A stretch of DNA of 64,000 bases from Candidatus Kapaibacterium sp. (GTDB lineage: Bacteria; Bacteroidota; Ignavibacteria; Kapaibacteriales; UBA4661). Below the pieces are notes generated by a model. The model was not told the DNA's origin and searched no databases. It saw only the letters and a program-made list of their open reading frames with translations. Where the stretch lies: the NCBI GenBank assembly GCA_025358765.1, contig JANYIG010000093.1, forward strand, positions 65,355 to 129,354, read 5' to 3'. Shown piece after piece: positions 1 to 64,000 of the stretch; position 1 is the first letter of the stretch; each line of letters opens with the position of its first letter. The position numbers were made by a program, and so were the translations under genes.

Positions 1-22
1 CGCCCCGCCGCGAGATTTTGCA

Positions 23-727
23 ATGGAAGAGCGAGGGTTCAAAAAAACATTTCCGCCTAAACGTTTTGATGATAGGAAATCGGGTGGCTACGCTGGTAAA
101 TCCTACGGCAATAAATCCTACGACGACAAACCACGGTTCCGCAAAGAAGGTGAATCGGACGGTTCCGAAGGCGGCAAACGCAGTGATCGTCCACGTTTTG
201 GTGCAGGCGGAGGTAATGATCGTCCACGTTTTGATGGCGGGAATAAACCATACAGCAGTAAACCATACGGGAGCAAGCCATATGGAGACAAGCCACGGTT
301 CCGTAAAGAAGGTGAATCGGGCGGTTCCGAAGGTGGCGAACGCAGTGAGCGTCCGCGCTTTAGCGGCGGTAGTGATAGTCCACGTTTTGGTTCGGGCGGC
401 TCAGGTGGTGATAGTCCACGTTTTGGAAGCAAACCGCGTTTTGGTGCAGGTGGTTCAGGCGGTGCTAAACCTTACGGTGATAAACCACGGTTCCGCAAAG
501 AGGGTGAATCCAGCAGTTCCGAAGGCGGTGAACGGAGTGAGCGCCCACGATTTGGTTCAGGCGCTTCAGGTGGCGAACGCCCACGTTTCGGCGCAGGCGG
601 TTCGGGCGGTGGAAAGAAATTTGGCGGTGGTGGTTACAAAAGCGGCGGCAGACCAGCGGGAAAACCCTACGGGAAACCAGGCGGCAGACCGGGCGGAAAA
701 CCATTCGGCAAAAAACGCGAAGAATAA
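23..727 (+). CDS. Arg/Gly/Ser-rich low-complexity repeat protein, possibly the RGG-like C-terminal tail of an upstream RNA-binding protein such as a DEAD-box helicase. The reading frame is open back to position 2, so the gene may start outside the window.
   Basis: 234-aa ORF with three imperfect protein repeats (KPYGDKPRFRKEGES.GSEGGERSERPRFG.GGSGG). There is no stop in frame between position 2 and the ATG at 23. An overlapping 244-aa ORF in another frame (18..752) is judged an artefact of the repeat. Confidence 0.45.
   Translation: MEERGFKKTFPPKRFDDRKSGGYAGKSYGNKSYDDKPRFRKEGESDGSEGGKRSDRPRFGAGGGNDRPRFDGGNKPYSSKPYGSKPYGDKPRFRKEGESGGSEGGERSERPRFSGGSDSPRFGSGGSGGDSPRFGSKPRFGAGGSGGAKPYGDKPRFRKEGESSSSEGGERSERPRFGSGASGGERPRFGAGGSGGGKKFGGGGYKSGGRPAGKPYGKPGGRPGGKPFGKKREE
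125..618 (+). repeat. Imperfect tandem DNA repeat, about 165-190 bp unit x3, inside the RG-rich ORF
   Basis: The units starting at 125, 290 and 481 all begin with the same motif (gacaaaccacggttccgcaaagaaggtgaatcg; gacaagccacggttccgtaaagaaggtgaatcg; aaaccacggttccgcaaagagggtgaatcc) and continue in parallel. Confidence 0.7.
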
Positions 728-888
728 CCGCGATGGCTTAGGTTACGTGTAATTTGGATACTATCAAGATTTCGGAACCCTCTTCAAAGACGGTTCCGAA
801 CTTGAGATCGTTTAAAAAAATGAGGAGATAGTTCGCTAAGTGAGGAATTGCTCTGAAACCCCACCATCACCATAAAAGGACAACGACC

Positions 889-2805
889 ATGAATATCCAG
901 ACTATCATCTGCCTCCTTCTCCCTCACGAAACCGTGGCAGCAGAAGGTGCCATCGTTTCAATGGCGGATGAGGGAAAAACACGCACATCCTTCAAACTCC
1001 ATACTGTGCTTGTTACCGCGCTTGTAGTGCTTACGTTCGCGGCAAGCGCCCAAGCACAAACCACAACCGCTACACCGACACGTTTTCTGAAGTTGTTGGG
1101 GCAACGTTTGGACGGCTCCACTACGCTGACCGTGAGCATTGGTCCGTTTCGAGCGGATGTAGTAAGTAATGCGAGCATCATTGCCGCTGTGATGGATTCT
1201 ACAGGCGCGATAATAACGACTGAAAACACGCTGCAAGCCAGCCTCACGCTGGATTCGCCGAATGATGGATTGTATTCACGTGCGTTAGTCGCTCGATTTG
1301 ATTATGCTCACCCAACAGAAACAAAATTCGCCCCCGTGCAAGCACAAAACGGTATCTTTACCTTTCAGGGATTTTGCATGCTGGGCAGAGCCTCTTCTTC
1401 TCTCATACTCGGCATCACCACAACGATTGCGACTGTACAGGCAACAAACACTACCGTGAGACTACGTGGTGGTGATGCATATAGTGCCGATTTTGCCAAA
1501 CTAAAAAATGGTCTGTATGCAACGGCAGGGTATCACACTGGACGCACCGCTACAGGAAATACCATTATCCTTCCGGGCGCTCTCTCATCCATTGTTGTGG
1601 GTAAGCCAGTTCGTTTTAACAACACTGATTCAACTGATTTTAATGTTATTACATTGATAACCTACGACCCTTTTGGAAACATTGCTACTAACTCAACAGC
1701 TGCCGCAATTTTCTTAGCAGGAGGAAATCCACCTCTAAACCAAGCCTTCACACCACTTTTAAATTATCAAAGAGTATGGTCTGATGCTACAACTGGCATT
1801 GCCTCGTTTCCTGATTTTCAAGCATGGGGTGTGACAAGTAATAATGTCCAGCTTATTGGTATTGTCGCAGGTAATTGCGATCGGTGTTATCATGGGGTTG
1901 ATTTCAATACTTCCTCCACCGTCCACCTCATTGCGAGTGAAGCTGTGGGCATCGCACCAGTGTTGATGGAAGACAAAACAGATACCAACAAATTGGTCAC
2001 TGTGCCATCACAAATGTTCGTTGGGCAGACTGCACCAACCTTTCGTTTCAAAGCTGTTGACCAATTTGGCAATCAAGTTTCCGGCGACCCCGTTACGGGC
2101 GTGGGTGCGTACAACGGCGGCATAGCCACCATCTCGTTTCCGTCTCCGGGTACGACCAGAATCACAAACACGGGAGCAGGTTCCCAAAGCACCAATGATT
2201 CCACGATTATTGCTGTTCGTTTAGGTGTGAATCCCGACAATCCTATTCCCACACGCCAATTTGCTGCAAAGTCTGGCTTCACAGCAGTGTCCGAGCGAGG
2301 GCTGTACACATTTAACAAATTTGTGCCGGATTTACCCACAAGCCAGACCGATAAAACCCTCGACGTGTTGATGTGTGTGAGCGACCCGAAGCTGCTTGGT
2401 GTTCCAAGCAGCTTGAATCCTGATAAACCTTATCAAACTTTCAACCACTATAACGTGCCCGCCTTCAACGTCATTCCACCTGTGACAACAGCAACAACCA
2501 CGTTTGTGAGAAATCCCCTTATGACGGTAGCGGTAGCAGTCACAGGCACGATACCAATGAATGTGCAACCCAATCCTAGTTCTGGCAGGGCGGTTTGCAC
2601 AGTTTCCCTTCCGAGCAGCGAACGCATTGTCCTCAAGGTTTATACTGCTCTCGGCACGGAGCTTGCCACCATTGCCGACGGCGTGTTTGCTGCCGGAGAG
2701 CAACGGTTTGAGTGGGATGTTTCTGGTGTTCCGAGCGGTGTGTATCTTGTGCGGTTGCAAGCGGGCGGCATCGTGCAGACGGCGAAGGTGGTGGTGGTGA
2801 AGTGA
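889..2805 (+). CDS. Secreted protein with T9SS (Por) C-terminal sorting domain. The likely true start is the ATG at 961, which precedes a signal peptide.
   Basis: The C-terminus (LKVYTALGTELATIADGVF...GVYLVRLQAGGIVQTAKVVVVK) matches the type-A Por_Secre_tail pattern. The N-terminal hydrophobic signal is LVTALVVLTFAASAQAQ. The N-terminal 24 residues before M25 lack signal features. Confidence 0.65.
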   Translation: MNIQTIICLLLPHETVAAEGAIVSMADEGKTRTSFKLHTVLVTALVVLTFAASAQAQTTTATPTRFLKLLGQRLDGSTTLTVSIGPFRADVVSNASIIAAVMDSTGAIITTENTLQASLTLDSPNDGLYSRALVARFDYAHPTETKFAPVQAQNGIFTFQGFCMLGRASSSLILGITTTIATVQATNTTVRLRGGDAYSADFAKLKNGLYATAGYHTGRTATGNTIILPGALSSIVVGKPVRFNNTDSTDFNVITLITYDPFGNIATNSTAAAIFLAGGNPPLNQAFTPLLNYQRVWSDATTGIASFPDFQAWGVTSNNVQLIGIVAGNCDRCYHGVDFNTSSTVHLIASEAVGIAPVLMEDKTDTNKLVTVPSQMFVGQTAPTFRFKAVDQFGNQVSGDPVTGVGAYNGGIATISFPSPGTTRITNTGAGSQSTNDSTIIAVRLGVNPDNPIPTRQFAAKSGFTAVSERGLYTFNKFVPDLPTSQTDKTLDVLMCVSDPKLLGVPSSLNPDKPYQTFNHYNVPAFNVIPPVTTATTTFVRNPLMTVAVAVTGTIPMNVQPNPSSGRAVCTVSLPSSERIVLKVYTALGTELATIADGVFAAGEQRFEWDVSGVPSGVYLVRLQAGGIVQTAKVVVVK

Positions 2806-3032
2806 GTGTCTGTTGTCCAATGAGGCGAATGAATTTCAATAGGGGTTTTGGGAAATATTTTTATGCGGAATGCCGAGCCTTGATTCAATTGTAGGAGTAA
2901 GTTTAGGTAGAAAAGGATGGTGTAAAATCTGTGGAAAACCCTTATTCATTGGCGTACAAGTTTTTACTAACTTGCGTCTGCTGCAATGGTGTAGCAATCG
3001 GGCAGCAATAACGAAGATGTAGCACGAATGGG

Positions 3033-4943
3033 ATGAAATTAGAACTTATGACGCTTTTCAACGCGGCAGCAGAGGATTCAGCCACCAATACGGTGCACCA
3101 CCAATCACCAATTCTTCATCTCCCAACAGCAAACACGAGTCCGGGCATAATGATTCCCGGTATTACGCTTTCCGGTGCATTCCGCTTACGGCGCGGGCAG
3201 CATGAGTTTCTGCTCAAACTTGCTGAGGCATTCCGCGAGCGTGAAGCGAATCATCTCGGCGTGTTCGTGCCGGGCTATGGCAAAACAATTACCGCATTAG
3301 CATCGTTTCTTGTGGCGCGTTCGTTGTGTATCGCACAAAAGCTGGTTGTATTCGTGCCGCGTGGCAATCTGCGTGACCAATACGCTGATCCAAAAGAATT
3401 AGGGACGATTATGCGGCATCTCGGTGCACCACCACTTTCGTTTTGTATTGCCGACAATGAACGTGCCTTTCTGAAAAATCTCCACACCGATGTCATTATA
3501 ACCACATATCAGTATGCAAGCGGTCGCGGCGGCAACGAAGCCCTGTTGCAATTTTGCCGTAGAACATTGTGTATGTTTGTGTTCGACGAGGTGCATCATT
3601 TGTCCGAAGAAGGCACGTGGGCAATGAATATCAAAAAATTCCCCTTTGCCTGTAGTGTAGCGCTCTCTGGAACGCCCATGCGCTCCGATAACAAAACACT
3701 CTTTGGCGTTCCGACGGAAACGAGGCAGGGAGCCGATGGGAAGCTCACACAATTTTACACGCCACTCCACGAAGTTGCATTGCGCGATGCTCACGCCGAA
3801 GGCAGCATTTTGAAACGTGTGGCAGTGCATGTGATTGACTACAACGTCAAACTCAAGAATACAGACACGGGTGAAATCGTGGATATTTCGCTTTCAAAAA
3901 TGGCGGACGAAAACCGCAACGGCAACGAGGTAGATGCTTTTCTTGCACGAAAAAAACTACGATTTCACGAAGTTTATTTGGATGCCTTGCTGCGTCCAGC
4001 ATTCGAGCGTTTTGGCGAAAAACGCCGCGCTCAACACCAAATATCACTTTCTAATCCTGCCACACACGAAAAGCGTCAACACCAGATGCTCGTTATTGCT
4101 ATGAGCAACGCCCATGCGGCTGCTACTTTGGAGTTTGTGCAAAAGCAATTTCCGCAATATGTTTCAGCCCGCATTGGGCAAGACGTTCCCGATGCCGAGC
4201 GCCAGAAGGCGCTTCAGGCATACCGCAACGGCGCGGTGGATGTGATGGTGCAGGTGGATATGATAGGTGAAGGTACGGACATCAAGCCGATTAGTATCAT
4301 CGTGAAGGCAGATTTGGTGCGAGCGCTGTCCAAAACACTTCAGCAAATTTTTCGGGGAATGAGGTATTATGCGGGTTTTAGCGACGAGGCAAATGTATGC
4401 GACATTTATGCCTCGAACGACTCCGACGTGGTGCAAATTTTAGAATGGATTGCAAGCGAAGAGGAAATCGGCGTGACGCTCAAAACCAAACGCCTTCAGG
4501 AAGAGCGTAAAAGTCGCGAGATGAACGGCACACAACAAGCATGGGAACTGCTTTCGGTGGAACACAACGAAACAGCCACGCATGGTTTAGAGCTTTTTGA
4601 CGGTTATATGCGCCCGATGCCTGTGGTCACAAATAAATCACGCAAGAAAATGGAGCCATTTTTTTCGGTGGATAACGAGCGTCAGAGCCTTCAGTACGCC
4701 TTTGATGTCGTTGCACACGAACGTCAGTTGCGGCAGGAATGTTCCACTCTTGCAGCAAAATTAGCTCTAAGCCTTGCGTCTAATGTTCACACGAGCGGAA
4801 CCCAAAAGCAAAGCGCCATCAGCCAGATTCACGCCGCCGCCATTCGTCGTTTTGCCAAGACGCAAGATGATATGAGCATTCCTGAATTGGCTAAAAAACG
4901 AGATTGGCTCTTGGAATGTTTACGACTGAGAAAAGTGATTTGA
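3033..4943 (+). CDS. Superfamily-2 DExH-box helicase (ResIII/HsdR-like ATPase core) with an uncharacterised 180-aa C-terminal domain
   Basis: Motif I is PGYGKT, motif II is FDEVHH, motif III is SGTP, motif V region is VDMIGEGTDI, and motif VI is QQIFRGMRYY (Q..GR..R). No nuclease motif was recognised. Confidence 0.8.
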   Translation: MKLELMTLFNAAAEDSATNTVHHQSPILHLPTANTSPGIMIPGITLSGAFRLRRGQHEFLLKLAEAFREREANHLGVFVPGYGKTITALASFLVARSLCIAQKLVVFVPRGNLRDQYADPKELGTIMRHLGAPPLSFCIADNERAFLKNLHTDVIITTYQYASGRGGNEALLQFCRRTLCMFVFDEVHHLSEEGTWAMNIKKFPFACSVALSGTPMRSDNKTLFGVPTETRQGADGKLTQFYTPLHEVALRDAHAEGSILKRVAVHVIDYNVKLKNTDTGEIVDISLSKMADENRNGNEVDAFLARKKLRFHEVYLDALLRPAFERFGEKRRAQHQISLSNPATHEKRQHQMLVIAMSNAHAAATLEFVQKQFPQYVSARIGQDVPDAERQKALQAYRNGAVDVMVQVDMIGEGTDIKPISIIVKADLVRALSKTLQQIFRGMRYYAGFSDEANVCDIYASNDSDVVQILEWIASEEEIGVTLKTKRLQEERKSREMNGTQQAWELLSVEHNETATHGLELFDGYMRPMPVVTNKSRKKMEPFFSVDNERQSLQYAFDVVAHERQLRQECSTLAAKLALSLASNVHTSGTQKQSAISQIHAAAIRRFAKTQDDMSIPELAKKRDWLLECLRLRKVI

Positions 4944-4980
4944 GCAGCAGAAAATGTCTAAAAAATACCCCCTAAGTTCC

Positions 4981-5101
4981 AATGTCATTAAGTTAAGTCC
5001 CTCACCCAAACCCTCTCCCAGAAGTAGAGGGCTTCAAATCTCCCTCCTTCTCCCTTTGGGAGAAGGTCGGGATGAGGGAGATTCCTTAACTTAATGCCAT
5101 T
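4981..5101. mobile_element. 121-bp MITE-like hairpin element, copy 1
   Basis: The terminal inverted repeats are AATGTCATTAAGTTAAG at the left end and CTTAACTTAATGCCATT at the right end. The interior contains the palindromes ttctccctttgggagaa and ccctcaccc...gggatgaggg. It is flanked by the direct repeat accccctaagttc at 4967-4979 and 5102-5114. It matches 59841..59961 at 119 of 121 positions. Confidence 0.75.
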
Positions 5102-5142
5102 ACCCCCTAAGTTCAGCCTTTCATCAACTATTCAGCCTTTCA

Positions 5143-5763
5143 TTGATGATTCCCAAAAACCTCATCTTCGACCTCGGCGGCGTATTGTACGACATTGACT
5201 ACGAGTGTGTGGAGCGTGGATTTGCTCAATTGCAAACGCGCAATGTAACAACAGTGCGCTACACGCGGCAAGTACAACCGGAAGTTTTTACACAATACGA
5301 AATCGGCGCTATTTCGTCGTCAGTATTCTGCGAAGGACTTCGACGCGAAATTGGCTTGGAAGGAACCGATGAAGCGATTGCTACGGCGTGGAATTCGATG
5401 CTATTAGGCGTGTTTCCGGGGCGTATAGAAATGCTTGAACGTCTCAAAACTCGCTTTCCTGCTGTACTGTTGAGCAACACGAACGAATTGCACATCAACT
5501 ATGTCCAGCATCAATGCCGTGAACTTTTCGCACAGTTTGACCGCTTGTTTTTATCATACCAAATGGGGTTTCGCAAGCCACAGCCCGCAATTTTTTACGC
5601 CGTGTTGGACACTATGGGCTGGAAGGCTGAAGAAACCTTGTTTGTAGATGATTCCTCGCAACATATCCATGCCGCACAATCGCTTGGCATTCACACTGTC
5701 TGGTTGCAAAGTCCCGATGCGCTCGAATATGTGGCAGAACAGCTGCTTGCGGACGGAATATAA
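5143..5763 (+). CDS. HAD-superfamily hydrolase (subfamily IA-like phosphatase)
   Basis: The N-terminal motif I is LIFDLGGVLYDID. The C-terminal motif IV is FVDDSSQH. The length is 206 aa. Confidence 0.7.
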   Translation: MMIPKNLIFDLGGVLYDIDYECVERGFAQLQTRNVTTVRYTRQVQPEVFTQYEIGAISSSVFCEGLRREIGLEGTDEAIATAWNSMLLGVFPGRIEMLERLKTRFPAVLLSNTNELHINYVQHQCRELFAQFDRLFLSYQMGFRKPQPAIFYAVLDTMGWKAEETLFVDDSSQHIHAAQSLGIHTVWLQSPDALEYVAEQLLADGI

Positions 5764-5787
5764 CCTGCTTACGTCCCTCCATGGACA

Positions 5788-5826
5788 ACATACCTACGAA
5801 ACATACCTACGAGACGTACCTACGAA
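5788..5826 (+). promoter_or_regulatory. Three tandem 13-bp direct repeats (ACRTACCTACGAR) upstream of the SusC-like gene
   Basis: The three units are acatacctacgaa, acatacctacgag and acgtacctacgaa, contiguous about 250 bp upstream of the ATG at 6076. Confidence 0.4.
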
Positions 5827-5910
5827 CAATGCCGCTTCTCGTATTCTCGTAGCACTTGGTTTCTTCTGTCGCCATTTACGTCTCCCGCAGTATGGTTTTT
5901 TGAGGCTCCA

Positions 5911-5930
5911 AATACTGAATTTTCAGTATT
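5911..5930. promoter_or_regulatory. 9-2-9 inverted repeat aatactgaa-tt-ttcagtatt, a candidate operator upstream of the SusC/SusD locus
   Basis: The two 9-bp arms are perfectly inverted. No T-tract follows, so a DNA-binding site is more likely than a terminator. Confidence 0.35.
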
Positions 5931-6075
5931 GACTTTGGCTATCTAAAAAGATATTTTGCTGGCGGCGAAAAACTCTCTGCAAAAGCCTTGTTGAAGGCAT
6001 CATACCTTGTTATTCTGATACACTATAACGACAATTGTCGCTTTTTTCTCAATCTACATTCCTTTAGGAGGTTCT

Positions 6076-9000
6076 ATGAATACACGGCTTCTACGATATG
6101 TATGTGTATTGCTGCTGGCGCTGTGTGCGTGTTCGACGCTCGCATGGGCGCAACGCACGATTACTGGTAAAGTCACCGATGATGATAGCAAACGCCTGCT
6201 TGCTGGCGTAAAAATCCTCGTCAAAGGTGGCAATACTGGCACACTTACCAACAAAGATGGTTCGTATTCCATCAACGCCGGAAGCGCAACGGCGCTTATT
6301 TTCAGCTATATCGGCATGAAAAAGCAGGAGGTTTCCATTGGCGATAAAACGACGGTGGACGTGGTGATGAAAGTAGATTCCAAATTGCTTGACGACGTGG
6401 TTGTGACGGCACTTGGCGTTGAACGCGAACGCCGTGCGGTCAACTATGCCGTGCAGGACATAAAAGCAGACGAAATTTCGCAATCGTCGCAGCAAAACAT
6501 GGTAAACGCGCTGCAAGGCAGAATCGCGGGTGTACAGATTACAAACGCCGGCGGCGCTCCGGGTGCGGGTTCCAGCATTATTATTCGTGGCGGAAACTCG
6601 GTGGATTCTGACAATCAGCCGCTGTTCGTGATTGATGGTATTCCGATGGATAACAACACAACTGCCGAAACTGCAGGCGGCAATAGTTCGCTCAACGCCC
6701 AACTTGCTCGCAGCGTCTCGAACTCCAACCGCGCAATGGACATCAACCCCGACGACATCGAAAGCATGAGTGTTCTTAAAGGTCCTGCTGCTGCTGCACT
6801 CTACGGGCTTCGTGCTGCAAACGGCGTGGTGATTATCACTACCAAACGTGGCTTCAAAGAGAAGTTAGAAGTGACCTACAGTAATTCGTTTTCGTGGGAC
6901 GTGGCAAACAAATTGCCCGAAACACAATCTATCTACAAACAAGGCACGGGCGGCTTTTATGACGTTACGACCCGCAATTCTTACGGTCCGCGTTTTCAGC
7001 CGGGCGAGGCGATATACGACAACATGGGTAATTTTTTCGGGACGGGGTTCGCACAACAACACAACATCAACGTTTCGGGCGCGAGTGATCGCTTAAATTA
7101 TTTTTTCTCCGGCTCATCGTTTAATCAAAAAGGGATTATTCCCGGCACAGACTGGACGCGGCTTTCGTTCCGTTTCAACGGCGGCGCGGCGGTTTCCTCA
7201 AGTTTCAAGATCAACACTTCGCTTAATTATACCAACTCCGGCGGCACAAAAGTGCTTCAAGGCGCAGGCTTGTACACAGGTGATTTTGCCGGTACGGGCG
7301 GATACCTTTGGAGTACGGTGTATTGGCCCAAAAACGACGACATGCGGAACTGGCAAAACTCCGACGGTACAAGGCGGCGCTTCTTGACGAATTCTGCCAC
7401 GACGGACGACGCAGACAATCCATATTTTGCAATCAACAAATGCCCCATCACGGACAATGTTGACCGGATAATCGGCAATGTGAGTATGGTCTATGACCCG
7501 TTTGAATGGCTTAATGTCACGTACCGTGCGGGCGGAGACTTCACAAACGAGCGGAGCCTTAGTGTTCGTGCCTACGGCTCGTCATTACCAAATAGTCAGA
7601 AAGGAAGCATTTCGGAGTCAAAAAATAACCGCGCAAACCTCAGCTCAAATCTCTTGCTCACGTTCAAACCGTATATTTCCGAAGACATTAAGGCTGATTT
7701 TTTGGTCGCAAACTCAGTGGAGACGGAGTACTTTAACGCGACAGATTATTTCGGTAGAAACTTCATTAACCCAGATTTCGTGAGCATCAACAACACTGAC
7801 CCGCTTGAAAACCGTGTGGTGGAGCGCATCACACAGCGCCGTTTGTTCTCGTTTTACGGCAGCGCGAATCTGAACTGGAAAGACAAAGTGTACATCGGCT
7901 TGAACGCCCGTAACGACTGGTCTTCCACGTTGCCGGTGGCAAACCGTTCGTTCTTCTATTATTCCACAACGCTTGGTTATGTGTTTAACGAGGATTTAGG
8001 GTTTGACTTCTTGAGCTACGGCAAACTACGTGGTTCTTATGCTCGCGTGGGCAAAGATGCTTCGCCGTACCGCACGGGAACAGCGCTTACCTCAAATGTC
8101 TATCTTGGCGGCGGCTTCCGTAATGACTTTTGGGCAGGCAATGACCAGCTCAAACCTGAAACAACAGAAGGCATCGAAGCAGGTGTGGAGTTGAAATTCC
8201 TTGACAATCGCATTGGTCTTGATGTCACGGTTTATCGCCAGCGCACCATTGACCAGCTTATTGCGCCACGCATCAGCCAAGGCTCTGGCTTCATCTTTGC
8301 ATATTTGAATGGTGGAACCGTCGAGAACAAAGGCGTGGAAATTCTATTGACTGCAACACCCGTCAGAACTGCCGATTTTTCGTGGTTTTTGGGCGTGAAC
8401 TTCACAGCAAACACGAGCAAAGTTGTCGAGTTGCCGTCGGTGTTGACGGAATTAAATCAGTCCGATGCTTCAGTGACTAATGTTGCACGTGGGTCGGCAT
8501 TCCCGGGTTATCCATTGCAAGCAATCAGTGTAAACGACTACCAACGCTCGACCGATGGAAAAAACAGCATCTTGATTGACGGCACAACGGGGTACCCACT
8601 TTCGATTAACGGCGCGACGTGGAAGTATGCTGGTAATCGTCAGCCAGATGCGATGATTGGCATTACGAATTCCTTCACGCTTGATAATATCACATTTTCG
8701 TTTTTATGGGATATCCGCATCGGCGGCAAAGTTGTGAATGGCACTGAATGGGAAATGGTTCGTGCAGGCATGAGTACAAAAACGCTTGACCGCTACAAAA
8801 CTGCTGTCCTCACGGGCGTTGTACGGACTATCTCCGGCACTGATACCACGTACACTCCAAACACAAAATCAGTAGAGCTTACGGAAAACTATTACCGTCT
8901 CTTTTACGGTGGTGCTGGAGCAAACTTTGTGGAAGATGGTTCGTGGGTGCGCCTCCGGACGGTAAATCTGAGCTATCGTTTCCCAAAAACATTGTTTGAA

Positions 9001-9192
9001 GGCACACCGATTTCCGGCGCGGAAATCACGCTTACAGGCAGAAACCTTCTGCTATTCACGAAATATTCGGGCATGGATCCGGAAGTGTCCGCAGCAGGCG
9101 CAGGCGTGAAAGGTGCTGGCTCGAACGGCATGGATTATCTTGGTATTCCTTCCACGAAGGGCTTCACGGTGGGCTTACGATTGACGCTGTAG
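6076..9192 (+). CDS. SusC/RagA-family TonB-linked outer-membrane transporter
   Basis: 1038 aa. There is a signal peptide. The N-terminal carboxypeptidase-regulatory-like region (TITGKVTDDDSKRLLAGVKILVKGGNTGTLTNKDGSYSI) is followed by a plug domain (DDVVVTALGVERERRAV, DINPDDIESMSVLKGPAAAALYG) and a long beta-barrel. A strong Shine-Dalgarno sequence (taggaggt) precedes the ATG. A SusD-like gene follows. Confidence 0.9.
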   Translation: MNTRLLRYVCVLLLALCACSTLAWAQRTITGKVTDDDSKRLLAGVKILVKGGNTGTLTNKDGSYSINAGSATALIFSYIGMKKQEVSIGDKTTVDVVMKVDSKLLDDVVVTALGVERERRAVNYAVQDIKADEISQSSQQNMVNALQGRIAGVQITNAGGAPGAGSSIIIRGGNSVDSDNQPLFVIDGIPMDNNTTAETAGGNSSLNAQLARSVSNSNRAMDINPDDIESMSVLKGPAAAALYGLRAANGVVIITTKRGFKEKLEVTYSNSFSWDVANKLPETQSIYKQGTGGFYDVTTRNSYGPRFQPGEAIYDNMGNFFGTGFAQQHNINVSGASDRLNYFFSGSSFNQKGIIPGTDWTRLSFRFNGGAAVSSSFKINTSLNYTNSGGTKVLQGAGLYTGDFAGTGGYLWSTVYWPKNDDMRNWQNSDGTRRRFLTNSATTDDADNPYFAINKCPITDNVDRIIGNVSMVYDPFEWLNVTYRAGGDFTNERSLSVRAYGSSLPNSQKGSISESKNNRANLSSNLLLTFKPYISEDIKADFLVANSVETEYFNATDYFGRNFINPDFVSINNTDPLENRVVERITQRRLFSFYGSANLNWKDKVYIGLNARNDWSSTLPVANRSFFYYSTTLGYVFNEDLGFDFLSYGKLRGSYARVGKDASPYRTGTALTSNVYLGGGFRNDFWAGNDQLKPETTEGIEAGVELKFLDNRIGLDVTVYRQRTIDQLIAPRISQGSGFIFAYLNGGTVENKGVEILLTATPVRTADFSWFLGVNFTANTSKVVELPSVLTELNQSDASVTNVARGSAFPGYPLQAISVNDYQRSTDGKNSILIDGTTGYPLSINGATWKYAGNRQPDAMIGITNSFTLDNITFSFLWDIRIGGKVVNGTEWEMVRAGMSTKTLDRYKTAVLTGVVRTISGTDTTYTPNTKSVELTENYYRLFYGGAGANFVEDGSWVRLRTVNLSYRFPKTLFEGTPISGAEITLTGRNLLLFTKYSGMDPEVSAAGAGVKGAGSNGMDYLGIPSTKGFTVGLRLTL

Positions 9193-9283
9193 CTTTGTAA
9201 TGAAGAATTAGGAATTGAGAATTAAGAATTTTCTCGTTCCTCATTTGTATTATTATTCCACATCAAGACAATACTATTTTATT

Positions 9284-10777
9284 ATGATTATGAAAAAGCT
9301 CATTCTTCTTTTTTCGTTGGTCTGCGGGTTAGTTGCGAGTGGTTGTAACTCGTTTCTGGACGTGAATACCAACCCGAATTATCCCGAAACGGCAGCTCCA
9401 TCGGCTATTTTGCCGGGTATCATCTCGAACGGCTCGCAGCAATACTTTTTGAGCGTAAATCAAAGCGGTTATTACGTCCAGCACCTCGGCGGACGGACAA
9501 TCAATAACGCAAAAGATCAATTTTTCTTGACCAACCTTGCAAGCCCGTTTAACGATACCTATTTCCGCACGACGGGCAACATCAAGCCTTTGATAGAAGC
9601 TGCAACGAAGGAAGGTTCTCCGTATTACGTGGGGGCCGGCAAAACGCTAATGGCACTCTGGATAGCGCATTTGACTGATTGCCACGGTGATATTCCGTAT
9701 TCCGACGCATTTAATGCAGCAGCGAACTACACGCCCAAATACGACACGCAGGAACAGATTTACGCGACGGTACAAAAGCTCTTGGACGAGGCGTTGGTGG
9801 AATTCAATAAACCTGCATCCAGTAATCTACGCCCTTTGAGCGACCGCGATGCGGATTTGTTCTTCGCCGGCGATGTGAGTAAATGGATAAAATTGGTGTA
9901 TTCGCTGCGGGCACGCCAACTCAATCATTTGTCCAAAAAATCCTCGTACAGCGCACAAGCAGTGCTGGCGGCGATTGATAACGGGATAAAAGCGAACAGC
10001 GACGATGCCCAATTGCAGTTTAATATTACGCAAGTAGCTCTTACAAATCCATGGGCTCCCGCACGTGCCAATGTGAACACGGCAACGTTTGGTCGGTACT
10101 TTATTAACATGCTCAATGGTACAACGTTGGGTGGTGGCATTGACCCCCGTCTGCAAATCATTGCTCCGGGTAATCGCGGTGGTGTTATCAATGGTTCTGG
10201 TGAGGCAACTACGCCGAGCCCGAATCGGACAGATTTTTATGGTGTGTATCTCACAACCAAAGTTCCACCGGAAGTTCCTGATACGTCCGGCTGGTACGCA
10301 CGTCCGGCTGGTGTGCAGCTTGTTTTCACAAACGCTGAAGTACGGTTTATCGAGGCAGAAGCCGCGTTCCGTTCGGGTGACAAAGGACGTGCCTATACAG
10401 CATACACAGCAGGTATCACGGCGCATTTGGTCAAACTTGGTGTGGCAGCGGCTGCTCAAACGGCGTATTTAGCGAGTGCTGCCGTTGCGAAAGATGCCTC
10501 GTCTCTAACATTGAAGAACATTATGCAGCAAAAATATATTGCCATGTTCCTGCATCCTGAAACATGGGTGGATATGCGCCGCATGGACTTCAGCGCCGAT
10601 ATTTATACGAATTTTCAACAGCCGACAAATCCAAATTCTGCGATGAAAGGACAGTTCCCGCGCCGCTTTTTGCCGGGTACCACAGAAAACCTGTACAACC
10701 CCGTTAATGCGAACAAGGAAGTCGCTGGAGCTGCGGATTACATAGGCTTGATTCCGGTATGGTGGGATAAACCGTAA
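9284..10777 (+). CDS. SusD/RagB-family nutrient-binding outer-membrane lipoprotein. The track ORF starts at 9215. The start is taken as M24 at 9284, where M24/M26 (9284/9290) immediately precede a lipoprotein signal.
   Basis: The lipobox is LVASGCNSF. The size (about 500 aa), position immediately after SusC, and the C-terminal WWDKP-type ending are typical of the SusD family. Confidence 0.8.
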   Translation: MIMKKLILLFSLVCGLVASGCNSFLDVNTNPNYPETAAPSAILPGIISNGSQQYFLSVNQSGYYVQHLGGRTINNAKDQFFLTNLASPFNDTYFRTTGNIKPLIEAATKEGSPYYVGAGKTLMALWIAHLTDCHGDIPYSDAFNAAANYTPKYDTQEQIYATVQKLLDEALVEFNKPASSNLRPLSDRDADLFFAGDVSKWIKLVYSLRARQLNHLSKKSSYSAQAVLAAIDNGIKANSDDAQLQFNITQVALTNPWAPARANVNTATFGRYFINMLNGTTLGGGIDPRLQIIAPGNRGGVINGSGEATTPSPNRTDFYGVYLTTKVPPEVPDTSGWYARPAGVQLVFTNAEVRFIEAEAAFRSGDKGRAYTAYTAGITAHLVKLGVAAAAQTAYLASAAVAKDASSLTLKNIMQQKYIAMFLHPETWVDMRRMDFSADIYTNFQQPTNPNSAMKGQFPRRFLPGTTENLYNPVNANKEVAGAADYIGLIPVWWDKP

Positions 10778-10816
10778 TACGTGACGATACTCTAACTTTT
10801 AACACTCAAAAAAACT

Positions 10817-11299
10817 ATGCAATATATTCATGTTATTCGCACCGCGTGTTTTGCGGGTCTCGTGGGATTGAGCCTCTTCGTGCTGTCTGCTTGTACGAAA
10901 GAAGTGGTGTCACCCGGACAAATCTCGGAAGATTATTTTCCAATTATCAATGGTAATGCATGGGTAACACCGTCAGCAGCCCAAGCAGCGGGCGCAAAAG
11001 TCGCTGTAGAAGTGCAGTATTTATCGTATTCTTCTATTAAAGAAGTAAGTGGCTTACAAGTAGCAACACGCCGCGTAGGTACGGCAACGGTGATAGACAC
11101 AACGCGCTTTTTCACTATGGCATATACACCAGCATTTTCGGCAACGAAGCAGTGTGATACGCTTTTGCTTATGTACAGCGTACCAGATTCGGCGGGACTC
11201 TCGCGCACGGGATTGACGAATGTACGGATTCTCGCACGAGTGCTTACGCAAAGCGGCGTTTACAAAGAACGTGCGTCAAATACATTTACGATTAAATAA
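10817..11299 (+). CDS. Small lipoprotein downstream of SusC/SusD (SusE/F-like position), function unknown
   Basis: 160 aa with the signal and lipobox VLSACTKE. It sits in the same orientation as the locus. Confidence 0.45.
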   Translation: MQYIHVIRTACFAGLVGLSLFVLSACTKEVVSPGQISEDYFPIINGNAWVTPSAAQAAGAKVAVEVQYLSYSSIKEVSGLQVATRRVGTATVIDTTRFFTMAYTPAFSATKQCDTLLLMYSVPDSAGLSRTGLTNVRILARVLTQSGVYKERASNTFTIK

Positions 11300-11430
11300 A
11301 AAAGCGATGGAATATGCTTCATAATTCGCATTAGCTTGATTGTTTTATTACATTCAAAAATATAGCGTTAGAAAAATTAAGTTAAAGTGATTTTTTAGTT
11401 GTGAAGATGTAATTCTTTTGTAAATTTGCC

Positions 11431-11470
11431 TTCATCTAAACCATATAAAGTTTTAGATGAGGGCTTTTTT
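11431..11470 (+). terminator. Rho-independent terminator-like hairpin with T-tract after the SusC/SusD/lipoprotein unit
   Basis: The hairpin is ttcatctaaaccatataaagttttagatgagggc, followed by tttttt. Confidence 0.5.
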
Positions 11471-11523
11471 ATGCTTTACATAAGGCTTGTATTGTAACGT
11501 ACTTCTTCGAGGACAGAATAGCA

Positions 11524-12804
11524 ATGATGGACATGATGACGACGATGCTTCGGCTTGTTCCGCGCGTTGTGCTTTCAATGGCGGTGCTTTCGATTTTCCT
11601 TTTTTCGTTTTGTTCCCGCAAAGGAGAAGAAACGAAACAACAGGACGTGCCAACCATTACCTTCTGGCATTTTCGGAGTGAGCCGTCGCAACGTGCTGCA
11701 TTGGACAAACTCATCGCTCGTTTTGAGCAGGAAAATAATTGTAAAGTCCATAGTGTTCCGCTCAGTTGGGGCAACGGCAAAACCAAACTTTTTGCAGCGT
11801 TTAACTCGAACACTGCGCCCGACGTGCTACATCTTGGTGCTGATTGGATAGCACAATTTTCCGCTGGTGGCGTTTTGCGAAACCTTTCCAACGACGGCAT
11901 CAAACTTGACAGATTCGTGCCGTTTGTTGCACCCCCAGCCTTGTTCAAGGGCAGTGTTTATGCGCTTCCGTGGATTGTGGATACGCGAGTGATGTTTTAT
12001 AACAAAGATTTGCTCAAAAATGTCGGCGTTACAAAAACTCCCATGACGTTTACCGATGTGATGAACGCCTGCGAAAAAATCCGCGAGGCGAGTAGTGACG
12101 GCGTGTATGGATTTGGTGTGAACGGTGCGGACGAACACCGATTGTACAAAAAAATCCTGTCATTTTTTTGGAGTTCCGGCGGCGATGTGTTCGATGCAAG
12201 CGGTAAACCGATTATCAACAGCGCCGAAAACATCAAAGCCTTAGAAGCGTACATAGCGCTTGCACGGTGTGGTTTTGTTGAGACACAGCGCCAGTTAGAC
12301 AATATGTTTATTCAGGGGAAACTTGGTTTTGTGGTAACGGGAAGTTGGCTCTTAGACCAAATTAAGCGCGATAACGCCAAATTGAATTATGGAACGGCAC
12401 TTGTTCCGGGGCTGGCTGGCAAACAGAGTGTGTCGTTTGCAGGGGCGGATTATGTAGCGGTAAATGCGAAATCGTCGAATGCAGAGCTTGCCAAAAAATT
12501 TGCGCTGTTTATGACGAACGGTAAAAATACCTTAGAATTTTGCAAAGCGTTTAGTGAAGCGGGGTTTCCAGCGGATAAGAAGTTTGTGAACGATGAGTAT
12601 TTTGCCACCGTACCGCACCGTGACACGTTTTCGCAACAGCTTTTGAGTTCCAAAATGCCACCGGTGCATCCGCAGTGGCTCGACATCGAACATATTATCG
12701 AAGAAGCAACCGTAGAAGCGCTGCTTGGTAAAAAAACAGCGCAACAAGCACTTGACGACGCACAATGGCAGTTGACGGGAATCGTCTCTAAGCGACCAAC
12801 ATGA
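11524..12804 (+). CDS. Extracellular solute-binding protein (ABC-transporter substrate-binding, family 1, sugar-type) lipoprotein
   Basis: 426 aa. The N-terminal signal is followed by a Cys (FSFCSRK). The overall size and pattern fit SBP family 1. No permease or ATPase genes are adjacent. Confidence 0.65.
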   Translation: MMDMMTTMLRLVPRVVLSMAVLSIFLFSFCSRKGEETKQQDVPTITFWHFRSEPSQRAALDKLIARFEQENNCKVHSVPLSWGNGKTKLFAAFNSNTAPDVLHLGADWIAQFSAGGVLRNLSNDGIKLDRFVPFVAPPALFKGSVYALPWIVDTRVMFYNKDLLKNVGVTKTPMTFTDVMNACEKIREASSDGVYGFGVNGADEHRLYKKILSFFWSSGGDVFDASGKPIINSAENIKALEAYIALARCGFVETQRQLDNMFIQGKLGFVVTGSWLLDQIKRDNAKLNYGTALVPGLAGKQSVSFAGADYVAVNAKSSNAELAKKFALFMTNGKNTLEFCKAFSEAGFPADKKFVNDEYFATVPHRDTFSQQLLSSKMPPVHPQWLDIEHIIEEATVEALLGKKTAQQALDDAQWQLTGIVSKRPT

Positions 12805-12853
12805 TAAATTGATCATGTATTTGCAAATAAAACCAGCCCTAAAAACACGAACT

Positions 12854-14155
12854 ATGAGTACAATTCTCTCGCCTAAGTCACCCAAAACAGGCATCCTTCC
12901 CATTACGCAGCACACGCTGGCGAACGGTTTGCGCGTGGTCGTGATTCCCAAATTCACTGCACCTGTCGTGGCGGTTGCCGTCACTTATCAAGTGGGTTCA
13001 TACTCTGAATCGCCTGACAATACTGGCTTTGCACACTTTTTTGAGCATTTGATGTTTGAAGGCTCTGAAAACGTGGCACACGGCATGTTCGACAAATATT
13101 GTACCGAGGCGGGCGGTGACAACAATGCTTACACGACTTACGACAAAACAACGTATTACATGACGCTCCCGGCGCACCAGTTGGAGCTTGCGCTCTGGCT
13201 TGAGGCTGACCGTATGGCGGCGTTTGGCGTTACGCAAGAGGCGTTAGATGTTCAACGAAATGTTGTGCTGGAAGAAATAAACCAAAACGTGGAGAACTCG
13301 CCCTACGGCACGTTTTCGCGGGTGCAAAACCGCCTTGCGTTTGCGCCGGAAGCGGGCTACCACTGGGAAGTCTATGGCGATCCGGCGCATATTGCCGCTT
13401 CGACGCTTGCGGATGTGCAGAATTTTTTTACGGATTTTTATCGCCCTGACAATGCGTGTTTGGTGGTGTGTGGCGCGGTGCAGCCAGAAGCCGCGTTGGA
13501 ACTTGTTCAGAAGTATTTTAACAGCATTCAAGCAGGTGCTTCGCCTGTTCGTCGCAAAAACTTCCAATCGGAATATCGTTATACGGGCGGGCGGTACCAG
13601 CGTGTGGAAGATGCTATCCCTACTAATACGCTATTTCTGTCGTTTCACGGCGAGGGCTATATCAACGATGAGGTCAATGCTGCGGAAATCCTTTCGAGCA
13701 TCCTTTCCGACGGCATCAGCTCCCGTCTTTATAAAGCATTGGCGTACGAGCAGCAAATCGCCTCCGAAATCAACTGTTATCTCGACGACCGCCAATTTAC
13801 CTCGCTTTTCACCATTTACACCATTGCCAACGGCGACGGAATCACCTGCGAAGCGCTGTATGACGGCGTATATGCGGTGTTGAGCGACATAGCTGCAAAA
13901 GGCGTGACACCGCAAGAAATGGCAAAAGCTCAGAACCGACTTACCACAAGACTTGCGCGAACGCTCCAACGCGCCAACGGTATTGCAGATGAAGCAGCGC
14001 ACCAAACGCTCTTTTTCGGCGACCCAAACCGTACGTTCACGCTGATGGATGGTTACAACGCCGTCACTGCTGATGCTGTACAAGCATTAGCGCAGAAACT
14101 CTTTACGAAGGAAAATGAAATTCGGATAGATTTTGTGCCGAAGACAAGCGCGTAA
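12854..14155 (+). CDS. M16-family (pitrilysin/insulinase-like) zinc peptidase
   Basis: The HxxEH zinc motif (HFFEHLMFEGSEN) is present. The N-terminus (LANGLRVVVIP) is typical of M16. The track ORF begins at a TTG at 12809. The ATG at 12854 (MSTILSPK...) is preferred. Confidence 0.85.
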   Translation: MSTILSPKSPKTGILPITQHTLANGLRVVVIPKFTAPVVAVAVTYQVGSYSESPDNTGFAHFFEHLMFEGSENVAHGMFDKYCTEAGGDNNAYTTYDKTTYYMTLPAHQLELALWLEADRMAAFGVTQEALDVQRNVVLEEINQNVENSPYGTFSRVQNRLAFAPEAGYHWEVYGDPAHIAASTLADVQNFFTDFYRPDNACLVVCGAVQPEAALELVQKYFNSIQAGASPVRRKNFQSEYRYTGGRYQRVEDAIPTNTLFLSFHGEGYINDEVNAAEILSSILSDGISSRLYKALAYEQQIASEINCYLDDRQFTSLFTIYTIANGDGITCEALYDGVYAVLSDIAAKGVTPQEMAKAQNRLTTRLARTLQRANGIADEAAHQTLFFGDPNRTFTLMDGYNAVTADAVQALAQKLFTKENEIRIDFVPKTSA

Positions 14156-14179
14156 GAATCTATATGCCTGAACACGTTA

Positions 14180-14326
14180 GTACCGAACGGATTTGAGCGC
14201 AGAGGCTGACGGAAACCGTCAAGAGAGCGCAGAGAATCTAAAAAGAGAAGGCTACATTATATTCTCAAACTCTCCCCACGTGGTACGTGGCTCCCTGACT
14301 CTGCGCTCATTGTACCGCAAAGCGTT
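14180..14326. repeat. Intergenic GCGCAGAG-type repeat element, short (147 bp) version, in inverted orientation relative to 23125..23377
   Basis: Positions 14180-14239 are the reverse complement of 23318-23377. Positions 14271-14326 are the reverse complement of 23125-23186. Both elements begin with GTACCGAACG. Confidence 0.7.
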
Positions 14327-14352
14327 AGGGACTGAAGTCTGAGTACAAAAAC

Positions 14353-15048
14353 TTATTCGCCCAACAAGTCAGGACGGCGCTTACGGGTTTTTTGAAGCGC
14401 TTGTTCTTCGCGCCATTGGATGATAAGTTTGTGATTCCCGCCTTGCAGCACCTCCGGTACGCCTATGCCGCGAAACTCTGCGGGGCGCGTGTAATCGGGC
14501 GGCGCAAGCAATCCGTCTTGGAATGAATCTGTCAATGCCGACTCCATGTCACTCATGGCTCCGGGCAACAGCCGCACAATTGCGTCGGTCAGCACCAGTG
14601 CCGGAAGCTCTCCGCCCGTCAGAACGTAATCGCCAATCGAAATTTCCCGCGTCACTAGCATATCCCGAATGCGCTGGTCAATGCCTTTGTAATGTCCTGC
14701 GAGCAAAATGAGATTGGACTTCAAGGAGCATTCGTTGGCAATGGTTTGCGTGAGTTGTTCGCCATCGGGCGTGAGGAAAATAATCTCGTCATAACATCGT
14801 TCCGCCTGCAATACATCTACGCAGGCAAAAACGGGTTCACATTTCAACACCATACCCGCTCCGCCACCAAATGGCTCGTCGTCAATTTGCCGATAGCGCC
14901 CAACGCCATAATCGTGCAAATTGTGAACATGGATTGCTACTGAACCAGCGTCCTGAGCGCGTTTAAGAATGCTTTCCCCCAACACTGACGTGAGTAGCTG
15001 CGGTACGGCGGTGATGATGTCTATCCGTAACCATGATTTGGTTGGCAT
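14353..15048 (-). CDS. trmD: tRNA (guanine37-N1)-methyltransferase
   Basis: 231 aa. The SPOUT-fold TrmD pattern is present ([34 protein letters not shown]). It lies immediately downstream of rimM, with a 1-bp overlap, as in the conserved operon. Confidence 0.9.
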
Positions 15049-15620
15049 TATTCCTCCTCTTCATTATCATTCTCATCATTTGGCGTATCGTCCACCAATT
15101 CTAACAAGCCTTCCATCACGAAAATTTCAATCGTTTTGGTTGCGATATCCACTATTTTTACAATCGCGTCCACTGCTGGAATAGGAAGCTCCTTGCCGTT
15201 GTAATCCACCACCCACACGTCGTTTGCGGGCATATACCACACTTCTACGACTTTACCAAGCACGGCTTTCGTCTCCACATTCAATACTACGCATCCGATA
15301 AGGTCATCCTCGAAATACTCCGTGCCGCTTTGTTCGCGCACTAAAGTTTCGTCCGCAAAAACACCCATTTCTGTCAGCTTCTGTGCGGCTTCGGGCGTTG
15401 TGATGCCAATGAGCGAAAGTGCGAATCTACCCGAACCAAATGTTTGGCAATCCCGTACCACGTACGGTCGCGCAAATGCTTGTGTGTAGCCTACGTGGAT
15501 GCTCGCACCTTTCGGCACACCTTTAAAACGCGGTGTCACATCGCCCAAAACGACGCAACCATCTGTTCGTTGGGTTTTTATGATTGTTCCGATGTACTTT
15601 AGATTCATATTTTTTATCAT
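15048..15620 (-). CDS. rimM: Ribosome maturation factor RimM
   Basis: 190 aa. Its size and position directly upstream of trmD fit RimM. The C-terminal acidic tail is atypical but tolerated. Confidence 0.7.
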
Positions 15621-15805
15621 TAGAACCTAACTCATTACGATGAAATTGAGCGCAGAGGCAAAGAGAACGCGGAGTTTTGGAAATGAAATTTAAGGTTCTC
15701 TATTCATATATTCTTGATTCTCTGAACCCTCTCAAGCCTCTGTGGTCAAATCTGTTAGGTAGCAAGATTCACCGACCCAAAACGGGTTTCATTATTTCCG
15801 AACAC

Positions 15806-16693
15806 TTATCGTCGCTGCCCAAGCAACAACGCCGTCATTACGAATGCTGTCCCCGCTACGGTGTACATGCTGAACGGTTCACCTAACAACAGTGTTGCGT
15901 AGATAAAACCAAAAATTGGACAAAGAAAAAGCCATATTGAAGCACGAACCGCGTCAATTTTGAGCAGATGCAGCCATAACTGAACAGCGCCGATAGACAC
16001 TGGCAGCACTAACCACGCGATAGACAGCCAAAATTGAATATTGAACTGCGTGACAACATTTTGATTGTGCAGTATCACAGCAAGCGGTAGCAGCATTACG
16101 CCGCCAATCAAGGTCTGCCAGCCGTTCACCACCAGTCGAGGTAACGACCATTTCACCGACGAATAATACACCGTGCCAAGTGAATATGCAATCATGCTGC
16201 CCGCCAGCAACAGTAATCCACCAACAGAAGCATAGCTTGTTTGCAATAGCGGATATGCTGCAATGCCCACACCCGCCATACCAAGCGCAATCGTTACCCA
16301 TTCTTTCGCACGGATACGGCGTTTTGCGAACCACGACGAAAAAAGGCTAATCAGCAAAGGATTTAATGCGATGGAAAGCGAGGTGATGCCGGCTGCGACG
16401 AAGCGCAATGCCACTACGAACAAACCCAAATACAATGCGGTGTTGAGCAACGAAAAGAGTGCTATCTGTCGCCATTCCTGTGTTTTGGGTAGGCGCTCTC
16501 GCTGTATGCCGTGTGTGTACACCAGTAACAGAGCGCCTGCCACAAAAAATCGAATGTCAAATAACACAAGCGGTTCGGCAAATCGCAATCCAAATTTCCC
16601 GGCGGTCGAGGCTGATGCCCACAGCATGGAAAATATCAACCCTTCGGCTATCGTTCGCGTCGAAAATGCTGCCGTTTCGTTATTGTTCGTCAC
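15806..16693 (-). CDS. EamA/DMT-superfamily transporter
   Basis: 295 aa with about 10 predicted TM helices and two repeated halves. Confidence 0.65.
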   Translation of the reverse strand: MTNNNETAAFSTRTIAEGLIFSMLWASASTAGKFGLRFAEPLVLFDIRFFVAGALLLVYTHGIQRERLPKTQEWRQIALFSLLNTALYLGLFVVALRFVAAGITSLSIALNPLLISLFSSWFAKRRIRAKEWVTIALGMAGVGIAAYPLLQTSYASVGGLLLLAGSMIAYSLGTVYYSSVKWSLPRLVVNGWQTLIGGVMLLPLAVILHNQNVVTQFNIQFWLSIAWLVLPVSIGAVQLWLHLLKIDAVRASIWLFLCPIFGFIYATLLLGEPFSMYTVAGTAFVMTALLLGQRR

Positions 16694-16759
16694 AAATTCT
16701 CTCCATTTATTGCTTCAAATTCTGTGCATGTCGCACCGTATCTTGAGCATAGTATTCTG

Positions 16760-17656
16760 TCAAAATTTTAACCCATACCATACCACATCCGGCAGTATCC
16801 GCACCGCCGGCGCGGGAAGATGATAAAAATTAAAATTGTGCTTGAGCAGATTGCAAAACCAGCCGCAATCCGGCAGAGCGTCAAGGTTCCAGTCCAAGCC
16901 TATGTAGAGTTCGTGCTGACCACCGCCCAAACCATCCAAATTCCGTACGGAATGCCCAACGGCAATATTCACCCACGCTGGATACCAGTTTTGAAGCGGT
17001 TCGGGAAGGAGGTTGTGAACATTGACGCTCAACCAATCAAACGTGCTTTCGTAGTCGTCAATGATGAAGCCGAATTGTCCGGCGCGATATTTTTCGGACG
17101 GGTAATAACTGATTTTGAAAGTGAAATTTCGCAAAAATGGTACACTGCGCTGCAAAAGCGGATAGCCCGCTCCCAACACATCTGCCGCAAAATCGCCCCA
17201 ACTGAAACCGTAATGCGAGAAGCCATCACGTATCTCGGCGTATGTCTGGAAGCTCACGCCAATTGCCGCCCCCAACCAAAAACTGGTCGTCGTATCTACT
17301 CCTGCCCATTGGAACGCCTGCCCGTAGAGGTTCGTGAGCAGATAAGGCGTGTAAAAATGCCCGAATTTATCCGCGTTCAAAGCGTAGAGGTAATCGTCAT
17401 CGTTGTTGAAGTGGAACGGCTCCGGATAGTCTCGCCACCACGCTTTCGTGAGAATCACATTCGTGTAAACGAACGCCCCGACCGAAATGCCGCCAATGAT
17501 GCTGAGTTTAAGGGCATCAAGGCGTGTGCTATCTTCAAGGCTTGTGATAGCACTTGTTACAGAGCCGCGTTCAGCAGTGGAATCAAGAACTGCCGCCGCG
17601 TTTCCGCTTGTGATTGCAACAAACAGAAAAACGACAACAACGGCACTATGCCTCAT
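16760..17656 (-). CDS. Secreted DUF2279-like protein, a paralog of 56966..57913
   Basis: A signal peptide is present. The C-terminal third aligns clearly with the paralog (SVNVHNLLPEPLQNWYPAWVNIAVGHSVRN versus SINVHNLLPEPLQQWYPSWLNIAVGYAARN; LPAPAVRILPDV versus LPAPAIEFSPNH). The family name is from memory. Confidence 0.6.
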   Translation of the reverse strand: MRHSAVVVVFLFVAITSGNAAAVLDSTAERGSVTSAITSLEDSTRLDALKLSIIGGISVGAFVYTNVILTKAWWRDYPEPFHFNNDDDYLYALNADKFGHFYTPYLLTNLYGQAFQWAGVDTTTSFWLGAAIGVSFQTYAEIRDGFSHYGFSWGDFAADVLGAGYPLLQRSVPFLRNFTFKISYYPSEKYRAGQFGFIIDDYESTFDWLSVNVHNLLPEPLQNWYPAWVNIAVGHSVRNLDGLGGGQHELYIGLDWNLDALPDCGWFCNLLKHNFNFYHLPAPAVRILPDVVWYGLKF

Positions 17657-17660
17657 TATG

Positions 17661-19595
17661 TTATTCCTCTAAGTACGTGTAGCCGAACAGTCCCGAACGG
17701 TACATCTCCAGAAATTCCTTGCCCTGCGTAAGGCTGATCTTCTTCTCTTTCACCGATGTGCTGACCCATTTTTCCATCGTGCGAACAAGTTTTTTTGGGT
17801 TGAATTGCACGTATTCTAACACGTCCGCAACCGTTTCGCCTTCGATGATTTGGTCAAACTCGTAGCCGCCGTCTTTGTTGATAACGACGTGAACAGCGTT
17901 TGTGTCGCCAAAAAGATTATGTAAATCGCCCAAAATCTCCTGATACGCGCCAACAAGAAATACGGCTATGTAGTACGGCTCATCTTCTTTGAGCGGATGC
18001 ACTGGCAGGAACGAGGGATAGTCATACATGCCGATAAACTTCTCGATTTTGCCATCGGAATCGCATGTCACATCCTGCAACGTGGCTTCCTGCGTGGGGC
18101 GTTCATTCAAGCGGTGAATCGGCATAATCGGGAACATTTGGTCAATTGCCCACGCATCCGGCAACGACTGGAATAGCGAAAAATTGCAAAAATACTTGTC
18201 GGCAAGGATTTTCGGGAGTTGGTCAAGTTCGTCGGGAATATTTTTCATCTTCGCCGAAAGTTTCCGTACGCTGCGGGCAATCGTCCAAAACAGGCGTTCC
18301 GCCTTTGCACGAGTGGGAATATCCAAAATACCAAGGCTAAACAAGTTTAATGCTTCTTCCTTCATCTGCTGCGCGTCGTGCCAGCCTTCAATCATTGTGC
18401 GCGGCGACATTGTGGTGTGAATCGAGTACAAATCTTGCACGATTTGATGGTCGGTTTCCGTCACTTTATTTTTATCGTCGTCCCAGACTGGCAAACTCGT
18501 AGCCTCAAGAACATTCAGCACAAGCACGGAATGATGCGCTGTGAGTGCTCGCCCTGACTCCGTAATCAAATTCGGATGTGGGAGTTTGTGTTTTGTGCAG
18601 GCATCGCACAGCATATACACTGCGTCGTCGGCGTATTCTTGCATGGAATAATTCATGCTGTTTGCCGCAAGCGAGTTCGTACCGTCGTAATCCACGCCCA
18701 ATCCCCCGCCGATGTCCACGAATTCTACGTCGCAGCCCATACCGCGCAGCTGCACATAAAAGTGGGCAACCTCGCGTAATCCAGCTTTAATACGGCGAAT
18801 GTTCGTAATCTGGCTGCCAAGGTGAAAATGAATGAGCTTTATGCAATCCAGCATATTGTTGTCACGGGCGTACTCAATGGCTTCCAAAAGTTCGCTGGCG
18901 TTTAGCCCAAATTTGCTTTGGTCGCCGCCAGATTCTTCCCATTTACCAGAGCCAGAATTTGTGAGTTTGATGCGGATACCAATGTTTGGGCGAACTTTAT
19001 TGCGGTCGGCAACGGTTTTGATGAGCTTCAGTTCATTCATTTTTTCGACCACAAGGAAAATACGCTTGCCCATTTTTTGCGCGAGTAACGCAAGTTCGAT
19101 GAATTCTTCATCTTTATAGCCGTTGCAGACAATAACAGCATCAGGATTATCCATAATCGCCAATACTGCCTGAAGCTCAGGTTTGGAGCCAGCTTCAAGT
19201 CCAATGTCGAACTCCCGCCCGTAGCGTACAATTTCTTCTACAACGTGGCGCTGTTGGTTGACCTTTATCGGATACACCCCGTGATATTTACCCTGAAAGC
19301 CGTATTCTTGCGCGGCGTGCGCGAAACAACCGGAAATCTGGGCTATGCGGTCGGCGATAATATCCGAAAACCGCACCAGCACGGGCAACGAAAGGTCTTT
19401 TAAAATCAATTCGTCAATAATCTCCTTCAAATCAACCGCAACGCCGATATCGTGGCGCGGATTAACGGTCATATTGCCTTGCTCGTTGATGCCGAAATAT
19501 CCGGCACCCCAACCGCTAACGTTGTAAAGTTCGTAGGAATCCTCAGAAGACCATGCTCGCATTGTGTTCAAGGAAAGAAAGTGGAAAATGTACAA
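17661..19595 (-). CDS. speA: Biosynthetic arginine decarboxylase
   Basis: 644 aa. The family signature HFHLGSQ is present. The length and overall pattern fit SpeA. Confidence 0.9.
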   Translation of the reverse strand: MYIFHFLSLNTMRAWSSEDSYELYNVSGWGAGYFGINEQGNMTVNPRHDIGVAVDLKEIIDELILKDLSLPVLVRFSDIIADRIAQISGCFAHAAQEYGFQGKYHGVYPIKVNQQRHVVEEIVRYGREFDIGLEAGSKPELQAVLAIMDNPDAVIVCNGYKDEEFIELALLAQKMGKRIFLVVEKMNELKLIKTVADRNKVRPNIGIRIKLTNSGSGKWEESGGDQSKFGLNASELLEAIEYARDNNMLDCIKLIHFHLGSQITNIRRIKAGLREVAHFYVQLRGMGCDVEFVDIGGGLGVDYDGTNSLAANSMNYSMQEYADDAVYMLCDACTKHKLPHPNLITESGRALTAHHSVLVLNVLEATSLPVWDDDKNKVTETDHQIVQDLYSIHTTMSPRTMIEGWHDAQQMKEEALNLFSLGILDIPTRAKAERLFWTIARSVRKLSAKMKNIPDELDQLPKILADKYFCNFSLFQSLPDAWAIDQMFPIMPIHRLNERPTQEATLQDVTCDSDGKIEKFIGMYDYPSFLPVHPLKEDEPYYIAVFLVGAYQEILGDLHNLFGDTNAVHVVINKDGGYEFDQIIEGETVADVLEYVQFNPKKLVRTMEKWVSTSVKEKKISLTQGKEFLEMYRSGLFGYTYLEE

Positions 19596-19689
19596 TTGTT
19601 ACGAAGTTTTTGAGCAGCGAAATTAGCGAATAAATTTCGATTTTGAAGGGTATTTCGATAATTTTACACGGGGGAGAAGTCGAAAAGAG

Positions 19690-19770
19690 CAGAGCAGAAC
19701 CCCTCCCAAAGGGCCGAGGGCTTCGGATATTGCTCCTTCTCCTCTGGGAGAAGGCGGGGGATGAGGGTTA
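19690..19770. repeat. Diverged copy of the MITE-like hairpin element
   Basis: It shares gagggcttc, ctccttctcc, tgggagaagg and gggatgaggg blocks with 4981..5101. The termini are not conserved. Confidence 0.5.
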
Positions 19771-20118
19771 GAAACAGTAATTGGAGTCTGCGAAGATAGA
19801 AGATTAGCGGGATAAATCCGTGTTTTCTTGCAATAGCGTGTCACGACGGACGCTCTATGATGTTTTTGGTAAACGCGCTGTGTTAAAAGGCATTTTCTTC
19901 GTATTTTCCGATGAAGTTGTTTAAAGTTTTTTACCGCAGAGGCACAGAGGGCGCAGAGAATCAAGGTTCAAAAAAATAGAGGTTCAAAAAAGAAAGATTG
20001 TCAACTTTCTCCGCTTCTGCTTCTTTGCACCCCTACGGTCAAATCTTAAAAATAGCAAACAAGTTCTTTATCAACAACCCGTATTTCAATTTTTGATTAC
20101 CGCACACAAGCATTTGTT

Positions 20119-20628
20119 ATGAATATCCTCAACGGTTCCGCCAAGGCGACGAACGCGACCGAAACCACAAACGATGTGAATCTTGACCACCTCAAAGAAC
20201 AGTTTGCAGCGTTTCTCAAGCAAAAAAACTACCGCAACACGCAAGAGCGTTATTTGGTTTTGGATAATATCGTCCAATTTGAAGCACATTTTAGTGCCGA
20301 CGAGTTGTATCTTGCCATGCGGATAGCAGGTGTGAATGTATCAAGGGCAACGATTTACTCCACGCTCGACCTACTCACCAAGTGCAATATCCTGATGAAA
20401 CATCGGTTTCAAGGCGATAGTGCCCACTTCGAGCTTGCCGACAAAATGCCTAACCACGACCACTTGATTTGCACGGAATGCGGTCATATCGTGGAATTTC
20501 AAGAAGAATCGCTTAATAAAATCAGCGACGACATCGGCAAACAGCTTGGCTTCAAACCCCTCAAACACTCGCTTCAAGTCTTTGCTGTTTGCAACGACAT
20601 CCGCAACTGCGAACACAATAAGTCGTAA
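20119..20628 (+). CDS. fur: Fur-family metal-uptake transcriptional regulator
   Basis: 169 aa. The metal-site motifs HDHLICTECGHIVEF and HSLQVFAVC(NDIRNC)EH are present. Confidence 0.85.
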   Translation: MNILNGSAKATNATETTNDVNLDHLKEQFAAFLKQKNYRNTQERYLVLDNIVQFEAHFSADELYLAMRIAGVNVSRATIYSTLDLLTKCNILMKHRFQGDSAHFELADKMPNHDHLICTECGHIVEFQEESLNKISDDIGKQLGFKPLKHSLQVFAVCNDIRNCEHNKS

Positions 20629-20703
20629 ATGTGGAAACCTTATGGTTAAAAGCCGGAAGAATTTTTGTAATTTTACGGTCTTGTCGTATCTTTACGTCAT
20701 ATT

Positions 20704-21672
20704 ATGACCCTGAGCGAAATAAGCAAGCCCATTGAACGATACATTAGCGAGTTTGAAGAAGTCTTTAAACACCAAATGAAATCCAACGTTCTGTTGTTAG
20801 ATACCGTTGTTCGGTATATGATGAAGCAGCGTGGGAAGCGTGTTCGTCCGATGTTGGTGCTGCTCAGTGCTGCGGTGTGCGGTGAGGTTAGCCGCCGCAC
20901 GTATGTTGGGGCAAGTATGGTAGAACTCCTGCATACGGCATCGCTTGTACACGACGACGTGGTAGATGAAGCTGATGAGCGGCGTGGCATGGCATCTATC
21001 AACGCAATTTGGAAAAACAAGATAGCAGTGCTGGTTGGTGATTATTTGCTTTCGCGGGGATTGTTGGTGGCGGTAGAAAACAGCGAGTTCGAGTTTTTGC
21101 GGATTACGAGCAATGCCGTGAAGCGGATGAGTGAAGGCGAATTGCTTCAAATCCAGAAATCACGCCAGCTCGACATTGACGAAGCTACATACTTTCGCAT
21201 TATTGGCGACAAAACAGCATCGTTGATTTCTACGTGTTGCGAAATTGGTGCTACGAGCGCTTCCGAAGTGCCTGAACATAGGGCGGCTTTACGTGATTAT
21301 GGTGAAATTGTGGGTTGTGTGTTCCAAATTCGGGATGACATTTTCGATTACACCAGTAGTAACCTCATCGGCAAGCCAACGGGCAATGATGTGAAAGAGA
21401 AAAAACTTACGCTGCCGTTGATTTACGCCTTTTCGCAGGCAACAAAAAAAGAATCAAAAGCAATTTTAAAAGTAATTAAAAACGGTGCGAAAAACGCCGA
21501 GGTTCGAGAAGTCGTCACATTTGTCCGCTCCTACGGTGGACTTGATTACGCTGAAAAAAAAGCACAATCATTGATTGAAGAGGCAAAACAACGTCTTGAT
21601 ATTTTTGACAATTCGTCGGCAAAAATTTCTTTGCTAAATTTTGCTGATTTTTCGCTCCAACGCTCGACGTAG
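20704..21672 (+). CDS. Polyprenyl diphosphate synthase (trans-isoprenyl diphosphate synthase family)
   Basis: The first DDxxD motif is LVHDDVVDE and the second is IRDDIFDY. The length is 322 aa. Confidence 0.85.
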   Translation: MTLSEISKPIERYISEFEEVFKHQMKSNVLLLDTVVRYMMKQRGKRVRPMLVLLSAAVCGEVSRRTYVGASMVELLHTASLVHDDVVDEADERRGMASINAIWKNKIAVLVGDYLLSRGLLVAVENSEFEFLRITSNAVKRMSEGELLQIQKSRQLDIDEATYFRIIGDKTASLISTCCEIGATSASEVPEHRAALRDYGEIVGCVFQIRDDIFDYTSSNLIGKPTGNDVKEKKLTLPLIYAFSQATKKESKAILKVIKNGAKNAEVREVVTFVRSYGGLDYAEKKAQSLIEEAKQRLDIFDNSSAKISLLNFADFSLQRST

Positions 21673-21826
21673 AACCATTCGGTATAGAATAAGAAAAGTT
21701 TTGGGACTATTGTTTTACGATTTGAATTTGCGCCCCTCCTTATTTCGCCAATTCAACACGTACTACGGAAATCTCAAAATTCAACAAAATCCTCCCTTGT
21801 TTTCAGCAGCATAAACGAGAATTTGT

Positions 21827-22969
21827 ATGAACGTTTCCGCAACTTTTGCACTCGAAGCGCAACAGTGCTTGGAGCGTGGCGATGCCGCCGCCGCTATAGC
21901 ACTTTGCCGCACTGGACTTGCCAAGTATCCGCATTACGTCACGGCGTATTTGGTGCTTGCCCGCGCCCATATGGCAACAGGTGATTATGATTCCGCCGAC
22001 AAAGCCATTCAGCATGGTATTCAGACCACTCCTCGTACTCGTAGCTTCAGTACACTCCGACGACAATTTTCCCCGGCAATTTCCTCAGCCAGCATGTATG
22101 TTGTGCCGGATGTTCTCCGCGAAGTCGTTGAACGCGAGGTCGCAACGCCTTTCGTTGACACCCTTTCGGACGGAACGCTTGCAACGGGACTTGCTTCAGC
22201 TGGCTTAGTAGCCGCTGCCGCACTGAAATCGCTTGAAACAGAGCCGGAAGAGATTGACGTACCGTCGGCAGCAGAAAAGATTGTTACCGAGCAAAAGCAG
22301 CCCGCCATCGTTAGTGTACCTGAAGAGCAATCATTTAGTAAACGCACAATTGGTGGTTATTTACAAATTATCGAGCCGCTCGGCAAAGCTGCACCTAAAA
22401 GTTCTTTGAGAAGTAATAATATCCGTTTGATACCGGGTTTAGAATTTACTTCGTTGCGTATGGAATCTGGTTCACTTGGCAGGCATCCGTCGTATCGCCG
22501 CACGTATTCATTGCCGGAACTGCCCACCACACGTGGCTTTGAGATTCCTTTCGACGATCAACAAAGTGTATTCGCTGTTTCTCGCTATTCGGTCAACGAT
22601 ATTGCCGATGAACATCCGCCTCATTCCGGCGCAGATACAACCACGCAAGAATTGGATGACTTGGCAGAACGTCTTTCGACGGTACAAATGCCATCGGTCA
22701 ACGAATTGTTGGAGCGCGAGAGCGATACAGAGCCACCCGCAGCCGTTGTTGCAGCTTTAGACGAAACGCCACGTATTGCGAAGGCTCTTGTTAGCGAAAC
22801 AATGGCGAATATCTATGTCATGCAGGGCGCATATTCACAGGCGCTTGAGGCATATCAAGCATTGATGGATGTTACAGATGATGCCGTAAAAAACGCTTCT
22901 CTGAGAAAAAAAATAGAGCAGGTGCAATCCAAACTTATCGAAGAAGCGAATGCCAAGCGGACAAGTTAA
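21827..22969 (+). CDS. Tetratricopeptide-repeat protein with a disordered central region
   Basis: TPR-like helices occur at the N-terminus (GDAAAAIALCRTGLAKYPHYVTAYLVLARAHMATGDYDSA) and at the C-terminus (MANIYVMQGAYSQALEAYQALMDV). Confidence 0.6.
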   Translation: MNVSATFALEAQQCLERGDAAAAIALCRTGLAKYPHYVTAYLVLARAHMATGDYDSADKAIQHGIQTTPRTRSFSTLRRQFSPAISSASMYVVPDVLREVVEREVATPFVDTLSDGTLATGLASAGLVAAAALKSLETEPEEIDVPSAAEKIVTEQKQPAIVSVPEEQSFSKRTIGGYLQIIEPLGKAAPKSSLRSNNIRLIPGLEFTSLRMESGSLGRHPSYRRTYSLPELPTTRGFEIPFDDQQSVFAVSRYSVNDIADEHPPHSGADTTTQELDDLAERLSTVQMPSVNELLERESDTEPPAAVVAALDETPRIAKALVSETMANIYVMQGAYSQALEAYQALMDVTDDAVKNASLRKKIEQVQSKLIEEANAKRTS

Positions 22970-23050
22970 TGTATTCTTTAATGTATTCTCTGTCAAATAA
23001 TTAGTGACACTTAGTGTCAAATATTACGGACATCTCTTGCTTAAAATGAA

Positions 23051-23081
23051 CCTGTCAAATTTCGATTTGGCAGGTTTTTTA
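23051..23081 (+). terminator. Rho-independent terminator after the TPR gene
   Basis: The hairpin is cctgtcaaatttcgatttggcagg, followed by ttttttat. Confidence 0.6.
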
Positions 23082-23124
23082 TTTGTGAGTATCTTTTCCT
23101 CAAATCATTATCGCACGAGTTCAG

Positions 23125-23377
23125 TACCGAACGCTTTGCGGTACGATGAGCGCAGAGTCAGGGAGCCACGTACCCGTGGGGAGAGTTTGAAAATAAAATT
23201 TTTTAGTTCTCATTGGTTTCCGTTGGAAAAACCAGTTTTTAGGAGAAAAAAATTGCGGCAATGAACGATGGACCGTCATTCCAACGAAAACCAATGAGAA
23301 TCTTTTTTCTGCCGTGTAGATTCTCTGTGCTCTCTTGACGGTCTCCGTCAGCCTCTGCGCTCAAATCCGTTCGGTAC
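23125..23377. repeat. Intergenic GCGCAGAG-type repeat element, long (253 bp) version, with GTACCGAACG terminal inverted repeats and an internal inverted repeat
   Basis: The ends match 14180..14326 in inverted orientation. The internal inverted repeat is agttctcattggtttccgttggaa versus ttccaacgaaaaccaatgagaatct. The 86-aa ORF 23004..23264 inside it is not considered real. Confidence 0.7.
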
Positions 23378-23665
23378 TAAAAAATCGCACGAGTAATTGT
23401 ACAAAGCACTAAAGGATTATCACTTTGTAACAATATTGTCTCAAAACTGAACAGCAGTGCTGGATAGAGTACCTGCCATAAGCATAGCAGAGGGATATTT
23501 TTTTTATTGTCATGGACACAAAACCCTGATAAAAACCCATGTTGAGAGACTGTAACCCTCTATGGAGCTTGACGTTCCGAGACTGGTACGATTCTTGACA
23601 GTAGAATCTCAGAGTAGAATAGATTTTCGTATCAAGAAAAACACGTATCACTTACTTTTACCATA

Positions 23666-26218
23666 ATGCGTAGCATATACCATTCTTTTTGCACCACCGC
23701 TTCTTCCTGCTTCACCATGATGGCAGTTGCGATGTTGGTTGCGGTTTCACCATTCACCGCGTTGCGGCTTGCAGCACAGGCTATCACAGCGCCAGAGCAA
23801 GATTGCGTCGGGGCGCTTCCCATTGCTGATAGCGTGTTTATTCAACCGAACTCCTATCGTGGTTTTGGAAAAATCAACGAACTTGGATTGTCGTGTATCG
23901 GCGTGGAGCGTAATTCGGCGTGGTACAAAGTGACTGCCCAGGCAGATGGGCAGCTTGGGTTCGAGCTTATTCCGAATAACCCAAGAGATGACTATGATTG
24001 GTCGGTCTTTTTAATACCTCCAGGACGAACCTGTGCAGATATCGCCGCCGGTGCGGTTCCAGAGGTAAGCTGCAATTTTTCCACGATGCCTGGGAATACA
24101 GGAGCAAACGGCGCGGGTGCGGGGAATAAACAAGACAGCAAAGGTTCACCATTTAATGCGACGATTTCCGTTCGTGCTGGCGAAACATATTATATCGTCA
24201 TCACGAACTATATTGTGAACACTATTGCGAATACTGCTGGCTATCAATTACGATTTACGTCATCCTCGAAAGGCGTTATTGGAACTGGAGTAACCGGTGC
24301 TACAGTTATTCCTTCAGGCGCACCGTCGCCACGGATAGTATCGCTTACCGTTGACCAAGGCACATGTTCTGTGCAAAACCTAAACGTGTTGTTTTCCGAA
24401 TACATGAAGTGTAATTCAATTATACCAGATGATTTTACGATTACAGGTGCCGATGGTGCAAAATATCCCGTTACTGAGGTATTCTCGAGTCGCATGGAGC
24501 GTTCGACGGATAATTTCGACACTCTTTTTACACTCACGTTTGCCAATCCTATCTTACAATCAGGTGTCTATAAATTTGCTGTCACAGGCACGGTAAATAC
24601 CCTTAGCGGTATTCCATTCCCAACTGCCAGCACAACATTGACTATCAATCTCCCCAACATCAACCCGAGCATCACGGGAGCTACAGTATTCTGTGCGAAT
24701 GGCAATACGTCGTTGGATGCAGGCGGGGGTTATCTGTCGTATCAGTGGTACAAAGGTCTAACAGGCAATGTGTTGGTCGGCAACGGGCAATCGTTGTTTG
24801 TAACGGAGCCAGATGTTTATACAGTTATCGTCCGCGATAAAAGTGGTTGTTCGGGACGGTCATCTATTAGTACGCGCCATCGCACAGATAGGCTGCCGGT
24901 GAATATCGGCGGATTCCGTTATATGTGTGGAAGCGGTCCCGCGCTGCTGGATGCTGGCGATGGCTACAAAATTTATCAATGGTCAACAGGCGATTCCACG
25001 CGCTTTATTACTGTCAAAAAGCCCGGAACCTATACCGTAAACGTTCTGGACGTTCAAGGCTGTTCTGGTACGTCAACAGCAGTTGTGACGCTGCTTACGA
25101 GCATCACGCCTCGTATAACAGGAGCCTCGCAATTCTGTCAGGGCGATACAATATGGCTGTATGCTGGTGAATACGCCACCTATGAATGGTATTACGAGGG
25201 CGCATTGATGAAAGACTTACAATGGTCGTACGTTCCTGTTACCAAGCCCGGCACGTACAAAGTGCGCGTAGCAACAAATGGCTGTACAGCTGAATCTGCG
25301 CCATTTGTCCTCAAAATGAATCTTCTGCCCGCCAAACCGATAGTGAATATCAACGGGAATATCTGCACCGCACCACTTGCGGCATCATACCAATGGAACA
25401 AGGTGATTGGGCAAACGCACATTCCAATTCCGCAGGCAAATGACCGCACATTCTCACCGACACAGATAACGGGTTTGTACTCCGTGACCGTTCGGGATAC
25501 AAATAGTTGTGCCTCCCGTTCAGATTCTCTTTTCTTCGTTCATGTGGACGGCGATGCGGAACTGGAAGTCGGCACGGTAACAGCCGAGCAGGGTAAATTG
25601 GTGGACATCCCGATCTATCTCCGCAAAAACCGTAATGTGTCACAAACAGGTGCTACGCAGTTTTCTGTAATGTTGCGCTGCAATCAAAGTTTGCTTGTTC
25701 CCGAAGATCGCCGTATTACCGAAAATACAGTTGCTCGTGGTGAACGTTTTGTAAAATTGACATTGCCCGTTCAGCCAATAGACCCACAAACAGGGCTTTT
25801 AGATAAATTCACCTTCCGCGCACAATCTGGTAGCACAAGTTCCACGTTGTTAGTATTAGAAAACGCTGTTTCATTGCCGCTTGGTAGTGGTGTGGTGACA
25901 ACAACAATCAATGGGAAATTCTCACTAACGGGATTTTACGTCGTTGTTACATCCGCAGCACTTGTTCTTGAGTCGCATCCGAATCCTGTAACCGATGAAC
26001 TTACGTGCGTATTTTCCGTGCCTGAAAATGACACTATTTCGCTTACTATTGTTGATGTAATGGGCAATACGGTGAAAAGTTTGCTGACGAACGAGCGTGT
26101 CCTTGCTGGAGCTAATACGATTACGGTAAATGTCAGCAATTTAGAAAAAGGCACATATTTTGTTGTGATACGCAGTAGTAAACAACGTATCGCTTCAGGA
26201 TTTACCGTCATGCGGTAA
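23666..26218 (+). CDS. Large secreted adhesin-like T9SS cargo protein with four SprB-like Ig-fold repeats and a type-A Por C-terminal sorting domain
   Basis: There are four 60-70 aa repeats of the pattern C.G..L.AG.GY..YQW..G....t..v..pGtYtV.v.D..GCsg.S. The C-terminus is LTCVFSVPENDTISLTIVDVMGNTVKSL...GTYFVVIRSSKQRIASGFTVMR. A signal peptide lies around M18 (23717). Confidence 0.7.
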   Translation: MRSIYHSFCTTASSCFTMMAVAMLVAVSPFTALRLAAQAITAPEQDCVGALPIADSVFIQPNSYRGFGKINELGLSCIGVERNSAWYKVTAQADGQLGFELIPNNPRDDYDWSVFLIPPGRTCADIAAGAVPEVSCNFSTMPGNTGANGAGAGNKQDSKGSPFNATISVRAGETYYIVITNYIVNTIANTAGYQLRFTSSSKGVIGTGVTGATVIPSGAPSPRIVSLTVDQGTCSVQNLNVLFSEYMKCNSIIPDDFTITGADGAKYPVTEVFSSRMERSTDNFDTLFTLTFANPILQSGVYKFAVTGTVNTLSGIPFPTASTTLTINLPNINPSITGATVFCANGNTSLDAGGGYLSYQWYKGLTGNVLVGNGQSLFVTEPDVYTVIVRDKSGCSGRSSISTRHRTDRLPVNIGGFRYMCGSGPALLDAGDGYKIYQWSTGDSTRFITVKKPGTYTVNVLDVQGCSGTSTAVVTLLTSITPRITGASQFCQGDTIWLYAGEYATYEWYYEGALMKDLQWSYVPVTKPGTYKVRVATNGCTAESAPFVLKMNLLPAKPIVNINGNICTAPLAASYQWNKVIGQTHIPIPQANDRTFSPTQITGLYSVTVRDTNSCASRSDSLFFVHVDGDAELEVGTVTAEQGKLVDIPIYLRKNRNVSQTGATQFSVMLRCNQSLLVPEDRRITENTVARGERFVKLTLPVQPIDPQTGLLDKFTFRAQSGSTSSTLLVLENAVSLPLGSGVVTTTINGKFSLTGFYVVVTSAALVLESHPNPVTDELTCVFSVPENDTISLTIVDVMGNTVKSLLTNERVLAGANTITVNVSNLEKGTYFVVIRSSKQRIASGFTVMR

Positions 26219-26235
26219 TAAGCCGCACAAACACT

Positions 26236-28404
26236 ATGAGTATCGGTCATCAGACATTGACAGCATTCGCATTGATGGCACTAAAAATGCGTAAAGTAGC
26301 TATACAGTCTTTAAGCATACCATCTTCAAGCATACAAACTACAAGAAAGAGCAATCCTACGGGGTTGCTTCTTCTGTTTTACATCCTGACGCAATGCGTG
26401 AGTTTGATGCAAACGCAAAGCAGTTTTGCTCAAACGGCAGCCGAATTAGAACCGCGTTGGGGCGTATTTGGTCAGTACAGTCGCAATCAACATGTTGCGG
26501 ATTTTATAGGCTTGCCTGGATTCATCAGCACATCGCCTGGGTACAAAGAGGGGCAGGGCAGCGGTTGGAGCGCCGGAATGCTTTACGAAGTACCGTTCAA
26601 CGAACGATTGAGTGCGTCACTTCGTTTCGGCTATGCCGTGCAAAGTGCTGTGCTGCGCCAAACGCGCGATGTCTCGTTGGTGGATGCGAAAGGGATGCAA
26701 ATTCAGGGCGGTTTTATTGACTATAGCATTGATGCACGGTTAGCATCAATCGGCGCTGAGGTGCTGTTTGGTTGGAAACCGTTTCGTTTCCCGTTTAGTG
26801 GTTTGAATGGTCTTACGCTGATGGCGGGCGGGCGGGCGGGATGGTTGGTGACGAACAGGTTTAGCCAAAGCGAACGCCTCGTGGAGCCAACCGGAACCGT
26901 AAGATTCCCCGACGGCACAACCAGCCAAAATGTTTATACTAATGAAGCTATTCCTAATATTACACAGTTGCAAATTGCCCTTATCGGCGGTATTGGCTAC
27001 GATATTCCAATCACGCTTTCCGAAACTGAAACACTCGTGGTGACACCGGAAGCGCTCTACGCATACGGTATAACGCCGATTGCAAAGAATATGTCGTGGA
27101 ACGTTCATAGTATTCGTGCGGGATTGTCCGTGAAGTTTATTAGTACCCCTGAACGCTCAATGTCGCTTCCTGCCAGCGTTCGTACTGCCGCTACATCAAC
27201 GCTCAACACGCAGATTCAAGCGTTTGCCACCGATACCGAAGCGCCTGTGAGCCTGCTCCGCGTGGAAGAATTTGCCACGAAGCAGATGATTCCTTTATTA
27301 CATTACGTGTTTTTTGACCAGAATTCGGCAGCACTTCCGAAGCGCTATGCACGGCTTTTGCCTTCGGAAGCCGCATCGTTCAACGAACGGGGCTTGAACA
27401 TCCTCAATAGTAGTGATGCACTTGAAACCTATTACCACGTGTTGAACATCATCGGAAGGCGCTTGCAGCAAAGCGCGTCTTCAACACTAACGCTGGTGGG
27501 CTGTCACGATGCAACATCTTCCGCATTTGCTGAAACGCCCGATTCTACGCTTGCTCGCCGTCGTGCAGAGACCATTCAAGAATATTTGCGGACGGTGTGG
27601 AATATTGCATCGGAGCGGATAAAAATTAGAACCCGTGACCTGCCTGAACGCCGCTCAACCGCCCCTGACCAGCTTTCCAGAGTGGAAGAAAACCGCCGCG
27701 TGGAATTTGTCTCGAACGATGCGGCAATTCTAAAGCCTATTGTACTTGAGGATACCATGCGTGTTACAACGCCATCATCGCTCACGTTCCGCTTCAATAC
27801 GGTCGCGCAGGCAGGTCTGGCGAAATGGGCATTCAAGGCGAATCAAGGCGGGCGCAGCCTGAAACGTGTCGCTGCACTCGGAGCACCGGATTCGGTGCTG
27901 GTGTGGAATTTGAATACGGATCAAAGCTCCATACCCCGTACCGAAGGTGCCTTAGGTTACACGCTCGACGTGCTTGACAATGGCGAACAGCCGTCGCAAG
28001 CGACAGGTTCGGTTCCGGTGGAACTTGTATCGGTGCAAAAAAAACGTCGCCGTTCTGGAAATGATAGGGAAGTTGGTATTTATCGCATTCTCACGTTAGA
28101 GCGTGAATTACCCGACCTCAGCCGCGACAATCTCCGCCTGATAGACGAATATGTGAAGCCAACGATGACGGCAGAATCTATGGTGACGGTTGTGGGCTAC
28201 ACCGACATGCTAGGTATGTTTAAGGCAAACCAGCAAATTGCCGAAAAACGTGCTCAAGAAGCTGCCAAGCGACTTGCGGGCGTTATCACAAAAATCACGG
28301 CAACAGGCATCGGTAGCACAATCCAACTGTACCCAAACACAACCCCCGAAGGGCGCTTCTACTCTCGCTCGTTGGAAATTCGTGTGGAAACGCCTGTTTG
28401 GTAG
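26236..28404 (+). CDS. OmpA-family outer-membrane protein with an N-terminal beta-barrel-like region and two OmpA-like domains. The start could be the ATG at 26287.
   Basis: The signal peptide is ...LMQTQSSFAQT. The middle domain is TLVGCHDATSS...ARRRAETIQEYL...NRRVEF. The C-terminal domain is VVGYTDMLGMFKANQQIAEKRAQEAAKRL...RSLEIRVE, an OmpA/MotB-like pattern. Confidence 0.65.
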   Translation: MSIGHQTLTAFALMALKMRKVAIQSLSIPSSSIQTTRKSNPTGLLLLFYILTQCVSLMQTQSSFAQTAAELEPRWGVFGQYSRNQHVADFIGLPGFISTSPGYKEGQGSGWSAGMLYEVPFNERLSASLRFGYAVQSAVLRQTRDVSLVDAKGMQIQGGFIDYSIDARLASIGAEVLFGWKPFRFPFSGLNGLTLMAGGRAGWLVTNRFSQSERLVEPTGTVRFPDGTTSQNVYTNEAIPNITQLQIALIGGIGYDIPITLSETETLVVTPEALYAYGITPIAKNMSWNVHSIRAGLSVKFISTPERSMSLPASVRTAATSTLNTQIQAFATDTEAPVSLLRVEEFATKQMIPLLHYVFFDQNSAALPKRYARLLPSEAASFNERGLNILNSSDALETYYHVLNIIGRRLQQSASSTLTLVGCHDATSSAFAETPDSTLARRRAETIQEYLRTVWNIASERIKIRTRDLPERRSTAPDQLSRVEENRRVEFVSNDAAILKPIVLEDTMRVTTPSSLTFRFNTVAQAGLAKWAFKANQGGRSLKRVAALGAPDSVLVWNLNTDQSSIPRTEGALGYTLDVLDNGEQPSQATGSVPVELVSVQKKRRRSGNDREVGIYRILTLERELPDLSRDNLRLIDEYVKPTMTAESMVTVVGYTDMLGMFKANQQIAEKRAQEAAKRLAGVITKITATGIGSTIQLYPNTTPEGRFYSRSLEIRVETPVW

Positions 28405-28649
28405 AGATTAGTGATGCCACTAATTAGTGATGCACAAGCGGAAGTTCGCGGACGCAACCAGTCCTTGTTGAACTTCCGTTCGCACACCAATTTGATACCT
28501 TTCATTGTCAGGTTACTGGAAGCCGCTACACCCCCTGCGGTAATGAAGCCGTTTGTAGAGCTGCCATCTGTGTTCCTGTGGTTTGATTTCCAAGCTGTGT
28601 AGTAAGAATTTTAGGGCTTTTACGAACAACCCGCAGTCAATAATTTACT

Positions 28650-29396
28650 TTAGCGCAGCATCTCGCTATACACGGGCTTTGAGGCGTAAAGAATCACATC
28701 TTCCACCCCTGCTTGCTGGAAACCACGCAGCCGCAGCGCACACGAATCACACACGCCGCAAGCAGCATCTTCACGCTGGTAGCAGCTCCACGTCAGGTGG
28801 AGCGGTGCGCCGAGCGACGTACCTTTTTGTACAATTTCCCGTTTCGAGAACGTAATGACGGGTGTTTTAATAATGATGCGGGTTTCAGGTTTTGTCCCTG
28901 TGTCTATGACCCTTTGGAACGCATCGTAAAATTCCTTCCGGCAATCGGGATAGCCGCTTCCATCTTCCTCCACAGCCCCGATGTAGAGGGCTGTTGCGCC
29001 CAATACCTCTGCCCAACTCGTAGCAATCGAGAGGATGTTTGCATTGCGGAATGGAACATAGCTGGTGGGAATGTCCTTCGTTGCCAAATCCGCTTCTGAA
29101 ACGCTTATCGTGCGGTCGGTAAGGCTGGAACCTCCGATCACTGCGAAATGCGAGACATCCACAACCAATCGTTTTGTAATATTGTAAAAATCAGCTACGG
29201 CGTGAAATGATTTCAGTTCACGGGCTTGGGTTTTTTGTCCGTAATTCAAATGTAAAGCCGCAAGTTCGTAGCCCTCATTATGAGCAATGGCAGCGCATAC
29301 AGCCGAATCCATCCCGCCACTTAATAGCACAATGGCGACGGATTTTGTGGGTAACGTTGAAGCAGACTTTTCAGAAGGATTGACGGCGCGTTTCAT
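28650..29396 (-). CDS. queC: 7-cyano-7-deazaguanine synthase
   Basis: The PP-loop is [11 protein letters not shown]. The C-terminal zinc cluster is [10 protein letters not shown]. The length is 248 aa. Confidence 0.9.
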
Positions 29397-29467
29397 TCAT
29401 CTTCGTAATTCGTGGGTAATTTCGTATTTTTACAAACTTACCATATTCTAAGCATAATTCAGACACC

Positions 29468-30520
29468 ATGAAGATCGGTCACGTAGAAGTAGAACGCGGC
29501 GTGTTGCTCGCGCCGATGGAAGACATTAGCGATATGCCGTTTCGCGTTGTTTGCAAGCGGCTTGGCGCGGACATCGTTTATACGGAATTTATTTCCAGCG
29601 AAGGCTTGATTCGTGACGCACGGCGTTCGCTCCAAAAGCTCACGATTGCACCTGATGAGCGTCCGGTAGCAATTCAGATTTTCGGCGGCAATGTTGACGT
29701 GATGAAGGAAGCGGCGCTGATAGCCGAAGAAGCAAAACCGGATTTTCTGGACATTAATTGCGGGTGTTGGGTGAAAAACGTCGTTGCTCGCGCAGCAGGT
29801 GCAGCACTGCTTCGGGAGCCAGACACGATGGTGACTATGGCGAAAGCACTCGTGGATACGGTACAATTGCCCGTAACGGTAAAAACGCGACTCGGTTGGG
29901 ATAAAGATTCCATCATCATCGTAGAGCTTGCCAAACGCCTTGAACAAGAGGCGGGCATTGCTGCGCTGACAATTCATTGCCGTACCCGCGAAATGGGTCA
30001 CAATGGCAGTGCTGATTGGGCGTGGGTGGAAAAAGTGAAGCACGCTGTTTCGATTCCTGTGATTTTGAACGGTGACGTGAACACGCCGCAGGATGCCAAA
30101 ACCGCCTTTGACCAAACTGGTTGTGATGCGGTAATGATTGGGCGCACGGCTGTCAGCAATCCGTTTATTTTCCGCCAGGTGCAGACGTATTTAAAAACGG
30201 GTATCGAAGAACCACCACCAACCGTTAAAGAGCGTATTGACTTGTGTTTGGAGCATTTACGATGGTCGGTGCAATACAAAAATGAAGCATTGGCGGTACG
30301 GGAGTTTAGAAAATTTTATGCGGGATACCTGAAAGGTCTGTTTGCGGCATCAGAAGCACGGCGCGACCTTGTACGCTACGACACTTACGAAGAAGTCCAA
30401 GAGCGACTTTACCAATTTTATGAATTTCTCCTTACACGTGGCGGCGAGGCATACACAATGCCCTCTGCATCAACAGCGCACGAATCCGCGCTTGCAACAC
30501 TTGTAACAATGGAAGAATGA
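29468..30520 (+). CDS. tRNA-dihydrouridine synthase (DusB-like)
   Basis: 350 aa. The N-terminus ([34 protein letters not shown]) and the TIM-barrel FMN-binding pattern fit the Dus family. Confidence 0.85.
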
Positions 30521-30542
30521 ACTTTTATGACTTATCATTTTC

Positions 30543-32921
30543 ATGCAGAATAAAACACAGCAACCACCTCGTTCTCAAAGCTCTCCGCAGGGTGCTTCAA
30601 GCGGCTCTTCGCAAGGTTCACGGCAAAGTTCACGTCGTCCGCCAGCACGGTACAGCAATGTTCAGTCACGCAGACCATTTCGTCGTCCCCCTCGCCGCGA
30701 AGATACCGCGAATACCGTGCCGTCGAATGAGCAATCATTAGCGGAAAATACCGTGAAGGTAGTTCCAGAGAGTGTTGTAGGGCATACTTCGGAGAAAATC
30801 ATTCATAAACGTCAGCCCAAAACAGCTGAGGTATTGAATATTGCGGACGTTAAAATTGCAGTAAAGCATATCCAAAAAAAACGCCTTGCGGAGCGCTCTA
30901 TTACTATTTCCGTAGAACCCGCAAAAGAAGTTAATTCCAAACGCGCCATAACGTTTCCTATGCTACACGCCGCACGAGTACGGCGTTCCTTAGCAGAGCG
31001 CACCATGCGCTTAGAAGTGCAGTTTGGGGGTGAGATTGTCGGCACACCAGCGCCTTCCATTATCACAAACAAAAAAGAGCCGCTTAAACACGTTCCCGCA
31101 CCAATTCATGCTCGGGACCCTGGAAAACAAGCAAAACCGGATGAATTACTCACACTGCCAGAGCCAGCCATCACAGAAATTTTGGAAGCGCCTATTGACG
31201 CTCGTTCTGAGGGTTCAGAGCGTGGTAAGCGGGATGGACGGAATGAGCGCGGCGGACGTGAACGTAGTGGACGAACTGGGCGTGATGGGCGCATGGATAA
31301 CCGCGATGCCCGCACTCCTTTCCAAAGACGTACTCCAGAAGACGCAACAGACGTGCCGCAAGAGCGCAGCCAAGAACGGCTTGATATCATGTCACCGCCG
31401 CCGAATCCACGCCGCGAACAACGCCGCGTGATTGAAATTACGCCTCTTGAGCTACCGCCGATTTTTCAAGTCAAGACGATGCCCGCGCACCGCATTGATC
31501 CTGCTTCTATCGTTGTACTTGCATCGTTAGAGCATTTCGTCACGAGCGTCGAGGTGTTTTTGCGCGACCATGCGTTGCTTACGCATGGCGTTACGCTTGT
31601 GTGTGCAGTGAGTGGTGGTGCGGATTCGATTGTCCTGTTAGACATTCTTTCGGTTGTGGCGCAGCGCCACGAACTCACTATCGTCGTGGCACATTGCAAT
31701 CACCGTTTGCGTGGCAAAGCCTCGGCTACGGATGAATTGTTCGTTAAAGATGCCGCAAAGCGCTACGGATTTGCGTTCTACGCCGGCACAGTGGATGTTC
31801 GTGCGGTTGCCGAAGAACAACGCATGGGGATTGAAGCGGCGGCGCGGCAAGTGCGGTATCAGTTTTTGGAATTTGTGGCGTATAAAGCAAAGGCGGATGC
31901 CGTCGCAACCGCACATATTCTGAATGATTCCGTAGAAACATTTTTGATGAATTTGATGCGTGGCTCAGGTTTGACAGGCTTGAGCGGTATCGGCACTACG
32001 CGACCGTTTGGGCAAATGTCCTCGCTTGTCAGACCGTTATTAGGCTTTAAGAAAGATGATGTGATGATGTATTGCAACGAGCGTGGTTTAGTGTGGCGCG
32101 AAGACGAGACAAATAGTTTGTTGCTATACACGCGCAATAAAGTTCGCCACGACCTCATTCCGAAGCTCGAAAGCGAGTATTCTCCGGCTATTATGGACGT
32201 GCTGCACCGCACAAGTCAGCTTATGCGCGAGGCGGACGTTGCTATTAGCAGTATTGTCGAGCGCGTGTTGCCGTCGGTCGTCGAGGAAGTTCATAATCCG
32301 ACATGGCTTCTTTTGCGCGTGGAAGGGTTTATACCACATTCGGCATTTTTGCAAGCGGAAATCTTGCATCGCGCCCTCAATAAACACTTCAATTTACAAC
32401 CGCTCTCGCAAGACGCATTGGAGCGTATTTTGAAGCTACTCCGTTCGGAAATTGGCGCTAAAGCTGATGTTTCCAAACAATTTTACGCCGTGCGAGACCG
32501 TGATCACATCATCGTTGCACCCAAAGCACCGGTGCATAACATCAACGTTCGAGTGGAGAAAAATAATGCGTATGATTTTGGCGGGTGGAAACTTATATTG
32601 CGGGAGGTTGACCGCAAGCAGGTTCGGTTCACGGGCGACCCCGCCGTCGAGTTCGTGGACAGCGCTTTGCTGCCGTATAGGATGACGCTCCGCACGTGGC
32701 AAGCAGGCGATGTGTTCCAGCCGCTCGGTATGAAAGGCACGATGAACGTGAGTGATTTTCTTACGAACGGCAAAATTTCATTTATGAGCCGTCAAAACGT
32801 CCTTGTTTTGACCACAAGCGAAAATATTGTGTGCGTGTGCGGCTTGCGGGTAAGTGAAAAATTTCGGATTGCCGACGAAACACAAAAAGTCCTCAGAATT
32901 GAGTTCCGACCTGCGAAATAG
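30543..32921 (+). CDS. tilS: tRNA(Ile)-lysidine synthetase, with an in-frame 312-aa N-terminal Arg/Ser/Gly-rich disordered extension
   Basis: The PP-loop SGGADS (VCAVSGGADSIVLLDIL) lies about 45 aa after an internal Met at 31479. The region from residue 313 to the end is a complete TilS, about 480 aa. The upstream 312 codons are in frame with no stop and are basic and low-complexity (SRRPPARYSNVQSRRPFRRPPRRE...ERGKRDGRNERGGRERSGRTGRDGR). Confidence 0.8.
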   Translation: MQNKTQQPPRSQSSPQGASSGSSQGSRQSSRRPPARYSNVQSRRPFRRPPRREDTANTVPSNEQSLAENTVKVVPESVVGHTSEKIIHKRQPKTAEVLNIADVKIAVKHIQKKRLAERSITISVEPAKEVNSKRAITFPMLHAARVRRSLAERTMRLEVQFGGEIVGTPAPSIITNKKEPLKHVPAPIHARDPGKQAKPDELLTLPEPAITEILEAPIDARSEGSERGKRDGRNERGGRERSGRTGRDGRMDNRDARTPFQRRTPEDATDVPQERSQERLDIMSPPPNPRREQRRVIEITPLELPPIFQVKTMPAHRIDPASIVVLASLEHFVTSVEVFLRDHALLTHGVTLVCAVSGGADSIVLLDILSVVAQRHELTIVVAHCNHRLRGKASATDELFVKDAAKRYGFAFYAGTVDVRAVAEEQRMGIEAAARQVRYQFLEFVAYKAKADAVATAHILNDSVETFLMNLMRGSGLTGLSGIGTTRPFGQMSSLVRPLLGFKKDDVMMYCNERGLVWREDETNSLLLYTRNKVRHDLIPKLESEYSPAIMDVLHRTSQLMREADVAISSIVERVLPSVVEEVHNPTWLLLRVEGFIPHSAFLQAEILHRALNKHFNLQPLSQDALERILKLLRSEIGAKADVSKQFYAVRDRDHIIVAPKAPVHNINVRVEKNNAYDFGGWKLILREVDRKQVRFTGDPAVEFVDSALLPYRMTLRTWQAGDVFQPLGMKGTMNVSDFLTNGKISFMSRQNVLVLTTSENIVCVCGLRVSEKFRIADETQKVLRIEFRPAK

Positions 32922-32991
32922 CTTTTAGAATTGATGCAACAAAAAAAACACGGCAATTTTCACGACCATTGTAAACTATTGTAACGACCGC

Positions 32992-33540
32992 ATGTCTAAT
33001 ATCGTACAACTTCATGACAAACGCTTCAAACCACTCATTCCCAGCACGGAAATTCACGCTGCGGTAAAGCGGCTCGGCGAGAAAATTAACGCAGATTACA
33101 ATGATAAAAACATCGTTTTCGTCATAGTGCTAAAGGGCAGTATGATGTTTGCTGCGGATTTGATTCGAGAGATTGCCGTTCCGTGTCGGTTGGAGTTTTT
33201 GAAGGCGGAAAGTTACGGCAGCGGAACGCACTCTTCTGGCGCAGTAAAAATTAATGCCCTGACAAGCATGAATTTGAGCGGCAAAGACGTGATTATCCTC
33301 GAAGACATCGTTGACACTGGACTTACGCTCAAAAAGATTCTCGAACATCTTGCGGAACTTGCACCCGCATCTGTTACAATCGCCACACTGCTTCTCAAAC
33401 CGGATGTTTGTAAAGGGACAGTTAAAACCGAATACGTGGGATTTGAGATTTCACCTTTGTTCGTGGTCGGTTACGGATTGGATTACGACGAAATTGGGCG
33501 TAATCTTCCCGATATTTACGTCCTTACAGAAGAAGAATAA
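32992..33540 (+). CDS. hpt: Hypoxanthine-guanine phosphoribosyltransferase
   Basis: The PRPP-binding motif VIILEDIVDTGLTL is present. The length is 182 aa. The tilS-hpt-ftsH order is conserved. Confidence 0.9.
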   Translation: MSNIVQLHDKRFKPLIPSTEIHAAVKRLGEKINADYNDKNIVFVIVLKGSMMFAADLIREIAVPCRLEFLKAESYGSGTHSSGAVKINALTSMNLSGKDVIILEDIVDTGLTLKKILEHLAELAPASVTIATLLLKPDVCKGTVKTEYVGFEISPLFVVGYGLDYDEIGRNLPDIYVLTEEE

Positions 33541-33608
33541 CGCAATAATTAAAATATTTCACGCTGAATAATACAATACTTGCACCGCTATCATCAAGGA
33601 GTCCTTTA

Positions 33609-35732
33609 ATGGAAACAACAGACGAACGAAAAAACACGCAGCAACAAAACGAGCCACCAAAGCCCGACCAGAAGAAAGAACCACCGCGCAAACCGCAAAA
33701 TCGTCCGAAGCGCAACAACTTCGGGGGCTTCAAGGGCGATGACGATTCTAATTCAGGAAAAGTGATGCGGACGGCTATGATTTGGCTTGCAATCTTTGGC
33801 TTTGTGATTGTGATGTACATGCTCGTCAACAGCAGTCAGCAAGCCGAAGTCAGTGTTTCATACACAGAATACAAACAGCTGCTCGACGCAAACAAAATTG
33901 GGTCTGCAACCGTCACAAAATCGCAGTTGAACGATTTCGTGTTTCATGGAACGTTGCGCGAGGAGGTGACAATTATCAAGAATAATACGCCGATTCCAGT
34001 TTCGCGCTTTTTCACGCGCTTGGGCGTTTTGGATTCGGACGTGGAAAAAGTCTGGGCAGAAAAAAATATTACCCTCAAATACGAAGAAGGCGACAATTGG
34101 TGGAGCGGTCTTCTGTTCTCAATGCTGCCGTGGATAGCCATTGTTGCGGTGTATTTTGTGGTGATGCGCCGAATGCAAAACGGCGGCTCGAAGGGCATTT
34201 TTTCTTTCGGCAAATCACGAGCGCGGCTTGTGAACGAAAACGCTAAAAAAGTGACGTTTGAAGACGTTGCTGGCGCTGACGAAGCAAAATATGAACTTGA
34301 AGAAATTATTGAGTTTCTCCGTGACCCCGATAAATTTCAACGTTTGGGCGGAAAGATTCCGCACGGCGTATTGATGCTCGGACCTCCGGGAACCGGTAAA
34401 ACCTTGCTTGCACGCGCTGTTGCGGGCGAAGCAGATGTGCCGTTCTTCTCAATTTCGGGTGCGGACTTCGTGGAAATGTTCGTAGGCGTTGGTGCAAGCC
34501 GCGTTCGTGACCTTTTCGAGCAAGCAAAGCGCAGCGCACCGTGTATTGTGTTTATTGACGAGATTGATGCTGTCGGTCGTCATCGTGGTGCGGGCTTGGG
34601 CGGCGGACACGACGAACGTGAACAAACATTGAACCAGCTTCTGGTTGAGATGGATGGTTTCGAGCAAAATAATGGTATCATTATTGTTGCTGCCACGAAT
34701 CGCGCTGATGTTCTTGACCCTGCTCTGCTCCGTCCCGGACGCTTTGATCGTCAAGTTGTGGTGGACAGACCAGATGTGAAGGGGCGCGAAGGGATTTTGA
34801 AGGTTCATGTACGGAACGTGCCGATTGCCGCCGATGTTGATTTGGCTGTGATTGCACGTGGTACGCCGGGTTTGTCGGGTGCGGACTTAGCAAACCTTAT
34901 CAATGAGGCAGCACTTTTCGCCGCGCGTCGCAGTGCCGATGCGGTAACGATGGGCGACATCGAAAGCGCAAAAGACAAAATTTTGATGGGCGTGGAGCGC
35001 AAAAGTATGGTTATCTCCGAGAAAGAAAAAGAAGTAACGGCGTACCACGAAATGGGACACGCGCTTGCCGGAAAACTGCTCCCAAACAGCGATCCTGTTC
35101 ACAAAGTGACGATTATCCCTCGTGGTCGTGCGCTTGGCGTTACGTCGTATCTGCCGAGCGAAGAAGCACATTCGTATTCACGGGATTATATCGAAACACG
35201 GCTTATTACCTTGCTTGCAGGACGTGCTGCGGAAATTATTGTGTTCAATCAGCTTACAACTGGTGCGAGTAACGACATTGAGCGAACCACTGCACTTGCT
35301 CGCAAGATGGTTTGTGAGTGGGGTATGAGCGACAAACTCGGTCCGCTCAACTTTGCAAGCAAAGACGAAGAGGTCTTTCTTGCTCGTGATATGTCGCATC
35401 CCCGCACGTTTGGCGAAGATACGGCTAAAGTCATTGATGAAGAAATTCGCCGCATTGTGACCGATGCAATGAGCAAAGCAGAACGACTTTTGCGCGACAA
35501 CCTCGACATGCTGCATAAAACCTCGAAAATCTTGCTTGAGCGTGAAGTACTTGATGCCGAAGAACTCGACATGATTTTGCGCGGTGAAGAGCTTCGTCCA
35601 ATGCCGCCGTCATTACGTCGTAATACAGGATTGAGTGCGCCGACAGTTTCGCCAGCCGCACCAATCATTGAGCCGAAGGCTACGAACGATGTAAGTGACA
35701 ATAACGCTCCGGCTGCTTCGTCCGAAGCATAA
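33609..35732 (+). CDS. ftsH: ATP-dependent zinc metalloprotease FtsH
   Basis: Walker A is GPPGTGKT. The second region of homology is [19 protein letters not shown]. The zinc motif HEMGHAL is present. There is a basic N-terminal extension and two TM segments. Confidence 0.95.
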
Positions 35733-35761
35733 ATACAGGCGTAATAAGCACTTAAAAAAAA

Positions 35762-35792
35762 CCGCATACGTCTTTTGTATGCGGTTTTTTTA
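35762..35792 (+). terminator. Rho-independent terminator after ftsH
   Basis: The perfect stem is ccgcatacgtcttttgtatgcgg, followed by ttttttta. Confidence 0.8.
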
Positions 35793-35870
35793 TTGCCGAA
35801 AAAATACGAACGTTTTGTATTTTTGAAACATTCATTCACACTTCATTCCACGTTAATCCGATACTGAATT

Positions 35871-36650
35871 ATGACCACGTATGAACATATTCTCGTTTCT
35901 TGCCCTGCTGAGGGTGTTGTTTCTATCCAACTCAACCGTCCGAAAGCCTTAAATGCGTTGAACTTTGCTATGATGGGCGAGGTAGTTTCGGCGCTTGAAT
36001 ACTACGACAAACAGGAAGGGACACGCTGCTTTTTATTACATGGCGACGAAAAAGCCTTTGCGGCGGGAGCCGACATTAAAGAAATGGCAAATGCTACGGC
36101 TATTGAGATGATGCAAAATGGTCACATCACACGCTGGGAAGATATTCACAATATCAAAAAGCCAATTATTGCTGCGGTAAGCGGATTTGCGCTTGGCGGC
36201 GGCTGTGAATTGATGATGCTCTGCGATATGGTTATTGCCAGCGAAAACGCACGGTTTGGGCAGCCAGAAATTAAAATTGGCGTTATCCCGGGTGCAGGTG
36301 GTACGCAGCGTTTGACAAAAGCCATCGGCAAAGCGCGTTCGATGGAACTCGTGCTTACAGGGAAAATGTTGTCGGCGCAGGATGCGTACGAGGCAGGGCT
36401 TATCACAAGGGTCGTTCCAGCAGCAGAGTGGTACACCGCTGCATTAGAATTAGCAAAAGAAGTGGCTTCGATGCCGCCGATTGCCGTTCGCGCTGCAAAA
36501 GAAGCCATACTAAAATCTTTCGACCTCACGATTGACGCGGGCTTGGAGTTCGAGCGTCGGAATTTTTACCTTCTGTTTGCCACCGAAGATATGCGCGAGG
36601 GCATGAAAGCGTTTATCGAAAAACGCAAACCGATGTGGACGGGACGGTAA
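35871..36650 (+). CDS. Enoyl-CoA hydratase/isomerase (crotonase family)
   Basis: 259 aa. The crotonase fold pattern is present (GFALGGGCELMMLCDMVIAS, FGQPEIKIGVIPGAGGTQRL). Confidence 0.85.
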   Translation: MTTYEHILVSCPAEGVVSIQLNRPKALNALNFAMMGEVVSALEYYDKQEGTRCFLLHGDEKAFAAGADIKEMANATAIEMMQNGHITRWEDIHNIKKPIIAAVSGFALGGGCELMMLCDMVIASENARFGQPEIKIGVIPGAGGTQRLTKAIGKARSMELVLTGKMLSAQDAYEAGLITRVVPAAEWYTAALELAKEVASMPPIAVRAAKEAILKSFDLTIDAGLEFERRNFYLLFATEDMREGMKAFIEKRKPMWTGR

Positions 36651-36671
36651 ATTACAAAAAATGAATTAACG

Positions 36672-36714
36672 GGATTTTCAGAGTACATCAATACTCTGAA
36701 AATTCCGTTTTTTA
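36672..36714 (+). terminator. Rho-independent terminator after the enoyl-CoA hydratase gene
   Basis: The hairpin is ggattttcagagtacatcaatactctgaaaattcc, followed by gttttttatt. Confidence 0.7.
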
Positions 36715-36851
36715 TTGTGGAGGCTGGTTCTCAGAGAAAACTTTCGTAGCTTTGTAAGCTGTTGAACAACCTTCAGCAAACCGTGAGCTGCCCGTGTATG
36801 GTTGTGTGCCACACAAAGCAGTATATTTTTCGCATTTTTCAGACATAACGA

Positions 36852-37496
36852 ATGGAACTCTTGCAATCATTGATTGACCTATTTCTACACTTAGACACGC
36901 ATCTTGGCGAGATTATCACGAATTATGGTACGTGGACGTACGCCATTCTTTTTACGATTATCTTTTGCGAAACGGGTTTAGTCGTAGCACCGTTTTTGCC
37001 CGGTGACTCGCTGCTTTTTGCGGCAGGTGCGCTGGCTGCCGCCACTGGTGCAATGGAGCCGCTCACACTCGTGATTCTGTTAGGCATAGCTGCCATTTTG
37101 GGTGATACGGTGAATTATTCTATTGGCAAAATATTTGGCAATAAAGTATTGCAGAAATTCACGTTTATCAAACGCGAGCATATTGAATACACCGAACGGT
37201 TTTACGCTAAACACGGCGGTAAAACTATTATCTTTGCCCGTTTCGCACCGATTGTCCGCACGTTTGCGCCGTTCGTGGCAGGCATCGGGGCGATGAACTA
37301 CGGGCGGTTCGTGCTGTTCAACGTTGTGTGCGGCATTGCATGGGTGACCTCATTCATTTACATCGGTTATTTTTTTGGCAATATCCCCGTTGTGAAACGC
37401 AATTTCACGCTCATCATTGTAGCAATCGTGATAATATCGGTTCTTCCCGCCGTGCTGGAGTTTGTGCGTCAGCGCTTTGGCAAAAAGTCGGCATGA
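36852..37496 (+). CDS. DedA/SNARE-associated family membrane protein
   Basis: 214 aa. The DedA pattern is present ([37 protein letters not shown]). Confidence 0.75.
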
Positions 37497-37566
37497 GATG
37501 AATACTCCCGCTTGCACTGACTAATTAAATTCATGAATTCATACAAAGACAATTGGAGTTGTTAAA

Positions 37567-38040
37567 ATGAAAAATAAATCGGCAAAAATTTCATCAATTT
37601 TAGTAGGTGTTTCAGGAGAATACTTTGTTGCAGCAGAACTGTCAAGAAGAGGCTATATCTCTTCTGTAACTTTAAAAAACACTAAAGGAATTGATATTTT
37701 GGTTGCTAATGAATCTGCAACAAAGACGATTGGAATTCAAGTAAAAACAAACCAAAAAAACGAAAAAAAATGGATACTTAACAAAAAGGCAGAAGATTTG
37801 TGTAGTGATAATTTATTTTACGTCTTTGTTAACTTAATTGGCGTTGAGCAATTACCAGAGTACTACATATTTTCAAGTAAGAACGTAGCTGCTACTGTGA
37901 AAGCAGAGCATCAAAATTGGCTTAAAACTGGAGGTAAGAACGGACAGCCACGTAAAGATCAATCAATTAGAATGTTCCAAGTCGACGATAAAACACATCC
38001 AAACGGGTGGAATATATTAGAGGATATATTAAAACTGTAA
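37567..38040 (+). CDS. Low-GC (about 33%) horizontally acquired gene encoding a PD-(D/E)XK nuclease-fold protein (Hjc/YraN-like, restriction-endonuclease-like) of unknown function
   Basis: The motif order is E18/E24 (GEYFVAAELSRRGY), D43 (KGIDILVAN) and Q58-x-K60 (IGIQVKT), followed by the hydrophobic strand FYVFVNL. A GGAG Shine-Dalgarno sequence lies 9 nt upstream. The composition contrasts sharply with the flanking genes, which are about 50-55% GC. Confidence 0.6.
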   Translation: MKNKSAKISSILVGVSGEYFVAAELSRRGYISSVTLKNTKGIDILVANESATKTIGIQVKTNQKNEKKWILNKKAEDLCSDNLFYVFVNLIGVEQLPEYYIFSSKNVAATVKAEHQNWLKTGGKNGQPRKDQSIRMFQVDDKTHPNGWNILEDILKL

Positions 38041-38093
38041 TATGTTAAGCGCACAAACTTAGCACGTAGCACGTAATACTCTACCATTCACTT

Positions 38094-39566
38094 TTGACCT
38101 CCATGTTCGATTTACCCGTTCTGAACATCACTGAAACCGCACTCCACGACAACGAGCAGGGTTCGCCTGTATTTGATATGCTGGATATGCCCAATGCACC
38201 TATTACGCGTGCCACCCGAAAACTTTACGTGGAAACCTATGGCTGCGCCATGAACGTGAGCGATTCGGAAATTGTGATGGGCGTGATGCACAAAAGCGGC
38301 TATGTCATGACGGATAAACCGGACGATGCGGACGTGATTTTGCTCAACACGTGCGCCATCCGCGACGGTGCCGAACGCAAGATTCATGAGCGCCTGAAGC
38401 ATCTCAAGTTTTACAAACGGAAGCGCCGCGACCTCGTTATCGGCATTTTGGGCTGTATGGCAGAGCGGATGCGGGATGAACTTATCACAGAAAAACAAAT
38501 CGTGGATTTGGTGGTCGGTCCCGACGAGTACCGCGCCTTACCGCAGCTTATTGCAAAAGCATACGAGGGCGAAAAAGGCATTGCCGTGAAACTGAGCCGC
38601 GTGGAAACCTACGACGATATCGTGCCGCTCCGCACAGAAGGCATCAGTGCATGGATTTCTGTTTCGCGCGGTTGCGATAAGTTTTGTACGTTTTGCGTCG
38701 TGCCGTTCACACGTGGGCGTGAGCGTTCACGGTCGTTGCAGCTTATTGTAGATGAAGCAAAACAGTTGTGGGATAGCGGTTTTAAGGAAATCACGCTGCT
38801 TGGACAAAACGTGAATAGTTATCACGACGACGCGAGTAATCAAGATTTTGCCGACTTGCTTGCCCGTACAGCTCGCGCCGTACCACAAATGCGGATTCGC
38901 TACTCAACCTCGCACCCCTACGATATGAGCGACAAGCTCATCGAAACAATGGCGGAGCACGATAACGTTTGCAAATATGTCCACCTGCCCGTGCAATCTG
39001 GTTCTGACCGCGTGTTGGAGGCAATGAATCGCCATTACACCATTGCTCATTACATCGAACGCATGCAAAAAATCAAAGACGTGATGCCGCAATGTGCGCT
39101 TTCAACCGACATTATTGTTGGCTTCCCGACCGAAACCGAAGAGGAGCATCAAATGACGATGGCATTGATGCAGGAAGTACGCTACGACGGCGCGTTTATG
39201 TTCAAATATTCACCACGTGAAAAAACAAAAGCGTGGAAAATGGGTGATGATGTGTCGGAAGAAGTGAAAACACGACGTTTGAGTGAAATCATTGAGCAAC
39301 AGCACCAAATTTCTCACGAAATAAACCAAACCACGATTGGCACAATCGAACGGGTGTTGGTCGAAGGTCTCAGCCGTCGTGATTCTACGGCATGGCAAGG
39401 GCGCACGGACAGTAACAAACGAACGATGTTCACCCACATCACGAATGCAGGCGAACTGAATGCCGAAGGCAAGACTGCAGGCTACGTTGTGGGCGACACG
39501 GTGACGGTTCGTATTCAACGCGCAACGTCTGCGACGCTTATCGGGGAAATCGTTCTCAATTCTTGA
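38094..39566 (+). CDS. miaB: tRNA-2-methylthio-N6-isopentenyladenosine synthase (MiaB-like radical-SAM methylthiotransferase)
   Basis: The MTTase N-terminal domain is YVETYGCAMNVSDSE. The radical-SAM motif is CDKFCTFC. A C-terminal TRAM-like region is present. MiaB versus RimO/MtaB cannot be fully resolved. Confidence 0.8.
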   Translation: MTSMFDLPVLNITETALHDNEQGSPVFDMLDMPNAPITRATRKLYVETYGCAMNVSDSEIVMGVMHKSGYVMTDKPDDADVILLNTCAIRDGAERKIHERLKHLKFYKRKRRDLVIGILGCMAERMRDELITEKQIVDLVVGPDEYRALPQLIAKAYEGEKGIAVKLSRVETYDDIVPLRTEGISAWISVSRGCDKFCTFCVVPFTRGRERSRSLQLIVDEAKQLWDSGFKEITLLGQNVNSYHDDASNQDFADLLARTARAVPQMRIRYSTSHPYDMSDKLIETMAEHDNVCKYVHLPVQSGSDRVLEAMNRHYTIAHYIERMQKIKDVMPQCALSTDIIVGFPTETEEEHQMTMALMQEVRYDGAFMFKYSPREKTKAWKMGDDVSEEVKTRRLSEIIEQQHQISHEINQTTIGTIERVLVEGLSRRDSTAWQGRTDSNKRTMFTHITNAGELNAEGKTAGYVVGDTVTVRIQRATSATLIGEIVLNS

Positions 39567-39611
39567 ACACCACATAAACTTTACGCATAAAATCTTACAT
39601 CTATTTTTCTC

Positions 39612-40748
39612 ATGCAAAACACAACAGACAATAACGGACAGCATCATTACGACCCGCCCCACGATTACGGACAAGCAGAACAATTTGATGGCGAGGCTTC
39701 GCAACCGATAGAATCAAGCATAGACGAGTCTTTTGCGAACGCTCAATTAGGGCAGCAGCCATTTACAGAACTTCCCCGCGAGGAGCAATGTGCGGCGGTC
39801 GAGGCGCTTATTTTCGCTTCTGAAGAGCCGCTCTCCACTAAGGCGCTCTACGACTTGCTTATAGCGCCATCGTTGCCACAACCACCCAAAGAAAAAAATG
39901 GCAAGCCAAGTAAGTCTGTTGTTAATAGCACGAACGGGAAAACAAATGGTACACACACAAATGGAAATGGCACTGAGCATCTTCATTCCGCAGATGAGCT
40001 TTATGATGTAACGGTGGAAGTTGCGCGGTTGGAAGTTGCACCGCCGGAAGGTTTGGCTCCACTGACTACAATAGCTGTAGAAGTGGGCGAAGATCTCTTG
40101 CCGGACGATACGAAAGAAAGCGCTTCAGCAATGCACCTCGTAGCGCAGGAAAACCCAGAGGAACAAGGTTTTCAGCACATTGAGGAATTAATTGAGGAGC
40201 TTAATAGGGATTTTGAAGCAACGGGACGAGCATTCGAGATTGTTCACGTGGCAAGCGCCGCCGGTAGCACTGGGTATCAGTTTGCTACCCGTGCGCGGCA
40301 TGGGGAATTGATAGCGCGGCTTGTGAAATCGAAATCGAAAAAGCGCCTTTCGCAGGCAGCATTAGAGACGTTAGCAATTGTCGCTTATCGTCAACCTGTT
40401 GCGAAACCTGAGCTTGAGGTTATTCGTGGTGTAAATTCTGGCGAAATCATCAATAAACTGCTCGAAAAAAACCTTGTGACGATTGTCGGACGCAGCGAAG
40501 CCATTGGTAAACCACTTTTATACGGAACAACCGATGAATTTTTGCGTCTGTTCGGCTTACAAAGCCTTGATGGGCTTCCGAAGCCGCGCGAATTGGAAGA
40601 ACTTATGGGTGATCGTGCAGACATTCTTGAGGCGTTTCAAACCGCAAACGACGCGGCCCAGATGGCGATAATGGGTACGAAAAATCCGCTCAAAAACGTT
40701 GCTGTTACTGTCGTTACAATCCCTGATAGCTCGATGGATTATGAATAA
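39612..40748 (+). CDS. scpB: Segregation and condensation protein B, with N-terminal extension and internal insertion
   Basis: The ScpB signature is AVEALIFASEEPLSTKAL. The second winged helix is ALETLAIVAYRQPVAKPELEVIRGVNSGEIINKL. The length of 378 aa is longer than usual. Confidence 0.75.
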   Translation: MQNTTDNNGQHHYDPPHDYGQAEQFDGEASQPIESSIDESFANAQLGQQPFTELPREEQCAAVEALIFASEEPLSTKALYDLLIAPSLPQPPKEKNGKPSKSVVNSTNGKTNGTHTNGNGTEHLHSADELYDVTVEVARLEVAPPEGLAPLTTIAVEVGEDLLPDDTKESASAMHLVAQENPEEQGFQHIEELIEELNRDFEATGRAFEIVHVASAAGSTGYQFATRARHGELIARLVKSKSKKRLSQAALETLAIVAYRQPVAKPELEVIRGVNSGEIINKLLEKNLVTIVGRSEAIGKPLLYGTTDEFLRLFGLQSLDGLPKPRELEELMGDRADILEAFQTANDAAQMAIMGTKNPLKNVAVTVVTIPDSSMDYE

Positions 40749-40754
40749 CAACGT

Positions 40755-42557
40755 TTAGCGGACTTTGCGGAACGAATATTTTCCCGTGATTTTCCTTGCA
40801 AAACCGCGCCTTGTCGTGTTTGGGAAAACGCCAATCCTCCGAATTTCTAACAAATCTTCATGCAATGCTAATCCACCGCTGTCGGATGCGATGCCGTATT
40901 TGTAGCCCGCCTCCCGCACCACTACTTTTATCTGCTCGTTCAATGCCCCGTATGGATAACAGAACGTTTGCACCAAGCGTCCCAAACGCTCTTCCAATCT
41001 CAGTTTCGATTCCGTAATTTCCCTCTGCGCCTGTTCTAAAGGGATGTTTGGTAAATGCGGATGCGTGAGTGTATGCGAGCCAAATTCAATGCCATACTCT
41101 TGCATCTCAAGGATTTGTGCGGTGTTGAGCAGTTTGAGCGGCGGTAAACCCGAAATATTCTCATTATCCCATGTATTTTCTGTGCGGTCTGCCACAAGGA
41201 AAATCACTGCCGTCATGCCGTACTTTTTGAGAAGCGGAAAAAGCAGTGTGTAATTATCCTCATAGCCGTCATCGAAGCTCAGAATAATGCGCTTTTTAGG
41301 TTTGGTGCGATGGGGTACGGCATGGTCTTCAAAGCGATTTGGCACATCCAAATCCCGAAATGTTGTCGTCTGGAAACCTTGCTGTTTCAGGAATTGAAGG
41401 TGTTGCTCGAATTGCTCTGCTGTCACCCAGATTGGCAATGCCCCGCCTTCTTTTGGTGTGCGTACAATGCGGTGATACGTCAGAATCGGCATTTCGTAGC
41501 GGTAACGTTGGACAAGGGCGGTTTGATAGGCAGATTCCACGCTGTTTGTCAGCGTTTCGATGGAAAATTCACGCCGGACAGTTTGTTGTACGACTTCATC
41601 ACACGCATCAAGGCGGAGAGCGGTTTGCACGTCACGCCCCAGAATTGCCCAGTCAAAAGATTTCTGTGTGGCAATGTCTCCAAAATTTGTCTGCAAAACC
41701 TCCGCAAGGTTTTTGCGTGTCACCAAGCCATGCAACCATGCCTCGCCAACGGCAATAGTCGGTTTTCCCATCAAAATGCCCTCAATCGCCGAACGCCCTG
41801 CGCCAATGACCACATCCGATAGGGCAATCCAGGCGGACACATTATCCACATAACCCGTAAATTCAACGTGCGGAAGAAACTTTTGGAATCGTTCGGGAAT
41901 TTCGCGCCCACCAATCACACGGACAACAAGAGAGCTTTCACTGTTTGTATTCTCAAAAATCGCCGGAAGTAACGCCTCAAGTGCTTTGTACGCCAGATCG
42001 CCTTTTTCCTTTGACAGCCTGCCGATAAGGGAAATTATTTTGAGGTTTGAGTTTTTAGGGTTTTGGGGTGTATTCTCAGCACACGGCACAGAAACGCCGT
42101 TTCGGACAATCTGCACAGTGCGAGGATGTACGCCAAGTTCGTGGACGATGTTGTCACGCACGGCTTCGCAGATGGGCAGCACAACGTCGCCGAATGCCTT
42201 CAAAAACTTGCGGGAAAAATGTGTCGGTTGTCGCCCGTGAACCGTTGTTACAAGCGGTATTCCCGCAATCTGCGCCGCAAAATACGCACACCAGCCCGCC
42301 GCTCGTGAATGTGCATGGATGACGTGAATGTTATGTCTGTGGATGAAGGAAACGAGGCGGCGAATGTGGCGCAACCGCGCTCGGAGGGAACGTTCATTGA
42401 AGGGAATCGGCGTAAAGGCTGCTTTTGTCGATTTTGTGAGTGTGTCGGATGCGATGAACACCATATGTCCGCGCTCAATCAGGCTATCAGCAAGCGTCAC
42501 GGCATAGACCTCTGCACCTGTGACCTCTACTTGTGACAATGCCATCAAAATATTCAT
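40755..42557 (-). CDS. Bifunctional GT4-like glycosyltransferase (N-terminal) and NodB/CE4 polysaccharide deacetylase (C-terminal) fusion
   Basis: The N-terminal about 380 aa has a GT-B/GT4-like pattern. The C-terminal domain has the NodB motif ILSFDDGYEDNY and the His motif GSHTLTHPHL. Confidence 0.7.
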   Translation of the reverse strand: MNILMALSQVEVTGAEVYAVTLADSLIERGHMVFIASDTLTKSTKAAFTPIPFNERSLRARLRHIRRLVSFIHRHNIHVIHAHSRAAGWCAYFAAQIAGIPLVTTVHGRQPTHFSRKFLKAFGDVVLPICEAVRDNIVHELGVHPRTVQIVRNGVSVPCAENTPQNPKNSNLKIISLIGRLSKEKGDLAYKALEALLPAIFENTNSESSLVVRVIGGREIPERFQKFLPHVEFTGYVDNVSAWIALSDVVIGAGRSAIEGILMGKPTIAVGEAWLHGLVTRKNLAEVLQTNFGDIATQKSFDWAILGRDVQTALRLDACDEVVQQTVRREFSIETLTNSVESAYQTALVQRYRYEMPILTYHRIVRTPKEGGALPIWVTAEQFEQHLQFLKQQGFQTTTFRDLDVPNRFEDHAVPHRTKPKKRIILSFDDGYEDNYTLLFPLLKKYGMTAVIFLVADRTENTWDNENISGLPPLKLLNTAQILEMQEYGIEFGSHTLTHPHLPNIPLEQAQREITESKLRLEERLGRLVQTFCYPYGALNEQIKVVVREAGYKYGIASDSGGLALHEDLLEIRRIGVFPNTTRRGFARKITGKYSFRKVR

Positions 42558-42572
42558 ACGCTGTGTATGTTC

Positions 42573-44477
42573 TCAATTCTCTTCCGTATAAAGCTGTTCG
42601 ATTCTATCGGCATATTTTTTTTCGACTACGTGGCGGCGAATGCTCATTTTTGGGGTTATTTCGCCCTCTTCGACCGTGAATGCTTTGTCGAGCAGTGCGA
42701 ATTTGCGGACTTTCTCGAATTTTGCGAAATCTTGTTGCAAGCCCTCAATATCGCGCTGAATCGCCTTTAACAAAGCATCGCTTTCGAGCATTGTGTGTGT
42801 GTCGGGATATGAGAGACCATTGGATGACGCGAACTCTTTCATGTACTCAAAGTCAGGTACGATAAGCGCTGTGCAATACTCGCGTTTGTCGCCAATCAGC
42901 AATAATTGGTCAACAAAACGGCTTTGCGAGATTGCATTTTCAATAGGCTGCGGAGCAATGTTCTTGCCGCCACTCGACACAAAAATGCTCTTTTTGCGGT
43001 CAGTGATTTGAATATTCCCTTTTTTGTTAATGAGTCCGATGTCGCCTGTGTGGAGCCAACCTTCCGCGTCAATAATCTCGCGGGTTGCAGCCTCATCGTT
43101 CAAATAGCCCTTCATCACGTTTGAACCTTTGGCAAGAATCTCGCCGTCGGCAGTAATCTTAATTTGCACATTGTACAACGGCTTGCCTACCGTTCCCACC
43201 TCAATCTCGTTATAGCGCGACACGGCAAGCACGGGCGACGATTCCGTCAGACCATAACCTTCTTGGATAATAATACCCGCTTTGATGAAGAATTCGCCCA
43301 AATCGCGTGGGAGCGCTGCTCCGCCAGAGATAAACGCTTTCAATCGCCCACCCATACGCTCGCGCAGCTTGCTAAACACCAAACGGTCTGCCAATTTGTA
43401 CTGCGTACGGAGAACCGGCGAAATGCTGCCACTCTCTTTGGCACGTAAATACCGTGTTCCCACTTCTTGCGCCCAGAAAAAGATTTTTTGTTTTGCGGGT
43501 TTGTCCTTCTCGACCGTAGAAAGAATACGTCCTTTTATTCGCTCAAACAAACGCGGAACGCTCGTCATATAAGTCGGGCGTACCTCGCGGATATTTTCGG
43601 CAACGGTCTCGATGGAAACCGCAAAAGCAATCGTTCCTTCAGTCGCAAACACTGTGTAATAACCCGTTGTACGCTCATATGCATGGCAAAGGGGGAGGAA
43701 CGACAACAAGGAATCATGCTCGGTCAAACCAATCGCATCCGCCGAACCCTCAATGTTTGCAACAATATTGGTATTCGTGAGCATTACACCTTTCGGGTTG
43801 CCCGTTGTGCCGCTTGTGTAGATGATGGTCAGTAAATCCTCTGCCTGCACGGTTTTCGCTTCACCCTCGAACCACTCGCGGCGTTCGCCCGCAGACAAAG
43901 CCGTAGCGCCATTTTTAACGATTTCCGCAAAATGATAGACATTCGGCTCGGTAATTTCCACGTCGTCGTTCATCACAATAATGTGTTCCAACGCCGTGAG
44001 TTCGCTGCGTACTTTGAGGATTTTATTGAGCTGAAATTTATTCGAGACGATTACGGCTTTGGCATTGCAGTGTTTGAGGATATATGCCTCTTGAGGAGCT
44101 GTCGCAGTAGGGTACATCGGTACATCCACTGCGCCCATACCCGTGATGGCAAAGTCGGAAATTACCCATTCCAAACGGTTTTCGGAAACGATGCCGACCG
44201 TATCGCCGCGCCGAATGCCGAGTTTGGACAACCCGAGCGCAAAATTTTCCGTGATTTCGCGGAGTTGGTCGTAGGTAGTGGAAACCCAATCCTTACCAAC
44301 TTTTCGCATAAATACAGGCTTCGAGGCGTTGCCACGATAGAAGTTCGTGACTTGCAGAAACATCTGGGGAACTGTCATGAAGCGTTGACGCATACCATTA
44401 ACGGGTTTGAAGATTGAAAGGGTACCCTTGTGAATTTGTCCATACTCCATAGTACCAGACGCTTCAATGATAAGCAC
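42573..44477 (-). CDS. Long-chain-fatty-acid--CoA ligase (AMP-dependent synthetase, FadD-like)
   Basis: The AMP-binding motif is IIYTSGTTGNPKGVMLT. The length is 634 aa. Confidence 0.85.
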   Translation of the reverse strand: MLIIEASGTMEYGQIHKGTLSIFKPVNGMRQRFMTVPQMFLQVTNFYRGNASKPVFMRKVGKDWVSTTYDQLREITENFALGLSKLGIRRGDTVGIVSENRLEWVISDFAITGMGAVDVPMYPTATAPQEAYILKHCNAKAVIVSNKFQLNKILKVRSELTALEHIIVMNDDVEITEPNVYHFAEIVKNGATALSAGERREWFEGEAKTVQAEDLLTIIYTSGTTGNPKGVMLTNTNIVANIEGSADAIGLTEHDSLLSFLPLCHAYERTTGYYTVFATEGTIAFAVSIETVAENIREVRPTYMTSVPRLFERIKGRILSTVEKDKPAKQKIFFWAQEVGTRYLRAKESGSISPVLRTQYKLADRLVFSKLRERMGGRLKAFISGGAALPRDLGEFFIKAGIIIQEGYGLTESSPVLAVSRYNEIEVGTVGKPLYNVQIKITADGEILAKGSNVMKGYLNDEAATREIIDAEGWLHTGDIGLINKKGNIQITDRKKSIFVSSGGKNIAPQPIENAISQSRFVDQLLLIGDKREYCTALIVPDFEYMKEFASSNGLSYPDTHTMLESDALLKAIQRDIEGLQQDFAKFEKVRKFALLDKAFTVEEGEITPKMSIRRHVVEKKYADRIEQLYTEEN

Positions 44478-44912
44478 TGGCAGGCGTTGAAAGGAATTAT
44501 GAACAATCGTTCATCGTTGGCAAACAAGCAACAAAGATAGTGCGGGGAGAAGAAATAGCAAAGAAAATTTCTCGCTCTGGGCGGAACCTCATATTGGTAT
44601 GACAGGTTATCTTTCTTGATGGTTGGTCGTGTTACATGCAATGCCGAAAAAATGGTGATGGGCTAAGGAAAAGAAACAAGCCCCGCCGAATTTTAATGAT
44701 GCTTGTGTACGTTTGCATCATTTTTCCCCTGTGTGCACGCTACGCCGACGGGACTTGCTGTTATTTGTAATGAAAAATTGGTAAAGAGTACAAAAATACA
44801 CAAAATTACGCATCAGAGTACAAAATAAAGTCTTTATGCGGAATCCTTGTGTCGAATTTATTTGTGAATTGAACATTTACCTTCATCAAACATTACGGGT
44901 AGAAATATTGTA

Positions 44913-46619
44913 TTAATACCCCGCAGACTGCCCGTCTTTCCTCGATTCCGAGGCTCCGAAATATACACGTTTGCCATCCGTAGTTTTTTGAACGATGATA
45001 CCTTGGTAGCCGCCAAACGCGCCATCGGTTGTGCTTCCGACTTTATGCCCCATCTTAATAAGGTCGCGTGCGGTTTCAAAAGGAAAACCATCTTCCAAAA
45101 ACACACGCCCACCATCGGTCATTGGCTCACCCGTTGGCTCGGTGGAGCCTTCGTGGGCGATGCGCGGGGCATCGCCGGCTTCTTGAGCATTCATGCCGAA
45201 ATCAAGAAGATTCATCACGATTTGCACATGCCCAAGCGGTTGAAACTCGCCACCCATCACGCCAAAACTCATAAACGGTTCGCCGTCTTTGGTAATGAAG
45301 GCGGGAATAATCGTGTGGAACGGGCGTTTGTGCGGCGCGTAGGAGTTCGGACGACCTTCTTCGAGGTCAAACAACTCGCCCCTGTCCTGCAAAATAAATC
45401 CAAGCCCGTCTGGTGTCATTCCCGAACCCATGCCGCGATAATTGCTCTGGATAAGCGAAATCATCGTGCCGTCATCGTCCGCAACGGTCATATAAATTGT
45501 GTCGCCGTCCTTGAGTGCGGGGTTGCCAGCATCGTAGCGCTGCGCTGCACGGTTTGGATTTATAAGCGTCCGACGTTTGTCAGCATAGTCTTTGGAGATG
45601 AGTTCTTTCACGGGAATTTTAACGAAATCTGGGTCGGCGTAGAATTTCGCGCGGTCTTCAAAAACCAGTTTTTTCGCCTCGACGAAGTGATGCACATGTT
45701 CCTTGCTGCCAAAGCCCCATTGCTTAAAATCATACTTTTCTAAAACGTTCAGCATTTGCAGTGCCGCTATACCCTGCCCGTTTGGTGGGAGTTCCCAGAG
45801 GTCGTAGCCACGATAGTTTGTGGAAACAGGTTCAATCCACGTGGAAGTGTGGTCGGCAAAATCCTTCGCTGTTAAAAAGCCGCCGTTTGCTTTCATATAT
45901 TTCTCAATGGTCTGGGCGATGTCGCCTTTGTAAAAGGCATCACGTCCGCCCGCAACGAGCTTCTCAAAGGTATTTGCCAGATTCGGATTTTTGAAAATTT
46001 CGCCTTTGCGTGGAGCTTTGCCATTGATAGTAAATGTTTCTTTGAAATTCGGGAACTTTTCCAACGCCGGGACGCTGCGTCCCCAATAATAGGCAATCAC
46101 TTCCGACACGGGAAATCCTTCACGAGCGTACTTAATGGCGGGCGCAAGCACAGACTTCATCGGTAGTTTGCCAAATTTTTTGTGAAGCTCGAACCATCCA
46201 TCTACGCAGCCCGGAACCGAAACGGGAAGGGGACCGAGTGCTGGAATATGCTTCAAACCTCGTTTTTTGAACTCTTCCATCGTTAGTGCGTAAGGCGAAC
46301 GACCGCTTGCATTCAAGCCGTGGAGTTTTTTCGTTTTTGCATCCCAGACGATAGCGAAAAGGTCGCCGCCCATACCATTACTCACTGGCTCGACTAGCCC
46401 CAGAACAGCGTTTGCGGCAATAGCAGCATCAATAGCAGTGCCGCCTTGTTTCAAGATGTCGAGTGCAGCTTGCGTGGCAAGCGGCTGGCTCGTACACGCC
46501 ATGCCATGTTGTGCAATCACTTCGGAGCGCGTGACAAAACGATTTCCAGTAATGCGGTGTTGTGCGAACATAGAAATAGTACTCACTACGAGTAATAATA
46601 CGGTACAAAAGGATTTCAT
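44913..46619 (-). CDS. ggt: Gamma-glutamyltranspeptidase
   Basis: 568 aa with a signal peptide. The catalytic-Thr region HTIIP and the GGT-family pattern (GMGGDLFAIVWD, TIYMTVADDDGTMISLIQS) are present. Confidence 0.85.
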   Translation of the reverse strand: MKSFCTVLLLVVSTISMFAQHRITGNRFVTRSEVIAQHGMACTSQPLATQAALDILKQGGTAIDAAIAANAVLGLVEPVSNGMGGDLFAIVWDAKTKKLHGLNASGRSPYALTMEEFKKRGLKHIPALGPLPVSVPGCVDGWFELHKKFGKLPMKSVLAPAIKYAREGFPVSEVIAYYWGRSVPALEKFPNFKETFTINGKAPRKGEIFKNPNLANTFEKLVAGGRDAFYKGDIAQTIEKYMKANGGFLTAKDFADHTSTWIEPVSTNYRGYDLWELPPNGQGIAALQMLNVLEKYDFKQWGFGSKEHVHHFVEAKKLVFEDRAKFYADPDFVKIPVKELISKDYADKRRTLINPNRAAQRYDAGNPALKDGDTIYMTVADDDGTMISLIQSNYRGMGSGMTPDGLGFILQDRGELFDLEEGRPNSYAPHKRPFHTIIPAFITKDGEPFMSFGVMGGEFQPLGHVQIVMNLLDFGMNAQEAGDAPRIAHEGSTEPTGEPMTDGGRVFLEDGFPFETARDLIKMGHKVGSTTDGAFGGYQGIIVQKTTDGKRVYFGASESRKDGQSAGY

Positions 46620-46860
46620 TTGTGTATTGAAAAAAGGTTAAAGATGGGAGGACGGTTCCATTTGGCTCGACATCGCAATATACGGGTTTTCAGTAAAAAG
46701 AGGATACGGATTCATACGCCGAAAATGCAGCGTTTTTTTGTAACTTACGAAAAGGAAGGTATCGCAGAAAAAGAACCCCTGATAGAAAGCTGTAACCCAT
46801 ACCCTTCGCGTAATCATTGCAACGTATCGCTTCTAACTTCACTCCAAATTTCACAACGTT

Positions 46861-48204
46861 ATGACAACACCTCGGACAGAATCTCCGACAAAATTACGCC
46901 TTTCGTTTTGGCAAATCTGGAATATGAGTTTCGGATTTTTGGGTATTCAATTTGGTTTTGCACTCCAAAATGCCAATGTAAGCCGCATTTTCGAGACCCT
47001 TGGCGCATCGGTGGACGAAATCCCAATTTTGTGGATTGCCGCTCCCGCAACAGGATTGCTCATTCAGCCTATCATCGGCTATATGAGCGACCGTACATGG
47101 GGTAGGCTTGGGCGTAGGCGACCGTACTTTCTCGTTGGAGCTGTTCTGGCATCGTTGGCGCTCATAGTGATGCCAAACTCGTCCGCACTCTGGATTGCGG
47201 CGGGCTTGCTTTGGATTATGGATGCTTCGATTAACATCTCAATGGAGCCGTTTCGGGCGCTTGTGGCGGATATGCTGCCGTCGGAACAACGGACAACAGG
47301 CTTTGCCGTACAGAGCTTTTTTATAGGCACTGGTGCAGTTATTGCATCGGCACTTCCTTATATGCTCACCAACTGGTTCGGTATGAGCAATACTGCTCCG
47401 AAGGGCTTTATTCCTCAATCAGTCGTGTGGTCATTCTATTTGGGTGCGTTGGCGTTTATTTCTGCCGTTGTGTGGACGGTGATGAAAACAAAAGAATATC
47501 CACCGGAGGACGAAACGGCATTCCGCAAGCATTTGAAGGAAAGTAGTGGTGTACTGACGGGGCTTAAAGAAATTGCCGAAAACTTCGCAATGATGCCCAA
47601 AACCATGATTCAGCTTGCGTTTGTGCAGTTCTTCTCGTGGTTTGCGTTATTTGCAATGTGGATTTACACAACAGCCGCTGTTACGAGCCGCATCTACGGC
47701 ACGACGGAGACGGCTTCGGCGGCGTACAATCAAGGCGCAGATTGGGTGGGAGTATGTTTTGCTGTGTACAACGGAGTTGCGGCGATTATGGCATTCTTCT
47801 TGCCCGTGCTTGCCGGAAAAACCAGTCGCAAGGCTACGCACTCAATAGCGCTTGTTTTTGGTGCGGCGGGCTTGGCATCTATCTTCATGATTACCAATCC
47901 GATGATGTTGCTTGTTTCGATGGTGGGGATAGGGTTCGCATGGGCGAGCATTTTATCTATGCCATATGCAATTTTGGCGGGTGCTTTGCCATCCCAGAAA
48001 ATGGGCATTTACATGGGCATTTTTAATTTTTTCATTGTGATTCCACAGATTCTGGCGGCGGGAATTTTAGGCTTTTTTATGAGAAATTTCTTCAATAACG
48101 AATCAGCATTTGCACTGCTTTTGGGTGGTGCTTCCATGCTTGTGGCGGCAGCGTTGATGATGATTGTCCATGATGCGGACGAACGTGGATTTGACCAACA
48201 GTAA
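46861..48204 (+). CDS. MFS/GPH-family transporter (sugar:cation symporter-like)
   Basis: 447 aa with 12 predicted TM helices. The conserved DRTWGRLGRRRPYF loop is typical of GPH/SLC45-like transporters. Confidence 0.7.
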   Translation: MTTPRTESPTKLRLSFWQIWNMSFGFLGIQFGFALQNANVSRIFETLGASVDEIPILWIAAPATGLLIQPIIGYMSDRTWGRLGRRRPYFLVGAVLASLALIVMPNSSALWIAAGLLWIMDASINISMEPFRALVADMLPSEQRTTGFAVQSFFIGTGAVIASALPYMLTNWFGMSNTAPKGFIPQSVVWSFYLGALAFISAVVWTVMKTKEYPPEDETAFRKHLKESSGVLTGLKEIAENFAMMPKTMIQLAFVQFFSWFALFAMWIYTTAAVTSRIYGTTETASAAYNQGADWVGVCFAVYNGVAAIMAFFLPVLAGKTSRKATHSIALVFGAAGLASIFMITNPMMLLVSMVGIGFAWASILSMPYAILAGALPSQKMGIYMGIFNFFIVIPQILAAGILGFFMRNFFNNESAFALLLGGASMLVAAALMMIVHDADERGFDQQ

Positions 48205-48233
48205 GGCGTATTACAACAATAGCATTGTAACTC

Positions 48234-50507
48234 TCAAACACTTGCTAACGGCAGTCGCACCGTAAATGTCGAGCCAATACCTGCAACACTGTGAATATCT
48301 ATCGTGCCGCCATGAAGCTCTGTGAACTCCTTTACAATCGAAAGTCCCATGCCAGTACCAGAGATTTTTGAGGCGTTTGAAGCACGAAAAAAAGGCGTAA
48401 ATAGTTGTTCCATATCCTGTTCGGGAATGCCGATACCACTATCGGTAACGTCAATAACAACGTGCAGAGAATCTTCTTTGATGGAAATAATGACCGTACT
48501 ATGGTCATCGGGCGAATATTTGACGGCGTTAGAGATAAGATTGCGGAGGACATGCCGGAGTAGCTTATTGTCTCCGTCCACAATTGCCTTGGCAAGTTCA
48601 AATTTTTGGGTGATACGTCCCGGATAGCCACCCGTCGTGACAGACTCCATCTCGCTAATGACATTTTTACACAGCGAGACAATGTCTATATGCACAGGCT
48701 TGAATTTTCCCGCTATAGATTCACTCTCGCTTTGAGCCAGAAAATCATTCATCAGATTCGTTAGCTCATTCACGCGGTTCCGAACTTTTTCCAATTCATC
48801 GTGACGTTGTTCTTTGCTGAGGCGGTCATTGTAACGATTTAATATGTCCACCGAGAGCAAAATGCCGGTGAGCGGAGTACGAAACTCGTGCGAAACCGTA
48901 CTCACAAAGCGGCTTTTGAGTGCATTGACCTCGCGTTCTTTTTTAAGCGATTTTTCCAACTGCTCTTCGGAAACTTTCTTTTCGGTCACGTCGAGCAATG
49001 CTTGAATGATGATAATTTCGCCAGTTTCAATAGCAAACTTTGTTGCATAATCATCGAACCATCGGTATTCATTCGGGCGAATCTGGAGGCGATACGTGCG
49101 ATACAACATCAGATGTGTATGGCTGTCAACCCACTCCACCCATTTTTGTTCGCAGAGGACTTTGTCATCGGCATGAATGGGTAAATTCATGGAATCATTC
49201 CGTGCCATCTCGGAAAAAAGTTCTACCGGATAACCCGTCTGCCGCACAAATTCTGAGTTGACAAATTCCAACCGTACACCAGAATGTAATGAGCCATTGG
49301 TTGCCGAATATTTAACGCTTTGCAGGATGCCAACCGGCAATCCCTCGACAAGGGCTTTGTAGCGCTGTTCGCTGACGCGAAGGCGATTTTCGCTTTCTTT
49401 CTGCCCTGTAATATCCACTGCCGATCCCACCACCTCTCGCACAACACCGTTTTCAACAATCGGCTCTAATACATTCAGAAAACACCGTTTGCGGAAATAC
49501 ATCTCGAACTGCGAAGGAACACCTTGAAACGCAAGGTCGAAGTTTGGCGTAAATTCTATTGCGTATTTCTCGCCAAATGCTTCTCCAATAGTTCTGTTGA
49601 GAATGTCTTCACCACTAATATTCTGCGAGAGTTTACCTTCAAACAATGTAAAAATATATTTGCCGTCGTTGCGGCGCGAAGTCTTGTAAATAAGATTTTG
49701 TAGGTTTCGTACTGTGTCACGGAAATCCTCGCGAAGCGCTCGGGCAAGAGCTTCTTGAGCTTTGTCGCGTTCATCTTCGCGGTGCTGAATCTGGCTTACC
49801 ATATTGTTAAATCCGTCCGCCAGAATGCCGATTTCGTCGTTACCGTGTCGTGTGAAACGAATGGAGTAATCGGCATCGTGGGAAATTTTCTGCACAATGC
49901 CAGAAAGTTCCGCAAGCGGCACGGAAATCAAACGTTGGAGCGGTATGGCAAGCACAAGCGAAATGAGGATGAGCCCTACGCCAGTAGATGCCATTGTGAT
50001 AATATAACTACGAATTTTGACCGCCAGAAATGCCGTTGTCGCTTGGAGATAGATCGTCCCATAGAACTCACGTTTGAAGATGATACGGTGATAAATATGC
50101 AAGGTTCCATTGCGGAATTCGGCATTCGATGCAGAAATATTCGATGCAGAAATCTTTGATATGTCCAAGTTTGGGAGCGCTGAGGATGCCGGATATTGAG
50201 GATTGGTGTACGCGGCAAAAAAGCGATTGTCTTTGTCGTAGAGATAGGCGTATTGAATTTCCTGTATTCCCTCGAGCTTGTTTAAGGCATCAATTGCTTC
50301 TTCTTGGAAGTGAAACCCTAATGGACCGACAGAATAATCACCGATAACACGAGCAATCACCATTGTATTGTCCACCATATCGCGCTCTAATGAACGGATG
50401 TTGATAAGGATAATCAATGTGAAACCTATTGTCAACGCAGAAATCGTGCTGACAAGAATAATACCGATAAGTTTGCTTCTAATAGAGAAATTCTCAACAA
50501 ACATCAT
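48234..50507 (-). CDS. Membrane-anchored sensor histidine kinase with PAS-type domains. There is no receiver domain.
   Basis: The HisKA H-box is VSTVSHEFRTPL. The HATPase motifs are DSGIGIP and GTGMGLSIVKEF. An N-terminal TM segment is present. Confidence 0.85.
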   Translation of the reverse strand: MMFVENFSIRSKLIGIILVSTISALTIGFTLIILINIRSLERDMVDNTMVIARVIGDYSVGPLGFHFQEEAIDALNKLEGIQEIQYAYLYDKDNRFFAAYTNPQYPASSALPNLDISKISASNISASNAEFRNGTLHIYHRIIFKREFYGTIYLQATTAFLAVKIRSYIITMASTGVGLILISLVLAIPLQRLISVPLAELSGIVQKISHDADYSIRFTRHGNDEIGILADGFNNMVSQIQHREDERDKAQEALARALREDFRDTVRNLQNLIYKTSRRNDGKYIFTLFEGKLSQNISGEDILNRTIGEAFGEKYAIEFTPNFDLAFQGVPSQFEMYFRKRCFLNVLEPIVENGVVREVVGSAVDITGQKESENRLRVSEQRYKALVEGLPVGILQSVKYSATNGSLHSGVRLEFVNSEFVRQTGYPVELFSEMARNDSMNLPIHADDKVLCEQKWVEWVDSHTHLMLYRTYRLQIRPNEYRWFDDYATKFAIETGEIIIIQALLDVTEKKVSEEQLEKSLKKEREVNALKSRFVSTVSHEFRTPLTGILLSVDILNRYNDRLSKEQRHDELEKVRNRVNELTNLMNDFLAQSESESIAGKFKPVHIDIVSLCKNVISEMESVTTGGYPGRITQKFELAKAIVDGDNKLLRHVLRNLISNAVKYSPDDHSTVIISIKEDSLHVVIDVTDSGIGIPEQDMEQLFTPFFRASNASKISGTGMGLSIVKEFTELHGGTIDIHSVAGIGSTFTVRLPLASV

Positions 50508-50545
50508 GGAACCCGCTGGTAGTGCAGCAAATAAGGTCGCTAATT

Positions 50546-51136
50546 TTATTGCCGCTTGTAAATGCGCCCAAGTTGGAGGAGCTTGGAGCTAAATTTTAAC
50601 TTGCTGTTCGCCACATCCTCTACACTTATCTCAAATCTCAAACGGTCATTTTCATTATAGAGATTAATTAATCCGCCTCGTTCCATAAATTTCTCTTCGT
50701 GACCAATGCTCAATATAGGTTTATTCTTCATGCGAGAAAGAATCTGTGCTGTTTTACTACTTTCTGTAGGGCAGATATAGACGGTTTGGCATTTTTCCAC
50801 GTCCTCGAGGGTTATAATTTTTTTGACGATGATTGGTTTGCCATCTGCCATCATTCTTTGTTTGGCGCTCTCCTCTAAAAACATCCCTACACGACTGCTT
50901 CCAACAATACCAATCACAAAGGACGACTCATTGCCGGAAGCGCCAGAGTTCGTCGCAGATGCAGGAATTGGCCACTCAATGAACTGAATAAACTGCAAAA
51001 TAAAAGCAGCTTCCACCAGCTCTTCCTCAGCAATGATAGGCTTTTGGGCATACACAACGTCCGCTTCTACAATACACTGGCACAAGCAGAAGAGGATGCC
51101 TAATAGTGATGCACAATATCGAGAAGAGTAGTTCAC
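50546..51136 (-). CDS. DUF4154 (YfiR-like) periplasmic protein, co-oriented immediately upstream of the histidine kinase
   Basis: 196 aa with a signal peptide. The pattern (AAFILQFIQFIEWP, VIGIVGSS, ILSIGHEEKFMERGGLINL, KLLQLGRIY) is consistent with DUF4154. Confidence 0.6.
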   Translation of the reverse strand: MNYSSRYCASLLGILFCLCQCIVEADVVYAQKPIIAEEELVEAAFILQFIQFIEWPIPASATNSGASGNESSFVIGIVGSSRVGMFLEESAKQRMMADGKPIIVKKIITLEDVEKCQTVYICPTESSKTAQILSRMKNKPILSIGHEEKFMERGGLINLYNENDRLRFEISVEDVANSKLKFSSKLLQLGRIYKRQ

Positions 51137-51220
51137 AGCAAACGTAGCGATAGTATAGCCGCAGATAAAATTTTAATTCAAATGCAAACCGTTTCCCTGT
51201 GTCCGCAATAGGGGAGTCGG

Positions 51221-54200
51221 TTAGCCCCGTGCAAGCTCTTCACGAAGATACAACCCCGTAAAGCTGTCTTTTGTTTGAGCAATCTGCTGTGGTGTTCCTT
51301 CCGCAATGATGCTACCGCCGCCTTTGCCACCCTCTGGTCCGAGGTCAATAATCCAATCCGCAGTTTTTATTACATCCAGATTATGTTCGATGACCACAAC
51401 AGTATTTCCCCTATCAACAAGTTTTTGCAGAAGTTCTAACAAAATGCGGACATCCTCGAAATGCAAGCCTGTGGTCGGTTCGTCAAGAATGTAGAACGTT
51501 TTGCCTGTGCTTACTTTGGAAAGTTCTGTGGCAAGTTTTACGCGCTGCGCCTCGCCACCGGAGAGCGTAGGGGCTTGCTGTCCGAGCTTAATATACCCAA
51601 GCCCTACTTCGAGTAATGTTGCAATTTTACGGTAAATTTTTGGAATATCCTTGAAAAACTCAGCACCTTCTTCAACGGTCATGGCAAGGATATCAGCAAT
51701 GGATTTCCCTTTGTAGAGGACTTGCAGCGTTTCGAGATTATAGCGCCTGCCGTTGCACACATCGCACGTAACGTACACATCTGGCAGGAAGTTCATCTCG
51801 ATAGTCTTCACGCCATCGCCCTCGCAGGTTTCGCAGCGTCCCCCGCCTTTATTTGCGGGAACATTAAATGAAAATCGTCCGGGTTGATAACCACGAATGT
51901 TCGATTCCGATAGCTGCGCGAACAAATCACGGATAAGTGTGAATAAACCTGTGTACGTAGCAGGATTAGAGCGAGGCGTACGTCCAATCGGTGCTTGGTC
52001 TATCTCTATCACTTTATCAATGCTTTCCAACCCCTTCATTGTGTTGTATTCAAGCGGCACGGCAACAGAATCGTGAAAAAAGTGCCGCGCAAGAATCGGG
52101 TAAAGCGTGTCGTTAATAAGCGTGGATTTGCCACTCCCGCTCATGCCCGTGATGCACGTAAATGTTTCAAGCGGAATGCGGAGCATAACTTCCTTCAAAT
52201 TATTTCCTCGCGCACCTTCTAAGGTAAGAAACTGACCATTGCCTGTGCGAAGTGTTTCGGGAAGATCAATCTTCCGTACACCGCTCAGGTACTCAGTTGT
52301 GAGGGAAGTATTTGGGGCATGGTTCTTTTGTAGGCGTGGCTTTGCGCCGCGAGTTTTTGATTCCTTTCCCTCTATCTGAATATTTTGAAACGCGAACGCA
52401 CTCGGAACATCGGCAATCATCAATTCACCACCATGGACACCAGCACGAGGTCCGAGGTCAATCACAAAATCTGCTTCCTCAATCATTTCACGGTCGTGTT
52501 CAACGACTATGACGGAATTACCGAGGTCGCGGAGTTTTTTGAGCGAACCGATGAGCTTGCGATTGTCGTGTTGATGCAAACCAATACTCGGCTCGTCGAG
52601 AACGTACATCACGCCCGTCAGTTGCGAACCAATCTGCGCTGCAAGGCGTATGCGTTGCCCTTCGCCGCCCGAAAGCGTCCGTGCCGCGCGGTTAAGCGTG
52701 AGGTACTGCAAACCAACTTCTTCCAAAAAACTGAGACGCGAGGTGATTTCTTTCAAAATCAGCCGTGCTATAGTTTCTTCGCGCTCCGTAAGCTGAATCG
52801 TCGAAAAATACGCTAATGCTTCGGTAACGGACATCTGTACAACATCGGCAATGCTTTGTCCGACAATGCGAACCGCTAATGTGTCGGGCTTTAAACGTCC
52901 ACCGCGACAGTCGGGACAAGCCACAGACGACATAAACGCCTCGATGTTCACACGAATGCTGGACGACGAGGTTTTGTCGTACTGCTCGCGGATATTTGGC
53001 AGTACACCCGCAAATTTTTGCTTGTAAACAACACTCTTACCTGTGTTGAAGGTGTATGGAATCGAAAACATCTCATTTTTTGCGCCATTAAGAACGATGT
53101 CCAATTGCTCCTTCGTGAACGTATGCAAGGGTGCTTTAATGTTAATTTTGAAGTGTTTACACGCAGCTTCGACTTGTTTCCAGAGGAAGGTGTCGCGGTG
53201 TCTGCCAAGCGGTATCAGCCCGCCATCGTAGAGCGACTGAGACTTGTCCGGCATCATCAGCGCCGGATTAAAATCGCGGATTTCACCTAAACCCTCGCAC
53301 GTCTTGCACGCTCCGTACGGCGAGTTGAACGAGAACATATTCGGTGCAAGTGCTTCGTAAGAACGCTGGCATTCGGGGCAAGCATTGGCTTGATTGAAAA
53401 AAAGTTCTCTGCGAACAGGAATGCCTACAACACCTGTTTTCCCCGTCGTTTCGTCCTCTTCACTTTCGGTCAGAACCATCATCGTACCGTCGCCCATACG
53501 AAGTGCCAATCCCGCCGAGTCCCGCAAACGTTGCTCGTGGTCGGAGCTGACGGTCAGGCGATCAATCACAACTTCGATATTATGCACTTGGTAGCGGTTC
53601 ACCTGCAAACCATCCACGATTTCCTGCAAACGACCATCCACACGAACGCGCGTAAATCCTTGTTTGCGAAGTTGCTCGAACTGCTCACGATAATGCCCTT
53701 TGCGACCCCGTACAATTGGCGCAAGAATATGAAGTTTCGATTCTGCGGGCAACTCTAACAGCGTGGATACGATTTGCTCCAATGATTGTTTACGAACGGA
53801 AATGTCTGGGTGATTGACGCAATATTGTGTGCCGATTTTTGCATAGAGCAAACGAATGTAATCATAAACTTCCGTCACAGTTCCGACCGTAGAGCGTGGA
53901 TTGTGTCCAACAGTTTTTTGCTCGATGGAAATAGCGGGTGAAAGTCCTTCGATGGAATCTACATCTGGCTTTTCCATCATGCCCAAAAACTGCCGTGCGT
54001 AAGGCGAAAGTGACTCTACATACCGTCGTTGCCCTTCGGCATAGAGTGTGTCGAATGCAAGCGATGATTTACCAGAACCAGAAAGCCCCGTAATCACCAC
54101 GAGTTGCTCGCGGGGGACATCAACACTGACATTTTTAAGATTGTGTTCACGTGCACCGCGTATTACCACGTGCGTGAACTCACCGTCTGGTGTACGCAAT

Positions 54201-54307
54201 GCGCTCAGTGGCGCTTCATTATAGGCAGAACCAGCATCGGACGGTTCAATCGGAACAGTCCGTGATGTTGTTAAATCAAAACTCATATCGTCGTGTAAAT
54301 CGTTCAT
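51221..54307 (-). CDS. uvrA: Excinuclease ABC subunit A
   Basis: 1028 aa. The two ABC ATPase modules have Walker A motifs [11 protein letters not shown] and [11 protein letters not shown], plus signature motifs. Zinc-finger Cys clusters (CPECQ...CKTCEG, CETCEG...CDVCNG) are present. Confidence 0.95.
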
Positions 54308-54444
54308 ATTCGTAATAAAGTCGTGGCTAACAATGACGAATGGGGGGATGAAGCATTACCACACTCCTGACCCGTAATGAATCATAGTGTCGTAAATATA
54401 TCAAATTTGTGCTGCACGGCGAAGGATAAAGGATTGCTGCGGGC

Positions 54445-56694
54445 TTACATGTCAACAATGAACGACAACTGGACGGCTCTTCCTGGCTGTGGTAACAGCG
54501 AGCTATAAAAATCGCCATCCTTGCTGCCCACCCACACGCCAGCATTAGTAAAGGTGCCGGGAGTATTGCCCGCGCCACCGGTTCGTACGCCAGGGTGAAA
54601 ATATTGCGCGTCAAAGATGTTTGTCATGCGGAGTGCCACGCCAAAACCTTTGGCAAAAAGGTTGCTGTACAGAATGTTGGCATCCATCGTGAAATAAGAA
54701 TCTACCTGCCCTAATGGGTTCGTAGAAACGGTGATACGTTTGCCAATAGATCGACTGCGGAGTGTTACGCTCAAATCCTGCGTAATGTCAGCTGTCGCAC
54801 CCAAATAAAATTTCACGTCAGCAAGGTCGCCGATGCGGGCAACATTATCCGTTATTGCTCCTTTCACAACTTGCTTTTCTTCTGAACTGATAAAAGACAC
54901 ATAACCCCAAATACTTAATTTCTCCATAAACGAAACGGGTACGAGAGCCTGAAGATGAATGTCAACACCGGATACCTTACGGACACCGAGGTTTTTTGCT
55001 CCACCCGCCACATTCACAATTGTACTATCGTTCTGGATAAAATAAGCGTTCACCATACCGCTCACATACTGCGTGGTATAACTTACGCTACCTTCTAATG
55101 TTTTAGAAAGCTCCGGGCTGAGTGCGGGGTCGCTTCCCGAACCTCTCCACCCGCCAAAGAGCAAGCGCGGGGTTGGTTCTTGGAATGCCTCGCCGTAGAG
55201 AAGTTTTACACCCAATTTGCCGAAATTACCCACGTATCCGGCGCGAATTGTGCTTGCCTGCCCGTAAACTGAGTTGTCGTCTATCCGAAGTCCAGCGGTA
55301 AAGTTGTGTTCCTCATCTAATCCCAAAATATTTTTGATTTGATATTTGCCTTGAAGGTAAATGCCTTGGTCTATGACAAAAATGCGATTGCGATATTGTC
55401 GCGTATCCACTGGCGGTGCGGGTAAATCTTTATTCACGTCAAACTTGGCAGGCTCAAGGGAAGCACTGTAAGGATTATCATATGCCTTTTGTAAATCACG
55501 TCGTTCATATTTCAAGCCGGCATTGAAGGAAAGCGCGTCGGTAGCTTTATAGTTAAAATCCTGATAAACCGAAATGCTGCTGCAAAGCGCCTGCCAATAT
55601 GAAAAATCTACCACCCGTCCTCCCTGTACGGTTGCCGGATATCCTTCAACGAAATAGGAGTCGTTGGCAACATCGCTCTCGCGGAAGCGCAGAAATGTTG
55701 TGCTTGAGAATTTGTCGTTAAATTGTTGTGTGTGACGCAGATGCAAACTCCATTGGGGGCGTGACCAAAGAGCGCTCGGCTGTACTTGGTCGAAAGGATA
55801 TTCGGGTCCGTAGCCAGTACGCATGGCGCTATAAAGAAAACCCGCTTCGGTGCTGCCGAGGTAAACGCGGGCATCTATGGCGCTATTTTCATGGGGCGAC
55901 TGTGGGTTGCCACCCAAATTTGGATTATCCAAAAATGCACCCCACAAACGGCGGTCACGCAGATACTTCGGCTTCGTATATTCGTAATTTGAAAGCGTAG
56001 TCGTATCAATAACACCTTCGTCGAAACGTCCGGTTAAACTCACACGAAAATCATCCTTTTTGTACATCAGATTTACGTCGGCGATTCTGCTCTTGAGCGA
56101 GCCAGCAGATAATCGAGAATGAACAGCGATTCCATTGGACTGGTCATCTTTAATAGTAATCACGTTGATAACACCCATAAAGGCGTTTGGACCATAGACC
56201 GATGAGGCTGGACCATAGACAATCTCTATGCGCTCAACATTAGAAAGCGGCAATGCCGATATTCCTTCAGCCTCGTTAAAGTACATATTATTTTGGATAA
56301 TGTTATCCACCATGAGCAAGTATGGCGAGCCGATGTTGTTGCGATAGCCGCGCCAGTAGTTTTTGGAATATGTGTCGCCGTAAGCGCGAATAACATCCAT
56401 ACCTGGTAGGTCGTCAAAAATTTCTGACATTTCTAAATACCCACGTTTGAGAATATCTTTTTTTGTCAACACAATCACCGTTGCCGGAGCATCGGAAAGT
56501 TTTTCTGCTTTGTTGGATGCTGAAATGATTTCAATATTCAGCAATTCCTCAAGTCCCATTTCATCTAACGTTTTTACTTTTACTTGCCGCGTTTCTTGTT
56601 GCGCTAACACGCACGTTGCAAAGAGCGAAAAGGTAAGGAGCAGAGTAATGATGCTCCACATAGCCAATAAATACTTTTTCATAATTCCTCCCAA
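54445..56694 (-). CDS. TonB-dependent outer-membrane receptor
   Basis: A signal peptide is followed by a plug domain (DAPATVIVLTKKDI, IEIVYGPASSVYGPNAF) and a beta-barrel. The length is 749 aa. Confidence 0.8.
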   Translation of the reverse strand: MGGIMKKYLLAMWSIITLLLTFSLFATCVLAQQETRQVKVKTLDEMGLEELLNIEIISASNKAEKLSDAPATVIVLTKKDILKRGYLEMSEIFDDLPGMDVIRAYGDTYSKNYWRGYRNNIGSPYLLMVDNIIQNNMYFNEAEGISALPLSNVERIEIVYGPASSVYGPNAFMGVINVITIKDDQSNGIAVHSRLSAGSLKSRIADVNLMYKKDDFRVSLTGRFDEGVIDTTTLSNYEYTKPKYLRDRRLWGAFLDNPNLGGNPQSPHENSAIDARVYLGSTEAGFLYSAMRTGYGPEYPFDQVQPSALWSRPQWSLHLRHTQQFNDKFSSTTFLRFRESDVANDSYFVEGYPATVQGGRVVDFSYWQALCSSISVYQDFNYKATDALSFNAGLKYERRDLQKAYDNPYSASLEPAKFDVNKDLPAPPVDTRQYRNRIFVIDQGIYLQGKYQIKNILGLDEEHNFTAGLRIDDNSVYGQASTIRAGYVGNFGKLGVKLLYGEAFQEPTPRLLFGGWRGSGSDPALSPELSKTLEGSVSYTTQYVSGMVNAYFIQNDSTIVNVAGGAKNLGVRKVSGVDIHLQALVPVSFMEKLSIWGYVSFISSEEKQVVKGAITDNVARIGDLADVKFYLGATADITQDLSVTLRSRSIGKRITVSTNPLGQVDSYFTMDANILYSNLFAKGFGVALRMTNIFDAQYFHPGVRTGGAGNTPGTFTNAGVWVGSKDGDFYSSLLPQPGRAVQLSFIVDM

Positions 56695-56965
56695 GATGTA
56701 TGTTGAATAAGTATTAAATTTTTGTACGTACCTGTCCTAAAATCCCCTCGTTAAGATACCATTTTTGAGGATGAAAAGAAGTAAATTCTTGAAGCAATAT
56801 ACCTTTTTATAAATCGAATAGACACAAAGCTAAACGTCCGCAAATATTTTGCAGCAGTGGTGCAAATACCCAAAGCAAATAAAAGTCTTGATAGTTGCTC
56901 GGAATATCTTGTACACAAGTATAAAAGCGATTTTCAAGGCAATCTTCACCAAATTATCTGTGGCA

Positions 56966-57913
56966 TCAAAGTTTGAATGGATAGAGCAAGTAAAAGCGTG
57001 GTGGGTGATTCGGGCTGAATTCAATGGCGGGTGCTGGTAGCTTTATCATGTTGACGTACTGCCGGAGCCAGTTCCAGAACGTGCCGCCTTCAGGCAAAAT
57101 TTTTTCGAGGTCGAAGTCGAAGCTGATGATGTATTTGCGACTTGCGTCGTCCCAGTCAATGTTACGTGCGGCGTAGCCAACTGCTATGTTTAACCACGAT
57201 GGATACCACTGTTGAAGCGGCTCCGGGAGCAAGTTGTGGACGTTTATGGAAAGCCACCATGTCCACGCGCTGTAATCGTCAATCACCGACAAGGCGTATT
57301 TGCGGGTTTTTTCGCCTATCCACGGCGAGGGAAAAAAGTCTGCTTTTGGTGTGAAATTTTGTAGGAACGGCGAATAATGACGGGCGATGTAGAATCCTGA
57401 ACCAAGTACATTGAACATCATATCCGATGGCGAAAACCCCCAATTCACGCCATATCCGTCCAATACTTCCACGTAAAATTGGTATCCCAAACCCATCAGT
57501 CCACCGCAGATAACCGCAAAATCCCAGTCGTAGCCAGCACCCATAAGTGCATCGGTAGCAAGTTTGGATTCAAGATAACTGCCCACAAAATGCCCACCTT
57601 TGTCGGCATTGAGTTCCACATCCCAATCGTCAACGATACGGAACGATGCCTGTTTCGCCCAAATTGTGTTTGCCTGATATATGTGCAAGCCAGCAATCAA
57701 GCCCGCTGTTCCTGCACCAATGAGTGCGGCAGTGAAGGGTTTTATCTGCGTTGTACGGCGCGGTTGCGAACCGTCAATCGTGTACAAGTGTTGTCCAGCA
57801 TACTGAAACTCGTTCCATGGAATAAATTCGGTGGAATCTTGCTGTGCGCGGGCGGTGTGCATGGTGAAAAACCACAGGAGCAAGCAAAAAAAAGGCGTTC
57901 GGAGGTGGTGCAT
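56966..57913 (-). CDS. Secreted DUF2279-like protein, a paralog of 16760..17656
   Basis: A signal peptide is present. The C-terminal third aligns with 16760..17656. Confidence 0.6.
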   Translation of the reverse strand: MHHLRTPFFCLLLWFFTMHTARAQQDSTEFIPWNEFQYAGQHLYTIDGSQPRRTTQIKPFTAALIGAGTAGLIAGLHIYQANTIWAKQASFRIVDDWDVELNADKGGHFVGSYLESKLATDALMGAGYDWDFAVICGGLMGLGYQFYVEVLDGYGVNWGFSPSDMMFNVLGSGFYIARHYSPFLQNFTPKADFFPSPWIGEKTRKYALSVIDDYSAWTWWLSINVHNLLPEPLQQWYPSWLNIAVGYAARNIDWDDASRKYIISFDFDLEKILPEGGTFWNWLRQYVNMIKLPAPAIEFSPNHPPRFYLLYPFKL

Positions 57914-57943
57914 TGTGGTCGGTTTTTGGTTTAAAGATAAGCG

Positions 57944-59605
57944 TTAGCGGTTCGTGAGGATAATTTCCACGCGACGATTTTGCTTGCGAGCCTCTTCGGA
58001 GCTTGAACGCACAAGCGGCTGGCGCTTGCCTTTGCCGGAAATACGCATTATTGCTCGTGTTATGCCCATTCGTTCGAGAGCTTGCGCGGCAGCTTCGGCG
58101 CGTTGCTCGGAGAGGTCATTATTGCTTGCCTCGGAGCCAATGTCGCACGTGTGACCGATAATGTCGAGTTTGATGTTTTTTTCAGAAACCTGCTTTAGCG
58201 TTAGTGCCGCAGCAGTCAATGCGGGATATTGTTCGGGTCGGATAAGGGCATCATCTTGCTCAAATGTGAGCATAGAAATTTTTTGCGGGAAGGCAGATTG
58301 CCCAAGCACAAAATTATGCGTACGCTGCTCAAAACGAGCATGAATACGGGCATCTAAAACGGTGAATGCTGCTGGAAACGAGGAATGCGGCGCTTCGGCG
58401 CGAATAAGGTACAACGCACCCGCCGGAACTGCCAACGCATACCGCGCGTTCGGGATAGCACTTTGCGAGAGCGCGACGAGTGTTGGTGCAAATGTTGGTG
58501 CAAATGTTGGCGTAAGTGCCGCTGTATTCGTGCTGGAAATAGTGTATGCCGTGACCAGAACGGGAGTTTCTTGTGCAGTATGCTGGTTGGTAGATTTGGC
58601 GGACAATTTTAACGACGCAAGTGCAGAAGAATGAAGCGAAACCGTCCCCGAAAGTAGCACCGATGCGCCCGGCTGCACGGAATCTGGCAACTGTGCGGTG
58701 TAGATGCCTTTGCCATTGATGGAATCGCTTGAAACGTAGTAGATATCGCGCCCATTCAGCAGTACGTCAATAGAACTGTCTTCTTCGCTTGAATTGATGC
58801 CGCTTCCAAGATTTATTGGTGTTGACCAGTTTTTCCATGTGTCGTCCAAGCGCCGTGAGACGAATAAATCTGCTGCACCCAAGCCACCATGCCCTTCCGA
58901 TGAAAAATAAAGCGTTTTATTATCTGCCGCCAGAAATGGCGAACCCTCGTAGGTGTTCGTATTGATACCAACGCCGAGGTGCATTGGCTCCGTCCACGAA
59001 AGCGTGGTGTCGCGCCGGAACGAAACGTATAAATCAAGCCCGCCAACAGTGCTGTCGCGTTCCAATGCCAAAATCATCGTGCGATTATCCGGCGCAAGAT
59101 GTGCGTAATAGCGCTTTGCGCGGTTTGCAAACTTATCTATCTGAATTTCTTGTGGGTGAGACCAAACGCCGTTTCTACGGAAAGACATTGAAAAACCCGG
59201 ATATTTCACTCCGACTGCGGCGCTGTCATATTTCCCATACACGAGCGCCATTGCGTCGTCCGGTGCGAGCGAGCAAAGAACGTCGCTTCCGGGCGTATTA
59301 AGCGGCGCTCCAGCATTAACGGGCTTTCCAAACGCTCCATTTGGTAGGCGGTCTGCGTACCAAATGTCATCGTAATCGTCCACACCGCCCGTATTTTGTG
59401 GATGCCCCTTGCGGTCGAAATAGAGCCGATGCCCGTCGCTTGTTGGAATGGGTAAAATCGTAGGATTGTGGGCAGAGATGTTTTCTGGCAATCGCGTTTT
59501 TGTGGATGTACTGTTTGCATCCACGCCGGAATCAGTGGTGAGCCGCAACAACCAGAACAGAAGCGTTAATAATGGTGATATATTCATTCGGCGCAATAAA
59601 AGCAA
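57944..59605 (-). CDS. OmpA-family protein with an N-terminal TolB/PD40-like beta-propeller region
   Basis: The C-terminal OmpA/MotB domain is IIGHTCDIGSEASNNDLSEQRAEAAAQAL...NRRVEIILT. PD40-like repeats are present (SPFLAADNKTLYFSSEGHGGLGAADLFVSRR..W.NW). A signal peptide is present. Confidence 0.75.
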   Translation of the reverse strand: MLLLRRMNISPLLTLLFWLLRLTTDSGVDANSTSTKTRLPENISAHNPTILPIPTSDGHRLYFDRKGHPQNTGGVDDYDDIWYADRLPNGAFGKPVNAGAPLNTPGSDVLCSLAPDDAMALVYGKYDSAAVGVKYPGFSMSFRRNGVWSHPQEIQIDKFANRAKRYYAHLAPDNRTMILALERDSTVGGLDLYVSFRRDTTLSWTEPMHLGVGINTNTYEGSPFLAADNKTLYFSSEGHGGLGAADLFVSRRLDDTWKNWSTPINLGSGINSSEEDSSIDVLLNGRDIYYVSSDSINGKGIYTAQLPDSVQPGASVLLSGTVSLHSSALASLKLSAKSTNQHTAQETPVLVTAYTISSTNTAALTPTFAPTFAPTLVALSQSAIPNARYALAVPAGALYLIRAEAPHSSFPAAFTVLDARIHARFEQRTHNFVLGQSAFPQKISMLTFEQDDALIRPEQYPALTAAALTLKQVSEKNIKLDIIGHTCDIGSEASNNDLSEQRAEAAAQALERMGITRAIMRISGKGKRQPLVRSSSEEARKQNRRVEIILTNR

Positions 59606-59728
59606 ATATCGTGAGTGGGTAGATTTTCCGCCAGCAAATATACAAAAAACTCATTGCACAGTGTAGAGTCACGATACAATCGGCTTGTTTGTGTATTTTT
59701 GTATGCTCTGTTTCAAATGAAGAGTTGA

Positions 59729-59760
59729 CCGCGGAGGCGCAGAGAGCGCAGAGGAAGAGC
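59729..59760. repeat. Short GCGCAGAG-type intergenic repeat (gcggaggcgcagagagcgcagaggaagagc). Related copies are at 15641-15680 and 19921-19960.
   Basis: The GCGCAGAG(R) core is shared with 14203-14239, 15649-15660 and 19940-19952. Confidence 0.5.
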
Positions 59761-59840
59761 AAAGAGAGAAGAACGATAGGAAAATATCAAACCCTGTATC
59801 ATTTTTTGAGAGTCAATGTCATTATCATTTTTTGAGAGTC

Positions 59841-59961
59841 AATGTCATTAAGTTAAGCCCCTCACCCAAACCCTCTCCCAGAGGTAGAGGGCTTCAAATC
59901 TCCCTCCTTCTCCCTTTGGGAGAAGGTCGGGATGAGGGAGATTCCTTAACTTAATGCCATT
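59841..59961. mobile_element. 121-bp MITE-like hairpin element, copy 2
   Basis: It matches 4981..5101 at 119 of 121 positions. It is flanked by tttttgagagt at 59829-59839 and 59963-59973. A 26-bp tandem duplication (atcattttttgagagtcaatgtcatt, twice) spans its left border. Confidence 0.75.
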
Positions 59962-60070
59962 GTTTTTGAGAGTATTCTCTGCACTCTCAGCGCCTCAGCG
60001 GTCGTAACGTCTTTCAGCATAAGAGTACACGCTTTGTGTTTCACAATCTTTCCACTGTTCTTCGCACTTT

Positions 60071-60886
60071 ATGCCACGCCGTCTTGCTTTGTTGATTGAA
60101 TATGATGGAACCAACTACTCCGGATGGCAGCGTCAGCCGAATGGGCGCACAATACAAGAAGTTTTTGAAGCTGCCGTAAAACAGATGACGGGCGAACACT
60201 GTGATGTTGTTGCTTCCGGGCGTACGGATAAGGGTGTTCACGGATTCGGGCAGGTCGCGCACGTCGTGATTCCTGATTCTTGTACGATTCCCCTTGAAAA
60301 AATGGTCAAAGCGCTGCATTCACCATTTGTGCCAGACGTGCAGGTTCGCGCCGTGTCGCTTGTGCCGGACAACTTTCATGCGAGGTTTAGTGCAATTTGC
60401 AGGGAGTATCGCTACACCATTGCGCGGACGCATTCCGTATTTCGTCACCGCTATGCGTGGCGACCACGTTTTCGGTTTAACCCTGAATTGTTGCAGGCAG
60501 CGGCGGATGTTATGGTTGGAATCCATGATTTTACCACGTTTTCCAAGCTCAATCTTGATACTGATTTATATATGTGCGCTGTGGAAAGCGCCGTGTGGAG
60601 AAAAGTTTCCGATGATATATGGGAGTTTCGGATTCGGGCTAATCGCTATGTGTATGGAATGGTGCGGTCGTTGGTTGGTTCAATGATGGACGTGGCGGCA
60701 GGCAATCGCAGTGCAGAGGATCTTCGCACGGCGCTTGTAGCCCGCGATCGTCTGCTGAATAGTACGCTGGCACCCGCGTGTGGGCTTGTTCTGTGGCGCG
60801 TGGAATATGTGAACGATCCATTTGCGGCGTATTTTGGAGGTGAAGAGCCTACCTCAGTACATTTATTCCCGTCTCACCAGCAATAA
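60071..60886 (+). CDS. truA: tRNA pseudouridine(38-40) synthase
   Basis: The catalytic motif is SGRTDKGVHG. The N-terminus is LLIEYDGTNYSGWQRQ. The length is 271 aa. Confidence 0.9.
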   Translation: MPRRLALLIEYDGTNYSGWQRQPNGRTIQEVFEAAVKQMTGEHCDVVASGRTDKGVHGFGQVAHVVIPDSCTIPLEKMVKALHSPFVPDVQVRAVSLVPDNFHARFSAICREYRYTIARTHSVFRHRYAWRPRFRFNPELLQAAADVMVGIHDFTTFSKLNLDTDLYMCAVESAVWRKVSDDIWEFRIRANRYVYGMVRSLVGSMMDVAAGNRSAEDLRTALVARDRLLNSTLAPACGLVLWRVEYVNDPFAAYFGGEEPTSVHLFPSHQQ

Positions 60887-60913
60887 TGCAGCGTTCAAGG
60901 TTGTTTTATATTA

Positions 60914-62209
60914 TTATCGTTTGCTTCGCAGAAAATTCAGCGTGTCGGGAATTGCTCGTAACAAGAGGTGAAGCGGAAATTGTGTGCGGCGCTTAACGAA
61001 CACAAAGCACAATCCGCCTAACACCAGATAATATGCTCCAATGCCAAACGGCACAAACGCTTGTTCGCCGAGCATTCCAATCACAATCAACGTTCCAACA
61101 CCAGCACCAACAGCTGCCAGTACATAGCCCAACAGCCGAGGTGGTTCCCCGAATGCAAGGATGACAGCGGGCAAGAGCGTGAACGGTAGTATTGGAGCGG
61201 TGAATATCAACAATTTAAAATATCCCAATGCCGGATGAAATCGTGCGGGGAGAAGTGTCGTTACAAGCACGTCCGCCACACCAAGCTCTAGAACAAGCGT
61301 TACAGCGAGTATCGTCACGAGCATGAACGACAGCGACTTCGAGATGAACGCGAGCAATTCTTCGTTGCGCTGTTCCGCCACAAGCCGCACCGCACCCGGA
61401 TAAAAAAAACCCACAATGCCGTTTACGGCTTCATCGAACGGGCGAAAGAGCGTTCGTGCAGAAGAATAAATACCCACTGTCGCTGCGCCAAAAAAGTATT
61501 GCACGAGGTAAAAATCAAGCTGTCGGACGACATTACCCGTAATACCAATCAGTGATTGATAGAATCCAAAGGAAGCTAATGAAGAGCGGTCAATCGTTGT
61601 TGTACCAGCGAACACAAGAAGTTTGCGTGTTCGCCATATTGCCACAAGCGCACTTGCGCCTACGCCCACAATCGCAATAAACGCCATGCTTTCAAACGTG
61701 CGAAGCTGCTGGAATATCAGTAAGTATGCCGTGAGTGCAGCCATTGTGCCAAACCACGTGGCATTCACCAAAAATACATCGCGCATTTGCACATCCCGAA
61801 ATAGGAGCTTCAAACAGTACGTGCGGGGAATCATCACGAGGCACATAAGCGGCACATATCCGGCAACAGCGGCAAGACGTGGTTCGTGAAACAGGGCAGT
61901 GAGTGGTGTTTGGGCAGCAAAGAATAATAGCGCCGCTCCCAACATAATAGTGCTATGCCAGATAAGGGCAAAACGGTTCACCCCGCCGCGCTGCGCTTTG
62001 TCTGCACCAAACATTATCAGTGTTTGCAGCACGGAATTATCGCTGAAAGTAGCAATAAACGTTTGAGCGACGTTAAACAGCGCATACAAGCCGAGTTCTG
62101 CCGTTGGCAGATCACGCATCTGTACAAGGCTCACAAAGCCGTACAAGATGAACAACACCTTGTCTGCCGCCGTCCATGAGAGTTTTGCCAGATGGTCTTG
62201 GATACGCAT
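60914..62209 (-). CDS. Polytopic membrane protein of the MOP/Wzx-like polysaccharide-biosynthesis (flippase) type
   Basis: 431 aa with about 12 TM helices. The composition and length are like oligosaccharide flippases. The assignment is tentative. Confidence 0.45.
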   Translation of the reverse strand: MRIQDHLAKLSWTAADKVLFILYGFVSLVQMRDLPTAELGLYALFNVAQTFIATFSDNSVLQTLIMFGADKAQRGGVNRFALIWHSTIMLGAALLFFAAQTPLTALFHEPRLAAVAGYVPLMCLVMIPRTYCLKLLFRDVQMRDVFLVNATWFGTMAALTAYLLIFQQLRTFESMAFIAIVGVGASALVAIWRTRKLLVFAGTTTIDRSSLASFGFYQSLIGITGNVVRQLDFYLVQYFFGAATVGIYSSARTLFRPFDEAVNGIVGFFYPGAVRLVAEQRNEELLAFISKSLSFMLVTILAVTLVLELGVADVLVTTLLPARFHPALGYFKLLIFTAPILPFTLLPAVILAFGEPPRLLGYVLAAVGAGVGTLIVIGMLGEQAFVPFGIGAYYLVLGGLCFVFVKRRTQFPLHLLLRAIPDTLNFLRSKR

Positions 62210-62255
62210 GAGGGCTTGGAATGGTTAGGTTTTGAATGCAATTTGACAGATTGCG

Positions 62256-64000
62256 TCACAGCGCAGTGCTAATGCCGATTCGCACACCATCGGTGCCGAT
62301 AAGCCAATCTTGAAACGGCTGTTTGGAAATAAGCGGCACGAACACACTTACCGAGACTTCGTGCGGGAACATCCATAACAAACGGCTGTCCGTAAGAATA
62401 TCGCTCAAATTCAGTGAGAGCGCCACGCCGGAATCAAAATGTGCGTAGCTGCTTAACGGGGCATTGTTGTCGGGTATTTCCGTGAATGCGAGTGCGCCGG
62501 AAATGTACGCGCTCGGCTTGAGTGCGTTGAGTACGGGAATATTTATGCCAAGGGCTTTGAATGTGGTTTTGTTGCCGAAAAATATATTTGCCGCGAAGAT
62601 GGAGCGCATCAAATCTGGCACGGCACGGACAAAACCACCGCCACCGAGCATCAACGCGCGCAGCGATGAATTTTCGACAGGTAAAAATCGTGCAAACCTT
62701 GCGGGAACATTCTCGAAGCGGTCAATCGCCGAGCCGGTTTGCAGCGTATAACGTGCTGCAAGCGGCACAATACCCGCCAAAGAGCTGAAAAAGCCACGTA
62801 TTTTCAGGTTTGCATATGGACTTTCCATCAGATTTTGCTGTGCTTGTAATATTGCCTGAAAACCAAATGTATTGCTGCCTGTACCGTAAAACGACGCATC
62901 AACGCCTGTAGAGCCGCTTTGCCACTTACGTTCAGAAGTGAGTCCGAAACGGAAAAACGATTCTGCCGATGGAAAATATCCTTCCGGGAAATATGAACGG
63001 TCGCGGAATTGCCAGCTTTCGAGAATAACCGAGGCGAGAAGTTGTTCAGTGACCGCATAACGAACGGGTCGGAAGTCTGTTGTCATGCGCCCGCCAAAGT
63101 ACATCACGTTATCCATGTCGCTCACTCGCACCGTAGTCGTCACAAGCTGACCGCCCATGCCTATAAACATGGTCGAACCAAGCTGCCAGCCGATGGCGCG
63201 TGTGCCAGTATTGGCAGCATTCGTGTTGTAATACACACCTAGCATGATCTGAGGCGAATGCCAATCCGCAGCAGCATCGGCACGGATGCCCACTTGATAG
63301 CCGCCAAGCGTGTTGTACCAAAGCGATGGACGCAGTGACACGCCATAATAATCAAGCGGTGTGGCTTGGTCGAAGCGCGTCCAAAACCCGACTTTGAGGT
63401 CAGGCACCCTGCTGAAAAACCCTTGTCGGATTACCTGATTTGGTAAGTTCACGCGAAGCAGATTTCCTGCGGTGTCCAAACGAACGCTCTGAATCTCATG
63501 GTCAGCAAGAAAACTTGCCCTATAATATTTGTCGGTCCAAAACCAAATAGGAAGACTGTTTGTTGTTGGCTTCGTCGCGTCTGGAGCGTAGGCGCTGGAC
63601 TGCGGGATGTCGCTTGGAATACGAAAGTTTTGTGTGATGCCCGCATAGTCCGTAGCGAAAAGGTTCAGCGGCACGTGGGCGCGTTCACCTTTGGCGATAT
63701 CCACTATCGTGCGCCATTTCCCGCCTTCCGGCGTGGACGTAAGCTGTCGGAGCGAATAATCTGGCAATTCCGTGCCATAAAGCATCGTGTCGAACACCTC
63801 GTCCATGCGCTGCCCAAACACGTCTTCACAGACTCTCTCGAAATCTACGGGATAGGGGTGACGGTATTTCCATCGGTCAAGATACAGCCGCAGAGCCGCA
63901 TCCACCTTTTCTTTGCCAAACGAATATTCAAATTGTCGTAGCCACGACGAACCTTTTTTATATACCATCACTGCCGTCATGTCCTCGTTATAGCGGTCGT
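62256..64000 (-). CDS. Partial CDS with its N-terminus outside the window. The M1-peptidase-like post-catalytic helical region (VMVYKKGSSWLRQFEYSFGKEKVDAALRLYLDRWKYRHPYPVDFERV) is followed by a C-terminal about 350-aa beta-rich domain.
   Basis: The frame is open from 63980 to the window edge, with no stop. The resemblance to the region downstream of HEXXH...E in M1 aminopeptidases is from memory. Confidence 0.45.
   Translation of the reverse strand, partial: DRYNEDMTAVMVYKKGSSWLRQFEYSFGKEKVDAALRLYLDRWKYRHPYPVDFERVCEDVFGQRMDEVFDTMLYGTELPDYSLRQLTSTPEGGKWRTIVDIAKGERAHVPLNLFATDYAGITQNFRIPSDIPQSSAYAPDATKPTTNSLPIWFWTDKYYRASFLADHEIQSVRLDTAGNLLRVNLPNQVIRQGFFSRVPDLKVGFWTRFDQATPLDYYGVSLRPSLWYNTLGGYQVGIRADAAADWHSPQIMLGVYYNTNAANTGTRAIGWQLGSTMFIGMGGQLVTTTVRVSDMDNVMYFGGRMTTDFRPVRYAVTEQLLASVILESWQFRDRSYFPEGYFPSAESFFRFGLTSERKWQSGSTGVDASFYGTGSNTFGFQAILQAQQNLMESPYANLKIRGFFSSLAGIVPLAARYTLQTGSAIDRFENVPARFARFLPVENSSLRALMLGGGGFVRAVPDLMRSIFAANIFFGNKTTFKALGINIPVLNALKPSAYISGALAFTEIPDNNAPLSSYAHFDSGVALSLNLSDILTDSRLLWMFPHEVSVSVFVPLISKQPFQDWLIGTDGVRIGISTAL

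Follow-up and report, generated by a model that had tools for sequence, protein, structure and literature searches.

Two copies of a probable MITE-like palindromic element, one holding a nested 94-nt palindrome, in a Kapabacteria-like genome

The window, that is, the whole 64,000-nt stretch analysed here, has a G+C content of 48% and carries genes for T9SS-tail proteins, a SusC/SusD pair and rimM-trmD, among others. The nearest named relatives of its TrmD belong to 'Candidatus Kapaibacterium sp.' (81%) and to other Kapabacteria/Ignavibacteria MAGs. Two intergenic regions of the window share a repeat. The short copy, here named E1 (14177-14335, minus strand, 159 nt), sits between two convergent 3' ends, those of an M16 peptidase gene (12854-14155, plus strand) and of trmD (14353-15048, minus strand), in agreement with the first-pass annotation, which had placed it downstream of trmD. 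The long copy, E5 (23121-23383, plus strand, 263 nt), lies within a 696-nt spacer, 3' of a TPR gene and its terminator and 5' of a T9SS-tail gene. This terminator (23048-23077) is a canonical intrinsic one, with a 13-bp stem followed by a T-tract, and E5 is found about 40 nt further downstream. We use E2, E3 and E4 for diverged members of the same family and F1 for an unrelated repeat.

Repetitive sequences of other kinds are also present in the window. The first ORF (18-752) consists mostly of repeats between positions 96 and 600, with a unit of about 104 nt present three times and many 32-nt sub-repeats, which encode Gly/Arg-rich ...DRPRFG... motifs with no match in Pfam. At 5787-5826, the 13-nt unit AACATACCTACGA occurs three times in tandem, followed by the partly complementary TTCTCGTATTCTCGTAG. 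The genes of a TonB-dependent receptor and a SusD-like protein (6076-10777) lie about 250 nt downstream, and the units could be a regulator binding site.

The boundaries of E1 and E5 were set by homology and flanking repeats, using alignments and a repeat finder. Pairwise alignment divided the conserved sequence into two blocks, between which E1 shows a large gap. In the first block, 14177-14240 is the reverse complement of 23317-23380, with 62 of 64 positions identical (97%); in the second, 14256-14335 is the reverse complement of 23121-23199, with 74 of 80 positions identical (92.5%) and one 1-nt gap. The repeat finder recovered the first block as one pair of 64-nt arms (97% complementary) and the second as two pairs, 14282-14339/23117-23174 and 14256-14280/23175-23199. 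An 18- or 19-mer taken from each block occurs at exactly two loci of the window, E1 and E5, where 0.02-0.04 would be expected by chance. The inverted two-block match described in the first-pass annotation (14180-14326 against 23125-23377) is therefore real, its arms reaching slightly further than proposed, and the sequence GTACCGAACG, described there as a common start, is indeed present at one end of both copies. The distinction between a short and a long copy also stands, but the lengths of 147 and 253 bp become 159 and 263 nt on the basis of homology and flanks, and the spacers between the blocks, given as about 30 and about 130 bp, become 15 unaligned nt in E1 and about 117 nt in E5.

We then asked of both copies what they might encode. 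Only short ORFs (20-57 aa) are found inside them, in frames not conserved between E1 and E5 and without homologues, consistent with the earlier statement that neither copy codes for protein. For a 53-aa frame across E1, a search of 1.84 billion protein representatives yielded no relative, the sole match, to a PD40-repeat protein, being a chance one. An 86-aa ORF that enters E5 from the flank has its only other record in a further MAG of this species (see below). ARAGORN detected no tRNA or tmRNA. A transposase, Y1 or RAYT domain is absent from all 43 genes of the window, and full-length copies carrying a transposase or an IS200/IS605-type gene, which had been envisaged, are not present in these 64 kb. 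In size and in the lack of a transposase, E1 and E5 fall within the range of MITEs (about 50-800 bp).

The ends of the elements point in the same direction. E5 starts with TCAGTACCGAACG and finishes with CGTTCGGTACTAA, a terminal inverted repeat with 12 of 13 positions matching, 11 of them consecutive (AGTACCGAACG). E1 has an intact end, TTAGTACCGAACG (14177-14189), matching the reverse complement of its other end at 10 of 13 positions, and a degenerate end, CGTTAGGGACTGA (14323-14335), with two changes relative to E5. The consensus of the terminal inverted repeat in this young subfamily is T[C/T]AGTACCGAACG, and in both copies (12/13 in E5, 10/13 in E1) these repeats reach the length of about 10 bp or more that characterizes MITEs. 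E5 is flanked on the left (23110-23120) and on the right (23384-23394) by the perfect 11-bp direct repeat ATCGCACGAGT, a putative target-site duplication. This is the longest match between its flanks, and among random pairs of window flanks only 0.12% have a match of this length. Terminal repeats together with an 11-bp direct repeat are, in E5, the signature of transposition. At E1, several offsets gave no flanking duplication above chance, and none was found next to the ends of E2, E3 and E4, so that E5 is the only one of the five members with such a repeat.

E1 and E5 thus resemble bacterial MITEs in their length (159-263 nt), terminal inverted repeats, intergenic position, long stem-loop and absence of a transposase, as well as in the direct repeat of E5 (PMC3184786, PMC11602168). 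They differ from them in that the duplication measures 11 bp, whereas MITE target duplications are usually quoted as 2-10 bp (PMC11602168), and in that only one copy of the five in the window has it.

Since the elements are intergenic, hairpin-forming and non-coding, with GC-rich arms, we considered whether they are REP/REPIN-like or IS200/IS605-derived palindromes moved in single-stranded form by a Y1 (HUH) transposase or a RAYT, an origin that the first-pass annotation had also suggested in naming IS200/IS605. Neither IS200/IS605 elements nor REPs are known to have terminal inverted repeats or a target duplication, and the ends of E5 with their 11-bp flanking duplication contradict this suggestion. 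The elements are moreover 150-260 nt long, as opposed to 20-40 nt, and the window lacks a Y1/RAYT gene. We regard this origin as very improbable.

The pair belongs to a wider GCGCAGAG-type family, of which the window holds five imperfect-palindrome members, E1, E5, E2, E3 and E4, with E1 and E5 as the youngest copies. E2 (approximately 15621-15768, plus strand) is a diverged full-length member with outer inverted repeats ACCTAAC/GTTAGGT and a predicted fold that is devoid of the side hairpins seen in E1 and E5; set against E1 in inverted orientation, it aligns over its full length with 63% identity over 150 nt (blastn, E=2.6e-8). E3 (approximately 19931-20046, plus strand) has arms made of CGCAGAG-like octamers and ends in ...GGTCAAATC. 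E4 (approximately 59728-60005, plus strand) folds with a z of -9.95 and holds a nested copy of F1 at 59840-59962. These three diverged members match one another through their arms in blastn searches, and the family relationship was upheld by MAFFT and nhmmer; a sixth copy was found neither in the window nor in any fetched locus. E1 has the orientation opposite to that of the other four members. The octamer itself, counted as GCGCAGAG/CTCTGCGC, occurs 10 times in the 64 kb, and nine of these occurrences fall within the five intergenic elements.

All members follow a shared plan. The outer layer is the inverted repeat ACC[G/T]AAC, the second a stem of 10-11 bp, TGAGCGCAGAG/CTCTGCGCTCA, and the inner layers are degenerate octamers (GCA[C/A]AGAG, GCGCAGAG and complements) leading to an A/T-rich centre. 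Each is predicted to form a long imperfect hairpin, with z values ranging from -1.1 to -10. What sets E1 and E5 apart from E2-E4 is a pair of added side hairpins, TGACGG-nnn-CCGTCA and CCACG(T)-GGT-ACGTGG. In E1, these are TGACGG-AAA-CCGTCA (14207-14221), which is missing from the diverged members, and CCACGTGGTACGTGG (14276-14290), which in E5 reads CCACGGGTACGTGG, 1 nt shorter with the stem retained. The claim of a single intergenic repeat family was therefore borne out, with homologous E1 and E5, transposon-like ends and three further diverged members. The possibility that the blocks occur at two loci only, which would have spoken against such a family, applies to the exact blocks, present in the window at just E1 and E5, but not to the family as a whole, given the three diverged members.

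The outer inverted repeat ACCTAAC of E2 (15621-15630) ends 4 nt upstream of the predicted start of rimM (15620), so that the rimM translation-initiation region would fall inside E2.

The stability of these predicted folds (z -3 to -10) raises the question of whether the elements act as a functional structured RNA or as a transcription or mRNA-stability signal, for instance as a hairpin serving the M16 peptidase gene and trmD from both directions, kept by selection, a role compatible with a mobile origin. Indeed, E1 occupies the exact interval between two convergent 3' ends, for which there is no other terminator-like site, it is predicted to fold as a long branched hairpin on both strands (z -3.3 and -3.8), and effects on mRNA processing are known for MITEs such as ERIC and Correia (PMC3184786). 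Several observations argue against this role as the explanation of the elements. Rfam 15 gave no match at the gathering score or even at E<=1, the E1 hairpin is not followed by a T-tract, and upstream of E5 a canonical terminator (23048-23077) is already in place. A consensus structure built from four members has the core stem alone in common, with covariation that is uninformative for four sequences. Members are found between convergent, tandem and divergent neighbours, in orientations independent of the direction of transcription, and E2 and E3 fold better on different strands despite their same family orientation. These mixed gene contexts and the strand difference favour a palindrome acting at the DNA level over a strand-specific RNA, and the flanking duplication of E5 indicates insertion. 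A functional RNA or signal is, in our estimation, quite unlikely to be what these elements primarily are.

The F1 repeat provides a point of comparison within the same window. Its two copies (4980-5100 and 59840-59962; 121-123 nt) are 98% identical and unrelated to the GCGCAGAG-type family, with terminal inverted repeats of 18 nt, CAATG[T/G]CATTAAGTTAAG. The first copy has a 13-14-bp direct repeat, (T)ACCCCCTAAGTTC, on either side (4966-4979/5101-5114), and the second, nested in the centre of E4, has the 11-bp direct repeat TTTTTGAGAGT (59829-59839/59963-59973). F1 is a clean MITE, and its duplications of 13-14 and 11 bp indicate that long duplications accompany small-element insertions in this genome. 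Across the left junction of the nested copy there is a perfect 26-nt tandem duplication of TATCATTTTTTGAGAGTCAATGTCAT, in two copies (59797-59848), repeating 17 nt of flank and the first 9 nt of F1. A degenerate F1 core, CCCTCACCC...CCCTCTCCC...GGGAGAAGG...GGGATGAGGG, is found at 19698-19767 of the window, in a 523-nt spacer that also holds E3, and three further degenerate cores lie in intergenic regions of the Kapabacteria MAG GCA_013298775.1 (about 2688-2769, 3487-3600 and 4711-4805 of the fetched locus), one of them itself enclosed by a further inverted repeat.

We next considered how the long and the short copy are related. The first-pass annotation had taken E5 as the parent and E1 as an internally deleted derivative, with a unique spacer in E5. 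The excess of E5 over E1 consists mainly of a 94-nt palindrome nested in its centre (23207-23300), plus a 9-nt indel. The palindrome has 22-nt arms, TTCTCATTGGTTT[C/T]CGTTGGAA, matching at 21 of 22 positions, and folds as DNA with a z of about -4 to -4.7. No further copy of the palindrome was found in the window, in the fetched loci or in IMG/VR, and this self-contained unit makes up most of the spacer described as unique. The palindrome interrupts the stretch TTCTC|TTTTT, which is unbroken in E1 (…GCCTTCTCTTTTTAGATTCTCTG) and in E2 (as TTCTCTATT). The centres of E1, E2 and E3 measure roughly 40-45 nt, and that of E4 about 70 nt once the nested F1 is discounted; it is in this E4 centre that F1 lies whole, flanked by an 11-bp duplication of its own. 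No clear duplication flanks the 94-nt palindrome itself.

The possibility that the 263-nt copy is parental and gave rise to the 159-nt copy through an internal deletion draws on the fact that E1 and E5 have both ends in common and differ chiefly in the centre. It has a precedent in the Correia elements, which measure about 150 bp in one form and, where internally deleted, about 105 bp (PMC2649163). For E1, however, it would require the near-exact removal of a complete palindrome with 21/22 matching arms, leaving a junction that is unbroken in E1 as well as in E2, the diverged outgroup; short centres are found in every other member, and in E4 a small element nested at the same position is directly visible. 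The long copy encodes nothing, which argues against E5 being an autonomous parent. We therefore consider the deletion unlikely. Judged from the sequences, E5 is most likely the short form with an inserted 94-nt palindrome, which would reverse the polarity proposed earlier: insertion into E5 is the more parsimonious course given the self-contained palindrome, the unbroken TTCTC|TTTTT in E1 and E2, the short centres and the nesting in E4. The palindrome could also have grown in situ by template switching, since the copies without it also contain the TTCTC that forms its outermost 5 nt.

The elements can be compared with known families of small palindromes. Like E1 and E5, the Correia elements (CREE/nemis, Neisseria) are intergenic, form hairpins and come in two size classes with common ends; they have a TA (or CA) target duplication and 26-bp terminal repeats, and it is by deletion that their short class differs (PMC2649163). 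The present elements have terminal repeats of about 13 bp and an 11-bp duplication, an insertion best explains their long class, and in sequence they are not similar to Correia elements. An identity with Correia/CREE was rejected on account of the different ends and the 11-bp duplication. ERIC and the enterobacterial RU-1/2/3 elements are similar in that they, too, are imperfect palindromes (about 127 bp) whose shorter and longer variants are distinguished by internal segments. Longer ERIC-type variants reportedly hold insertions at internal sites, as Hulton in 1991 and Wilson & Sharp in 2006 are said to have described. The ERIC-type size classes are 103, 127 and 168 bp (PMC2759123), and ERIC flanks are of the TA type (PMC3184786). 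ERIC differs from the present family in belonging to another phylum, in lacking octamer-built arms and in showing no sequence similarity to it. A third likeness is to REP/BIME palindromes, which are intergenic and attract other mobile elements: insertions of IS1397, ISKpn1 and IS621 into them are the subject of references listed in PMC3184786. In our window, two of the five members hold a nested element in their centre; unlike in REP/BIME, the host palindromes are MITE-like and not 35-nt REPs, and the nested elements are small and non-coding.

Copies and related loci were also searched outside the window. The 19-mer TGAGCGCAGAGGCTGACGG, taken from a terminal block, gave six matches in the GTDB representative genomes and six in JGI metagenome contigs, all of them 19-23-nt chance matches in unrelated phyla, where the similarity went no further; this genome is perhaps absent from, or masked in, these collections. 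The terminal-repeat pattern had no match in IMG/VR, blastn against plasmids and phages gave no match, and a string search of the literature for GCGCAGAGGC returned irrelevant matches only. Around trmD, relatives whose TrmD is 77-81% identical show neither synteny with the window nor a member of the family. The species is represented by a second MAG (GCA_043724355.1, JAYSMU010000257.1), which aligns without gaps to positions 20338-24222 of the window at 99.69%; its 12 differences are all in genes, and E5 is identical and at the same site. An empty-site allele of E5 was not found, this MAG, in which the site is occupied, being the only comparable genome.

Public short-read assemblies of the organism break reproducibly inside E1 and F1, several of them beginning inside 59840-59962. 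Logan contigs (k=31) from several runs, when followed from the left, end at 14206, the first 30-mer common to E1 and E5. From the right they end at 14297, where E1 has no 30-mer in common with the rest of the window. As this second break is not explained by 30-mers of the window, a further copy or a strain variant in those samples would carry an E1-type right end.

E1 and E5 are each a non-coding imperfect palindrome with arms built of degenerate GCGCAGAG octamers. Taken together, these results suggest that both probably belong to one young subfamily of a MITE-like element that is non-autonomous and restricted to the lineage of this Kapabacteria-like genome. E5 would have been inserted by a transposase acting in trans, with cuts staggered by about 11 bp. 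The length of the duplication suggests an IS4-type DDE enzyme as a candidate mobiliser: IS4-family elements duplicate about 10 bp of their target, close to one helical turn, and their terminal inverted repeats are short (PMC2266710), although neither an IS4-type transposase nor a matching terminal repeat was found in the window. E1, with its degenerate ends and no duplication, may be an older or immobilised copy. A separate 94-nt palindrome and small indels would have entered the A/T-rich centre of E5, with no deletion in E1, and the hairpin centres of the family seem to be landing pads for other small elements. Effects on neighbouring genes, such as hairpins in transcripts, would be secondary.

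Several observations count against the MITE reading. E1 is 92-97% identical to E5 over the common blocks and has no duplication, one of the five members being duplicated at its flanks, and the 64-kb window contains no partner insertion sequence or transposase. The one comparable MAG has E5 at the same site, the scans of GTDB, JGI and IMG/VR gave nothing beyond chance, and 11 bp is just above the usual MITE duplication length. A doubtful alternative is that these are more than decaying MITEs, namely modular, Kapabacteria-specific palindromes with octamer arms, side hairpins and four-way-junction folds, moved by an uncharacterised transposase with cuts staggered by 11-14 bp, whose centres are preferred landing sites (occupied in two of five) and which were perhaps recruited as intergenic RNA or DNA structural signals.

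In conclusion, a MITE-like GCGCAGAG-type family would be an ordinary kind of bacterial repeat and leaves the current understanding of such repeats unchanged. Its flanking duplications, at 11-14 bp with those of F1 included, mean that a census assuming duplications of 2-10 bp (PMC11602168) could overlook such elements, and these repeats interrupt short-read assemblies of the organism. For this poorly studied, uncultured lineage (Kapabacteria-like and T9SS-bearing), E1 and E5 would represent an undescribed family of small mobile elements, which offers a clean example of small palindromic elements nested in one another.

What the first reader, a model, noticed from the sequence alone, without database searches (positions are those of the whole stretch)
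37497..38093. Single-gene low-GC island encoding an uncharacterised PD-(D/E)XK (Hjc/YraN-like) nuclease-fold protein between dedA and miaB
The 474-bp ORF is about 33% GC in a region that is otherwise about 50-55% GC. Its lysine and asparagine codon usage is AT-skewed, unlike its neighbours. The 157-aa product carries the canonical restriction-endonuclease-fold motif order: E18/E24 in GEYFVAAELSRRGY, D43 in GIDILV, Q58-V-K60 in IQVKT, then the hydrophobic strand FYVFVNL. No methyltransferase, antitoxin, integrase or tRNA is adjacent. It is therefore an orphan compact nuclease-like gene acquired horizontally. It could be a solitary defence or abortive-infection effector, a toxin, or a degenerate mobile-element remnant. 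Its family could not be named from memory.
Basis: partly seen in the sequence, partly recalled or inferred. Interest (0 to 1): 0.7.

Follow-up and report, generated by a model that had tools for sequence, protein, structure and literature searches.

The report
Lone horizontally acquired restriction-fold nuclease gene
A single foreign gene of about 570 bp, encoding a small DNA-cutting enzyme from a large unstudied family, has been inserted between two housekeeping genes; it is most likely a stand-alone defence nuclease, but that function is inferred and was not tested.

Summary
The ORF at 37567-38040 (157 aa) is real. At 32.7% GC it is the lowest-GC stretch of its length in the 48.1% GC window.

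The family is large (3,628 representatives at 50% identity). It has no passing Pfam, NCBIfam or PADLOC match, no solved structure, and I found no literature on it.

Horizontal acquisition is shown directly. More distant relatives have dedA, a spacer of about 45 bp, then miaB. A near-identical strain from a sister sample has an empty site, with a sharp recombination breakpoint 50-165 nt upstream of the island. Across 68 genomes no partner gene is conserved, 12 of 57 nearest relatives lie in the other domain of life, and single-gene islands recur.

The most likely function is a partnerless, self-sparing restriction-type defence nuclease, possibly modification-dependent (about 0.4). Rivals are a selfish homing-type nuclease, a structure-specific nuclease and an abortive-infection effector.

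The parts
37567..38040 (+). Nuclease gene, 157 aa, pI 9.45. It encodes a stand-alone PD-(D/E)XK endonuclease of an uncharacterised family, with catalytic candidates E18/E24, D43, Q58-x-K60 and E76, plus a conserved C-terminal extension (W118, G123, G126, R135, F137, W148).
   Evidence: ORF and translation; conservation; AF2 model with pLDDT 85.3 and pTM 0.81; fold matches; pI.
37497..37566 (+). 70-nt upstream spacer carried with the gene. It cannot be aligned to the empty-site spacers beyond the first ~6 nt (GATGAA). A Shine-Dalgarno-like GGAG lies at 37555-37558, 8 nt before the ATG. A weak sigma-70-like match lies at 37477-37506.
   Evidence: Sequence; junction comparison; promoter scan (5 sites found against 4.1 expected, so not significant).
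37501..37518 (.). Left copy of an imperfect 18-nt direct repeat (AATACTCCCGCTTGCACT) bracketing the insert. The first 7 nt (AATACTC) are exact. It marks the approximate left edge of the inserted DNA.
   Evidence: Repeat D4 with 574-nt spacing. It may be chance or microhomology, because the family as a whole shows no excess of flanking repeats.
38075..38092 (.). Right copy of the bracketing repeat (AATACTCTACCATTCACT, 13 of 18 identical to the left copy). From about here the sequence again aligns with the native dedA-miaB spacer of the empty-site strain L072 (CTACCATTCA...).
38041..38074 (+). Downstream non-coding part of the insert. It has no terminator and no stable or attC-like hairpin.
   Evidence: Terminator scan; RNA fold z-score 0.22.
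37445..37496 (+). 3' end of dedA forming a diverged tract linked to the island. Nine of 52 nt differ from the empty-site allele, all at synonymous third positions or in the stop codon, against 0-1 differences in the preceding ~750 nt. A recombination breakpoint therefore lies between 37329 and 37445.
   Evidence: Fisher p = 1e-10.
36852..37496 (+). dedA (VTT/SNARE-associated membrane protein), the native upstream flank. It is directly adjacent to miaB in relatives.
38103..39566 (+). miaB (tRNA methylthiotransferase), the native downstream flank. The ATG at 38103 aligns with the start in relatives; the ORF lister's TTG at 38094 is probably not the start. No terminator separates dedA, the nuclease gene and miaB, so read-through transcription is likely.

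Best explanation
Shown: the island is a recently and horizontally acquired single-gene insertion of about 574 bp in the native ~45-75-bp dedA-miaB spacer. It encodes an intact, compact, basic, stand-alone PD-(D/E)XK (restriction-endonuclease-fold) protein. The protein belongs to a very large uncharacterised family that has moved repeatedly between bacterial and archaeal phyla, usually without any partner gene and often as a lone gene.

Inferred: the protein is a Mg2+-dependent DNA endonuclease, probably working as a homo-oligomer. The metal site would be built from D43, Q58 and K60 together with a helix-1 glutamate (E18 or E24) and possibly E76.

Inferred: a partnerless nuclease can only be tolerated if it spares host DNA. 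I therefore propose that it acts as a solitary restriction-type defence nuclease that recognises a feature absent from host DNA. Modified bases of phage or foreign DNA are the most likely such feature, in the manner of Type IV or BisI-like enzymes. The conserved C-terminal extension would contribute substrate recognition.

Shown by the flank pattern, with direction unknown: the gene spreads within a lineage by homologous recombination of its flanks.
For: - The QVK variant of the motif is catalytically competent in the BisI family, where mutants are inactive (PMC11347163).
- The only Pfam families hit by family members are in the PD-(D/E)XK clan: PDDEXK_5 9/91, NOV_C 6, Mrr_cat 5, DUF4365 1.
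- Acquisition: relatives have dedA, a spacer of about 45 bp, then miaB and scpB. The near-identical strain L072 has an empty site, with a breakpoint and diverged tract beside the island.
- Composition: GC is 32.7% against 48.1%. The homologue has lower GC than its flanks in 56 of 68 genomes. Single-gene low-GC islands occur in about 9 of 16 high-contrast loci, between housekeeping genes.
- Transfer: the nearest relative is in the same phylum for only 23 of 57 members and in the other domain of life for 12 of 57.
- Partnerless: no neighbour is conserved and there is no hidden ORF in the island.
- Defence leaning: the most recurrent neighbour families at both the +/-1 and +/-2 positions are R-M components (ResIII, N6_Mtase, HsdM_N, Eco57I/MmeI, Mrr_cat, DNA_methylase, MvaI_BcnI, Type_ISP_C). 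The close homologue P0010 sits head-to-head with a Type I hsdM-hsdS pair.
- Fusion evidence: one family representative is fused to DUF4268. That domain is otherwise mostly found in GmrSD Type IV enzymes (PMC4619093) and in the validated modification-dependent nucleases MdgA and MdgB.
- The family is cellular: the same patterns found 68 loci in genomes and 1 in 2.9 million viral contigs.
Against: - No enzymatic or phage-defence test exists for any member.
- The defence association is modest. Most loci have housekeeping or ORFan neighbours. Only 2 of 119 immediate neighbours hit any one PADLOC family at E <= 1e-5, the most for any family (Type IIG R-M). The protein itself matches no PADLOC model.
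- There is no separate modified-base reader domain.
- The structural neighbours do not discriminate between functions, and the top one is a homing endonuclease rather than a restriction enzyme.
- Several hosts carry DNA methyltransferases right next to the gene. That would conflict with a simple m6A- or m5C-dependent specificity.
- Homology to MdgA could not be tested because its sequence is not held.
Confidence: 0.4

Rival explanations
1. Selfish, free-standing homing-type endonuclease gene. The enzyme would cut the empty dedA-miaB allele of related cells after DNA exchange, and repair from an occupied copy would then copy the gene in, along with a short tract of flanking sequence (intron-less homing).
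For: - The unit is a precise single-gene insertion with no integrase or transposase.
- Occupied and empty alleles coexist in sister samples, with a sharply diverged tract starting 50-165 nt from the insert, which resembles co-conversion.
- Lone-gene islands between housekeeping genes recur in other phyla.
- About 10-15% of copies look truncated or degraded, as expected for a cycle of invasion and decay.
Against: - The 68 loci share no neighbour and no flank motif, and they show no excess of flanking repeats. A homing enzyme with a conserved recognition surface should show a conserved site.
- Sequence conservation across the whole protein is unusually high across phyla. That does not fit re-targeting to many different sites.
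- There is no intron or intein context.
- A diverged flank tract is equally expected from ordinary homologous-recombination import of an accessory gene.
- The family is rare in phages, where free-standing homing genes thrive.
Confidence: 0.15
2. Accessory structure-specific nuclease, similar to Hjc or RecU. It would cut branched or other unusual DNA structures in repair or recombination, or in attack on phage replication intermediates. It would be harmless to duplex host DNA and so would need no immunity partner.
For: - A structure that is the same in every host would explain the high cross-phylum conservation and the absence of any partner.
- The protein is small and basic.
Against: - There is no Pfam Hjc hit at E <= 10.
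- The distribution is patchy and horizontally scrambled, with presence/absence polymorphism between near-identical strains. That marks a dispensable accessory gene, not a core recombination function.
- The family is almost absent from viral contigs, where Hjc-like resolvases are common.
- The archaea that carry it would already have Hjc (established knowledge).
Confidence: 0.15
3. Abortive-infection or toxin-type effector. This would be a non-specific nuclease kept inactive, by low expression or by needing a phage-derived trigger or oligomerisation, and unleashed on infection so that the infected cell dies.
For: - It shares the fold with effector nuclease domains that are activated by assembly, such as the SPARDA nuclease domain and DUF4365.
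- It is a single-gene accessory island, and distant phage homologues lie beside a RelE toxin module.
Against: - There is no sensor domain and no antitoxin or partner in 68 loci.
- It is embedded, with no terminator on either side, in what looks like a constitutively transcribed dedA-miaB unit, which would be risky for an unrestrained toxin.
- There is no PADLOC match.
Confidence: 0.1
4. Inactive remnant of a decayed restriction-modification system or mobile element, with no current function.
For: It is solitary and compositionally foreign. Surveys find that many solitary restriction genes are fragments (PMC3488263 abstract).
Against: - The ORF is full length with all catalytic residues intact.
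- 34 positions are invariant across 40 homologues at 54-70% identity, including the C-terminal extension.
- Thousands of full-length homologues of the same size exist.
- It has a Shine-Dalgarno-like site.
Confidence: 0.03

Closest known systems
I-Ssp6803I (PDB 2OST; Pfam PF11645 PDDEXK_5), the PD-(D/E)XK homing endonuclease of the cyanobacterial tRNA-fMet group I intron
   Different: - The window protein does not match PF11645 at all (E > 10).
- Neither family profiles nor divergent members match the 2OST sequence.
- Sequence identity is 12-17%.
- The gene is not in an intron or a tRNA gene.
- Insertion sites differ in every lineage.
- The family has its own conserved C-terminal signature.
Archaeal Holliday-junction resolvase Hjc (PDB 2WCW, 1GEF, 1HH1; Pfam PF01870)
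   Different: There is no Pfam Hjc hit. The window protein has Gln instead of Glu in the xK motif, an extra C-terminal extension of about 50 aa, and a horizontally scattered accessory distribution rather than a vertically inherited core gene.
BisI family of 5-methylcytosine-dependent restriction endonucleases (NhoI, Eco15I; PDB 8Q5N, 8Q5M)
Mrr-type Type IV restriction nuclease domain (Pfam PF04471 Mrr_cat)
   Same: It is the only Pfam hit of the window protein (residues 18-65, E 0.013). It has the same 'GxD ... QxK' active-site configuration, and it is a methyltransferase-independent restriction enzyme found beside Type I R-M loci, like homologue P0010.
   Different: The score of 16.1 bits is below the 21-bit cutoff. 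Mrr has an N-terminal winged-helix reader domain (my own knowledge; not checked here) that is absent here.
MdgA and MdgB, metagenome-derived modification-dependent antiphage nucleases (Cell Host Microbe 2025, PMC12366544)
   Same: MdgA is a single-gene defence nuclease that is widespread across phyla, with an architecture of nuclease plus DUF4268 and a catalytic Glu at position 77. One family representative (P0131) has this nuclease domain followed by DUF4268, and the family has a nearly invariant E76.
   Different: The window protein has no DUF4268 domain.

Membership tests
PD-(D/E)XK nuclease superfamily (restriction-endonuclease fold) | Alpha-beta-beta-beta-alpha-beta core fold | tested here: met
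PD-(D/E)XK nuclease superfamily (restriction-endonuclease fold) | Catalytic residues in canonical order: acidic residue on helix 1, Asp at the start of strand 2, and (D/E/Q)xK on strand 3 | tested here: met
   The residues are E18/E24, D43 and Q58-V-K60. D43 and K60 are invariant and E24 and Q58 are at least 90% conserved in 91 diverse members. The QVK variant is shown to be active in NhoI and Eco15I.
PD-(D/E)XK nuclease superfamily (restriction-endonuclease fold) | Metal-dependent phosphodiester hydrolysis | not testable with these tools
   This needs biochemistry.
PDDEXK_5 / I-Ssp6803I homing endonucleases (PF11645) | Score above the Pfam gathering threshold (26.1 bits) | tested here: not met
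   The window protein has no hit at E <= 10. Among relatives, 9 of 91 hit at E <= 0.01 (best 5e-7), and several score 23-26 bits, just below the cutoff.
PDDEXK_5 / I-Ssp6803I homing endonucleases (PF11645) | Encoded inside a self-splicing element (a group I intron in tRNA-fMet) | tested here: not met
   There is no Rfam family in 36600-38700 at E <= 1 other than spurious hits on a terminator. There is no tRNA in 27-48 kb. The gene lies in an intergenic spacer.
PDDEXK_5 / I-Ssp6803I homing endonucleases (PF11645) | Recurrent insertion at one conserved target site | tested here: not met
   The 68 loci share no neighbour, no flank motif and no excess of flanking repeats.
PDDEXK_5 / I-Ssp6803I homing endonucleases (PF11645) | Cleavage of the empty allele; long pseudo-palindromic target; tetramer | not testable with these tools
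   The empty allele is available for testing (L072).
Hjc Holliday-junction resolvase (PF01870) | Pfam membership and a core, vertically inherited distribution | tested here: not met
Type IV / modification-dependent restriction enzymes (Mrr, BisI family) | Nuclease gene that functions without a cognate methyltransferase | tested here: met
   There is no methyltransferase in the island or adjacent to it, and no conserved methyltransferase neighbour in 68 loci. This shows absence of a partner, not function.
Type IV / modification-dependent restriction enzymes (Mrr, BisI family) | Sequence membership (Mrr_cat at or above 21 bits, or homology to BisI-family proteins) | tested here: not met
Type IV / modification-dependent restriction enzymes (Mrr, BisI family) | Cleavage dependent on modified bases; a modified-base sensing element | not testable with these tools
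   There is no separate reader domain. The role of the conserved C-terminal extension is unknown. The DUF4268 fusion in P0131 is only a hint.
Toxin-antitoxin module | Adjacent antitoxin gene | tested here: not met
   There is no ORF larger than 42 aa in the island other than the nuclease gene, and no recurrent small neighbour.
Integron gene cassette | attC recombination site (structured imperfect inverted repeat) at the 3' end, near an integrase | tested here: not met
   The downstream region folds no better than shuffled sequence (z 0.22). There are no significant inverted repeats at the edges and no integrase nearby.

The most novel reading that the evidence does not exclude
The family is a cellular, free-standing homing-type nuclease, meaning a single-gene selfish element that invades intergenic spacers of bacterial and archaeal chromosomes without an intron, intein, transposase or integrase. 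It would propagate by cutting empty alleles and co-converting the flanks. The window would then have caught it with both the occupied and the empty allele, and the conversion tract, still visible in one population.
Probability: 0.13. Interest if true: 0.75.

Novelty: new member of a known kind. Interest (0 to 1): 0.42.

Why it matters
If the defence reading is right, this would be one of the smallest and most widely transferred single-gene immunity nucleases. It comprises 3,628 clusters at 50% identity across many bacterial phyla and several archaeal ones, and it is missing from Pfam, NCBIfam and PADLOC, so genome annotation and defence-system censuses currently do not see it.

A 157-aa self-sparing nuclease would also be a compact candidate reagent, for example for cutting modified DNA.

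This locus is an unusually clean natural experiment, because occupied and empty alleles with a mapped recombination breakpoint coexist in sister metagenome samples. It could show how single accessory genes spread through core-genome flanks. It would also allow a direct test of the more unusual possibility that a PD-(D/E)XK gene homes in cellular chromosomes.

Tried and rejected
- Sequence searches against the PDB with the protein, with two family profiles and with two divergent members found nothing real.
- NCBIfam gave no hit. The only PADLOC hit is a short, weak and implausible methyltransferase match.
- PHROGs 29029 and 26985 match well but have unknown function.
- Conserved-partner search: blastp clustering of +/-3 neighbours gave a largest cluster of 4 loci. 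Pfam and PADLOC scans of the +/-1 and +/-2 neighbours found no family in more than 4 of about 115.
- Mobile-element signatures were not found. The bracketing 18-nt imperfect repeat is not a family trait, since flank repeats equal those of control genes and there is no shared motif. There is no attC-like fold or terminator, no tRNA, no group I intron or other Rfam element, and no second copy in the window.
- Phage and plasmid vehicles are rare and distant: 4 Burkholderia phages at about 28% identity, 6 plasmids, and 1 IMG/VR contig.
- I tried to delimit the right end of the diverged tract through MiaB relatives, but no 76-99% identical MiaB is on record.
- I tried to obtain the MdgA sequence, but no supplement is held.
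- The AFDB fold library was unavailable.
- By eye, the N-terminal extension of P0165, P0213 and P0214 looked like DUF6508. BLASTP gave E = 25 and Pfam gave no hit, so I dropped that idea.
- The other low-GC patches in the window are ordinary intergenic regions.
- The look-up of encoding contigs could not locate the window's own contig.

Full report
**1. The observation**

The window holds a 474-bp ORF at 37567-38040 on the + strand. It encodes 157 aa and lies between dedA (36852-37496) and miaB (38094 or 38103 to 39566), all on the same strand.

- Its GC content is 32.7% and its GC3 is 25.9%. Neighbouring genes are 45-51% GC with GC3 of 44-57%.
- It is the lowest-GC 474-bp stretch of the 64-kb window, about 4.4 SD below the 48.1% mean.
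AAA is 79% of Lys codons against 75% in the neighbours, and AAT is 38% of Asn codons against 52%. The true codon contrast is in TTA, AGA, ATA and GC3.
- No tRNA, Rfam element, terminator or structured RNA, or partner ORF larger than 42 aa lies in or next to the island.

**2. What the protein is**

- Library searches cannot name it. Pfam gives only Mrr_cat below threshold (16.1 bits against a 21-bit cutoff). NCBIfam gives nothing. PADLOC gives nothing credible. Two PHROGs of unknown function match.
- The family is nevertheless large. There are 2,430 90%-identity clusters with E <= 1e-3 and 3,628 50%-identity representatives in an exhaustive profile search. Nearly all are stand-alone proteins of about 150 aa, and every name given is 'hypothetical'.
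- Forty homologues at 54-70% identity to the query share 34 invariant positions. These include E18, D43, Q58 and K60, plus a C-terminal signature of W118, G123, G126, R135, F137 and W148.
- In 91 more diverse members, D43 and K60 stay invariant, and E24, Q58, W69, E76, R135 and W148 are at least 90% conserved.
- An AlphaFold2 model built on the alignment is confident (pLDDT 85.3, pTM 0.81) and has the helix, three strands, helix, strand core.
- NhoI uses 'WD' and 'QVK' motifs, and mutating its active site abolishes cleavage (PMC11347163). The ID43 and Q58-V-K60 arrangement here is therefore a proven active configuration.
- Across the family, the Pfam model touched most often is PDDEXK_5, the I-Ssp6803I family (9/91, best E 5e-7). 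The other families hit by more than one member (NOV_C, Mrr_cat) and DUF4365 are also PD-(D/E)XK-clan families.
- No sequence-level link to any solved structure exists.
- Conclusion: this is an unclassified family of the PD-(D/E)XK clan. It lies nearest to the I-Ssp6803I, Hjc and Mrr corner of that clan and has its own C-terminal extension of about 50 residues.

**3. Horizontal acquisition is shown directly**

The DedA and MiaB homologues place the organism among Kapaibacteria/Ignavibacteria-type Bacteroidota.

- In relatives whose DedA is 76-79% identical, dedA is followed after 45-47 bp by miaB and then scpB (L073-L077).
- Three short contigs carry a DedA that differs from the window's by one residue (nt 37329). 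Two of them (L070 and L071) carry the island.
- The third (L072, from the sister run SRR22198308) goes from dedA through a 74-bp spacer straight into miaB.
- L071 and L072 are identical for about 750 nt. They then differ at 9 of the last 52 nt of dedA, all synonymous or in the stop codon (Fisher p = 1e-10). Divergence continues into the 5' end of miaB, which includes a 9-nt indel.
- The island therefore sits in a patch of DNA with a different history from the surrounding chromosome, and a recombination breakpoint lies 50-165 nt upstream of it.
- Either the island was imported with its flanks from a diverged relative that already carried it at this site, or the empty allele was imported. The direction cannot be decided, and the right-hand end could not be found.
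- An imperfect 18-nt direct repeat (AATACTC...CACT, 13 of 18 identical) brackets the insert exactly, 574 nt apart.

**4. Behaviour of the family elsewhere**

- In 68 genome loci, the homologue has lower GC than its flanks in 56, and by more than 5 points in 32.
- In about 9 of 16 high-contrast loci the low-GC patch is 1 kb or less and holds only this gene. It lies between ordinary genes such as TtuA and HisRS, or RidA and an SDR.
- No neighbour is conserved.
- There is no excess of flanking repeats over control genes and no shared flank motif.
- Only 23 of 57 proteins have their nearest relative in the same phylum. Twelve have it in the other domain of life, at up to 74-75% identity. MAG mis-binning may contribute to some of these cases.
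- With the same search patterns, the family gives 68 loci in about 186,000 genomes but only 1 in 2.9 million viral contigs. It is rare and distant in cultured phages and in plasmids.
- The most recurrent neighbour families, although each occurs in only 2-4 loci, are R-M components. One close homologue sits head-to-head with a Type I hsdM-hsdS pair, and others lie in runs of ORFans.
- Rare fusions add DUF6508, DUF4268, or an unassigned N-terminal domain of about 130 aa.
- DUF4268 is otherwise mostly found in GmrSD Type IV enzymes (PMC4619093). It also occurs in MdgA and MdgB, recently validated single-gene modification-dependent antiphage nucleases (PMC12366544).
- MdgA's catalytic mutant is E77A, and this family has a nearly invariant E76. 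Homology could not be tested because the MdgA sequence is not held.

**5. How it most likely works**

- Shown: an intact, conserved, basic (pI 9.45) PD-(D/E)XK protein with a complete catalytic set. It is encoded by a lone foreign gene that has a Shine-Dalgarno-like site and no terminator on either side, so it is probably co-transcribed with dedA and miaB.
- Inferred: it is a Mg2+-dependent DNA endonuclease.
- Inferred: a nuclease with no methyltransferase, antitoxin or sensor partner must spare host DNA by its own specificity. The four ways to do that are modified-base dependence, a very long rare target, structure specificity, or latency until a trigger arrives.
- I favour a solitary restriction-type defence nuclease, most plausibly modification-dependent (about 0.4). 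Five points support this: the partnerless accessory lifestyle; the mild but consistent R-M neighbourhood signal; the precedent of BisI for a single-domain QVK enzyme of this size; the Mrr-like active-site pattern; and the DUF4268 fusion.
- High cross-phylum conservation fits a fixed, host-independent substrate feature.
- The homing reading (about 0.15) is attractive because of the I-Ssp6803I resemblance and the conversion-like tract. It is weakened by the diversity of insertion sites with no shared motif, and by strong conservation of the whole protein.
- A structure-specific nuclease (about 0.15) explains both the conservation and the harmlessness, but not the accessory, scrambled distribution.
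- An abortive-infection effector (about 0.1) lacks any sensor or partner.
- A dead remnant (about 0.03) is contradicted by the conservation.

**6. Novelty and verdict**

The kind is known: compact PD-(D/E)XK nucleases acting as solitary defence or selfish genes. The family itself is undescribed. It has no Pfam, NCBIfam or PADLOC model and no solved structure, and the literature searches I ran turned up no description of it. It is a new member of a known kind.

Interest is moderate. The fold and the orphan status will not surprise a specialist. What makes it a good and inexpensive experimental target is the combination of family size, inter-domain mobility as a lone gene with no visible mobility machinery, and a locus where the occupied allele, the empty allele and the recombination breakpoint are all in hand.

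Noticed in passing
window 37329: The window carries a private first-codon-position (non-synonymous) variant in dedA. Three other assemblies of the same lineage (L070, L071, L072) all have the other base, so the DedA protein differs by one residue (P0273 against P0274).
   Followed up: partly
L070 (ends at window 37933) and L071 (ends at window 37665): Two independent assemblies of the island-bearing strain break their contigs inside the nuclease gene. That fits strain-level heterogeneity at this locus in the source community, with occupied and empty alleles coexisting.
   Followed up: partly
window 38094-38110: The ORF lister starts miaB at TTG 38094. The ATG at 38103 (ATGTTCGATTTACC) is the position conserved in the empty-site strain L072, so it is the more likely start.
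   Followed up: partly
window 38166-38190: The 5' end of miaB has a 9-nt in-frame insertion relative to L072, next to a tandem GATATGC repeat (38175 and 38184). This looks like a small slippage duplication within the diverged tract.
   Followed up: no
window 36668-36709: A strong terminator-like hairpin (18-bp stem followed by a T-run) lies between the enoyl-CoA hydratase gene and dedA. It attracted spurious sub-threshold Rfam miRNA and snoRNA hits. It implies that dedA, the nuclease gene and miaB form a transcription unit separate from the upstream genes.
   Followed up: partly
window ~11211-11770 and ~56341-57050: These are the only other stretches below 38% GC in the window. They are intergenic regions and gene 5' ends (between a lipoprotein gene and a sugar-binding protein gene, and upstream of a TonB-dependent receptor), not further foreign genes.
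   Followed up: yes
L073-L077 against window 33000-37000: Synteny downstream of dedA (miaB, then scpB) is conserved with relatives, but upstream it is not. Relatives have a divergent CitMHS-type transporter gene, whereas the window has hpt, ftsH and an enoyl-CoA hydratase gene. dedA therefore sits at a rearrangement boundary.
   Followed up: no
proteins P0171 and P0222; P0165, P0213 and P0214; P0131; P0259: Rare fusions of the family's nuclease domain:
- a C-terminal DUF6508 (two representatives);
- a recurrent unassigned N-terminal domain of about 130 aa (three representatives; not DUF6508 by BLASTP or Pfam);
- a C-terminal DUF4268 (one);
- a partial GAF domain followed by low-complexity sequence (one, possibly a gene-calling artefact).
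   Followed up: partly
L069 (Burkholderia phage vB_E253, PV072766.1 51994-52518): The distant phage homologue (about 28% identity) lies at the genome end, next to a RelE-like toxin and regulator pair and an HNH endonuclease. This looks like an accessory or moron-type region.
   Followed up: no
L023, L025, L035, L057, L060, L061, L064, L067, L068: About 10-15% of the genomic copies lack an intact full-length ORF, being truncated, partial or without a callable ORF. Some are cut by contig ends, while others look like decaying copies.
   Followed up: no
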